From contig OZ024741.1 of NCBI GenBank assembly GCA_964016885.1, positions 202,430,001-202,494,000 of the forward strand: 64,000 bases of DNA. The letters are read 5' to 3'. Origin of the DNA: Eledone cirrhosa (Eukaryota). Below the pieces are notes generated by a model. That model was not told the origin of the DNA. It made no database searches and was given only the letters and a program-made list of their open reading frames with translations. Position numbers and translations under genes: made by a program. Positions 1 through 64,000 of the stretch are shown here, in pieces (position 1 is the stretch's first letter; every line of letters begins with the position of its first letter).

Positions 1-479
1 ATCCAACATACAGAGTATATAGGATTTGAAGTGTGTTAACAACACTGTCAGGTCTATCATATTAAATGTTTTCAGTATTCAACTATTAAGCACGTGATAG
101 ACTTGACAATCTATGAATATGTTTGAAGAAAGATGTATCCACAGACATTGTTAAACCTAGGCCATGAACATGTCTCATGTTTAGAATTATTTTATGGTTT
201 GGGACAAGATAAAACATTTCACTGAGATTTTTATTCTGTAACAGGGAGCATGGAATTTTGTGGTGCAGAATGACAAGTTATCATTTTCTTAGTTGCATAA
301 TGTCTTATAGAAATGCATATCTTAATTTTCAGCATAACTTCGTGTTGTTTTGCCTTAGTTCAGTTCTGATCATGTAGACCTATAATTAAAGGCATTCCAA
401 TCATGGCCATCCCATGAGTATGTCTTTGTGTTGTTGAAGGAGGAGATAAGATTGATATAACCCATTGGAGGATATTTTC

Positions 480-720
480 AAGGTCTCTATTCATCGAGCC
501 AGAGCAGATTTGGCATAAGGTGCTGAAATTACATGTGGAGTATGCTTGTATGCAGAAAGTTAGGAAGGAATGAAGGATGGTATCATTTGTATAGAAATAG
601 ATGATTGTTGGAGATGATGACAAGTAGGTCATTGATGTATAGGAGGAAGAATATGAGAGACAGAGCCAAATATTCTGGCACTCCATAGTTGACAGAGTGA
701 GGGTGAGAGAGCAGAAGCTA
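480..720 (-). mobile_element. Highly decayed CR1/L2-group LINE 3' fragment
   Basis: MECQNIW and ILHSFLTF resemble degraded ORF2 C-terminal motifs; weak. Confidence 0.3.
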
Positions 721-1004
721 TGATGATGTGATCTGACAGCAAGTTACAGATCCAAGAGATGAATAGAGCACATAAACATGCAGTTTTGCTAGATTTGTAT
801 GCCAGACATGTGACAACTTAAGTAGGTTGCATGATAAGGATTACTATATTAAGCGGCATGCCTGCTGAATAATTAATATGTATTTTATCAGCTTGCCATA
901 TATCGTAAGGAGTTGTTTCTTCAGTATAGAATAGATATCAAAATGGAAAAATGAATGCATTCGAATTTTATGCCAAACATTTTGATATTGGTTAACAAAC
1001 TTAC

Positions 1005-1117
1005 CTGTGTAGGGTAATTTAAAACCTTAAAATAATTAAGGTACTTATCAAGTAATATTTCATCACTGGTCCATTTTCTATCCAGAAATATTAGCACCAA
1101 ACATTGCATAGCCCAAC
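1005..1117 (-). CDS. LCLAT1: LCLAT1-like coding exon 3 (113 nt); gene continues beyond the left edge
   Basis: Acceptor tttatttag|GT completes Gly; GWAMQCLVLIFLDRKWTSDE...YPTQ contains motif II (FxxRxW); donor CAG|GTAAGT; the expected FPEGT exon is not in the window. Confidence 0.92.
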
Positions 1118-2307
1118 CTAAATAAAGAAAATTAGTAAATTAGCTAATTTTGATATTAAGACTTGTTTTAAAAAACAAGCAAAGTTATATTCAGTAATGT
1201 ATCCAAAACAATGATTATTTTCAAACACATTTTCAGAAAACCTTTTTTTCATTAAAAAACTTTTCTTTCTTCTGATCAAAGCCAATACTTCTTATTCCTG
1301 AGAGGGTAATGGAGACAAAGTCCTCAGATAAGCCTTCTAGAGGGTCCTATCAGAAGTAACTATTAGCAAATGATTTGGCTGGATCCCTGATTGAAACCAA
1401 TTGAAGTTATGGATGTTATCCAACCATATTGCTCACAAGCATACAATTGGCTTGACAAATGAAATAAAAAATCCTAAAACACAACAGGTTTACTCAGTAA
1501 ATAAATCAATAAGATCAATTATGTTCAGCTAGAGTGCAGAAAATAGAAAAAGACTGCTTCACCTTCATTCTGACAATCATACTATAAAGCAATACACATT
1601 GTTTAGAGTAAACATTGATTTTGAACATTGGCACAATTATATACTATCAGGTATATAGTCCAACACTATACTGTTTCTGCCATTTTACTGCACTTTTTGA
1701 TTAATATTACTTTCTTAATGATTAACTCTTAACATCCTATATTGCATGAAACTGCATTAACAAGACATTCTTAAAATGTACAAAACTGCACTATGGCTGC
1801 AGTGCATGAAAAATTATATCCTTTAATACTGCCAATGTTCACAATCTGATCACTAATAAAGAGGCTATATACATTTAAAATAACAAATCTGTTTTTAGAC
1901 ATTTTCTTCTAAATCATTGCAGGATGTTTGTTAAATGAAAATATATAAACTTGGAGACAAAATAATCTTGTTGTTATTTCTGAACAGCCACTTAATAAAC
2001 TCAGAAGAAAATGTGTCTATATATCTAATGGAGCAGAATGTATAATGTTTCTACAATGAAGTCTTTATATCAGTGCTGACATGTACAAGTTTATATACTA
2101 ATACCATTTTAACCTATTTCTACAACCAGGATATTCTAAAATTCAAGCAGTCTTTTGATTACCAAAAATATTTTACATCACGAAGCTTCACATTATACAA
2201 CTAGCATACTATTCTGGTTCATATATACAAATCTTATTTTATCACCCATATAAACTATCTCATACTTGATACATATTTTATAATAGACAAGATACATTTG
2301 TACTTAC

Positions 2308-2506
2308 CAGCACCAGGAATTTTTTTTAAGCCAGATTTTAAAACTATTTTTAAATGCCTTAGTGATCCACAACGCAACATAAAAGAATATGCAAACAACC
2401 AGTCCAGCCGGGTGCGATGATTCATAACAATCAAAGATTGTTCATTTTGTTTTCCTGGGAATCCAGCAACAGATATTTTCACACCTAAAACAATTTCATA
2501 TAAGGC
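2308..2506 (-). CDS. LCLAT1: LCLAT1-like coding exon 2 (199 nt) with acyltransferase motif I
   Basis: Acceptor tatttccag|GCC; ALYEIVLGVKISVAG...IVMNHRTRLDWLF...KIVLKSGLKKIPGAG contains the NHxxxxD (NHRTRLDW) motif typical of LCLAT1; donor G|GTAAGT, phase 1. Confidence 0.93.
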
Positions 2507-2602
2507 CTGGAAATAAAATAGAACATGAACTTGATATTTCAAATCTACATCGTTTTTTTTAAAGACATTTGCATGTTTTTTAGAAATTCACCAATCAATA
2601 CG

Positions 2603-3194
2603 TATTGAGAGAGAGAGACTGAGCATAAGAGGAATCAAATGCTGTGTGCAGGAGAGGCAGTTGCATTGGTATGGACATGTGATGCATATGAAGGATGACA
2701 GCTGCATAAAAAGGTGCAGAGCACTAGAAGTCGATGGAAACCGCGGAGTGGGGAGACCCAAGAAGACCTGGGATGAGGTCATAAAAGCCGACCTTACCCA
2801 ATTACACCTCTCAAAGGCGATGACACACGACCGTGACCTCTGGCGTCACGCAATAATACAGAAGACCCGACCCCACACGGGTACAAGTCGAAGCTGAAGC
2901 ATATAGACAATATGCTCCCACACCCTCCCACTGCAAAGTGGTCATGGAGGTGCCATGGCAAAAAAGCACCCAGCCCACACTGAAAAGTGGACGTGTAGGC
3001 GCCACGGAAAAAGCACCCAGCACTCACTGTAAATGTAGTTGGTGTTAGGAAGGGCATCCATCTGTAGAAATCAAGCCAGAATCACTTCCTGTATGAGCAA
3101 AGCATGGTCAGCCAACTGGACACTGCCCACAACAGGACAACCTGTCTAACCCATGCTAGTGTGGACGAACGGACGTAAAACGGTGATGATGATG
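2603..3194 (+). mobile_element. Young 5'-truncated RTE LINE (ORF C-terminus, 3' UTR, (GAT)n tail)
   Basis: QERQLHWYGHVMHMKDD...GRPKKTWDEVIKADL RTE C-terminus; ends cggtgatgatgatga; highly similar to 49794-50391. Confidence 0.9.
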
Positions 3195-4295
3195 AAATAA
3201 ATAGAATTTCTCATTTTGAAAGAATAGTTAAACTATTAAAGAAAGTTATCAGATCAAGAATAACAAAGCAATAAACATTGCTTATATAGTGCACATATAT
3301 ATGAAATATAAGCATATGTATGTCTGCTACATATGTGAATATATATTCCAACAATGATGCATAATTAGAAATTGCTTGCAAGTAAAACAATTTTTAAGTG
3401 TAAATGTAGTGTGTCAAGTATAATAAATAGAACATAGAGTAATCTTTATTAGTTTCAGTCAGTCACTGAATATGCTGGGCACTGCCTTCATGGTTTAAAT
3501 AAACACATTAAATTCAATACTTAAGTGGCACATTTCTTTATGAATTAATTATCTGTTGAATTATTGTGTTATACTTTTGACACACCATTGTCTATGCTTT
3601 TTAAAACAAGACAAACAGGGCTGTGATGCACAGGTATGACTGAATGGTCAAGAAGTTTGATTTACAACTATGTGCTTTCAGAATCTATCACCATGTTTTT
3701 TCCACTGTAGCCTAAGGAGTAAATTTGGTAGACACAAACTGTAAGGAAGCTCTTCATATCATCAGTTTTATGTGTTTTTCAATGCTAAGCTGTGGGGACA
3801 TAAACTAATGTCGCCACTTGCACCAGAAGTATAAAACAAAAAAAACAAGGCATGCACACATATATAGCAAGGAAAACAGACATTAGATGATGATGGTGAT
3901 GATGAGACTTGTCTGTTTGTGTCTGCCTTTTATTCAAAATGTACAAAGCTATATATATTATTAATTATCATTTCACTGGCAAGGATTGTATAGTATATAC
4001 TTTCAGAAATAACTGGCAACTTTCCATTAAACCAATACCCACCCTCTAGGTCATATCTTTATCTTTTTAATTTACTTTTAGAACCTATTTTATCCTTAAA
4101 TCTACAATCCAACATAGTTGCAGCATAAATTAAGTCCACAACACCATTAAATTTTAAAATATATATGAAGTAATAAGGAACACTAGATATAGCACATCAG
4201 TATACACAAAAAAATACAAATGATATGCACTAGATAGTGAGTGTTCTCATGGATATAAAATACCTGTAGTGAAATCCTTCCTTTAAACGAGCTTT

Positions 4296-4740
4296 TAATC
4301 CTTTCTTTACCATCATTTCTAAAGAATCACACTACCTATGTGTTTCTAATTTTGAAAATAATCAAGACTTTGGAGGAATTTAATAAAATAACTAACATTA
4401 TATTATTAAATTCAGGCGGTGAATTGGCAGTATCGGTAGAGGGTCGGACACCATGATTTGACGCATAGAGTTACGGCCCTTGCCATTCTTAGTTCAAATC
4501 CCGCCGATGTTAACTTTGCCTTTCATCCTTACGGGGTCGATAAAATAAAGTACCAGTAATGTACTGGGTATTTGCTGGCCTTGTGCCAATAGTAGAAACA
4601 ATTATATTATTAAATTCATAATTGTAATAAGTTTTTACATAAAATTATGATGGAAGGTTTTAATTTATGTATAAAAAGAGCAGTTTTGTATTATAAAATC
4701 AGGAGCAGATTCAGCTGGGTTGGTATCAAAGGGGTTGAAT
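4296..4740. mobile_element. piggyBac-like MITE hosting a SINE
   Basis: Ends ttaatcctttctttacc ... ggtatcaaaggggttgaa (decayed TTAA-CCCTTT TIRs); similar ends at 8272-8475. Confidence 0.55.
4415..4600 (+). mobile_element. tRNA-derived SINE, full length
   Basis: A-box TGGCAGTATCGG, B-box GTTCAAATCC; 18-bp TSD ATTATATTATTAAATTCA at 4397-4414 and 4601-4618; several other copies in window. Confidence 0.92.
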
Positions 4741-5940
4741 TTTTGTCCACTAAATAAGGTGTGTTTACATGTAAAACAAACATTAGTCAATAGCAGATAC
4801 CCTATGGATTAACAGTCTAGTCCATAGAACAATGCAAGACCAAATTCACCATACTGATACAAGTATAACACTCAGTAAAAATTCATAAACATGTCATATA
4901 CTACAAAAACCACTTGCAACCTGGTTACAGAATGGATGAGTATACCATTAAAAAACCTGTAAAACAGAACACATGTATTACACCTAACTTCAAACTCATA
5001 GTTAGTTATGAAACCATTACAATGAAAAACATCATCACTAAACCACAAAGTAGCAAACTATAGAATGTACTTCAGATAACCAATATACTATATAAACTTC
5101 ATCACTCAAACAGCTACATCTGCACAGTGTGACATTTTCCCATTGGTTGACTATGCATTTACAGTAAGGATCCATTGCAAAACATTATAATACAGTATAC
5201 AAAAAAAAAATGCAGCAAATTGGCAGTTGTTAGAACATTGGACAGAATGCTTTGCAGTATTCGTTCCAGCTTGTTTTTTGGCTTATTGCTCTCTAATTTC
5301 AAATCCTACTGAGGTTATCTTTACATTCATCCTTTTGAGGTCAATAAAAAAAATACCAGTCCAGTATTGGGTCAATTCTTCCTTTATATCTCTTCCTGAC
5401 TTCCCCTTTCTCTAGAAGAAATCAGCTGAGTTCTGACCTGGAGAGGGGATGGGCTCTGCTATGTTTAAAGTGTCCAATACACTTGTCACTATGGTGTGCA
5501 TACAACTCCATCAGGAGTTACTGGTCCATATATACATTCAATAAAATTAGACAGAAAACATTAGTTGGCAATTCTACTTTCCTATATAGAAATCCTAAAA
5601 AAAATGAGGAGAGTATCTATTGGGGCTTATAAACACAGATACAGCATAAGTGGAATTAACTATGAAATCTACCAAGATTTAACTATTAAATAATTTTTTT
5701 AAACTAGCATGAAGATTTTACCAGTACTCTGATGATCCTAAATATTAACCTAATTACGATTCATATATAATAAACACATGCCAATAATATAATTGCCATA
5801 TTTATTAGCTTTGTAATGAATTGATAGTAACTAATAAGAAGTTTATAAATGTTTACCAACAGTGGTAAATTAATGGGATTTGTTTTGCTTAGTTTTTTGT
5901 TATGGTGATCCATCACATACTATTTGTAGAGTGGTAGAAA

Positions 5941-7566
5941 TACCTCCAAAATAAACACCCCCTCTATGACACCATACAATGAAAATAAACACGTAAATAG
6001 CTGCAAATTTTAAAAGTGACAAAGGACATGACATCTTGACAGCTGAGTGACAGTATAAACCATAACCACTAATTGAAGAAAAGGATTCCTGAATGGAGAA
6101 AACAGGTGGAGGCTTTAAACAAAATGGGAATGAGAAAATATGGACTTCACTCTAGAGAAGTAAAATTTCCACAACTGAAGGAAGACAAAGTTATGGACAC
6201 AAAATCAATGAAATATAGGGTATACATTCTCAACAAAGATAACAATGTATCCAAAGCAAGGAGTTTGGCAGAAAATAGAAATATATCAGGTTGGTTTGCC
6301 GGATTTTCATCTTGGTACTTTCATTTCATAAAGTGGCACCCTAAGCATAAGAATAAAGATCAGGACTGCATAAAAGATGTTTCACAAACATTTTATCAAT
6401 GCCAATAAGTAGACCATCCAACAAAACTATATAATATGTAAGAACAAAGACTGTGGCTAAAAACAATTGGGCTTGAAATTACCACTGCATTATTGTTTGG
6501 GCCTGTTGTGCATAAGGCATAAAACCCCTGCCTTTACTAATCTATAAACGGAAAACTGCCCAAGAAATGATTCCATCTGGTATTCTTGTTTATGTCTATC
6601 TCAAGCAATAGATGGATGAACGCAGTGTGAAACTGTGGTTGGGGAAAAGTGGAAAAGTATGGCCATGATAGTTAGGTTATCTGTTAAAGAAACCAGTATT
6701 GATAGTGTGGGATGAAATCCAAGCTCACAAAACAGAAGCAACAAAGAAAAAAACTTGAGCAATTAAAAATTAAAGAAGCATTTATCACTGGTAGTTTAAT
6801 GTTGCAATTACAATTACTAAACACTTCAGTCAATAATCCTTCCAAATGGGAGAACAGTCGAACAAATAATTGATTGCTGGAAATTTAATAACCTCAAATG
6901 TTTTATGGGAGAAGAGTGAAAAAAACGAATGACCGCTGGGAATTTTGTAACCTCTACAGGATGATTGATGTAATCTACTATTGCACAAGTATATCAGTAG
7001 GTGAAATTATCATGGGCTGATGTGAATGTAGAAATTATAACAAAGGTATTAAATAGATGTAGAATTAGTAATGCATTGGATAACACAGTTGAACTTATCT
7101 ATATAACCCAGAAACAGCTAACAATGGTGTAAATGACCAATTTAGAACCAAGAGACAAAGTAAAACTAGCAAAAATGAAAGTTTTAGTTAGAAATACAAA
7201 ACTGTACCGCTTTTTGGAAAGTGACCATGTCTGATGTCCAAAAAGTAAGCAGGTGGAAATTCTATAAAGTGTAGCTAACAAACAAAAAGGGTGCAGTAGG
7301 ATCTTAGACAGACTGACAGAGAAGAAGCATTTCATATATATTAGATGCACAAGAGTAACTAGAAGAGCACGCAAGAAATTATGTCCCTTGATTGCTCAGA
7401 AGTAGTTATTAGTTATGTTATTACCTAACTGATCTAATCAGCTGTGGAGGGGAGTGTTGCAAAAACATAAGCTGGAGTGATAAAATACAGGTCACAAGCC
7501 TTTATATTTACATACAGTTTTCTTTCCTGTTTTATGGTAAATATAAAGTCTTTATATTCTGAGGTA
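5941..7566 (+). mobile_element. Decayed pogo/Tigger-like DNA transposon
   Basis: Imperfect TIRs tacctccaaaataaacac / gtctttatattctgaggta; frameshifted KRIPEWRKQ, KFPQL and VWDEIQAHKT...LQLLNTSVNNP segments. Confidence 0.65.
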
Positions 7567-8028
7567 GGTAATCAAGTGATTAATCAACTTTTTGAAATTT
7601 GTGCTGTAAATGGTTAGGTCATTTGAACACATTGTTTGTAATCAAAATTATTAAGAATCTCATTTTGTGAAGACTAATGCAGACTAGTTTGATGTACTAA
7701 ACAAAAGCTTTGGATCAGTGAATAAAATTTCCCAATAAACCACTAATTAGTTACATCTATCAAGATGAGTTCCTCTGCTAATACATGGAATAATTATATT
7801 CACTCCTTGAAATCTAATATTAAATTGTAATTCAATTGAACACTTATTTCACCAAAGTGCTCTTGCTTAGCTCCAGATCAACCCTATTATCAAAGGTATT
7901 TCAGCTGTGGCCATCCTATCATTTTCCCAAGCATAATGCACACATGTGACATTATTTAATGTGTTCTTTTCTAGTCTGTCATTCAAGGGAGATTTCACAA
8001 CTATTTCAAATTGGATGAGTGACTGTGT

Positions 8029-8475
8029 TAACCCTTTAGCATTTACATAACTCTATATTTACTATTGTATTTTTGTAGTAAAGACTTTATCTTACATATT
8101 TATCTCACATAATATCGAATCTACGAGATTTTGATGTTGTTTATTTTGAGAACGATACCTTAATGTCAGTATGAGCAGCCAGTTATGGCCAGTTTGAACA
8201 GAAAGAGGCGAGAGAATTCTGGCCAGATACAGCCGGTTTAAATGCCTTATAGTCTCGATTTGAAAAAGTTCTTAACCCTTTGATTGCAATATTTCTAATG
8301 AAAGCCACTGTTTATGATTTTAATAATCATAAACAGTGCCTTTCATTTGAAAAATAACCATAATTGGAATATAAAGGTTCTTAAATAAAATGACAATACA
8401 AGGTTTTTAGATAAATAACTTTGTATCATTAAAACCAGAGCCTGTTTCAGGTGATTTGGTATCAAAAGGGTTCAT
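8029..8475. mobile_element. Two adjacent piggyBac-like MITE remnants
   Basis: ttaaccctttagcattt start at ~8029 and ttaaccctttg...ggtatcaaaagggttca at 8272-8475. Confidence 0.5.
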
Positions 8476-10379
8476 TAATAAGATACCAGTTACTACTACT
8501 ACAAACCAACAAGCAAATTGGCAATTTTCCAAACTAGTAAATTCATCAATTATTTTCCTGTTATTCTATATTTAAAATAATATACTTAAAAAAATAATCA
8601 ATAACCAATTAGCAAATTGCAAAAATCATGATGTACACACAACACACACAAACAAGTACATACATATGCATGTATGTTGCAACTATATACACATATATTT
8701 CTCCAACAACATTCAGCTATAAACAGCTAATTCCTTACACATCTTACCTGGCTACTGCTGGTCATAGTAGTTGACATGCAGTAAGACTGCTCAAACCAAC
8801 ATCACAACTAGTAACTCATATTACAACTATGTACTGATTGTTAATAAAGTTTATACACAAATTTCTCAATTCATCATTTTTCAAAAGGACATTAAAACAG
8901 CATGTGTCCACTCCCACCCTCTATATCCTGCACTAACCACTATGCCTAGTCCTTCCTGTCTGGAATTTTGGTAATCTGGAATTCTTTCCCTTCTTATGCC
9001 TTTCCAACAATTTAAATAGACACCAATGGCATAGGTCTCTCACCTAAGTGGGCTTATAAAAAGCATGAGTATTGTCCATTCTTCAAAACCTTACAAGTAA
9101 AAAAAAATTACCAGAGTAATTTTTACTTCTTAGTAACTATTCTTTCAAAGAAATACTTAATCCTTTTAGCAATTCTTTTGCACCATTATCAACTCTGTCT
9201 TGGAATTACAACAAATAGATACTGCTAAGGATTTTTCCTATAGCAATTATTAACACTGCACAACATACTACCTACACAATATGTTTACTATTTTTCTATC
9301 TAATATATTATTCACACAAGTCAATGAGAAAACTTCCACAAATTGAATATCAATGACTGTAGATGAAACATCTGAAGGCTTTTTGAAATTTCCAAGTGAG
9401 AAGATAAAATTCTGATTATCTTTCTATTTGCAAAATACTCTTCTTTAACTGACCATGGTTATAGCATAAATTTATCCACACTTATTAAAGAATTTATTAA
9501 ATTAGATACACCAATTTACATAAATTGGCAGTTAATTTGATTAATAAATGATTGACATGTTTGCAGAGTTTGATTTTGATGCCATTATGTACTTCAGAAC
9601 AAACCCATAGATCTTTATCAGTACTGCATGTGTAAAGTAAATTGAAATACATTGTACATCATAAACATATAATGTAACACAGTATAGGCAGGTTTATTCT
9701 GTAATACATAATAGCATATATAAATATACATATGAACAATCTGACCAAAAAAGCATGCACAGGTCAAAAATCATAATCCTTCAATTGACAGACCAAAATG
9801 TTCTTGTGGATTACAGCTATGTATGCCTGGTGGAGTTGTAAGGGTGCTGTTCTGACATGTGGTCTTGAGCATTTTATAGCTGGCAGAGCCCATCTCTCCA
9901 TGTTTGAACACAACCGATTTCTTCCAGGGAGAGGGAGAGAGTGAGAGAGGAAGTGAAAAAGAAATACAGATGAAGAATTGACTCGAGTACTAGACTAGTG
10001 CTTTTTTTTTTTTATCAACCTCAAAAGGATGAAAGGCAAATTTGACATTTGCAGGATTATAACTCAGAGCACAGAAAGCTGGAGCAAAGATTGTAAGGCA
10101 TTTTATCTAATGTTCTAACAACTCTGTTAATTTGCTGTCTAATGTAGTTATAGGCCTATTCAATTAACTTCATTTTCTGCAAGAGGAAGAATTCTAGATG
10201 ACTATAGTTCTGGGAAAGAATAATTAAGCAAAGTTTTTATAACATGAATTAGGAAGAGACCGAGATGAGTGGTAGGTCAAAGGAGTGGAAACTGAAATTA
10301 TTGTGTAGTGCTCGGGTGCATTACAACTCACCAAAGTACATAGAATAATATACAAGTTTCAGGAAAGTGAACAGTGTAT

Positions 10380-12610
10380 GAGTCATGATATACACACAGA
10401 TACATGCATGCGTGTGTGTGGAGGGGGAATTTCAGGAAGCATGGAAGTTTTAAAGGATGCAGTGCCTCGGCAGCTAACAATCGATGCAGGTAGATTGTTC
10501 CTTGATTCAGCAACTCTGAGCGTGAAAAAATGTTTCCGAAAGTCATGGGAACTGTACTGCTTTCTGACTTTGTAGGCATGCCCATGGGTGATAGACACAT
10601 GGAATTCAAAAAGGTGCTCAGGGTTGTTGTTGGCAAGATGGCTAATAATTTTGTAAATGTTTACCAAGTCCGTTGCCAGATGTTGGAGCTTCAATGTATC
10701 CATGCCCAGGGAAGCAAGCCTTTCAGAGTATGGTACATGCCTTATGGAGGGTATTCGCTTGGTTGCATATTTCTGAACAGTTTCCAGGAGGTCAATGTTC
10801 TGAGAAAGATAGGGGTTCTAGACTGGTGATGCAACTTCTAAGTGTGACTGCACCATAGCTATATACAGCTTTAAATAGATAGCAGGAGAGCAGCTGACAA
10901 AGGTCTTACTGAGTGATGCTAAGACACCCTCCGCCTTCTTGACAATTTTAGAGATGTGCTTTGTCCAACACAAATCGCTGCTGACAGTAATGCCCAGGGC
11001 ATGTTCACAAGAAGACTTCTTGAGAGTGGTGTTGTGGAGGGAGTATGTGAAACGCTGGGTGGTAAACTTGTCTACTGCTAGCTTGAGTTGCCAGTCTGTG
11101 ATCCACTGCTGCATTGTGTCCAGGTCTGATTGCAGGAAAGATCTATGGCACGTTTTGGTTTTCAACAGTAAAAATGCCTGCATAGCATTCAGCAATGAGT
11201 TCTGCACATTATTTGGGATTGTCAGTAATCTGGCTTGTGTCGAGATGGCGAAGAAGACCAACTGCAGAGTGAGGTCTCTGCTTTGAACATACATATTTCC
11301 AGAACACTTTGCTGTCAAGGTTGGTTGCTATGTGCTGTTCAAATTCAAGCACTGCCTTTTTGGTCACCTGCTTGAGATTGTTAGATGATCTATTGCACTT
11401 TTTTATATTGATTTCTGATCTATGTAGTTTGTATTCCCATTCAGCATCACATTCTTTCCTGGCAAGTCAGACTGCTGCAATCTCCCAAATTGCACTTTTG
11501 GGATGTTTTTTGTGCTTACGTGACATTGATGCTGCACTTGGTGTCCATATTGAGTTCAGGATGTTCTGAATTACAGTGTTCATATCTCCAGAGTCATAAA
11601 ATTCAAGCCAGTTTGGGTGTTGTAGCTCAGTGCAGTAAAAGTTCCAGTCTGCTTTATTCCAGTCAAAGTGAGCAGTTTGGAAATGGTTGTGGTTTTTGTT
11701 ACTGCCCATAAGAGACAGATTGGCAATGATCATAGCATGATCAGAGTCACCTAAAGGTTCCTCACTAGTGACACTGATAACAGTTTAAGGAGTAGTGGTG
11801 AAGAGCAGATCTAAAGTGTTGTCAACTCTTGTGGGAGAGGTGACTACTTGGGACCAGTTCGAGTCCAGCACTAGCTCAAGGAAATCATTTGCATTTTGCA
11901 GCCAATGAAAGATTTCCCAATCAATCTCAGGGTGACTGAAGTCACCTGCAATAAAAACATCAGGGCTGTTTTCCTGGCAGCAGCAGCTGACGATATCAAA
12001 AAGATGTGTCCTGGTGGTAATTGGGGGGGGGGGGGGGGGGGATAAACACCAAGTAGAAGTGTACACATGATCATACATATATTGCAGAAAAATACTTCTT
12101 GTGATAGGTTCAAATCATTGCAAGGAATTGCTGAACAGTTTAAATGAATGTAGACCACCACACCATCACTATGATTAATGTAGTCTTTGCAAAATAAGTT
12201 GTAGCCAGCTATGCTGAAAACTCCATCAGTAAAGAATGAGCCCATGTTTCTGTGACTGTAATGAAATCAGGGTCGATACTTTTGACGTAAGAATCAAAAA
12301 GATGGATCTTGTTGCATAAACTACAAACATTTAAGGACAATTTGTATCTTGACTTCAGTTTATGATGATGTATAGGGGATGACAGGTTGTTCTTATTTAG
12401 TTTTAAACAGTGTTTTCATTGCCAGCTATCGTGGGTACAGTGTGCTCACACCAGCTGATATTCCTTTTCCATGTCTCACCAGACTTCATAAACTTCCATA
12501 GCTGCCCATCGTCGCGTAGGCTAAAGCTTTCAAGTGGTGTTGAGTTGCGATTTAAAGAAGCTTCAGCACGTAGCTTTGGCGTATCTCAGGTGGTTGGCCA
12601 GGGCGTGTTA
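10380..12610 (-). mobile_element. CR1-clade LINE remnant (APE endonuclease plus RT C-terminus, RT core largely deleted)
   Basis: IAGYNLF, IAGDFSHPEIDW, NTLDLLFT, GDSDH (APE); LQSDLDTMQQW, LGITVSSDLCW, FFTLRVAESRNNLP (CR1 C-terminus). Confidence 0.88.
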
Positions 12611-14585
12611 TAACAGTAAAAGAGAAATTGAAAAGCAATAGCACATATATGAGTTAATTATTGTCACATGTTAATTAATAAATCTTGTGAATCATTGGGA
12701 GGAGTAGGATTAATCAAGCGCGCTTGTGTAAGTAGCAGAAATGCTCCCATATATAGGATATCCTTTTCGGATTTTCTATAGTATAGGTTTATTTCAATTT
12801 TGAACAGGTTTGTTATTTCAATTTTGAACAACGTATTACTGTAATGTTATTGAGTTTTATATATTGCTAAGGATTGTAAAACTTCAAAACTCATTATTCC
12901 TTAAAATTTGAGTGACGTTCTTATCCTAAAACTAGACACCAAGATCAATATATTTTTTCCTTCTTAATTCTTTCCTTTATTTTATAACAATATTATCCAA
13001 GAAGTCAGGAACAATCAGTATATCTCAATATTAAGTTTGCAACTTGTCTGCTACTTTTTGCTTGTACTTCCTTGGAACTTCTCCGTGCTCGCTCGACATA
13101 TTAGATATGTTAAACAAATTTTTTTTTTCTTAAGGAAAAACACAGTATCTAATGTAATACTAGATAACCATACAAAAACAAGGTTTGCTTGATCAGCGAT
13201 TATTTGGAACTAAGCAACAACTTAATATAAACTAATATCTATTTATATCTAATACCCATTATAGTAAAAGATTTGACAAATTGAAACAATAGCAAAACTT
13301 CAACAAGATACCTTATCGTACCAAACATTTATCTACAATAAAATAAAGAGTTTACTTTGTAAATTATTTTTGTCACACAATAATAGTGCTTCTTTTTAAT
13401 GTCTACAAACTTAAAATTATACTCATTAACTTTAAAAGGATTGTCGAACAAATTGCTGCTTAGGACGGTGTTATCAATTAACTGCTATAGGTCGGCCACA
13501 ATTATATTTTAAAGTAGGGTCACCTATATTGGCCACTCTGCGAAAAAAAAGAAAAAAAGAAAGTAAAGCAAAGCCGTATTTCTGTATATGATATCATAAC
13601 GGGATGAAATGTGAGCAGATTTGTTTCAACATGGAATTTTTAAACACTCCACTAACTTTTTTATTATGTACTTTTTTAAAAACGGATAAGGGTTTATGGG
13701 ATTTACAGTTACAGTATTATATATTTATATCGTTTTTACTTAAAGTGTATAAACATTCTGCTAACGTTTTAAAAGCATGAGTTATTTCAATTTCTGAAAA
13801 TTTTAACTGCTTTTAAATATAAAAATGTTGGTATCAAAATACAGAATCGCAATAACACTTTTTAAAAATCGGGTAATACCCTTGGGGAAAATAAGTAACT
13901 GCTGGCCACATATTGTGTCCCTAAAAGTATTTTACACGATTTTCTAACGTGTTTTGTAGCGACTGTGTTAAGAATATAAACATTTTAAAATTTCAAATCA
14001 TCTAAGCGCCTCGATAAGTCGTAAGATTAAACTGCATTTGTTTCAATTCCAATAGATGAAAATGTAATTACAAATGCAAACAAAATATATTTATTAAAAA
14101 AAAAAAGTACAGCAGCTGTAAATCTCCATATCATGTTCTAAAAAGGTTAATTTAAATAAAAGCATATTTTTATTTTTATTAAAAAAAAAAACTTTTGTCA
14201 GATTCAAAATATATTTAGTTCAAAACAAAAATCGCCGTTTTTTTATTTTTTATTTTAAATAAAGGTTTTTAAAAAAGTTGAGGGAGTTTTTAAAAAAACA
14301 CGCTAAAACGAAGGTCTCGAAATTTGTTTCTTGAAAAACTTTCTTTTCCTTTATGGAATGTTTTAGGGTCAAATCCCACTTTTGACGTTAGTTAATTAGT
14401 TTTTATAAGTTCATAATATCTAATTTGCCTAGGTCAATATCTTTTTTTTTTCCTTCAACATTAAAATTAAATTGGTGACAAAATCTTCATTAAAAAGATA
14501 CATTGCACAAACGAAGGCGACTTATAGGTTTGTATTGGTTTTAGTAGTTTGTTATGTCTCTTCTGTTAATCTTTACACTATTGGA

Positions 14586-15670
14586 ACAGTATGTAAACAA
14601 AATAGGGAGATAATTAGGTGTTTAATTGAGTACTAGCAGTGGCGGACAGCAAACGCCAAGAGGATATAATGTAATAATTCAGTCTAGATAATTTTGCAAC
14701 CATATCGGACAAGTGACAATTATAGAAAAAAGATTGGCAAGCATCAAGTGTCATAAACCAAGTTATTAAAAACAACAAAGATAGAAATACAGTGTGATGC
14801 GTGCGACATACAAATAAAAGTGTCATCGATAGTGATAGTCGTAATAGGAGTAGCAATATGTGTAGATGCCCAGAGTAATAAAGGGTAATTAAATGATTGA
14901 TAATATAAGAAGCTACTTAACGACACCCAGAAAATGGCGTCAACATCACGTGACATTAGTGGTGCCAACATTTCATATTCAATAATTCTTCTATTGAACA
15001 AGTGAAAAGTTATGAAAACTAAATCGTGAGCTACAGGATTTTACCATGAAGCGCAACGGGTTTTCTTTGCAGTTGTTGTTTCCTATGAATCAATAACCAA
15101 CTAGTAGTAAAGCCGAACTTAAATAAATCTTAATTTACAAACGAAGAAACAAGACATTAATAATTACCCCAACTGTTTTATCAAAACTAAGTTTAAAGTT
15201 GAAAAGATTTGTATAGGAATTATAAAATACAACTAGTATGTAATCTCTCTCTTAAAAAAAACAAAAAAAAAAAACAACAAATGACGAATTAGTTTATTAT
15301 AAGTATCTCTAAAATTCTAAACTAAATACAGGTTATGAAAACTAAATATTGAGCTTTAGACTTTGATCAGAAAGTAAAACGAATTTTCTTTGATACTTAT
15401 TGTCTTTCGATGAAGCTTACTTTAAAAAGCAAGGTACATGACATTAGATAATAATTACCCACAATTGTTTTAAATCGAAGATTTACGATTTTAACAGTTT
15501 GCTATATATACCTTCTTTTAAATTATCTTGATACTTTCGTAACAGTATGTAAACAAAATAGGAAGGATATAATTAGGTGCTTAATTGGGTACTAGCGATG
15601 ACCTACAGCAGACGCCAAGAGGCTATAAGTTCTATTTATATTAATACGACATTGTTAACGAGTGACAATT
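14586..15670. repeat. Two diverged local duplications in LCLAT1 intron 1 (A 14586-14720 / A' 15541-15670; B 15010-15180 / B' 15332-15475)
   Basis: aacagtatgtaaacaaaatagg...acgccaagagg shared by A/A'; gttatgaaaactaaat...taattaccc shared by B/B'. Confidence 0.75.
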
Positions 15671-16833
15671 CGCTACTAATAACAAGACACCTTCCGTTTT
15701 TTTTTCTGCTCAGGTAAAGGTTCTTAAAGTGACAAAACTCAATATGCAGATGTTGTTGTGTTGTTTTCGTATAACCCTAGGTCAAGCAGACATGATAAAA
15801 AGCATTCCCGTCTTTTTAGGTGTATATAAAACTACATTTTCCAATGTGTCCTTCCTCTTTTTAAAAGGTAGAGGGGAATTTGGCTGCTATTTCTAGCAGG
15901 CCACACGACCATGAAGAGTCTCTTTCATTGTCACCGCAGACGTTTTAATTTTCCGAAGAGGTTACTCAAAATCAAATAGTAAACTGTTTTACATTAAATA
16001 TCAATAAAAACTACAAGGAACCATAATCACGACTGTTTTGTTCAACTGTCAACTATTAAAAATATCATAAATACCTGTTATTTTAAAATTAACGTTTGCA
16101 ACACCAAAAACAAATATTTCTGCGCACAACTTAGAAAGCACCTGCTCGTTTGCGTCGTCTACGATATTTACAATTAACGTTGTATTTTTTATTTTATTCA
16201 GCAAACTAAATAATATACTTAGCTGTTATATTATGTAATTTACAAAAGCGAAGAGAATTTCATGAGTTAGAGGACGAAGAACAAAAGTTAACCAGCTGAA
16301 GGGAAAGTAAATATTAACAGCGACATATTTCCATTTTAACTTAATATTAAAAATTACATTTATTTTAAAGAAAGCTAGGTACAAAATCTTTGCGATACAT
16401 TGACATCTTCGGACACTTACCTGATATCGGAACAAAAATTGACTCTTTGCAAAGTCAAAGTATTCTTAGACGAAAATTTACAAAACTTCTATTTATGAAA
16501 ATAGAATCGAGGTCACGTGCAAGGAAATAAATCATTATAGTAAGCAAAGTTAACAAACTATCGACAGAATATATATATTAAACGAATGATTTGTTTTCAT
16601 TTTTTTTTATTATTTTTATCGTTCGTTTGCTTTTTAGCAACTGTTAAGTGATAAGGAATTTACTGTAAGCGAAAAATGCTATCAATTAGTTTCGCAGAAT
16701 TTAAAAGTAGAGGAAATACATACCTTTTTTTTATTAATTTAGTCAATTTATTGACACCGTATTATATCACACGCGCACATCCAGTTAGGGAGATAGGTAC
16801 ATATTCTTAAATAGAAATATCAATTACACTTAC

Positions 16834-17010
16834 CACAACGTAGAGTTTCCATGAAAGAACGATCGTATCTAATAACCATCGTCCCCAGAAGGGCTCAAAG
16901 AGGGTAACTGGCAGAACGGGTGTCAGCAAGAAGAGTGTCCCCATCATGCTACTGAGGAATACAAGACAGCTAAAGGTCACTCCGAGACATACTGCCGAGC
17001 GACTGGTCAT
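16834..17010 (-). CDS. LCLAT1: Lysocardiolipin acyltransferase 1-like, coding exon 1 (59 codons, hydrophobic N-terminus)
   Basis: ATG at 17010; MTSRSAVCLGVTFSCLVFLSSMMGTLFLLTPVLP...WKLYVV resembles the LCLAT1 N-terminus; donor GTG|GTAAGT at 16833, phase 0, matching exon 2. Confidence 0.85.
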
Positions 17011-17019
17011 CTTCAACTA

Positions 17020-17130
17020 GATTCATTCACTAACAGAAGAATGAATGAACGATAAACAGCAACAACACCGGTAGCCCTTAGCAAGCTGTTTTATCTTCTG
17101 CTTGACTTCCGTCCGTTCCGCTCGAGCCTA
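17020..17130. promoter_or_regulatory. Putative LCLAT1 5' UTR/promoter with ETS-type motif
   Basis: ACTTCCG at 17105-17111 followed by TTCCG, about 100 bp upstream of the ATG, inside a CpG-preserved region. Confidence 0.45.
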
Positions 17131-17359
17131 GCTTTCGTCTTGTTTAACCTTCTTCCTTTCATTTATTATTCAACTCTTGACATTACGATTTTGCCTTATA
17201 TTTCCTACTGGTTTCTATTTATTTCGTCTATTTCCTTTTTGTTGTTTTTTCCTTCCAATTGTATATCTGTAGTAGAAATTGGGTGATGCCTTTTCAATCT
17301 AAAACACCCTGCTAGCTGATACGACACCATAAAGACTATTTTAACTACAGACAGATTAT

Positions 17360-17408
17360 ATGACAGACTTGAGAAAGTCTGAAGCAAAAGTGAAGAAAGC
17401 AGAAGAAT
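17360..17408 (+). CDS. Candidate first coding exon of an unidentified divergent gene (MTDLRKSEAKVKKAEE, phase 1)
   Basis: ATG, 16 open codons, then T|GTAAGC donor; head-to-head with LCLAT1; no second exon found in the window. Confidence 0.3.
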
Positions 17409-18599
17409 GTAAGCAAAGTCGGCTATGGGTAGCTGGTTTTGACTGTTAGTGCTAAGTGAGTTAGTAAAAGATGCATGACGGTGAAATGTAGCAAGTAGAA
17501 TGAGAGGAGAAGGCGCAGGGTACGCTCATAGGAGACGAAGGGGAGGAGAGAGAAGTTAGGGTAAAGGGAAACAAATGTTATAATTGTTGTGAGTCTGGAA
17601 CGATTAGAAGAATATAGACAGTTGCGAACGAAGTAAATCAACGACGACAGTACTACGAATGAAAATATTTTTTTCCTGATGTCAAAGACCACTACCATTT
17701 CTTATGACTAGGCTTAATTGTTGAATTATAAAATCTTTTGCTAATAATGAATAAATGTATTTTCTAGATTTAGTATATAAATATATATGCATACATTTAA
17801 TTGTCGAATAAATGCATTATATACTTTTTTTTTTATGTTTATGATTAGAACTTAAAGCTATAATTTAATCGGTAAAAATCCAATTCATATTTTGGTTCAA
17901 TAAATTTTTCGTTGTATTAATTTAATCTCCCTCAGAATCATAACACGAAATACGTTAATACAGTTGTTCCTAAAGTTGGTGCAACAATAAGGATAGTGGA
18001 TATGTTTGAGATATCTGTTATCTCTCCTATCTTAAAGTAGATGGGGTTTTCAGAATTCTAAATACATATATGGTTTCCACCAATCTTCTCCCACCCCCGG
18101 TCTTAAAACCGCGCTCTCACCAGCTAGATATCCCATTCACCTCGTTCATGTCCAACTTGCATATTCGTTCCTCTCCCCATTTACCACACTTTCAAGGCTC
18201 CTATTCTGTCCTGTTCAACCCATGCATACAAGCATAGAAAGCTGGACACGCTCTACATCTGCTCTTCTATAATCCTGCTACCACTATATGTATATATTAA
18301 TATATATGTGTGTGTGTGTGCGTATAACAAAGAGGATGTGGTAAGATACCAGGTGGACCATAACGCACCTGAGTACTCAATACTTTGGGTAGTAGAGTGG
18401 GTAATAGGAAAAGAGTCAGCCGTCGGGGTCCTGACTCTTTTCCTATATATATATATTGCGTGCTCCGGAACCCCGGGTTCTCGCCTTAGACATGAGCAAC
18501 GCACTATTCTCTGTCTCTAAACCTGAACCGTTAACGGCTTGAACTCCCCACCCATTTTCTTTTAGCTCCCCTCTACCTCCCTACTCCACCACTTACACA

Positions 18600-19490
18600 C
18601 TCCTACCCAACACCACCATAGACACACACACAAACGTACTCACATTTATATATATATACCTCACTAATCTGCTAACTGACCCACCAACCCTACTAGCACC
18701 AATAACCCCTCCCTACCTCACCAACCCCACTGACCGTACACACCACAACACTCGTGTGATACAACATACACACGTGGCAATATACATACACACACACCAA
18801 CATTAAAAATAATAGAAACATCACCTACACACACCTGCCTGTAGACACTCACAGATAATACACACATAAACGCAACCGGACACACTCGCACACTTAGAAT
18901 TTGCAAAAAAGCCCCTCTACATACACACAACCCTCTGTTCTGCCCTCTACCTCACTATTCTACGAACTGATCCACTACCCCTATTAACACCACTAACCCA
19001 TCCCTGCCTCACCGACGCACCACAATACACGGCTTTACTACTAGCACCGCCCCCACTCTCCCTTCTCAACTCACTTCCATTCTGCGTGCACCACCACCTC
19101 CCCCTCCTGTGCTCTTCCGCCCTAACCTAACCTTCTGGCCTCGTGTACCACAGTGACCACTGCTCTTTGGAATACCCGGACTACTCCACTCATAAACATG
19201 CACACTCACACACATGTACATAAACATACACACTCACACATATGTACATCATTTACACACGTGGTAATATACACGCACATACACTGACATACAAAGAACA
19301 ATAGAAACATCAGTTGCACAGACATATATACACACATACGTACACACTCACACATAAAAATCACCCACATACACCTACTTGTAGACACACTCAGACACTC
19401 ATTCAACACACGTGATAATACACGCACTCACATACATAGAACATACAGAAAAAGCCCCCCCCCCCCCTCCACGCACACACACACATAGAA
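18600..19490. repeat. CA-rich low-complexity tract with diverged internal duplications
   Basis: cctcacta..ct...aactga.ccac.accc at ~18660 and ~18950; cacacgtgg.aatataca...aatagaaacatca at ~18770 and ~19256. Confidence 0.6.
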
Positions 19491-19710
19491 CCAAAACCTG
19501 ACGGACTTCACTTTACTTGGACACATATTGAAGCCATGCACATATACCAATTTCTCCCACTTTGACACACACACTCACACACAACCATTCCACTCCCCCT
19601 CCCCCCAGCCTGGACCTTTCACCCACCACCCACATATATAAATATAGATTTAGCGAGAATCGCATTTCGGCGGGTAGAAAAGGCGAAACGAAACGCAAAA
19701 AATCAGAAAT

Positions 19711-19893
19711 AATTGTTTCTACTTTAGGCACAAGGCCAGCAATTACCCAGTGCATTACTGGTACTTTATTTTATCGACCCCGTAAGGATGAAAGGCAAAG
19801 TTAACCTCGGCAGGATTCGAACTCAGATCGTAAAGGGACGTAACTATGCTGCAAAGCATGGCGCCCGACCCTCTACCGATACTGCCAATCCAC
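19711..19893 (-). mobile_element. tRNA-derived SINE (same family as 4415-4600)
   Basis: Reverse-complement match including the B-box and the gtagaaacaatt tail. Confidence 0.9.
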
Positions 19894-20065
19894 GAATGCT
19901 GGCAAGGACTCCATAGTTAAAAAACCAGAGCTAAACAATATGTTAAGACGCCATACAAAACTGAAATAGTGGTCAAGAAAGCATCAACCACCTAAACCAA
20001 AAAGCAAATCAAGCTAAACAGGTCAAAACAAAATAAATGATAAAAAAACAAAATAAATGATAAAA

Positions 20066-20187
<122 letters not shown>

Positions 20188-20189
20188 TT

Positions 20190-21395
20190 AATTTCCTTCG
20201 CTAACTACTCTTACATGTATCTATTCTCTCCTTATCCAAACTTTCCTGAAGAAGGATTTCTCTCTGAAACGTCAAAACCTCCTCCACTTCCACCAAGTGT
20301 GAATCTAATATAACTGTAAAAATTGTCTCCTGTGTTTTTTTGTTTTATTTATCAACTATATTTATATCATCATTGATTAATGTCTATCTTCAATGCTAGC
20401 ATGGGTTAGATGGGTTTGTCCTATTTAGAGGCAAGTTGGGTCAGGTGACCGTGTCTCGCACATACAGGAGTGTTTCTGGCAGATTTTCTATAGCTGGATG
20501 CCTTTCCTAACGCCAATGACATTGACAGTGTGTGCTGGGTGCTTTTTACCGTGTCTTTCACACGTCCACTTATATATATATGCTGAGCTTGTTCTCCCTT
20601 TTAATAGTTTTTCCTTTTCCAGAGAGTTTTACCAACAGGTCTCTGGGGTAGCCATAGGTACAAGAATGGGCCTTATCTATGCCAACTTGTTCGTTGGTTA
20701 CGTTGAGGCCACAATCTTAACCCAGTACACATCTCACTTTTTTCCAAACCCACCTATCACCACCTTTAAGTGCACCTGTAATCTCCGCCACCTCCTGGGA
20801 CATGCTTTCTTCGTTCCTCTCACAGGACCCCATCTGGCTCACATCTTCGCTGTAACAACTGTCCCTTCATTTCTAACCTCACCACTCTCACAGGTACTAA
20901 TCATTCATTCCATATATGCCACTACTTCATCTGCACATCAACCACATAGTCTATGCCCTCCTGTGTTCCCTTTGTGAATTCTTATACATTGGACAAACAG
21001 GCTGCCGTTTGGTGGACCGTTTTGCTGAACATTTGAGGGACATACAACTCAGTATGGATACCGCCATCGCTTGTTATTTCTGTTCCCCAGATCACTCTTC
21101 CCCACATGTCTCAGTCATTGGTATCCTTTTACATCATGGATCACAAGCCTCGCACACAGGACTGAGCAGAGTCGAATTTTCCCCCATGCGTGGAAAATCA
21201 GACTCTAAAAATTTTGTTTCCCATTTCTGCCACTGCTCGTCTCCTCAATCTTTCTATTTCTTCTCATTCTATTTCTGATGAATAACTAGCATCGAAAATG
21301 TTAAGACTCTTTTCCTACTATATCAAGCGTAAAACTAATAATATATTTCTTCATTGTACTGTGTTGTTTGCTTTGTTATTTCTGTTTGCCTTTTG
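20190..21395 (+). mobile_element. Penelope-like element remnant (RT fragment, GIY-YIG endonuclease, two pLTR-like repeats), interrupted by an RTE 3' UTR at ~20370-20570
   Basis: FYQQVSGVAIGTRMGLIYANLFVGYVE (PLE RT); IVYALLCSLCEFLYIGQTGCRLVDRFAEH (GIY-YIG); homologous repeats at ~20230-20350 and ~21265-21390. Confidence 0.85.
20241..20278 (+). ncRNA. Minimal hammerhead ribozyme core, CpG-decayed
   Basis: CTGAAGA (20246-20252), short stem II, GAAACGTC (20266-20273) with palindromic ACGT stem III, in a Penelope pLTR. Confidence 0.6.
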
Positions 21396-21399
21396 CATG

Positions 21400-21444
21400 C
21401 ATACATACATACATAAATACATACATGCACATACACACACACAT

Positions 21445-21494
<50 letters not shown>

Positions 21495-21505
21495 GCATAC
21501 ATATA
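21400..21505. repeat. (CATA)n/(CA)n microsatellite
   Basis: Seen directly. Confidence 0.95.
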
Positions 21506-22199
21506 CAGTGGGAGAGAGATTTAAAGCCAAAAGATTCATTTGATTTTTTACCTAGATACAGGGCTCTCAAGAGAAAATTTCACAAGGCAAAACAAGATTG
21601 CTTTTGGGCTCTGGAAGTGGAGGAACTGTTTTCATCTCTGTATGAGATATTCATGGGTCCCTTTTGTGTTTAACGGATCCTTTATAGCAACATACAAGTT
21701 TCCAAATATGGAATAATACACTTCTTCAGGTACTGACAATGTTTCAAAAGTTATTTACTTCTCTCACACACAAGTTTAGACTGAAAATAGTTTAAATTTA
21801 ACATTACCTAACTCAGACTTCTAAGATATCTTCCTTAAAATCCCAAAGAAATAAGAGTTATCACCATCATCATCACTGTTTAACATCCATTTTTTCCACA
21901 CTAGAATGAGTTAGACAAGTTGTCCCATTGTGAGGCAAGCAGATCAGATGACCATGTTTTGCTCATACAAAACTGTTTCTGGCTTATTTTATGGTTTCTA
22001 TGGTTGGATGCCCTTCTTAATGCCAACCACATTTACAGTGTGGACTGGGTACTTTTTCTTGTGGAACCGAAACAATCTGCAGAACAATCTACACATAAAT
22101 TTTGACAGTTACGAGAATAGAAGGATAAATAATGTACTATTTTCCTTTGAAAATCCTGCTGTCCCAGCTGTCATGAATCTGGTTCAGGAGATTTCCAGA

Positions 22200-23730
22200 T
22201 AAAGAACTCGAAGTGTCATCTTTATTGAGGCTGAAGGTCACCTTAAGACCTAGGAGAATCATTTCAAAAACATCCTAAATGTTGCAACTTCTGCTGAAAC
22301 TAATATTCCCATTAATAAAATCTTCAACACATTTAATAACATCAAACAAGGAGCATTCTAGCAAGATGAAATCAACTCAGCAGTCTGTCCAATGAAAACT
22401 GGGAAAGCTCCTGTTTTTTGTGACTTACCACCAGAGTTCTGGAAACTCCCCAAGGTGAAGAAGGTCCTTCGGAAGTTCTCCAATGAACCTTACAATAGCA
22501 ATTGACCCTAGGGTTGGGATGTATGAGGCCTTTTTCCAATCCCAAAGAAAGGTGATCTGTGTTTCACAGACAACTACAGAGTCATATCTCTCACTCAAGT
22601 TGCCTCCAAGATCTACAATCATTGTTTGCCGAGCAGAATCCGTCCAGTTATTGACACAGTTCGTCATCCAAACCAAAAGAGTTTCTGAAAGGTAGATCCA
22701 CAACATTTTACCTTCTTGTTTACGCAGAATTGTCAAGGAGCTTAAGAATTATGACAAGGAGGCAGTTCTAACATTCATTAATTTCCATAAAGCCTTTGAT
22801 TTAGTTGATTGTACCTAACTTTTCCTGATTCTTGAAGCTTATGGAATTCCTCTGAATGTGGTTGTTGCTGTTTGTGTCATGTATGAGAACACCTTAACTG
22901 TTATTCTTACACCTGAAGGAGAAACCAATATGTTTTCAATCAATACAGACGTTTTAGTGATCCACTTGCTTTGTACTTTTTTATATGATTGTACTACGTC
23001 CTTCACACTGCCATACAGATACTGACGGTATAACTATCAAGAGATGTCTGTGATTCACTGTCATCAAGCTATTGTGTTCCCTGATCTTATGACAAGGAGG
23101 CAGTTCTAACATTCATTAATTTCCATAAAGCCTTTGATTTAGTTGATTGTACCGAACTGTGTCAATAACTGGACGGATTCTGCTCAGCAAACAACTATGC
23201 AGATGACATAGCTCTTCTGGAGGACACCATTGAATCAGCTCAGAACCTCCCCCATCAAGTCGAGACTGCCTGCCAAGAGATAGGTTTGTTTCTCAATGCT
23301 TCAAATACTAAATTCATGCATTTAAATCCATTCACTCTCAGTCCACTACATTATTCTGATGGTTCACCTATCAAACTGGTTCAGGAGTTTAGGTATCTGG
23401 GTGGTTACATTAACTCTGAGCATGATATGACCACCAGAATTAGTCAGGCATGGAGTGCAATAAATTCACTGCAAAAAGTCTGCAAGGCTCCCATCCTAAG
23501 ATCTACGAAGTGCAGGGTTTTCAAGGCTACTGTCAAGGCCACCTAGCAATATGGTTTAGAGTCCTGGACTGTCAGCCCACTCAAGGAGGCTTGATGGTTG
23601 TTACACCAAGACGTTATATGTGCTGTTCAACATTTCATGACAAAGTCATGCTATCAACAAGGTTCTTTATGGTGACCTGCCATGAGTTTCATCAAAAGTT
23701 TAATCTCATCACTTGGCTCTTGCTGGTAGA
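22200..23730 (+). mobile_element. Decayed RTE-clade LINE RT region (second subfamily)
   Basis: IPKKGDL, DNYRVISL, FINFHKAFD, YADDIALL, FRYLGGYI motifs with stops and frameshifts. Confidence 0.85.
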
Positions 23731-25479
23731 CTGGTAGTGTTTCCATCATGATGAAAAGCATCTCTAATTTTCTTGGATTCTGTTATTTATCTGTTGAATT
23801 AATTTGAATTCTATTATTGTACACTCTACATGAGGGTGTAGCATGTGAGTACTGTAAATGATAAGGCTAGGGTTACATGTGGGCAGGCCTACACATGCAT
23901 GAATGCACAGACACACACACACTTCTTCATATTGGCTTGCAGAATTAAGATAAAGTAATGAATGATAAAGCTGGAGAAAGTGCTAGAAATAATCAGGCCT
24001 TGGTGGAATGGTGCATGTTGACTAGAAAGGGGTCTAGAGAAGTGTATTTATGAGATGGTTTGAAAGCAGAATGTTTTGTTATGCACAATAATACTTAAGA
24101 AATGATTAAAAGTAATCACACAGAGTAACAGAATAATATCTATTTTGCCTGCACACATCCGTTATTTTTTTATATAAATTCTTTTTTTCTTTTTTAACCC
24201 GTAATTCCTGAAGGAGTTGTAGAGGCGCCATATTGACATATGGCGTTTCAAACCTAGCAAAGTCTATTTCCTCTCCAGGTCTGAATACCTTCCAAAGAAG
24301 GATAGAGAGTGAGAGAAAGGAAATGAGAAAGACATATAGAGGAAGAATCAATTCCAGAACTAGACTGGTACTTTTTTTTATTGACCCTGAATGGATGAAA
24401 GGCAAAGTTGATCTCAGCAGGATTTGAACTCAGAGATCAGAGAGTCTAGTACTGAATTAAATAACATGAATGTTAGAATGAAGGAAAGTTGATGTGTCAT
24501 GTTTTGGTTGCAAAAACTGAATTACCACGGATTCAGTTTCCCATTTATATCATGCTACTGCATAGCTGAATACCATTTTGCATACACTAATTATACAGGG
24601 ATCATTGTAGCAGTCTGAAGAAGCTGATCTCTCCATTGTCCAGTCCATTTCCGTACACCAGAAGATTATGGCGGTGGCCACACAGCATAGAAAAGCAAGG
24701 TGGACTTTGTTAAAGTGCAACAGTTGTTCCTCGGCACTTATTGCTCTTAATGCGTTTCCCAGCACAATGTTTGAAGATAGGGAAGTATTAATGCGGTAAC
24801 TATTTCTGTGTGTATGCATTTTATGTTTATCTAGACTGTGTGGGATTAATAATGTTTTAGAATGCTGTTGCATTATGGAAAATTGTGAATGTGTTTGGTT
24901 GTTTGGAGGTGATATTTTTATGCAGTGACAGGAACTTTGAATGTTGGAAGATGCTGTAACAAGCTCTTTTTTTCTGCATGTTCAAAGGAGCTTTCATTTT
25001 TAGTATTTTTGTTTTGTCAAGACAGGTGGTATATATGTGGTGAAAGATATGTTTTCCCACAGTCTTTTCCTTGATGGTCAAGTTCATCTGAGACCTCGCA
25101 GAGGTCTCTATAGGTAGATTTCCTTTGTGGAAGTAGCCACCATGCCAATTGTATAAAAGGAGGACATTTTCTAAGGCCGTCTGTTTTCTATAAAGCATCT
25201 AGCAGTCATTATAAATACGGTTGTTTGGTCCTAGGATGGACATTCTCTTGCACATCGCCTACTTGACAACACAGTTTGCTACATACAATTTACAACTACA
25301 ACTATTTCTGTGGCAACACAATCACTGCTTACTACCAGCTTGTCACTTTTTAGGGGAACAGCCCAAGGTAAAAAAAGTGACTACTTGCCTTAATGAACAC
25401 TGTCCAACATAACTGGGACGACCTCAAGTGCAGGTCTGCCTTCAGGCAGATCGTGTCTGGCTTGGATGAACACCATCTT

Positions 25480-26150
25480 ACCTGCCTCTAATCTGTTTCG
25501 CAGCCAAACAACGGTGTGTGGCTCAATTCGGTGCCCCCTCATCAACTGGTACCCTTCTTGATGAGTACACTCATATTGGAGTGGCCCAATGCCTCGGCCT
25601 CCACATGTGTGAACCACACAAATGGCATTGCGGGGCTGTTGTTCATGAGTTTGGCCTGCACCCCCTGTCATGCAGCCAGAGCGCAGGCCGGTTGCCCTAA
25701 CATGTTGCTTTCAATAACATATTGAGGAGCCTGAATACAGTCAGCTTTCTGTCACAACCGGAGCCAGCAGGCCTTGATTGTGGAGACAGCAAGCTCTCCA
25801 ACAGAATTACCCTCTTCCTATTTGAAGAAAGCATATCCCTCATCTGGGATGCGACATGCTGTGGCACATTCTCCAGCTTAGTCACTTCGGCCACAAATCC
25901 CAGTACCACTGCCCATAATGCAGAGGACAAGAAGACAAGCAAATACTAGGACTTGTCTGGCCACTTATTTGCACCAGTAGCTGTTGAGACCTCAGGCATC
26001 CTCAGACCCTAGATAGCTGAGCTCTTCCGCAAAATTGGAATGTCAGCAACTTGTCCGAGGAAGGAACCTTGCGTGGTGGGGTGGCTGTTGCAGCAGGTGT
26101 CTCTAGCCATTGCCCATGGAAATGCCTTTGCAGTTTTGTCTGCGGGGTGC
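25480..26150 (+). mobile_element. CRE-like non-LTR retrotransposon 3' part (zinc knuckle plus restriction-like endonuclease)
   Basis: CEPHKWHCG...GLHPLSC, EPAGL, LIWDATC, AEDKKTSKY, PVAVETSG. Confidence 0.8.
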
Positions 26151-26529
26151 AACCAAAACATTGCCCCAACGTAGGCGTAGAGTCCTTCACCCTCTCTTTC
26201 TTCCGTTACCTAATAGTTCTTGTGCTTTCCCTCCTTTTCTTCTCATTTATGGCATTTATAGTCCTTTCCTTTACTTTCCTATGCAGCCAGATCTGCCCTT
26301 CTTTACCTCTTCCCCACTTTTTTCATTATTTGAATTTTTATATTTCCATCATTGTATAACTTCTGTCTGTAAAGCTGATATAATAATAAACAAAAAAAGT
26401 CTAAAGTAAAAAAAATCATCAATTGTATTTACAACTAGACCACTGTTGGGTCACATTCACTTCAAAATAATTTTTGAATAATTAAAATATACACAGACAC
26501 GTATATGATGTGAAATGAAACTGGAAGGC

Positions 26530-26712
26530 CTATATATATACATGTGTGTATGTATATATATAAATATGTGTGTGTGTATACATATATATATATATATGTG
26601 TGTGTATATATATATATATGTGGGTGTCTGTGATCTATATACACTGGTCATAGACACACACACACATATATATATATATATACACACACACACTCACATA
26701 TGTATATACACA
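26530..26712. repeat. Interrupted (TA)n/(TG)n/(CA)n microsatellite
   Basis: Seen directly. Confidence 0.9.
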
Positions 26713-26989
26713 ACAACACCACCAGCTATCTCACAACCACTATCTCTTTCTTTCTATCCTTCTCTCTCTCTATTTAAGAAGGTACCCGAAAAAAACCCAT
26801 ATCTCGGGAACCTGTCCTCCGATTTATGCGAAACTTGTTTTATTCCATTTGTATTCGCATTTCAGGGTCAACTTCCTTTCAAAGTATTTTCCCATTATGC
26901 ACCCCTTTGGCTGTATTACATTACAGACAAGCAAGCAATCGCAGAGTTTCAGTAATATATAGATTGGAAGTTGTTGTATTTTTCCTTTT

Positions 26990-27480
26990 GTGAAGTGAAT
27001 TAAAACAATATATAATAAACCAGAACAGTTGTATTTGCCATGTTTGTCTTTTCTTCCACAACAAATAGACTTCGCTTCACATACACTACCTTTGGTAATG
27101 TGTATTATACTACATTATCTAATTTTTAGGTTACTGTGGTTTGTTGGAGATAGAGATTGGGTGTCCAGGATAGACTGGCGTTGTCCATGTTGGATTGAAT
27201 GCCTTTTTTGTACACAATTGTTGTTGTTTCTATTGGCCAAATATTTGTGAATCATTTTGCTTTCTTTACTATATCTTTTATATGTGTTGTGAATATTGTG
27301 CTGTTGTATGTGACTCCTAGTATTCTTGTTTTCTGTGAAAGGTGTGTTGAATTGAATATGATGTTCTCTGGGGAGGAAAGAGATGGTGGATTTGGTAGTT
27401 ACTATCTTTGGAGCCAAGTTTCTATGTAATTTATGTAGGACAACAGTTTAATGGTGGGAGAATGTGAGGATAATGTTATC
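26990..27480 (-). mobile_element. Possible decayed LINE ORF1 (CCHC knuckle-like) fragment
   Basis: CEAKSICCGRKDKHGKYNC resembles a gag-like knuckle; heavily frameshifted. Confidence 0.3.
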
Positions 27481-28139
27481 TGCACATGAAGTTGTCTGCA
27501 GAGGTAGTCAAGATAAATAATAGAATAATTTCAACTTATGATAGGCAGCATTACAGCATCTGTGATCTCTGCATAGATCCCACAAATAAGATAAAGAGAT
27601 AACTAAAAGCGAACTAATTGTACCTAAATAATCAATAACAATGATTATGTCAAGAAATACCAGAGAAAAAATGATGAGGTCAGATCTCAGGATGAATGGT
27701 CAAATTATGTATGGCAAAAATAAAAAGGGTTAAAAACCAGAGATTTGTGATATAGATGAGCTTACTATACAAGGGCATCAGGTGATGAAGGGCACCATTG
27801 TATTCAAATTAAATGCATTTGCGATTTAAAAAAAAATTTTTTTTTGCAGACTTAATATATAATCTTTGATTATCTACCAATGAGTTAGCCAAGAAAACTA
27901 ACGGACTTTTCTTACACCAGGAAATGAGATTTTGTTAGACATGAAAGCAGATAAAGTATAGTATCTAGAGAAACGGTGGAATGAAATTTAAGAAGGTATT
28001 GGCATCAAAAAGTTCCTCACTCCATTCAAAAGGCTAGCAGTATGAAACATATGTAAGAAATGGGATACTATGTAACAGTGAGATATGAACATTGGGTGTT
28101 GAGGATCCAGCAGGGATTGAAAAGAAATGAATCAACTAT

Positions 28140-30630
28140 TATCATCATCGTTTAACGTCTATCTTCCCTGCTAGCATGGATTAGATGGGAATTGTCCCAC
28201 TTGAGGCAAGATTGATTGGGTGACAGAGTCTCGCTCGTATAGGACTGTATCTGGTTTTCTATGGCTGGATGCCCTTCCTAACACCAACCACATTTACAGT
28301 GCAGACTGGGAGCCTTTTTACCGTGTCTCCTACACAATCACTTTACAGCGTTGACTGGGTGCTTTTTGTCGTGACACCTACACAACCTCTTTAGTGTAGA
28401 CTGGATGTTCTGTGGTATCAACATAACTTTACAGAGAAAGGGTGATGTGGGTGGAAGTGGGAGGATGGAGTAGGGGTAGTGGATTGGGGTGTATATTTGG
28501 TTAAGAGGTGCCTACTGACTGTAGGTTTAACTATGTATGTTCTTTCCATCTCATTAAATGTTTCACCATTACCATCACCTTTGTCTTTCTGATATTTACT
28601 TTCATACCTTTTGACTCCACCCATTCATTTCCCTCAATCCACCCATACTCTATGCCATTAGCAACAGGTCATATGCATACAGAAACTCCCATGGTAAACC
28701 TTTACCCTTTGGACCAGTACTTCCATCACAACTCCAAACAGTTTTCTTGTCCTCCATCATTATGATTGTACATGCTTTCTAATACATTGTCACCATTACT
28801 CTAACCAACCATTACTTCCCTCCCAAGTCTCTCAATGCCTATGACACTATTTTATGTAGAATCCATATTGACAGATTTTTTCCAGATTAATGAACTCCAA
28901 AAACAAATTCTTCCTCTTCTTCCTTTACTTCTGTAACACTCTCACAATGAAAATGACATCATCTGTGTCTTTTCTTGGCTCAAATCCAAACTGAATTTCA
29001 TCAATCCTCACTTTTTCTTTATATTGTTCTCTAATACTCTTTCCAATACCTTCATTTCATGTTTCAGAAGCTTAATTGATCTATATAAGCCAGTCTAGTT
29101 GATCACCTTTCCCCTTCTACAGAGGGATGGCAGTATTCGGGAGTATGGTCTTCTTTCAGCACCAACTTACAGATCTGTCATTCTCTTCACACCCCAACTT
29201 CTTGCAGCAGTTAACATATCTCCCACAACTCCTGTCAGTCCTCCTATCCTTCCACCTTTCCTTAATTTCATCTGAGTCTACAACAACTTCTTCCACTTCA
29301 TCCTTCAACAGTTTACCCCTGTTACATCACATCTCTCTTTTGCTAACTGCCTTGTAATCCTAAACACATCTCTCTAACCCTGCTCTGAATCCCTTCATTC
29401 TATAAACATTTTTCTTTGTGCCTCCTGTGCACTTGTCACTCCTTTCTTTGTAGCCCACTTGCCTGCTCTGTAACTCTTCTGCTACCACCTTATTTCTATG
29501 CCATTCTCTGAATCTCTTTCCTTTCTCATCAATCTTCTTTCCAGCTTCAACACCTCACCTACATATTTCCAAGTGTCTTTGTGGTCTTTTTGTCCATCCA
29601 CACATACCATCTCTGAACAAACCAACTTTCATAAACTTCCAAGTTTCTCTCTTAGAGCCTTCCTCACTGTTGCATCTTTTATCCTTCTCTCATTCAGTCT
29701 TGGTTGGTATTCCATTTGTTGAGCTCTCCTCCCACCTTTCACCCTTAGATCACAGACAACTAGATGGTGTTATGTAACAACCTCTTACTCTAGGATAACC
29801 TTTGTTTCATAAAGGTTCCTCCTATCTTACTTATGTACTATTAGTTGATAATGATCCACCTGATGTGTATGTAACAAGTTTGTTGTCTTCTTTCTAGAAT
29901 TGGGTGTTACAAATTAACATAGCAGTTCCTTCAGCAGACTCCAAAATCCTTTTACCATCTTCATCATTTGCAACATACCTGTATCAAGTATAGACTCCCT
30001 CAAAACAATTCAAATACCTTCCTACATGTCCATTCAAATTCTTTCCTATCACAATAACTTCCTTGTTTTCTCTTCGACACTCTGACCTGCCTGCGAGGCA
30101 TATTCCGAAGTGATGTTTACTAAGAACTTTCCAGTCAGCAGCTTCACCATCAACTATTTACCCACTCTAGTCATAGTCACCACACTCTACTAACTCTACA
30201 GAAACCACCTTCTGAACAATCTTGCCACACAAACTTGTTTTCTTCTAAAAGTTCTTGCACCAATTCCTTTCCATCTTGTTTCTCCCACATAACATTATGT
30301 CCACTCTTATATTCAGTGCCTCCACCACTTCTTCACTTTGTCATTATCCTTACATTTCATGTCCCAAACATCATTTACAGACATCCACAAAGGATACAAA
30401 GCATTTGGCTATCATAAGTGGACTCAACTTCTCCCTTGTTTCAACCAGGTTCTTCATCTTGAGTTTTGACCCTCAGAAGGTACTTCAAGTTGTACCTTGC
30501 TCATATGTTATTTTATTGATCATTAAGTTGTTTTTTTTTGCATTATTTTAAAACCAAATGCCTTTCCTGGTGCAAACTCTTTTAGTTGCCATTTATGACA
30601 TGCAGAGATATGGTGTACCTATTCTAAACT
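28140..30630 (-). mobile_element. Decayed RTE LINE including its 5' terminus
   Basis: RTE 3' UTR at 28140-28440; RT/APE remnants (QFGFEPRKDT, YRREGD, ILE*EVVT*HHLVVCD); RTE 5' motif at 30576-30627. Confidence 0.75.
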
Positions 30631-30819
30631 GGAACATGTATTTATATATATGCTAGCAGAGATGGAGATCATCATCATCATCATTTAACGTCCATTTTTC
30701 CACGTTGGTATGAGTTAGATGAATTGTTCCATTGCAAGACAAATTAGATCAGATGGTCATGTCTTGCTCATACAGACCTGTTTCTGGCTTGGTTTCTACA
30801 GCTGGAAGCCATCCTAACT

Positions 30820-31500
30820 CCAACCATATTTACAGTGTGGAATAGGTGCTTTTTATCATGGCACCTAAATGACTACTTTCCAGTGTAGACTGGGCACTTC
30901 TTTGTAATCTCACCAAAATGACCACTTTGCAGTGTGTACTGAGCACTTTTTGTTGTGGCACCAAAAACAACCACTTTACAGTGTGGACTGGGTACTTGGC
31001 ACCAAAATGACCACATTTCAGTGTGGATTAAACGCTTTTTGTCATATCACTATTTGATCACTTTACATGCTTTTGTCATGACTACCACTTTATAGGGAGG
31101 ACTGGGCATTTATTGTCATGTTGCTAACACAATCACTCTCTGCTTTTTGTTGTTTCACCAACATGGACACCTTACAGGGCTGACTGGGTGCTCTTTGTCA
31201 TGTCACCAATGTGGCCACTCCTCCAGGTGGACCAGGCACCTTCTGTCATGCCACAAAGATGCCCCCTTTACAGGGTGGGCTGGGTGCCTCCTGTCGTGTC
31301 AACAACATGACCACCTTATAGGGTAGAAAGGGTGCTTATTTGTCATGTCATCTGAATGACCACCTTGCTTGGTGGATTAGGTGCTCTTTTGTCATGTTAC
31401 CGTACAGCGAGGGCTAGATGCTCTTTTGTCAGGCACCTTACATGGTGGATTAGAGACTTTTGTTGTGTCACCTGCATGACCACCTTACAGGGTGGGCTGA
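30820..31500. repeat. Degenerate ~45-bp tandem array in the RTE 3' UTR (roughly 14 units)
   Basis: Recurrent gaccactttacagtgtggactgggtgctttttgtc; shorter arrays at ~2930-3030, ~47990-48330, ~63140-63300. Confidence 0.85.
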
Positions 31501-31567
31501 TAGCTATTAGCCATTGTCCATTTTAGCAGCATTGTGGGAGACTGTGTTCACTTTCTATACTTGTTGA

Positions 31568-32994
31568 CAGTGGTGGACTGGCCAGGTGGCCAGGTTACCC
31601 AATGGCATGTGGGCCCCAGAGGGCCCACAGTAACACTGCAGGGGCCCACGATAGCATTGCAGTGGCCCACGATAGCATTGCAGGGGCCCACTGTAGTATT
31701 TTAGGGGCCAATGCTTTGCTTTAAAGAAATATCTTTTTTTAAATGTCTTAGAGAAAGAATAACATTTTTTTAAAATAAATAAACAAATAAGCAAAGCATT
31801 TGGTCAAACAATTCCCGAGGGAATTAATAGAAACCAAAATATATGATTGTCCTAACAGTTAAAGTCACTGGCTTACTGTATTCTTTCATGCATGCATACA
31901 TACATGGACACACTCACATGCACACATATATATATATCATCATCATCGTCATCATCACCGTTTTACGTCCGTTCTTCCACGCTAGCATGGGTTAGATGGG
32001 TTGTCCTGTTGTGGGCAGTGTCCAGTCGGCTGACCTTGTCTTGCTCCTATGGGAACTGATTCTGGCTTGATTTCTACAGCTGGATGCCATTCCTAACACC
32101 AACCTCATTTACAGTGAGTGCTGGGTGCTTTTTTTCCGTGTCGCCTCCACATCCACTTTACAGTGTGGGCTGGGTGCTTTTTTGCTGTGGCACCTCCACG
32201 ACCACTTTGCAGTGGAATGATAGGGACCCCAGTCCTATCATCTCATTTCTACAGCTGAGTAAACTGGAGCAATATGAAATAAAGTGTCTTGCTCAAGGAA
32301 ACAACACATCACCTGGTCTGAGAATTGAACTCACAACTTTTCGATTGCAAGCCCAATGCCATATATATACTTACCACTAAGCCATATATATACTTACACA
32401 TACACACAAGCTGCTGGCCAAATAATTTTTGATATCAATTGGTTAAAGAGATATGTACAATCAATTAGTAGTCAGTTCTTCAGTCTAAAATCCCTAGGGA
32501 GAATGAGTCGCCAAATAATGTTTGTACAAGTTGAAAACATGTATGTACACATATATATAAATCTATATATACACATTTACATGTACACTCGTACACACAC
32601 TTCCAGATATATATAATGAGTGAGTGTGAAAAACCAGAGGTCATTATTGAACATCTCTAGATGTGTATATTTTTTTTTATTGGAGAAGGTAAAACGATCA
32701 CTTGCATACTCTACTCTAAATAACAGTATACTATACATTCACAATTATTTAAAAATTCAATTATAACATTTAGTATTACTGTATACTGCCAGTAATATGT
32801 ACAGTATATACACTATAATTAGTAAAACACCCATTTTTTTCTGTAAAAAATTTGATTGCACTATTTTGTTTCCACTTACGTAATTTTTGAGAATGTTATT
32901 TATTCATTATAAAAATTAAATGATAGCATTCTATATATGGGTGGGCCCCCTTTATGTTCTGGCAACCAATATTTTTAGACTCAGTCTGCCACTG
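31568..32994. mobile_element. hAT-type MITE with 21-bp subterminal repeats, hosting an RTE tail (31938-32215) and a SINE fragment
   Basis: TIRs cagtggtggactg / cagtctgccactg; 8-bp TSD cttgttga / cttgctgg (2 mismatches); ggcccacgatagcattgcag repeats at 31610-31710. Confidence 0.75.
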
Positions 32995-34520
32995 CTTGCT
33001 GGTCAACAGAGGTACATCAAATGTGGAAAGTGGGGATGGGGATTGGAGAGACAGGTCTTGGGTGGGGTACTTTACTGGTGAAGGGTGGAGTGTTAAGATG
33101 TGGGCAATGTATAGAAGGGGGGGATACGTGGTGCATACTAGAGGCCACTAGATGTTGCTACATCCTGTGCACATGGGGGGGGGGGGAGTTCTTCTGCTGA
33201 CTGCATAAAGCCAGAGATCTCGATCCAGTGTCATCGCCATTGAGTGGTGAAATTCTGTGAGGATAGCTTTTATCATCTCATCTTGATACTTCTTAGGTCT
33301 TTCTCTTCCATAGTTTCCATCAACTTTGAGCACTCTGAACCTTTTTTTTAAAGCTGTCAACCATCATACGCATTGCATGTCCATACCACCGCAATCTTCT
33401 CTCCTGCACACTGCATCTGATCCCTCTTATGCCCAGTTTCTCTCTCAGTTTATTTACGCTTTGCCGGTCATGTATGTTATTATATATACATCGGAGTATG
33501 CAGGCTTAATTTCTTTCCAATCTACATGTCCTCAGCATACAGCACCCAGGTCTCACTACCATGCAATATTACTGTTTGTATGAAAGCATCATACAATCTG
33601 CCTATCATGTTGAGCATTACACACTCTGCCCTAACCTTTTGTAGCTAGCAGCAGTAGTATCTCCCTGAACTTTTTCTATCCCATTCTCACTCTGGCTACT
33701 GTACTTTCAGAACACCCAGGTGACAGAAGCCGTCTACTGCTTCTATGAAACCTTCTATGAATTTGATAGAGCTTGTTTCCTGTGAGCATTTGCTGCTTAC
33801 TGCTCCTATGCATATAACATCTACGTTCTTTGCTAGCCTACCTGAAATCTTGCTACATCTCTTGTGTACCCATAGTTTTCACTTGGGACAGAGGATGGAA
33901 TTTCTATCTACTCCTTTCCTATACACTGAGCACAGCCATTTCCCTGTGGGGTTAAGGGCCTTGTTTTCCTTTCTACTTACTAGGACTTTAGTCTTTGCAA
34001 GTTGACTTTAAGACCTTTTGATTCCAAGTTATGCTTCCAGGTCAAGAAGTTTTTCTCAAGTCCTGCCATAGATTCAGCTATGAGAGTTAGATTATCAGCA
34101 TACATGAGTTCCCAAGGGCATCCTGTTTTAAAACCTGGAAGATGATTATAAACAGGGGAGGGGTAAGGATGGAGTCCTGTCCTTACAATAGTCATTATCA
34201 ATTTTAACCTTGTTAACTGTCCCTCTATACATGGCTTGTACTGCCTTCATAAGCCACTCGTCGACCCCTAATCTCCTAAGTGCCCACCAGATTACAGAAC
34301 GGGGACCCTGTCAAAAGCTTTCTCCAGATCAACAAATTCCAAGTAGAGGGGGTTTACTTTTAGCTAGGTACTTCTGCAGTTATTTCACAAAGAAGAGGGC
34401 ATTGGTGGTACTTTTACCTGGTGCAAATCTGGACTGAATCTCATCTAGATTAATTCAATCCATAATCATTTATATGACTCTTTGTAACTTTCATGACCTA
34501 GTCCATTAACTTGTCTAGAG

Positions 34521-35494
34521 CAAAGGTTCTCAACGGGGGACATATGCCCCCCCCCCTCGGGGGGGGGGGGGGGGCATTTTGGAGCAAGGGGGCGTTAGGG
34601 GGTCATTTGGAGCTTTGGAGGGTGCTGGAAGGCTCTTTATTTTGGTAAGTTTTATAAGCCATATTTGTACATCTCTCAAGACAGTCAGTTTGAATACATT
34701 TGAATGAACATGCAGACAGCATAACTATGGTCTGACCGCAGCTGCGAGCTGGTGTGCATGCATATCTAGACATTAACCGGCAATTGAGATCCTAAAAATA
34801 GAAAAACCCACAGTCAACTGGGTCAAGGACACTTTGAGTGCAGCCAATTAGAATCTTGTCTCTCCTTCACCAATAACAATGTATTTCATATCTGAAAGTA
34901 TTGATTCAACCACAAGTTAACACAATGTAGATCTATTTTATTCCTTATTGTATAAATAATATTACAAATAAATAAGAAAAGGAAAAAGAAAACAGAAAAG
35001 AAAATACACAGAAGCGGGTAGCACACACATCTAGAACCCCATACAACACATAAGCAGCTAATACATACATCTAGGACCACATACAACACACAAGCAGCTA
35101 ATACATACATCTAGGACCACATACAACACACAAGCAGCTAATACATACATCTAGGACTACATACAACACACAAGCAGCTAATACATACATCTAGGACCAC
35201 ATACAACACATAAGCAGGTAATACATACATCTAGGACCACATACAACACATAAGCAGGTAATACATACATCTAGGACCACATACAACACACAGGCAGGTA
35301 ATATACATATCTAGGACCACATACTCTCAACTGCCTGCAATGGTATCTTTGAAATATTGTTAATCAATTTTTTAGTAATCTACTGATATCAAAATCAGTA
35401 GTATATTGAAAACTGGAAAAATAGGGTAAGGGGGCATTTCGTGATTTCAAGGGGCAAAAGGGGGCGTTTGGCCTAAATGGGTTGAGAACCTGTG
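34521..35494. mobile_element. hAT (Charlie/Buster-type) MITE, 974 bp
   Basis: TIRs caaaggttctcaac / gttgagaacctgtg; perfect 8-bp TSD GTCTAGAG at 34513-34520 and 35495-35502. Confidence 0.92.
35027..35323. repeat. 40-bp minisatellite, 7 full units plus partials
   Basis: atacaacacaYaagcagStaatacatacatctaggaccac head-to-tail from 35041 to 35320. Confidence 0.97.
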
Positions 35495-36782
35495 GTCTAG
35501 AGCATCACCTTTACCCTTGTAGCAGTTGACGATGACTCTGCTATTCTAGTCACTGAGTATAGCACTATTTTGTATTTGGTTTACAATATGGGCAGTTATG
35601 GTGAGACCTACCATCCTAGATGTTTTCAGCATCTCAGCAACTACTCCTGATGACCCGGCTGTTTTGCCTGTCTTCATATCTTTAATTACCTTACTTACTA
35701 TGCTGTCACTGACCTGTACAGCTGTTGGGTCTACTTGGAGCAGCCTATCTTCCTCCTATGCATTCTTCAGTCTCTCATAATGACACTTCCATTCTGCCTT
35801 CTTTTCGGTATCAGTAACGGCAAGTGCACCATTGTTATCTCTGACACACTGCTCCCCAACAGTATCAATTTTCCCTGACTCACTGCCTCGTGATCTTGAA
35901 CAACTCATAATATGCATATACTTTTTATTTTCTGCTTCTGCCTTGCAAAGTATACTTGGTGCCTAGCCTCTTGGCAAAGTTCTCTGCTTCCCTCATTTTG
36001 CCATTCTTTCTATGCCTTCATTGTTTCATCCTCCCTATTATTCCACCACCAAGTCACTATTCTGCTCCCTGGACCACTGCTCTAGCCACATACCTTGTGG
36101 CCTTCAGTAGATTGTCTCTCAGGAACTCCTCTATATTGTATGTTGCTATTTCTTCTTCCTTATTTTCAAAAGTGTCAAGTAAAATATTCCTAAATTTGTT
36201 ACTGGCAGAAGGCTACTTCAATTTCCATATACTTCTCCTCCAGGTTTCCCCCTGTCTTCAAGTTCGTCTAGCTCTAATTAACAAATTGCTGAATACTAGG
36301 TTATGTTGGGAGGTGCATTCATCACAAGAGAGGGATTTTGTGTTTACAACCAATGCTCTATCTCATATTCTGGTGAAGGTGAAATCTATTTGGCTCACCT
36401 GATCTATAGGTGATCAAGTGGTTGTCTGGTTTTTTTAAGTTAGTGTTACAGAACGTTAGTTCATTAGTGTCTCAGAATTCTAGGAGCCTGGATTCTTCTT
36501 CATATCTAGCACCAAACCCCTAACCCCCATGGATCCTGTCAAAGCAATCACTGTGTTGCCAAATGCCACCCACTATAGAAGTTGTTTGCATTAGTGATTT
36601 GTAAAAGTACTTTTAACTCATCTAATTGTGGTGCATATCACGGGTGGTGGAAGTACTTCTGAATTGGGTGGGGGGTGGCAAATTTGATCAATTTAGTTGT
36701 AGTGATTAGTTAAGCTGTTATCAAATATCAACCGAGATATAAAAAACTTTGATATGTGATAAACATAACACAAATACAAATA

Positions 36783-37130
36783 GACGGTAGCTAGAAAAAC
36801 CTGGGACGACTTGATAAAATCTGACCTCACACACTTACACCTCTCCAAGACAATGTCACTGGACCGAGATCTTTGGCGCTACGTAGTAATACAGTAGACC
36901 CGCCTTGCCTAAGTACAAAGCGAAACCTACAGCCATGAGGCACCTCTTAACCAAAATACACCCCCGTCCTACTAACCCTACCCCCACCGCCATCTACACC
37001 ACCCCTTTCGATGTAAAGCTATGTTGGTACCACAACATCCAGTCCTAAATAAATGAGGTCGTGTAGGTGTCATGACAAAAAAACACACAGTCCACGCTGT
37101 AATGTGGCCGTGTAGGTAACACGGTAAAAG
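36783..37130 (+). mobile_element. RTE C-terminus and partial 3' UTR
   Basis: RKTWDDLIKSDLTHLHLSKTMSLDRDLWRY. Confidence 0.8.
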
Positions 37131-39511
37131 AGTCTGAAACTTGACACATATAAAACTCGACCCGTAGATTGGAATAGGCTACTTGAAAGTTTCGAAAAAT
37201 CGATAATCGGGCCCCCAGAAGCCAAAAATCGATATTTTCAAAAATCGTCCGATTTCGATGAAACTCGACGCAAGTGTGTATTTTGATCCGGGGATGAACG
37301 TGGGCTACATTAAATTTTTGACAAATAGATAATTGGATCACCAGAGGCAAAAATCGATATTTACGAAATTTGTCCGATCCCAATGAAATTTGACGTAGGT
37401 ATGTATTTTGACGTAGGTATTTATTTTGATGCGGGGCTCAACGATAATCGGACCCCCAGAGGCAAAAATCGATATTTTCAGAATTCGTCCGATTTCAATG
37501 AAATTTGATATTACCACAATAATAGATCCATTAGGAGTTACTCGAAGGCTGCAAAATTTCAGAAAGTATTTTTAAACTCATAAATCATGCGTTAAATGAG
37601 ACCTTTAAGAGTTAGGGCAGACAATTATTCATAGTTTAATTATCAATGGCGCAATATCTTCTACCCTGGGGCCAATTCTCCATGCAGAGCCTTAAAGCAT
37701 CCCTTCGCGCTATCCCATTATCTATCAGCATCCCATTATCTATCAGCAACCGAAAAACGCCATTCTTCTTGCTTCCATTTGTCGCGACTCCCACCATACA
37801 AAAAACGTTCAATCTATCAGGATTAACCACCGTAAGTCTCTTTAAATTAACGCTCACCATATTCAGCAAACCTTTTATGCCGATTCTTCCATTTCTTATA
37901 TAAGGACTATCAAGACTATACCGCCGCGCATCATCCTGTATTGCGCCCACTTCTCAAGCGATCATCGAGCCTCCATGCGCTCTCTTCATTCCCGTGGTCC
38001 CACTACCGTAGCATAATGAGGCATCCGTCAACCCCTGCCCTCTCTGTATCACCATGTGCATCTCTGCCCTGTCAGCCGCAATTCCTTCCCCGGCCCTTTC
38101 CATTGCCATCCGTGGTCCCTAAGGACTGCCACGGCTCAACATGCCGAATCCCTGCCACCGACTACCCCTGCCCATTTCCATTGCCTACACTCCGGTAGAG
38201 CTCAAGACTTCCATGCCTGACCAAGCCGCATCCCTGCCACCGTCAACCCCTGCCCTCTCCGTTCCCTGCACGCCGTCGTCCCACTGCATCATCATGCCGC
38301 ATCAATGCTCTGTCAGCCGCCATCCCCTCCTCGGCCCTTTCTTTTACCTGCCCGCAATGCTCCTTCAAGACTGCCATGGCTCATCATGCGGCATCCTTGC
38401 CACAGTCCACCCCTGCCCTCTTCCTTGCCTGCTGGCCGTCGTCCCACTGCATCGTCATGCCTCAGGATGCCGCATCCATGCACTGTTAGCCACCATCCCC
38501 TCCTCGGCCCTTTCTTTTTCCTGACCGCCGTGCTCCTTCAAGACTCCCATGGCTATCTATGCTGCATCAATTCCTTGCCACCCGCTTAAACGTCATCAGC
38601 ATGGCTTATTGTTGCCCCATTTGACCACCGATTTTTCGCAGGCTAAACACAATACCAACGTGCACGATAGTCCATGGTAAATCTTTTTAATTACATGTTT
38701 ATCATGCTAAGCAAAGGATGAATAGCAACTCTTTCATTTCTCCTGACATGCCGTTCTGTCAATTATGGCCGAGAAGCATCCTGTGTAGCATCGCGTCTTC
38801 TCAAGCGATCAGCGTGCCTTCCACTGTCCTCACAATTGACTCACAACACCGCATCTATTCCCTGCAACGCCCCTGAACATCATCAGCATGGCTTCTTTTT
38901 CTGCCGCGTTTAACCGGCCCTCATTTTAGGCCATAAACAACAAAATCGCACGATGATGCTGCGTAAGTCTATTTAAATTAAAGGTCAACATGTTCAGCAA
39001 AACAATTGTACCAATTCTTCCTCTTCACCTCCAAGGCCTACCCATTCCATCTTAGAGGTCGGGATTCGCAATTTGTACGATTTCAATATTGACACAACAG
39101 TCCGTCAGGTTTTTCGGTACATGTTGCTCCGATAGGAGTATCAACGTAATTTTCACTTAATTTGTAAGTGTTCAGTCTTCCGTATGCTTTTATTTTTTAT
39201 TGATTCAACACCGACTACAATCATCTAACTTCACTTTGTAGGCTAGACGCGAATCACAAGGAAAACAATCCTCTGATATACAACCCCACCAAATTCTTTG
39301 GTCGGCCTAGATTTCAATGGCTATATCCTTTGCTTTTGTACGGTTGTACATTTGACAATGTCGCAAAACATTATTCCACTTGATTCCTACCTTTCAGCTA
39401 TGAATTGGGCAGTGCCTTAAAATCCCGGTTTATTTGCGTGCAATTTTTTGGTATCTTATGAATGGAGAATCGAAAACCCTTTTTCTCATAACCTGATACA
39501 TGCGTTATACA

Positions 39512-42151
39512 TATAACGGGTTTTAGGGTCAATTCTTAATATACATAATAGAGATCAGAAGGCATTTAGAACATTGACTAAATCCATTATCGATGTTGTA
39601 ACTCTATTTATTAGTCGTACATGTTGAACCGATACATTAGGTACAGGTCGTATCTACATGTGTAGGATGTAGTTTGGTCCGCTTCATTGCAAGATGGAGA
39701 TGTTGTTAGCAGCGATGAGTGTAGCCTGGTCTTGTCGATAAGAGAGGTGCGTGTAGACTAATGTCTCTCTTGGTCACCTCCGCTCACACTGGTGACGTAG
39801 TTCTGGACAGTCGAATTAGTGCACCGAAGGTTTCGATTGGCTCACACTTCAGCCAACTTACCTCCGTAACACCATTCCGCCGCAGAAGGAAAATACATTT
39901 TATTCACTGCTACATCACCCCCTGCTTAGGCTTACAGCCGACAGAGAAATAAGGGTAGCAGTTGAATGAAAGAAAAAGTACTATATAATAGTAAACACAA
40001 TAAAATATATCACTGATAAAGAAATGTTCATATTACAGGAAAGTCAGAAATAGTGTAATGTTCACCTTAGTTCATACATTTAATACAAATACAAGGGCGG
40101 AGCAAACTCCAAGAAGATTGCTGTAAATAACATAGTTCATATATAAAGAGTCTTGCAAAGCTTCTTGGGCCAATGTACCCGCCGACCGCTACGTGTGGTG
40201 GTGACATATGTAGGTGTGTGCGATGTTATATGTGTATTGTGGCTTGGCTGATGCCAGGTGTATGTGGGGGGAAAATGGGGCTCTTGTGTGAGAGTGTCTG
40301 TATAGGCCCGTTTTACCCTGTCAATGGACACAGTCTCTTTTTTACCCCCAATGTCTAGGGTGAATAGCTTATCTGTGCGCTCAAGCACGCGATAGGGACC
40401 GGTATAAGGTGGCATGAGAGGAGCTCTCACGGCGTCCTTTCGTAAAAAGACGTGGGTCCATGAAGCAATGTCTTTCGGGACCGAAGATTTGATTGTCTGT
40501 TGGCGAGGGTGCATAGGCGGAAGATTGCTGAAATATGATTGCAGTCTGCTCACATACAGAGCTGGGTCTGTTGCTGGTAGGTCCAATGGAGCTAACATCT
40601 GACCAGGCAGAGATATAGGCACTCCGTAAACCAACTCGGCGGGGGAGTAGCCTAGATCTTCCTTGATGGCTGCACGACAGCCCAGGAGGACAATTGGTAC
40701 ATATTCGCTCCACCGCTGCTGATCCGGATAAGCGCGCAGTGCGGCTTTCAATTGGCGGTGGAAGCGTTCAATCATTCCGTTAGAAGCTGGATGGTAGCTG
40801 GTCGTTCGAATGCGTTGCATTCCCAGGATCCTTGAAAGCTCTCGGAAAAGGTGTGACTCAAATTGTCCACCGCGGTCAGTGGTGATAGTGGCTGGAACTC
40901 CGTAACGCGATATCCAACCCGATACTAGAGCTCGCGCTACAGATTCCGCCGAAATGTCACTTAAAGGAATGGCTTCAGGCCAACGTGTGAAGCGATCTAT
41001 GCAGGTCAGGAGGTATGTAAATCCTCGGCTGACCGGCCATGGTCCGACAAGATCTATATGGACATGGCTGAACCTAGCGTCTGGAGTGCTGAAAGTTCCA
41101 AGGGGTGCGCGGATGTGTTTGTGCACCTTTGACTTTTGGCAGGATAGGCAGGAACGTGTCCAGGCAGTGATGTCACGCCTCATATTAGGCCAGAAGAATC
41201 TAGCCGAAATGAGCTTCACTGTGGTCGATATTCCAGGGTGTGCCAGACCGTGCAAGGTGTCGAAAACTGCTCGACGATGAGTCACTGGCACTAGAGGGCG
41301 AGGTGCATCTGTCGAGGTGTCGCAGATAATCTGTGTGTCCGAAGTGGGCACAGGCAGATATGCAAATTTGCCAGTTGCAAATTCAGAAGACGAGAGGTCC
41401 AAAGTATCCAGAGGTGGTTGTTCCGTGGCCATTCGTTGGAGGTCGATTTCCGCTGGCGATGACAGGGAATTAATTGGGAGGCGGGACAGTGCATCTGCCG
41501 CCGCATTCTGTTCACCAGAGATGTGTCGGATATCGCTGGTAAATTGCGAAACGAAGTCCAAGTGGCGAGTTTCGCGAGGTGAATATTTGTCCGGCTTAGA
41601 ACGCAGTGCGAACGTAAGCGGACGGTGGTCAGTGTATATAACAAATTGGCGACCCTCCAGTGAATGCCGAAAGTGTTTCACTGCAAGGTACATAGCCAAG
41701 AGTTCACGGCCGAATGTGCTATACCGTGTTTCTGCAGGCTTCACCATTTATAACGGGTTTTAGGGTCAATTCTTAATATACATAATAGAGATCAGAAGGC
41801 ATTTAGAACATTGACTAAATCCATTATCGATGTTGTAACTCTATTTATTAGTCGTACATGTTGAACGGATACATTAGGTACAGGTCGTATTTACATGTGT
41901 AGGATGTAGTTTGGTCCGCTTCATTGCAAGATGGAGATGTTGTTAGCAGCGATGAGTGTAGCCTGGTCTTGTCGATAAGAGAGGTGCGTGTAGACTAATG
42001 TCTCTCTTGGTCACCTCCGCTCACACTGGTGACGTAGTTCTGGACAGTCGAATTAGTGCACCGAAGGTTTCGATTGGCTCACACTTCAGCCAACTTACCT
42101 CCGTAACACCATTCCGCCGCAGAAGGAAAATACATTTTATTCACTGCTACA
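39512..42151 (-). mobile_element. Internally deleted Gypsy LTR retrotransposon, 2640 bp
   Basis: 403-bp LTRs 39512-39914 and 41749-42151 (2 differences seen by eye), termini TG...TA, TSD TACA (39508-39511, 42152-42155), PPT agcagggggtga, PBS remnant TGGTGA. Confidence 0.93.
40137..41747 (-). CDS. Uninterrupted 536-aa ORF: RNase H C-terminal part plus complete Gypsy integrase
   Basis: RELLA, TDH, ADALSR (RNase H); HGLAH...CLSC (HHCC); [24 protein letters not shown] (DDE); GPY motif. Confidence 0.92.
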
Positions 42152-43070
42152 TACATGCTCCATGGATGTTTGTGGACTATTTTTTCAAAATACCAATATC
42201 ACAGATTGGAGCACAAAAAGAAACGTTTGTTCTTCATTTATTTCGGTTAAAGCATCCTGCTGGAATTTAGCACAGACCCGTTTAAATCCAGCGCCTTATA
42301 ACCCCGAGTGTAACCGGGTACACCAGCTAGAAAGACAAATGGAAACATTGTTTCCTCGTTTGAGGAAACAATGTTTTGACGAAAGTCGATTTAGTTCAAC
42401 AACAAATTAACAAACCATACTTGAAGACACGTTGAGGCTGTTGCAAAGGGCAATAACCCTAGACACAATTTTGATCAACTTTTTTTCACCTATAGCAAAT
42501 TTACCGGGACAGGTTTTTAGCTACTCAAATCTACTTCAGAGGTCACGCATTCATGTAAAAAATCAATAAAACTAAAGCGGGGGTTCGACTTTGCGCAAAG
42601 AACAAGGCAAACTTGCACATAGGAAAACTTTTTACAGGAACGTCCGATTTTCTTGAAAACTGTCGCAAAAGACTCGCCATTATGCCTCAGTTCAGGTAAA
42701 GTCACTTTTATTTCTTCTTCTGCACATGCGAGGGCGAAAATTGAAAAAAAAGAAATGTGAAAAAATCGACTTTTTCACCCTGCTTTAAAAATCAACTGAA
42801 AATTCAATTTCAAGCGAATTTGACTTCTGTCAGTCGTGCAAAGAACAATTTCAACGATACACTGTGTACCTGCAATTGATCCATTATTTATGCTCAATTA
42901 CACACCTGTGTCTACTAACCACTGTTTTTTTTCCTTGAGGTTTGAAGGTTTTTGCACCTGTGATGCGCGGGAAGTAACTTTCACACATTTTAACAACAGA
43001 GCAAAGGTCGACTTACACCCGGGCAACGCCGGGTACTTCTGCTAGTATATTTATATAATTCAATCTATAT

Positions 43071-44190
43071 ATGAGGTGTGTCAGAAAATCAACAGGACTT
43101 AGTGTCCTGTGTGTTGTCTGAGCTATGAATGGGGTAGGGATTGTAGTCAGCAAAAAACACTACTTACCGCGGTGGAACAATTGGGTTGCGCTTGGTAAGT
43201 CGCCGGACCTGTAAGTCGGTGGTGTAGAAATACAAGGTACTTATTTCCACCCAGCAAACGAATTTGCGCCTTTTTTTACTTGAAAAACAGTTGCAGCTCT
43301 TTCTTTGGACAAACAGGACGTTATGTAAGTCCCTTCCCTGGAGCAACTGGCAAGATGTAGAACTTACCTAGAAACTTTGACCCTCTCGGCAAGGGCCCAA
43401 CTATATTTTTCCCTTATTTCAAATACATTTTTATTGTTCAACTTAATAATGTGGTATGCTACCAGCTTTTCAATCTCCTTGAGTTTATATTACGGAAGAA
43501 TATAAACATTTATCTATGTTTTAACAGCCTTCTGATAATTTCCGCCACCATTGAATCTTCACACAACTTAAAAATATTTCTTCTGAGATGATCTTTCAAC
43601 CAACTAAAATAGCCCATCTGCTAAAGGATTAGCAGGCTGTGTCACCATAGGACATAATATCCAGGGAATATATAACTCAGCTTTCTGCAGCCATTCTATG
43701 TTTTTCCACATGCTTTTGTTAACAGCTGCTCATTTTAGGCCATCAAGCAATGGGCACAGAGCAATAAACCAACCTGAAGTTTCCTGTCCGGCTGGGGAAA
43801 ACTCCACCAGAAGCACTTGGAATACTGCAGCAAATGTATAGAGGTGAAACAATGTCGTGCTCACGAGTTTTCCAGTGGCACAAAATGTTCAAAGAGGGAT
43901 GCGAGCTCATGGAAGATGACCCCAGAAGTGGAAGGCCTTCAACAAGCAGGACAGAGGACAAAATTGAGTGCTTGAAGCAGGTGGTGCATGGCGATTGTCA
44001 GTTGACTCTTCAACTGATTGTGTGCTGGGCATGAACCACAACAGCATTTGGAAGAATATTACTGAAGATTTGGGCATGTGGAAGATCTACACAAAAATAG
44101 TGATGAAGGTGCTGATTGATGACCAGAAGGAGTGGCACATGCAAGTGTGTTAGGACATCCTTGAGTATCTTGAAACTGATGAATTTAGTA
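43071..44190 (+). mobile_element. Mariner transposon remnant (TIR plus transposase N-terminus), interrupted
   Basis: atgaggtgtgtcagaaaa TIR-like start; LGKTPPEAL...VFQWHKMFKEGCELMEDDPRSGRPSTS at 43750-44190. Confidence 0.8.
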
Positions 44191-44790
44191 AAAGATGCAT
44201 GTCACAAAGAGCTTTATTTCAGAAGAAAAATTGGCATGAATAATCTTGAGAATCTCCTCGAAGCATCTACTCAATGAATCACACAATGACTGCTTCAATA
44301 TGAGGTCTGAAACGTTGACATATTCGAATCAGATGATCTTTATCTATTTTGGACATTGTGCTAGTTATGGCGGACTTCAGAGATTTTATGGGGGCATTGA
44401 CTTCCTTCTTGACTATACATCATACATAGTAGTCCAACAGATTCAAGTCTGGAGAGTTAGGAGGACATGTTTGGAGTGACATGATAATGGGGATTATTAG
44501 ACGGTGTAGAGTCTTGTTGGTAGGTGTATGGTCTTACTTTATTCATGCTCTGTATCCAAGGCCTACAGCCCTCTCCAATAGCTCCTTATAGTCAGCAGTA
44601 TGACCCTTAAGACCTGAAGAAAGAAGTGAGGAGGCATTACTTGATCACATCTGCCAGAACCATCACAGTTGCTGAAAACTGTGTGTGCAGGAACCGATGG
44701 AATGTCTATAAAGTCACTGCGTAACCTTTTGGTCTTGATCAAAGGTTTTCTCATCAGAGAAAAATCAAAACATTCCAGGCTCCAATGTTA
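44190..44790 (-). mobile_element. maT/DD37D-like transposon 3' fragment
   Basis: PPNSPDLNLLDYYV on the minus strand; homologous to 60230-60800. Confidence 0.75.
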
Positions 44791-44894
44791 AACTGTGAAG
44801 TAAGTAAAAGTAATTAGTTCTACATATGACGGTCTTCTATATAGTTTTCCTCTATCAAACACCATCTACAAGATATATTTTATCTTAACATTTT

Positions 44895-47850
44895 ACTGGT
44901 ATACACAGAAGCTATGGATTTGGCACAAGAAACAAGGATGGAACTAGGCCTCTGAAGTTCTGTGAGGATCTTGACTTAATAATCTGTAACACAACCTTCA
45001 AAAAAACCAGCCAACCACTTGCTTACCTACCAATTGGGAGGAAGAGGGCACAAGCAAAATAAACTTAATCCTCATCAGGAAATGACACAAACAAATGGTT
45101 GTTAATACAAAGTCCTTCCTAGGGAGGAGTGTACCTCCCAACATAGATTAGTTGTCAGTGATTTTAAAGTAAGGTCCAGGTGGACCAAGAGACAAAAGTC
45201 AGTTGGAAGCTAAGAGAACCCTATGTAGGTGACAAATTTAGGGAAATCTTTCTTAACACCTATGACAGTTAGGGACATATGACATGGAGAAAATTTGGGA
45301 ATTTCTACGGGACAACCTGCTGGAAGCCACAAGCCAGGTCTGCGCCTGGAGAATGGTCCTGCCAAGACAGAGGGTGACATGCTGGTGGAATGACAAGATA
45401 GAAACAGCCATTAAAATAAAAAGACAAACTTGGAGAAAATGGAGGAATGGAAGAGACAAAACAAGAAGGGAGGCTAGGCACTAAGTATATCTAGTGAGAG
45501 AAGAGGCAGAAAAAAAAAGTTTGCACATGTTCTGTGGTGAAGATCAGAGGCATGAACTGTATAGGATTGTGAAACAGTATGCTAGAGAAAATCGTGATGT
45601 GGTTGGAGAAAAGTGTGTTTGAAATGACAGTGGAGCACTTGCCCTGTCTGAAGCCACAAAGAAGGGGGTATGGAAGACATACTCTGAGAGACTGCTGAAG
45701 AAGGAAAATGAATGGGACAGTGAGGGCCTATCCCATGCTGACCCCACTGACTAGCAATAAAAGTTGACAGCAGTTTGATAAATAAAGCAATTAAGGACAT
45801 GAAGGTAGAAAAGCAGCTGGGCCATCTGGTATAGAAGCTGAAATGCTAAAAGCATCTGGCATGGTAGGATACGAGCTAGTCAGATGCATAGTTCATCAAG
45901 TAGTACAGGATGGTGTCACACCCAATGACTGATGCAGCAGTGTCATTGTAAATTGCTACAAAGGCAAAGGGGATGCACTAGAGAGAAGTAACTATAGAGG
46001 CATCAAGTTAATGGACCAAGGCATGAAAGTTACTGAAAGGGTTATAGCACAACTAATTAGGGAAACAAACAAATTAGATGAGATGCAGTTCAGATTTATG
46101 CCAGGTAGGGGTACTACTGATGCCCTCTTTCTAGTGAGACAACTACAGGAGAGATATTTAACTAAGAGTAAGCCACTGTATCTAACATTTGTTGATCTGG
46201 AGAAAGCCTTTGGCAGGATCCTCCACTCTGTAATCTGGTGGACAGTTAGGAAGCTAGGTGTAGATGAATGGCTTGTGAGGGCCATGAAGGCCATGTATAA
46301 AGGAGCAACCAGCAGAGTGAGAGGTGACAATAGGTACAGTGATGAATTTGAAGTGCAGATGGAGATCCACCTGGGATCAGTCCTCAGCCTACTCCTGTTT
46401 ATCATTGTACTTCAGGCCATCACTGAGAAGTTTAAAACTGGTGCTCCATGGGAGCTCCTTTATGCTGACAATCTAGTCCTCATAGCTGAATCAGCTGAAT
46501 CTGCAAGAGAGTTAGAAGAAATTTCAAGCACGGAAGAAAAACCTAGAGCTGAGGGGCCTAAAAGCAAAGATCAAAGTTTTAATAAATAGAAAAGAAGACA
46601 GGAAGGTGATACCATCAGGAAAGTGGCCTTGTTTGCTATGTCAGAAAGGATTGAGCAGAAATTCCATAAGGTGCTCACAATGTAAATTATGAACACAGGT
46701 GATTTAGTGGGATTGCAGGTAGACTAACGAAAATCTAGAATTTATATGTGACAGCTACTAGTGTGGTTCCATAGAAGTTGTTGGTAGCTTTCGCTACCTA
46801 GGCAATCAAATTAGTAGTGTGGGAGGATGTGCTGATTGTGTGATAGCTAGGATAAGAACAGACTGGAAGGAGTTTAGAGATCCATTACCACTACTAACAA
46901 CAAAATGCTTTTCTCTCAGAGTGAAGAGTAGACTGCATGATGCCTGTGTGTGAACTGCCATGCTGCATGGCTGTGAAACATGGGCCTTGACTGCAGAAGA
47001 CCTGCAGAGGCTAGAAAGAAATGAGTCAAGTATGCTCCATTGGATGTGAAATCTTAGTGGGCATGAGCGACATAGCATAAGCAAACTGAGGAATTGGATG
47101 TAGTGTGCAAGATAGAAGACTGAGTTGTGATAAGCATGGAAATTAGCAGCTGCATAAAGAAATGCAGAGATACCCTAGTGGCTGGGACCTGTGGAAGTGG
47201 TAGACCCAGGAATAGATGGGATGAGGTTGTGAAAACAAACCTTAAAAAACTACACTTCACAACAGAAATGACAAAAGACTGCGAAGGCTGGCGCTATGCA
47301 GAGCTGAGGAAGACCCGACCTACAGCATACAATGTGACCTGACCTATCGCCATGCTCCCCCAACAAACACTTTCCAATAGTTATCCTCAACAGCTCTACT
47401 TCAACCCCCATCGCCCATGCTCCCTCCATTCCCAGCAGCTTCCCCTTCCTGTGAAGCAGTTGGTGATGGGAAGGCCATTCAGCCATGGAGGGCTAAACAA
47501 ACAAACAAGACAAACAAAATGAAGGGTTGAGAGGACTCTTCAGTCATGTCAAAGACATGACAGCTTCCCTAGTGTTTATTGATCAACATGATAAATGCAG
47601 CCAGTACACACTGTAAAATGGTTGGTGATAGGAAGGCATTCAGCTGCAGAAATCTTGCCCAACAAAAGGGTTGGGAGAACCCACAGTTGTGTTAAAGACA
47701 TGACAAACTCTCTTGTGACTTGGTGGAGCATTGACTGTACATAAAGCAAGACACAGATCCCTGGCCTGCATGGGATATCAGTGGCTCTGTTTTAGTAATG
47801 ACCTGATCTATGTAGACCCGTCCAAGCCTTCCTAGCAGAGAAATCACCAT
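44895..47850 (+). mobile_element. Decayed RTE LINE (APE C-terminus, RT, C-terminus, 3' UTR)
   Basis: QFRFMPGRGTTDA, FVDLEKAF, LSLLLF, PWELLYADNL, GRPRNRWDEVV. Confidence 0.92.
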
Positions 47851-48715
47851 TATTGTTTAACGTCCATTTTCTATGCTTGCATGGGGGAGACAGGTTATCA
47901 AGACAAATCAGATCAAGCAACCATATCTTCTTCATACAGATCTGTTCTGTATTTTGCCTTGGTTTCTATGGATGGATGCCCTTACTAACATCAACCATGT
48001 TAGTGGGAACTGGATGTTTTTTATCGTGGCACTAAAACAACCATCCAACAAGTTATACTGGGTATATTTTTTATTGTGTCATTAGCACAACCACCTTACA
48101 CAGTAGACTCGGTATTTTTTGTTGTTTCAGCAGCATGATCACCTTACAAGTTGGATTGGGTGCTTTTTGTCAAATCCCCAGCATGATCAAATTACTGGGT
48201 GGACTGGGTGCTTTTTGTTGTTTTCGCTGCATGACTACATTACAGGGTAAAGTGGTTGCTGCCTTTTGTCCTGTTACCAGTACGACCATCTTACAGGGTT
48301 GACAAAGTGATTTTTGTTGTGGCAGCAGCATTATATCCGGTTTTGCAGGCTTGTATTAATATTGGATGCGGTGAGTGGGATATTTATTTAATGAGGATAG
48401 GGTATTAAAACTGAAATGGATGAATGGAGGAAGAGTAGGAAGAAAAATGGTGCAGTAGTGTCCTCTACACATTTGTTTCATCCTGTGCACATGGGAAGGC
48501 AGATTTTCTGCAGTACAGCATAACACCAGAGATCTCAATCCTGTGTCATCTCCATTAAGAAGTTCAATTGTGCAAGGTTAGTTTTTATCACTTCATCCAA
48601 GGCTTTTATAGATCTTCCTCTTCCATAGTTTCTATCAACTCTGAGTGCCTTGCAAATTTTTATCCAACTGTCATCCTCCATCACTGCATCTGACCCCTTT
48701 TATGCCCAGTTTTTC
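47848..48715 (-). mobile_element. RTE 3' end, tail-to-tail with the previous copy
   Basis: tttaacgtccattttc 3' UTR start, repeat array, GRGRSIKALDEVIK C-terminus. Confidence 0.8.
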
Positions 48716-48729
48716 ATAGATCTCTTGTT

Positions 48730-49310
48730 ATTGCACAGAAGAACTCTGAAGAGTATGCTCAACCTAAATTTGCTAATGCCCTTTCAGAGACTAATAATGC
48801 TGATGTTGCTCTGTCAAAACCTACTTCAGCGGCTGTTCAGCAGCCAAGTCACAAGCAATTATGCCCCTTCTGTGGCAATACCAGACATCCGTGATATCTC
48901 TGCCCTGTTAAGGATACTTCTTGCTCAAAGTAACCAAAAGTCTGTTGCTGCTGCAGTCCATCTAGATAACAACCAGTCATGGGAGAGCCCTACTTTGGCT
49001 GCAATTTCTGCAGGCACATCGAGTACTTTATCTCAAGCGATAAAAGGTGTTTCCATCAACGGTTGTAATGTCGCGGTCCTCATAGATACCGGGAGCTCTG
49101 AGAATATTATCAGCAATGAGATTACAAACTGACTAAAGTTAAAATATGACCTGGACAAAGTAAATGATATCTCTATGGCTTCCTCTTCATTAACTGCAAA
49201 ATCTGAGGGAACTTGCTTGCTGGATCATCAGTTTCAAGGGAAACATACCACTGTGTAAAGTTTTCAGTAATGTCAAATCTGTGTACTAACATGATCTTGG
49301 GTCAACTGTT
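48730..49310 (+). mobile_element. Gypsy gag-protease fragment
   Basis: CPFCGNTRHP*YLCP knuckle and VLIDTGSSENII aspartic protease motif. Confidence 0.8.
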
Positions 49311-49437
49311 GTCAATTTGCAGCTTCACGTTGTCAAATATATCACCACCAACAGAAAATACACCACAATATGGACAGTTATATATTAATGACGCAAATGA
49401 AGCTGAGCAGCACAGATTGGAAGTAACACCAAATAAT

Positions 49438-49617
49438 TGTTTCTACTTTTGGCACAAGGTCAGCAATTATCCCAGTGTATTACTGGTACTTTATTTTATT
49501 GACTCCATAAGGACGAACGGCAAAGTTAACCTCGGCGGGATTTGAACTCAGATCATAAAGGGCCGTAACTCTATGCTGCAAAGCATGGCATCTGACCCTC
49601 TGCCGATACTGCCAAAG
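49438..49617 (-). mobile_element. tRNA-derived SINE inserted in the Helitron ORF
   Basis: Family match; 11-bp TSD CACCAAATAAT at 49427-49437 and 49618-49628. Confidence 0.92.
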
Positions 49618-49793
49618 CACCAAATAATGACATCTCACTGCAAACAATGACTATGATAAGTGAAGTATTGCATGAATGTAATCCATATGTTAAAGTGTAC
49701 AAAACAATGCATGCCACAGAACAAGAAGAATAGCAAAGAGCAAAAAGAGAAAATCGTGCAATACAGAACTGTGAATTAAGATTCAGAAGAGGA

Positions 49794-50391
49794 TCATCAT
49801 CATCATCATCATCATCATCACCGTTTTACGTCCGTTCTTCCACGCTAGCATGGGTTAGACGGGTTGTCCTGTTGTGGGCAGTGTCTGGTCGGCTGACCAT
49901 GCCTTGCTCATACAGGAACTGATTTGGCTTGATTTCTACAGCTGGATGCCCTTCCTAACACCAACCTCATTTACAGTGAGTGCTGGGTACTTTTTTCGTG
50001 GCGCCTACACGTCCACTTTACAGTGTGGGCTGGGTGCTTTTTTTCCGTGGCACCTCCACGACCACCTTGCGGTGGGGGGAGTGGGGGCATATTGTTTATA
50101 TGCTTCAGCATGTACCCATGGGAGGTCGGGTACCCTGTATTACTGCGTGACGCCAGAAGTCACGGTCGTGTGTCATTGTCTTTGAGAGGTGTAATTGGGT
50201 AAGGTCGGCTTTTATCACCTCATCCCAGGTCATCTTGGGTCTCCCCACTCCGCGGTTTCCATCAACTTTTAGTGCTCTGCACCTTTTTATGCAGCTATCA
50301 TCCTTCATACGCATCACATGTCCATACCAGCGCAACCGCCTCTCCTGCACACAGCATTTTGATTCCTCTTATGCTCAGTCTCTCTCTCAAT
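49794..50391 (-). mobile_element. Young 5'-truncated RTE copy inserted in the Helitron ORF
   Basis: QERRLRWYGHVMRMKDD...; (GAT)n tail; highly similar to 2603-3194. Confidence 0.92.
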
Positions 50392-50984
50392 ATGAAATGC
50401 TATAATTTACCAGCTAGGAATGAAATAGCTGTTGCTTTTGTGGGGATTGATGGCATACCACTTGTACACAACAGTCATCGACCCTAATACCATCCCCCTC
50501 AGAAAATACCATATATTTCATGTCACTTTGACCTCATAACCTACCCATGTGGTGAATTTGGGTGACATTCCATCAAAGCTTCTCATATCAATGGTCCTTT
50601 GATGGGCAGGCACGTTTTGATCCCAAGATGGAAGTTAGCCCCCAGTGATCCCAACATCCCTTTTGCTTTGGAAAGAGCCCAGTTTCCAGTAAGACTATTC
50701 CAGTACGCTATGGCAATCAACCACCAGGTGAAACAGCGAGCTTGTCTGATACTCAAGCCTTGCTAGGCTCAGGTGGCTCTGGAAGATCACATTCAAGATC
50801 CTGAAAGCAGCCTGGGTGCCGGTGGCCAACGCCCTCACATTCTCTATCCAGGAGACCCTAGAGTCTAACCGAGCCTATGACTGTGAGCGCCTCTTCTATT
50901 TCACCCCACTCACCCTCAGCCTCTCCAACTCTGGTGCTGACTGAGGTAGCTGTCGACAGCAGCTTTCATCAAGGCCAATGTTTC

Positions 50985-52077
50985 CATGTCCAGTCGTTTG
51001 AGTGAAGTCAAGTTGAACGAAGTCATTTTGAGCGATGCCTATTAAGTGATGTCAGTTTATATATTATATATAAACACACACATACAACAAAAACTTTTCA
51101 CTCCCGTTTTTCAATCCTTCTACATATATATTGTGATGGACAGACAGAGGGAGAAACAGATTCTCTTTTATAATATAGACTAGCAGAAAACCACCCGGGG
51201 GGGGGGGGGTTCTGCTAGTCTATATATCTAAAACAGAGAATGTCTGTCTGTCTGTCAGCTCACTAAAACTTGAGAAGCATCCAACCGATTGTTTTCAAAC
51301 TTTAGACATGTAATACTTATGGTCCTGTGAGTGTTTTGAGCAAAAAATTATTTCAAATTTTCAATGCCCTAGGGACCGCATTAGGCGATTTAGCGTTCTC
51401 TCTATATAATTCTTAGTCTTTCTTTTTAGATAGATACATAGATATAACGTTGCGCCCTTATAATATCTGTCTGTATGTCTGCCTGTCTGCATTACGTCAT
51501 TATGACGCGCTCAGCGCGATTCCCTCGGCCTCAGTGACCAAAGTCAGTGGAGAGGGGAAGGTAATGTTTCTGTAGCACGTGTTTTAGCGTCTATTCACTC
51601 TCTCTCTCTCTCTCTCCCTCCCGCTATCCCCCTCTCGTAGTCTGTCTCTTTCTTTCACTCTCTCTCTACGCACGTGTTTCCACTGTCGGACAGACAGACA
51701 GAGAAATTGCTGGTTATATATATAAGTAGATTGATTGAAAGCAATGGGATATTTTTTTTATATATGTGTAATATTATTATATATAACAATATCGTGAACA
51801 AATCAGGTTGTGGTACGTGTATCGGCTAAAAGGTTCATAGGCTGACTATCAAGTAGTGATGCTAGAGCTGTGAAATCTTGCATGCATTAATTTCAATTCT
51901 TCTTATTAATAACTGCATTGTTTCATTCCTGGGACTATGTTGAAAAATAAATCTCATTTGGTCATTTCACGAGAGTATCTTGGTCAACCTTTGAACTTGT
52001 CGCCTTTAGCATTATTCAAAATAACTTCGCTCAAAATGATTTTGTTCAAAATGACTTCGCTCAAAAGGAATGGAACC
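50985..52077. mobile_element. Mutator-like MITE with 15-bp subterminal repeats inserted in the CRE element
   Basis: ttgagtgaagtca../ttgaacgaagtcatt repeats at the left end, inverted (aatgacttcgctcaa) at the right end; flanking direct repeat (c)caatgtttc; removal rejoins FIKANVS|SFGEA. Confidence 0.7.
51060..51730. mobile_element. Cluster of non-autonomous Helitron termini
   Basis: 51219-51500 matches the 5' part of 56047-57590; TCTA(T/C)..(GTCT)n starts at 51179 (-), 51219 (+) and 51730 (-). Confidence 0.8.
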
Positions 52078-55000
52078 CAATGTTTCATCCTTTGGGGAAG
52101 CAACCATCCCAAGTGTGCCTGAGGAGACAACACTTTCTGCTCTCATGTGTCCTCAATCCTCTATCCCTGAGGCCAGCACAAAGCATTTATGTGACCGTGT
52201 AAGCACCAAACTAATCAGGGATGATGTCTCAGTCAAGGTCAGAGTAGTTGCTTCAGAAGACACCATTCTCAATACCACTGAAGAGGTCTTGGCTGCTCTT
52301 CAGCCCAAGCATCCTGAGCCACCAACAGATCTCAGACCCATACCTCTACCTTATCCTTACCTGCTATATGTGGCATCAGATGCAAACATATTGTTTGCCA
52401 TCATGTCCTTCTCTGCTAGCAGCAACAGAGGTACTGATGATCTCTGACCTGGCCACCTTTAAAGTGTTGTTATCCCCCCTATCAGCCGAAGCCCAGTTTC
52501 TGAGTGCAATTGTGACATTCATCCATGGCACCCTAGACCCTTACGACCGAGGCCAATTCTTTTCAGCCAGCCTGACTGCTCTCCGGAAGAGGGTGGCATA
52601 TGCCCTATCGCTGTGGGTAATATCTTCCAGAGGCTGGCTGCTAAGGTGGTCTGCTGGTTCATCACACCTGAACTGGGTGAGGAGCTCAGCCTGATGCATG
52701 TCTTCAACAGCTGTCCACCGGAATTGGCATCAAGGGATGCCATGCATCTCATTGTCAAGCTTGACCATGAGGAATGCCTTTGTCTACATCGTGACCATCT
52801 GCTTGAATCCTTGCCCTCAGCTGAGCCCCTACCTACTTGTTGTATGGAGCCCCGAGCATGCTCTTTGTTGCTGACATGATCATACATTCAGCCATTGGGG
52901 TTCAACAAGGTGACCCTTTGAGGCCCTCTTGTCATTGATCTCAGGATAGACCACATTGCTTGTTTGGTACCTGGATGATGCCATGATAGATGGGCCTGTA
53001 GAGATTGTCTGTCATGACCTGCAATCGATGGTTCCTGTTCTGGCAAGAATCAGCCTCGAGGTAAACTTGAAGTTGGAGGTGGTGAATGTCAACTACGACG
53101 TAGAGGGCTTTGCAGCCTCCATCTCAGATGTGCGATTCATTCTCCACCAGGTGCAGGTGATCCTAAAAGAGGATATTTTCATCCTTCCGTTGGCCATGTG
53201 TTCCACTATCAGGTTCAGACCACCATACCTGTTAGAAACGGTGGCCTTGGTCTCCGGTCTCTGGTCATGTTGGCTTTGCCAGTGTTTCTTTCATCGTTAA
53301 CCTGTTGCCATGTCCTCATCAACAGCGTTCTCCACAAAACAATGTGATTGAGGATCACGAGGTCACCTGTGAGACTTGGAACAGGGTCGGACTTCACCTG
53401 TAGCTGTCCCTCCTCCTCTTCCCCCTGTAGACGTCAAATCCCGCCAGAGCATATCGGATGCCATCCAGTGTGGCATGGCCTTGGACAAGCTAGCACCCCA
53501 GCTTGACCAGCACCACCTCGGTGCCTGGCTCAATCCCTTATCCTCCTTTTCGACTGGCACGCAGCTGGATAATAATAGACGGCATGACTATCTTCCCGTT
53601 CCGTATTGGTAAACCTCTCATCTGGGATGCCAGATGCAGTGACACTTTCTCCAGAGGCAACCTGGCACAGTCTGGAACTAATATAGGCTCTGCTGCACTT
53701 CGGGCCGAGGAGGGTAGACTCTCCAAATATCGGACACTCTCCGACAGGTTTGCGGTCGAGCCAGTAACAATGGAAACTTCTGGTGTCCTTGGCCCTAGGA
53801 TCATCTCCCTCTCACCACCATCGGCATGGAGTTGGCTATCCGCAGGTGTGATCCTCGCGAGGTGGAATGGCTCTTCCAGCGCGAATCCCTCATCCTCCTC
53901 CCTTGAAACGCCTTCTCTATTCTGTACGGCGGGGCTGCGGGCGGCCAGCACGTGGACTACCAATTGCTTATAATAGTGGGAGATGGCGAGCGCAAGAGAC
54001 GAAGGCAGTGAGTGAAAGAGAGAACATCAACGCACACACGCACTCGATAAGGCAACGGTAGATGTTATTTACCTAATTGTTTATCAACAAGAGCCAGGGT
54101 CAAACATACGATTAAGTGGGTCTGTTCATTCCTGAGGATAATTGTATGTTGCTTTTTCAAGAGTACGCAGACAGTTAGATGTAACAATTAAAGTATTGAA
54201 CACTGATAGGCGAGGTAATAAAACTGTGACAAAGAACATCGTATGCAAAGAGAGATTAATATAATTCTGAGTTAAAGAGTTGCAAGTTGCAATGGGACTG
54301 AAACTATCACGTAAATATAAACATTCTGTATATTCTCTATATCGTTTTGTGTAAATTAATCGTATAAAAAGTAAAGTAATTACGATAAAATATTGTGTAT
54401 TAAAGAATATGCAATTATATGATGATCTTGCAGCTTCAATAGAATTTACTACTAACGAATGATATGTATAGAATAGATTTTTTTATGTATTTCATTTTCA
54501 CTTAGAGGCGAAGAAAAATTAATAAGGTAGAAAAGTAAGAAAAAGTAAGGTAGAAAAAAAAATACAAGTAGGTAATACACAAGTCTTGGACCACATCAAA
54601 ACAAGCGAAACGGGTGGACAAACGAACCGCTGCAAGGGTTGTTATTGTATATTTTATTGTACAAGCAATAATAAGATTTATATGCAATGAAAATGCAAAC
54701 CATCCTTTGTTTCTGAAATAGCTCCTCTTAATTTATTTCGTTCCGTGGAATTTCCACGGTTACTGCTAGTTTTAATTATTTGATGACATTTTTAGTGAGT
54801 AGTCACAAGTAGCTTTGGCAACCCTTACCTGTGTTGCAGTACGTCTGTAATAAAATGACAATATATTTAAACTGACCAATGAAAATCTAATAATTCCATT
54901 TCTGCCATTCTCTCTATTCCGGAAGTAGCAATTTTAGGCAATTTGTCAGCTTCAATTGTTAATCACATTTTGGTTTGCTTTATTTCTTATTTTTAAAAAA

Positions 55001-55639
55001 TGTATTAAATTGTGAAGCCAAATAAGAGTAGTCAGTTTCACAGACGACGGTCTTCTACATAGTTTTCCTCTACCAAATTTCATGCACAAGGTATATTTCA
55101 TTTTAATACTTTACTGTTACATCAATCTATAATATGCACGTCTGTCTTGGTTGTCAAATTTATATTTTGTAAGTATAAATCATATCATTTATTATTTAAA
55201 GTGTCAACACAATATAATAAAATGCAAGTTGTTTATTATAGTCCATTTTATGAGTATATTGTACATATGAACACAGTTTATAAAATAAATATAATTTACA
55301 AAGAGAAAAGAAAATTGAGGGGAAAAAGCGGGCTAAGACATGAACCTTTAATTACATGAGGGAATGTTGGTGTTACGTTAAAAAAAATGTTTGAGACAGG
55401 CTAAGACAGTTACAACGTTACTGTAGGTCAGAGGTTCTCAAACCTTTTGCGTAATGCCCCCACCTCTATAGAGACCTGCCTACATGCAAAATGATATATA
55501 ATAAATAAAATCGTTAATTTATATATAATAAATAATATATATACTATGTATAAATAAATATTTTGTTTTAGTAATTTATATATATGTATCCTTTGATATT
55601 CAATATACTATTATATCATATGTCTACGATACTATAATA

Positions 55640-56020
55640 ATTGTTTCTACTTTTGGCACAAAGCCAGCAATTAATCCAGTGTATTACTGATACTTACGAC
55701 CTCGTAAGGATGAAAGGCAAAGTTAACCTCGGCCTGATTTGATCTCAGACCATAAAGGGCCGTAACTCTTTGCTGCAAAGCATGGCGTCCGACCCTCTAC
55801 CGATACTACCAATCCACCGCCATATACTATAATAATATAATTTTTTCTACTTTTGGCACAAGGCCAGCAATTAACCAGTGCATTACTGGTACTTTATTTT
55901 ATCGACGCCGTAAGGATGAAAAGCAAAGTTAACCTCGGCGGGATTTGATCTCAGAATGGCAAGGGGCCTAACTCTATGCGTCAAAGCATGGCGTCCGACC
56001 CTCTACCGATACTGCCATTC
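55640..56020 (-). mobile_element. Two tandem tRNA-derived SINE copies
   Basis: Family matches at ~55640-55821 and ~55843-56020. Confidence 0.9.
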
Positions 56021-56046
56021 CAATAACAATATAATAATATTATAAA

Positions 56047-57590
56047 CTAGCAGTGGTACCCGGCGTTGCACGGGATAAGGTATTTTGGAACGCGGACAGC
56101 CAACACACCTAATCGTGGAAAAACTGCATACCTCGACAATATGTAAAGAAAATAAACTGAATAGTCTGATGGCTGGATAATCTTTAAGATTTCCCTCGAT
56201 GAAGCAGGAAAAATGCAGGTTTTCACCTAATGCGGGCCCTAGGGCATCAAGAAAATGAATTTTTTTTATGTGCATAATATGCCTTGAAATTTCAGGAAAA
56301 TCGGCTAGACATACCGCCTAAAAAGGGCCCCAAAAAGCAGAAAAAGTGAAGTTTTTCACCTAATGCGGGCCCTAGGCCCTAAAAAAGTTGGATTGTTTTT
56401 GCTCACGGTATGAAGAAGAGACTGACTAATACATAGTTACAATTTCAAGGAAATCGGTCTGACGTAACGCCTCAAAATACCCCCAAAAAGCTGAAGAAAC
56501 GCAGTTTTTCACCTAATGTGGGCCCTAGGGGATCAAAAAGTTGAATTTTTTATGTGCATAACAATCCCTGAAATATAACGCGGGCCGCCAACAGACCTAA
56601 TCGTGAAAGAACTGCATGCCTGGACAATATGTAAAGAAAATAAACCGAATACTCTGATGCAATTAGTATTAGGTATGCTTCTCCTTCCATGGGGAGAACT
56701 TGGTGCTTTTGTACTTTAATAAAGTGGCATGAGTCAGCAGGACAGATGTCACCACTTATGTCAGAGGGAAGTCTGCAATGCTTGAGCAAGGCATGACGTG
56801 CAATCGGACAGCATGTGGAGCCTTCTCGAAGGAGTCCACCGCACCTTAATAAGTAAACGCAACTGGACAAACGTTTACCAAACTGTGGCTATAATTTAAC
56901 AAATTTAAAGAGGAATGGTGCAATAAAATGGGCCCCGAGCATCTGCGCGTTCACTGGCAGCTCTAAATGAAAGGGTCGTGATCAGCTATTTCAAGGGCCC
57001 TTTAAAGGGCTGTGTAAGCCATTCACTGACACCCCAGTAAGGAGAGGTAACCATCAACAATTTCAAGTGGGGGCTCTAAAAAGGGCCATGTGAGCGTTCA
57101 CTTGTAGCCTTTGACTGCGTTCTCTGACATTTGAAGGAGGGTGTTACGGTTGCTTCCACTGGTAGCCTTTAGAAGGAATCAGAATGCGTTCGTGGTCTGT
57201 TTAACAGCCATACATTGACGCGCCGAGTGCGATGCAGACAGCCAGACATACAGACAGATATTATAAGGGCGCGTTCTGGACTAAGAGGGAATTGTGGGAA
57301 GTGACGTAATGCAGACATCAGACATACAGACAAATGTTATAAGGGCGCGACGTTATATGTATGTATCTATCTAAAAAGAGAAAGACTAAGAATTATAGAG
57401 ATAGATCGCTAAATTGCATAATGCGGTCCCTAGGGCATTGAAAATTTGAAATTTTTTTTTGGCTCAGAACGCTGCCTGAAACAAGTATTACATGTGTAAA
57501 GTTTGAAAGCAGTCGGTTGGGTGCTTCTCGAGTTTTAGGGATTCAAACACACACACACACAGCCAGACATCCTCAGTTTATATATATAGA
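56047..57590 (-). mobile_element. Complete non-autonomous Helitron, 1544 bp
   Basis: A|TCTATATA start at 57590; cccgtgcaacgccggg hairpin and CTAG|T end at 56047; no TSD; internal gttttcacctaatgcgggccctagg repeats. Confidence 0.92.
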
Positions 57591-59684
57591 TGATAAATTC
57601 ATAGCGTCCCCAATCCACTGCCAAAAAAGAGACTTTTCTACATATGCAAATATGCACAGATTTACAACGCATATTGGAGAAGTCAATAGTATACCATTAA
57701 AACAGCCCATCCAGATAGGTTTTTAGGGAGGGGGTTCCATGAGAATGATGAGTTTGGTGAAGTGAAAGTATCCTCTCAATCTCAGGCTGAATTGTACTAA
57801 GTCAGATCTCCATGATCCATAATTCAGAGCTTGCACTGCTGTTTCGTAAGAAGGCGAGAAACTGCACTGAATCCTCTCTCAACCAAATATGATGTTGAAA
57901 AGGCAATGAATAGCCCTTGCGGAATTTGGGCTTCAATTCAATGTCATTTCTAACATTCCGCTCTCTTCTCCACATAGGTTAACGAAAGGGTTGACAATCC
58001 ATTCAGGGACTTGAAGGGCAAACAAATCGTGAAATCGTTGCACCATATCTTTGTGCAGTTCAGTGAGCTGGGAACAAAAGACAGGCAGATCTTCGTCTGG
58101 AAGTTTTCCGTCCGTTTCAAATGCAGACAAGCAAGGAAACTAGAAAAACTCCCTGCATCCATTGTTGCCCTTGTACATAAGTTTAGCTTGAAATTTTGAG
58201 ATGGTTGACTTCATTTAGATGAGATTAACACCATCTCCTTGCAGCTGCTTATTCACTTCATTGAATTTAGTGAATAAGTCAGACAAGTATGCAATATCCT
58301 TCTTCATGCTTTTAAGCCTCTCACTAATTTCAAGGATGGCGGTATCAAAGAACTCCTTTACTGAATCAAACAATGTGTAAAATCGATTGAGACAATTTCC
58401 TCTTGATAACCTCCTTACCAGCAAGTTTTGGAAATCGTCATTATTTTCAAGGCAAAGCTGTCGAAACAGACGTGAGTTCAGAGCATGAGCCTTTATTTTA
58501 TTCTTGTGATGACCGTGTTTAGGGAATCGTGAAGACAACCAGAGTTTTCGTGCAACAATATGCTGTTGTGAATCACGCAGCGCATCGTGAAGATATCGGA
58601 TAGACTGACTTTGAGATAATTGATGAATCCGCAATCATTGCCTGCCAAAGTAGACTCGTCTAACTGCAAGCTAAATTCTGTTTTCTTCAGAATTGTGCAG
58701 AGTTGTTCTTCGCTGTCTCCTGCCATTTCATCAACCCTCCTCTGAACAGTGCTATTACTCAGAAGAATAGCTTTGATAATTGGCTCTGGTGCCCTGTGTA
58801 CCACTCTCTTTATGACTTCTTTTACAGCTGGAAAATTAGCTGTTCTCCTTTTGTGTGAGGTCTGTGGATTTCACAATTAGAAGTGAGAAGTGTGCAAACT
58901 ATCATTAAACTGATTGTATGAACTTTTGAATGTTTTCAGCTTGTAAATATTATCTAGAAGAGATTGAAAATAATAAAAAAAATGTTTTGCTTTATCAGAA
59001 TGCATCTTGCTCAAATGTTCCTGAAGCTTTGATGGTTTCATCGCTTCATTTGCAAAGTAGACACTATGGTTGCTTTTTGCAAAGTAGACACTATGGTTGC
59101 TGTTGGTTATGTGGAGCTGCAATAGACCCATACTTCAGGTAGTCGACACTATACTGCCTACACTTTTTTAGACAGGGTTGATGAAGCCATAGTTTTGTTC
59201 TGAAAATGTTACATGTCAAAGCTGGCTTGGCACATGTAATTTGGATTGAAAAGTTATATATACAGATATTGAATTAAAAAAATCTAACCTCCCATTTTAC
59301 ATCTACTTTCCACACTAGCATGTGTTGGACGGATTGTCAGTCTTAGACCAAACATATCGGAGCAACCTCATCTTCCACTTCAAGTGTTTGACACTTTTTT
59401 TATACAACTCTCATTCTCCTTTTGTATCACATGTCTATATCAGTGCAATCATCACTCTTGCACAGTATATTCAATTAACATTTTCTCTCAACTCACTTGT
59501 GCTCTGTTGTTCACATACACTAATAGTCTGACCATTTATACATAAATCTAACATGGAAGTATACATAATTGTAATAATAGAGATATGTATAGAAGCATAT
59601 ACAATAGGTATAACAAACATACATAAATCTCACTTTGGTCATTTCAAAGCGACCTCAGTAACTATGTGAGAATGCCAAATATTA

Positions 59685-60907
59685 CAGGGATGCTTAGTTC
59701 TTTGAGGACATATCTTTTGATAGTTCTAATGTTTTTCTAACTTGTTCTGATCATTACTTCTTTTCAGATAAAAGATGACAAACATCAAGCGAACTCAGCG
59801 AAATTAAAAGGCATATTGTAATAATTGTCTTAAAGGCAGACCATAGTGATTTAGAGATAGCTCGGTTCTTGAAAGTTGCACGGTCGTTTGTTAAAGTTTG
59901 CTAAAAGCTGGAAGCTGCTGACAGTGATTCTGCAGCAGTAGCCAAACGTAAACTGCCTGTTGATGGTCCTAACACCATCAGAACAACCACATTTGTATGA
60001 AAGGTGCAGCAAATTATCGATAAGAATTCCAATTAGCGATAAGAAAGTCAATTAGCGCTATTGCTAAGGAGCTTAAGGTTTCAAGGCACACTATCGGAAT
60101 AATTGTGCTTGAGGACCTTCGATACAAGTCGTGTGATGCGGAGAGGCTGGTTGATGTCTACAAAGGCAAATGATAACTGTCTGTTCTGTGCAAAGAGCTT
60201 GTTGGCAAGTCGAAACATCAAAAGCTTTTTCTCTCATGAGAAGGAATGACATGGTTGTGCAGAGACCTTTAAGATGTTCCACTGGTCATGCACACAGTTT
60301 CCAGCAGTGATGGTTCTGGGAGTCATGAGTAATAAGAGAGATGTCAAACTTCCTTACTTCTTTCCTTAAGGGTCAATACTACTGACTATAAGATGTTGGA
60401 GAGGGTTCTGATGCCTTGGATACAGAGCATGCACAAAAGACGACCGCGCACCTACCAACAGTACTGAGCTGTCTCATAAGATCAAGACAACGCAAGAATG
60501 AATGAGTTAAATCTCCATGTCATGCCAAACATATGACCACCTGGCTCACCAGACCTGAATCCGTTGGATTACTACGTAGGGGGTGTAGTCAAGAGGGAAG
60601 TCAATCAACGCTCCCATAAAAATATAAAATCTCTGAGGTCCTCCATAACTAGCACAATGTCCAAAATAATCATCTGATTGGGACATATCAACGTTTCAAA
60701 CTTCGTATTAAAGCAGTCTTCATTGAGTAGATGTGCTCAGAAAAGTTTCGAGATTATTCATGTCATTTTTTTCTGAACTAAAGAACTTCTTTCATGATTT
60801 AAGTGTCTTTTACTTAATTCATGCAAATGTCCTCAAAAAACTAAACATCACATTTCTTCCTATCTCAGGCAGTTCTTCCTACGTGATGCAGTTTGCCCAC
60901 ATCCCTG
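59685..60907 (+). mobile_element. maT/DD37D-like Tc1-mariner element, decayed
   Basis: TA|cagggatgcttagttctttgaggacat TIR with inverted copy at ~60826-60849; HSDLEIARFLKV, VMVLGVMSN, PPGSPDLNPLDYYV. Confidence 0.85.
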
Positions 60908-61289
60908 TCACACCCATGTCTGGAGCAGAATTCAGATATTAATTCAAATGTGCCAAAATCTATTCGGGTTGAGATGCTGATCCTTGATATCATTGTTATA
61001 CAGAGGAAAATATTACTTAATTTTTTATTTCAATATGAGATGATTATTTTTAAGAATAATATTACAAGTTCTAACACACACACATACACATACTCTCTCT
61101 ATCTCTCTCTATATATACTGTTGTCTCCCCACACAAAACAAAGTATTAGGAAAATTGAATTACCTCAAATGTCAATCACATAAAAGATAGACGGCATGAC
61201 AGGCCTTGACAATTGGAGTTGACAAGAAAAGCTCAATCTTTATTCTCTCCAACGCTGCTGTTAACGCTACATTATCTGCATGAGGATGA

Positions 61290-61500
61290 TGATGATGATC
61301 ATCATCGTTTAGCATCTATCTTCCACTCTAGCATGGGTTAGATGGGTTTGTCTCATTTGAGGCAAGTTGGTTGACCGTGTCTTGTTCCTATAGGACTGTT
61401 TCTGGTTGGTTTTCTACGGCTGGATGCCCTTCATAATACCAACCACATTTACAGTGTGGACTGTGTTCTTTTTGTCGTGACACCTACTCGACCACTTTTG
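61290..61500 (-). mobile_element. RTE 3' UTR fragment
   Basis: (CAT)n followed by gcatgggttagatggg...ctggatgccctt family sequence. Confidence 0.8.
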
Positions 61501-61639
61501 TGTATGTGCAGAAACAGTCACTTCCCAAAGGGGAGAAAACCCCACGTTAGAGCGATGCAAGGGATACAACTGTGGATACTCAGAATACTGATAGATTATT
61601 CATGTTATTCAGTCCAGAATATTATAGATGTTCATGTTA

Positions 61640-62670
61640 GTCAATCTGGAACTTTGTAATTACATAACAGGTGTTTCCAGACATGTGGACAACACGAAAA
61701 AAGTTCATTCCTTGAATTAAGACAAGTGCTATTACACAAACTTCTCAGGATATTGATTCTTTCTTCAATGCACAAGATGGATTCCCATTTACGTATGGCT
61801 CAGACTTAGTAATAACTTTCCATTGCATGGAGTAATCCAAGCCTGTGTCCTTGAGGGACCATACATGGCTCGCAAGCTTCGTGGACGAACGTTTGTCTGG
61901 GTATCTGAAGGTCGACAGATCATTTAGGAAGCATTCTTTAAACCGGCCCACTGCCATACCTACATAGGATTCAACCTCTTGTTCATAAATTACAGTGGGT
62001 GTGTTACATTGTTGTTGAAGGGGACAAGTTTCAGACCTTCGGCAAGAGCATCCTGGTGGGGTTCTGCTCTTAGGGCTGTTGGTGATGTGGGCCTTCATAT
62101 TCTTAGCAGTGGAGTATCCTAGTTTCACCCAGTGTCTATTAAAGATGGAACGGTGTCTATCTAAGAAAGCTAAAAAAAATTTACCCACATTAGCTTTAAC
62201 GTTGAGAAGAGGTGGGGGGGGGGGGACAAATTACTTTTCTAGTAGCATGATTTCTTTTCTTATTGTTGTTGGCGTTAGTAGGGGAGTAAGCAATTGGTTG
62301 CGAAAAGCTGCTGTTAATGCCGCGTTGTAGTAGGGTGCTGCTCTGTCAAAGATTGTTTTATTAGAGAAAAGGTTAGAGATTCTAGTGCCAATATTTTTCA
62401 CGAAGTTTCTAAAAACTGTAGGTGGGTGGCATGAGTCCTTGTGTATGTAATTTAGTTTATTAAAGGGTCTTAAGGTGTGTGTGTAAAGATCTGAATTTAT
62501 GTCTAAGTAATCTACTCATTAAAAGTAGTAATTAAATCTTTTTTAAAACGGTTCAGATCATGACAACTTATATGGTTCGATAGGGTCAGACCATCGTCAC
62601 GGTATGAGCCTGTGTGGAAGTTCGGGAATCTAGTTCGTAACATCTAAAATAAGTAAGCCAACCAAGTCGC
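61640..62670 (-). mobile_element. Penelope-like element (YRDD type, possibly Naiad clade): RT C-terminus plus GIY-YIG
   Basis: YRDDGL; CSC...CPL...C....VIY, YVG...FK, TKLASHVWSLKD, LNSRNELFSCCPH..K.LL. Confidence 0.8.
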
Positions 62671-62693
62671 ATACATATATATATATATGAAGT

Positions 62694-62734
<41 letters not shown>

Positions 62735-63019
62735 CGTGAAGTTCTATATCTGGCAACATACAGTATGTTTATAAATAAACATTTTGAAAGCCTTCAGCTA
62801 TGGAGTTTAAAACTGATAGCATAGCGCCTTCTAGTGTGTTCCAACAGAAGCTAAGTACAGGTAACTTAGTGATGATGACGTCATCATTTCTGACTTGGGT
62901 CATTATCAAACTAGTGCTGCCAGCCGCTTACTGCTTGAACTTAATATATGTTAAAACATAGTTTAGAAGCCTATTTACATTGACTAATCAGCCAAACGGC
63001 TGGCTCGGCTGTATATATC

Positions 63020-63960
63020 ATTGTTAATGTCTCTTTTCCATGCTTGTATGGGTCTGACTGGCTCTTAAGTGACCACATTTTGCTCACATGATCCATTTTT
63101 TTTACTCCATTTTCTATTATTGGGTGCCCTTCCTAATACTGGGAGCATTTTGTGTAACATCGCCATTACCAACTTACAGTATGGACTGGGTGCTTTTCTT
63201 TGTGGTGCCAGTACAACCTTACAGGATAGACTTGGCAATTTTTTTTGCCATGGTACTAGCACGACCACCTTACAAGGCGGTCTGGACGCTTTTCGTTGTA
63301 GCTCTAGCCTTATGGGACAGCAAGTGACATGTCATGGGGTTGCCCTTGAAAAGAGGGAATTGCACTTGGTAGTATATTTTGGAGCATGTCCAACCATACA
63401 ATGCATGTTTTTTCAGGCCCTCTACAACAGGTGGTCCTTCCCAATCCCATCCGAACAGTTTATCGCAGTACAAGGCGGTGCATGACGGGTATTGCACATT
63501 GACATGGGTTGGATGAGTATGAAGGGTGGTATTTTTTGTGAGTGGTATGGGCTGGGTATTTCATGCTGGAGAGAGTTGAATGAAGTGCTGTGGGGGCTGT
63601 TTTTTAATGATTGATGAAGTTGGATAAGCAAGGTGTGGATGGAGGAAGTGAGTAGAGTAGGACTAAGTTGAGATATTTAAATAATGAAGGGGTTGAGGAT
63701 GGGAGAATGTGCTCAAAGGAGATTTGTGCAAACTACCACCCTCTTCATGCTCATTTCATCATGGTCTTCATCATCATCTTTTGTGAGGTGGACTTTTAGC
63801 ACATCATTCTAAACTTTCCTAGGTCTTCAGTCAAGAAGTTATCATCCATACACATCCCATGTCCATATTATCACAATTGCCTCTCTTATGCCCAGTTCAT
63901 TGATGCTTTGTCATTAATATACATGACTATTACACATCCATCAAAGGATTCAGCTATAAG
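63020..63960 (-). mobile_element. RTE 3' UTR with repeat array and decayed C-terminus
   Basis: Family 3' UTR motifs; ELGIREAIV..YGHGM remnant near 63860-63900. Confidence 0.65.
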
Positions 63961-64000
63961 GACTAGATAATGGGCATATAGGAGTTCCCTTGAGCAGCTA

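What the first reader, a model, noticed from the sequence alone, without database searches (positions are those of the whole stretch)
39512..42151. Integrase-only mini Gypsy: PBS fused to RNase H creates a new start codon
Seen in sequence: two 403-bp LTRs (2 differences found by eye), a TACA TSD and a PPT. On the minus strand the 5' LTR is followed by AA-TGGTGA, which runs straight into AGCCTGCAGAAACA ([10 protein letters not shown]) of RNase H. Gag, protease, RT and the first RNase H Asp are absent. The spacer A plus the PBS TG form the ATG (41747) of a stop-free 536-aa ORF with complete HHCC, DDE and GPY integrase motifs, directly behind the LTR. Established: TGGTGA is how a tRNA-Trp PBS begins in CsRn1-type Gypsy elements. 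Inference: the junction uses TGA microhomology, as expected from aberrant plus-strand transfer during reverse transcription. The result is a potential LTR-driven stand-alone integrase, either a one-off or a non-autonomous family.
Basis: partly seen in the sequence, partly recalled or inferred. Interest (0 to 1): 0.75.

Follow-up and report, generated by a model that had tools for sequence, protein, structure and literature searches.

The report
Integrase-only retrotransposon copy, one-off deletion
This is a real, young jumping-gene copy that has lost its middle 3 kb, likely through a known kind of copying error, leaving an intact integrase reading frame behind a start codon that its relatives also carry; it occurs once in the genome and is predicted to be unable to copy itself again.

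Summary
The anatomy is as reported: two 403-bp LTRs (2 differences), TACA target duplication, PPT and a 536-aa RNase H-remnant/integrase frame. It is a deleted copy of a young CsRn1-clade Gypsy family (48 sites examined; full copies 5.7-5.9 kb). About 3.1 kb is missing between base 6 of the tRNA-Trp primer site and RNase H, joined at a 3-nt TGA microhomology. One claim fails: the ATG is not new. 17 of 17 two-LTR copies have it, opening a five-codon uORF; the deletion only put it in frame. The junction occurs once in the assembly, and raw reads of another animal appear to cross it, so it is neither a family nor an assembly error. Six of ten rearrangements in the family start inside the plus-strand strong-stop span (8% of the element, p about 4e-5), which favours a faulty second strand transfer, a mechanism described for HIV-1. 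With 6 of 18 primer bases left and no gag, the copy is likely a dead end. Expression is untested. A known kind of object; interest low.

The parts
42152..42155 (.). 4-bp target-site duplication (TACA on +), LTR-proximal 5' side
   Evidence: paralogues of the host repeat carry one copy
41749..42151 (-). 5' LTR, 403 bp, TG...TA; AATAAA at LTR position 303; 10 ATGs, all closed before the main ATG
41747..41748 (-). AA spacer between LTR and primer site; its second A starts the ATG, as in full-length copies
41741..41746 (-). remnant of the tRNA-Trp primer-binding site, 6 of 18 bases (TGGTGA)
41741..41743 (-). deletion junction: TGA shared by primer-site bases 4-6 and the RNase H acceptor; about 3.1 kb missing
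40137..41747 (-). 536-aa ORF: M-V, then the C-terminal part of RNase H, linker and whole integrase
41480..41743 (-). RNase H remnant lacking the DAS motif with the first catalytic Asp
41139..41252 (-). integrase HHCC zinc finger (H166 to C203)
40767..41054 (-). integrase catalytic triad D232, D291, E327
40392..40400 (-). GPY motif (residues 450-452)
39915..39927 (-). polypurine tract AAGCAGGGGGTGA
39512..39914 (-). 3' LTR, 403 bp
39508..39511 (.). 4-bp target-site duplication (TACA on +), 3' side
38219..39511 (.). left part of the high-copy host repeat into which the element inserted (not identified)
42152..43081 (.). right part of the same host repeat

Best explanation
This is a single, internally deleted copy of a young CsRn1-clade Ty3/Gypsy retrotransposon, likely made by a faulty second strand transfer during reverse transcription and predicted to be unable to move again. 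Shown: full copies read LTR-AA-TGGTGACCCCGACGTGAT, an 18-nt match to host tRNA-Trp; this copy keeps 6 bases and continues at a TGA inside RNase H, 3.1 kb further on, within an ordinary 4-bp target duplication. [quoted passage not shown] Both LTR ends were thus complete, the parent's integrase inserted the short DNA, and the unpaired rest of the primer-site copy was lost in repair. The join happened to keep the frame between an existing uORF ATG and pol. Inferred: with a 6-nt primer site, no leader and no gag, its RNA would not be primed or packaged, and any integrase made from it would not enter particles, so it would stay a neutral single-locus allele.
For: Junction anatomy against 17 full copies; 3-nt microhomology. 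tRNA-Trp genes end in the exact complement of the 18-nt site; computed duplex -39.9 kcal/mol for 18 nt, -13.5 for this copy. Junction 30-mer: 1 match in the assembly; 1 of 60 LTR-primer-site joints. Of 10 rearrangements bounded by target duplications among 48 family sites, 6 have their left breakpoint in the first 423 bases, the span of the strong-stop DNA; expected share 0.079, binomial p 3.8e-5; 5 of 9 without the 43-bp event, p 2.9e-4; 6 of 13 with three untidy truncations counted against, p 2.5e-4. None of the 10 cuts into the 3' LTR. L041 holds an inverted piece that starts at base 18 of the primer site, which points to reverse transcription. A sister-subfamily copy, L084, breaks in the primer site at the same TGAC. 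In HIV-1, 20 of 23 large 5' deletions began upstream of the PBS and were read as premature second-strand transfer (PMC12657518, passages read). The pol stretch is open in 32 of 41 siblings; this copy has 1 private change there, synonymous.
Against: Three bases of homology cannot by themselves tell reverse transcription from chromosomal end-joining. 4 of the 10 family rearrangements lie outside the strong-stop span (L087, L088, L089, L105), so other routes operate. The breakpoint test was set up after seeing the cases, and only copies with an intact PPT-LTR or LTR-primer-site joint were collected. A 9-nt primer-site variant stands at 4 sites, so a short primer site is not proven to be a dead end, although the tree points to repeated origin (at least 3 changes forced by well-supported branches; clustering no better than shuffles, 129 of 500; bootstrap unsettled). 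The four private or minority substitutions in the ORF are all synonymous, too few to test selection.
Confidence: 0.72

Rival explanations
1. A full-length copy inserted first and later lost 3.1 kb by microhomology-mediated end joining in the chromosome; the break fell in the primer site by chance. The outcome is the same dead-end allele.
For: A 3-nt microhomology fits end joining (established knowledge). The LTRs have 2 private differences, so there was time after insertion. Four sibling deletions lie elsewhere, with 0 to about 8 nt of homology.
Against: The primer site is 18 of about 5,360 bases. Family breakpoints cluster in the strong-stop span and none of 10 cuts into the 3' LTR; chromosomal deletion should be roughly symmetrical.
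Confidence: 0.14
2. Also during reverse transcription, but the growing minus strand jumped along the RNA from RNase H to the primer site and copied 6 bases of it before a normal-looking second transfer.
For: Minus-strand jumps at short repeats are the commonest source of internal deletions in HIV-1 (PMC12657518, passages). The product would be the same sequence.
Against: It cannot explain sibling joints that lie inside the 5' LTR at U3-side positions 6, about 28, 44 and 210, which are likely not on the 5' end of the RNA; one mechanism covering all is simpler. The primer site on the RNA is occupied by tRNA (established knowledge).
Confidence: 0.08
3. The copy works as an LTR-driven gene for a stand-alone integrase, an early stage of domestication.
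For: Complete HHCC, DDE and GPY motifs behind an ATG two bases after the LTR; G at +4; no upstream ORF overlaps the ATG; the allele appears in a second animal.
Against: The open frame is expected from youth (32 of 41 siblings open). About 13% of acceptor positions in one full copy would give an in-frame tail of 450 aa or more (611 of 4,709). Four ATGs lie between the LTR's AATAAA and the start; T at -3; no TATAAA in the LTR. It sits inside a high-copy repeat, and of 13 other long ORFs in the window scanned only one matched Pfam, an RT fragment.
Confidence: 0.04
4. It is the founder or a member of a non-autonomous integrase-only family moved by full-length helpers.
For: Both LTRs, the PPT and the target duplication are intact; young full-length relatives with open pol exist.
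Against: 1 match in the assembly; 1 of 60 LTR-primer-site joints; the other 39 of the 40 best matches all begin at the RNase H side of the junction; 6-nt primer site.
Confidence: 0.01
5. The junction is an assembly error.
For: Logan contigs of four runs show only the full-length continuations at the junction among the rows listed.
Against: Contigs drop rare variants. The depth table of raw-read run X11 is reproduced exactly by two reads running from the AATT at 41644 to the AATT at 41768-41771 across the junction; abutting reads from full copies would give 1.33 instead of the observed 1.0.
Confidence: 0.01

Closest known systems
CsRn1 clade of Ty3/Gypsy elements (PwRn1, AgCR1-14; PMC2582038, passages read)
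   Same: Parent family has a tRNA-Trp primer site, 4-bp target duplications, the CX2HX9CX3C gag motif and separate gag and pol frames.
   Different: This copy lacks gag, protease, RT, the leader and 12 of 18 primer-site bases. No RT tree against named CsRn1 elements was built.
Defective HIV-1 proviruses from premature or aberrant second-strand transfer (PMC12657518, passages read; related model in PMC9278108, passages read)
   Same: Large 5' deletions whose left end lies in the 5' LTR or primer-site region, with an intact 3' half, integrated normally; such proviruses can keep open frames.
   Different: Here the break lies within the primer site, in a germ-line retrotransposon. In PMC9278108 most asymmetric HIV-1 proviruses (24 of 26) had the 3' LTR damaged, the opposite bias to this family.
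Ginger1 DNA transposons and the Gin-1/Gin-2 genes (PMC2836005, passages read)
   Same: A Gypsy-type integrase with zinc finger, DDE and GPY/F as the only coding content; the paper lists 'reverse evolution' from a Gypsy element as one scenario.
   Different: Ginger has terminal inverted repeats; this element has direct LTRs whose ends are not inverted repeats (TGTAGC.. versus TATAAC..). Gin-1 and Gin-2 derive from Ginger1, not directly from Gypsy. The paper's route needs two opposed LTRs.
Non-autonomous LTR elements (TRIM, LARD, Cassandra; recalled, no paper read)
   Same: Short element with two LTRs, PPT and target duplication.
   Different: Those keep a usable primer site, carry little or no coding sequence and are multicopy; this one is single and has lost most of the primer site.

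Membership tests
CsRn1 clade (parent family) | primer-binding site complementary to tRNA-Trp | tested here: met
   18 contiguous bases match the 3' end of tRNA-Trp(CCA) genes in this genome; 6 remain in this copy
CsRn1 clade (parent family) | 4-bp target-site duplication | tested here: met
   TACA here; 4-bp duplications at 17 of 17 two-LTR copies
CsRn1 clade (parent family) | CHCC gag motif CX2HX9CX3C | tested here: met
   present in full copy L032 (one copy checked); deleted in this copy
CsRn1 clade (parent family) | RT phylogeny groups with CsRn1 | not tested
   no named CsRn1 RT sequences were fetched
Ty3/Gypsy | pol order RT, RNase H, integrase with GPY/F | tested here: met
   motif order in L032; best structure match Ty3 Gag-Pol, E 5.7e-33
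Non-autonomous LTR family | several insertions sharing the same deletion junction | tested here: not met
   1 match; 1 of 60 joints
Non-autonomous LTR family | usable primer-binding site | tested here: not met
   6 of 18 bases, computed duplex -13.5 against -39.9 kcal/mol; priming itself not assayed
Ginger DNA transposon | terminal inverted repeats | tested here: not met
   direct LTRs; ends not inverted repeats
Domesticated integrase gene | purifying selection on the frame | tested here: inconclusive
   1 private substitution (synonymous) in the ORF; 32 of 41 siblings are also open
Domesticated integrase gene | transcription and translation | not testable with these tools
   needs RNA and ribosome data from this species
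Premature second-strand-transfer deletion | left breakpoint within the strong-stop span, intact 3' half, normal integration | tested here: met
   breakpoint at element base 408-411, intact PPT, 3' LTR and TSD
Premature second-strand-transfer deletion | deletion present before integration | not testable with these tools
   only the family-level pattern supports it

The most novel reading that the evidence does not exclude
A single strand-transfer error turns a Gypsy element into an LTR-driven integrase gene, because the ATG hidden in the spacer and primer site of every CsRn1-type copy can capture pol in frame; this allele is transcribed and translated in the germ line, segregates in the population, and shows a one-step route to stand-alone integrases such as Ginger transposases.
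Probability: 0.06. Interest if true: 0.55.

Novelty: new member of a known kind. Interest (0 to 1): 0.2.

Why it matters
As a single locus it matters little: deleted LTR copies and faulty second-strand transfer are known. Two modest points remain. First, the family records reverse-transcription errors in the germ line at a notable rate: 9 of 48 sites carry a 5' rearrangement that starts in the strong-stop span, four of them at a second primer-like site 43 bp downstream that seems to act as a decoy. Second, the AA-TGG start of the primer site supplies a ready ATG right behind the LTR, so such errors can give start codons to pol fragments. If this one were expressed it would be a natural starting point for integrase domestication; nothing here shows that it is.

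Tried and rejected
Expression: the run search listed 13 runs with no RNA holder listed; this says nothing about expression. Logan contigs of X1, X3, X4, X5 and X2 list no piece bridging the junction, but 2,846 and 12 pieces were not shown and contigs drop rare variants; not used as evidence of absence. RAD runs X12 and X13 gave 1 read each, neither at the junction. The empty-site joint 39508 to 42153 in X1, X3 and X5 was rejected as proof of insertion polymorphism, because the flank is a repeat with 660 candidate copies; it only confirms the 4-bp duplication. dN/dS: one private change, no power. The first three hits of the tRNA pattern (L112-L114) held no tRNA gene; two clusters fetched afterwards did. 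In the tree, L041 was wrongly labelled as a 9-nt primer-site copy, so 5 of the 6 labelled rows are true ones (4 sites). L083 gave no match to the ruler copy and was dropped. Left out of the breakpoint count: 51-bp gag repeat-unit changes, 25-29-bp changes in the leader's A tract, insertions (L047, L049, L088), solo LTRs, and truncations without a matching target duplication (L074, L092, L094, L095; three of them added back in the 6-of-13 version). The 26 sister-subfamily loci were collected by their PPT only and were not used in the test. Paper searches for an integrase-only non-autonomous LTR family (2 unrelated listings) and for primer-site length limits in Ty3 (0) found nothing useful; I make no claim that the object is absent from print. 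An early retroviral-vector study of such deletions (Pulsinelli and Temin 1991) is recalled only, not read. Supplements were not opened.

Full report
1. Observation. The element runs from 42151 to 39512 on the minus strand. The LTRs are 403 bp and differ at 2 sites; each difference is private against 34 aligned LTR rows from 17 copies (one of the 34 rows, the 3' LTR of L037, was mis-cut by the script). TACA flanks both ends. The 5' LTR is followed by AA-TGGTGA and then RNase H sequence. The ORF 41747-40137 has 536 codons without a stop. Pfam gives a 5'-cut RT_RNaseH (residues 2-69, profile 40-105), Integrase_H2C2 and rve. The best solved relative is Ty3 Gag-Pol (E 5.7e-33). D232, D291, E327 and GPY450 are intact.

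2. The family. A search of the 3.0-Gb genome scored 40 of 1,487 candidates; the other 39 are 98-100% identical and all begin at element base 409. Of 20 fetched loci, 17 have two LTRs, are 5.7-5.9 kb long, have 4-bp target duplications and read LTR-AATGGTGACC. The 18-nt primer site matches the 3' end of tRNA-Trp(CCA) genes in this genome. One copy checked has the gag motif CX2HX9CX3C. These are the three features given for the CsRn1 clade in PMC2582038 (passages read). LTR pairs of 16 correctly cut siblings differ at 0-2 sites, so the family is young and this copy is of the same age class.

3. The junction. The donor reads TGG|TGA|CCCC, the acceptor AAACAGC|TGA|AGCC: three shared bases and no more. 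3,054-3,277 bases are missing, depending on the sibling, including 12 primer-site bases, the leader, gag, protease, RT and the RNase H DAS motif. The ATG is not made by the fusion. It stands in 17 of 17 two-LTR copies and opens MVTPT there. The deletion only joined it in frame; 611 of 4,709 acceptor positions in one full copy would have given an in-frame tail of 450 aa or more.

4. One copy, and real. The 30-base junction has 1 match in the assembly. Of 76 rows of a census of LTR ends, 60 are LTR-primer-site joints: 41 with the 18-nt site, 17 with a 9-nt site (4 loci, 14 in one array), 1 with 11 and this one with 6. In raw RAD reads of another sample (X11, sample S9, same species label as the best holder) depth is 1.0 in both mate classes from 41685 to 41765. 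The only AATT sites nearby are at 41644 and 41768, and a read between them reproduces the table bin for bin; two abutting reads from full copies would give 1.33 at the junction. So 2 of 5 reads laid appear to cross the junction. This is inferred from the depth table, not from printed reads, and rests on one of three RAD runs; the other two had no read there. Contigs of four runs list only full-length continuations, which cannot show absence.

5. Mechanism. I fetched 48 insertion sites of the close family, found by their LTR-primer-site or PPT-LTR joint. Ten rearrangements lie within intact target duplications. [quoted passage not shown] Four lie elsewhere (L087, L088, L089, L105). None cuts the 3' LTR. 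With an expected share of 0.079, p is 3.8e-5; 2.9e-4 without the 43-bp event; 2.5e-4 with three truncations counted against. The test is post hoc and the collection favours copies with one intact joint. In a sister subfamily (about 83% identical, 26 loci) L084 breaks in the primer site at TGAC and lands 68 bases before gag, and L053 joins a nearly whole LTR to integrase, with an ATG at the joint and a 271-aa frame. PMC12657518 (passages read) describes premature second-strand transfer in HIV-1, with 20 of 23 large 5' deletions starting upstream of the PBS. The best reading is that a stalled minus strand paired through TGA with the strong-stop DNA, completed the LTR, and was integrated. This step is inferred. 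Deletion after insertion remains possible (0.14), and a minus-strand jump onto the primer site gives the same sequence (0.08).

6. What it does. Likely nothing. The computed tRNA duplex falls from -39.9 to -13.5 kcal/mol, and the leader, where packaging signals usually lie (established knowledge, not tested), is gone. Integrase normally reaches the cDNA as part of Gag-Pol in particles (established knowledge), so a free integrase would not serve the family. The open frame needs no selection: 32 of 41 siblings are open over the same stretch, and this copy has one private, synonymous change. Ten ATGs lie in the 5' LTR, four of them after the AATAAA at 303, so likely in any LTR transcript; all close before the main ATG, which has T at -3 and G at +4. 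Translation is thus neither favoured nor excluded. Against a firm 'dead end': the 9-nt primer-site variant occurs at 4 loci. The tree suggests it arose repeatedly (at least 3 changes forced by starred branches; 129 of 500 shuffles as low; bootstrap unsettled; one row mislabelled), but recombination between copies could blur this. The element sits in a high-copy repeat (660 candidates, best 39 at 93-96%).

7. Comparison. The parent meets three CsRn1 features; the RT tree was not tested. The copy fails two tests for a non-autonomous family and the inverted-repeat test for Ginger. PMC2836005 (passages read) lists a Gypsy origin of Ginger1 as one scenario and suggests two opposed LTRs as a route; this element has direct LTRs. 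Earlier AI notes on this genome report other reverse-transcription accidents in CsRn1-like elements; they agree but are not independent support.

8. Verdict. Observation right except for the 'new' start codon; mechanism likely right; family refuted; function unshown. New member of a known kind, interest 0.2.

Noticed in passing
G000:C3:346964800-347039700 (L097, L098): Head-to-tail array of 14 full-length units sharing LTRs, about 75 kb, all with the 9-nt primer site, inside one TAAG target duplication.
   Followed up: partly
L032 element bases 400-460 and most full copies: The leader repeats TATAAATGGTGACC 43 bp after the true primer site; a deletion between the two repeats is found at 4 loci and seems to arise repeatedly, as if the second site were a decoy for strand transfer.
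   Followed up: partly
L041:887-1000 (G000:C2:87933100): 5' end made of LTR bases 1-44, an inverted piece starting exactly at primer-site base 18 and running into U5, then the normal internal sequence; CATG target duplication.
   Followed up: partly
L076:4918-5611 (G000:C1267:124400): About 700-bp copy: first LTR bases, inverted primer site (11 nt) and U5, then 3' UTR, PPT and LTR; CTAT target duplication.
   Followed up: partly
L053 (G000:C1:236656800-236658850): Sister-subfamily mini element of about 2 kb, LTR joined to integrase with an ATG at the joint and a 271-aa frame lacking the two zinc-finger His; GATC target duplication.
   Followed up: partly
L068:3034-3085 (oriented as): Sister copy whose truncated 5' LTR is followed by a near-perfect 36-bp palindrome before the jump into the internal sequence.
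   Followed up: no
L090, L056, L055: A 51-bp repeat in gag varies in number between copies, with an expansion of 1,122 bp in L090 and over 2 kb in sister copy L056.
   Followed up: no
L032 leader, just before the gag ATG: A pyrimidine tract ending in CAG lies 8 bases before the gag ATG; it looks like a splice acceptor, so gag may be reached by splicing out the AUG-rich leader (read; untested).
   Followed up: no
L112:1501-1523: Read on the minus strand, a primer site with 24 bases complementary to tRNA-Trp, past the usual 18; 115 pattern hits mix such sites with true tRNA genes.
   Followed up: no
G000:C4:353394900-353486300: Cluster of over 40 pattern hits; 5 tRNA-Trp(CCA) genes in the 7 kb that was scanned.
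   Followed up: partly
window 38219-39511 and 42152-43081: Unidentified high-copy repeat of at least 2.2 kb with internal 80-170-bp repeats; no Pfam test of its own frames, no clear terminal inverted repeats in two paralogues.
   Followed up: partly
window 45933-46589: 218-aa reverse transcriptase fragment (RVT_1, E 1e-18) on the plus strand; its element was not worked out.
   Followed up: no
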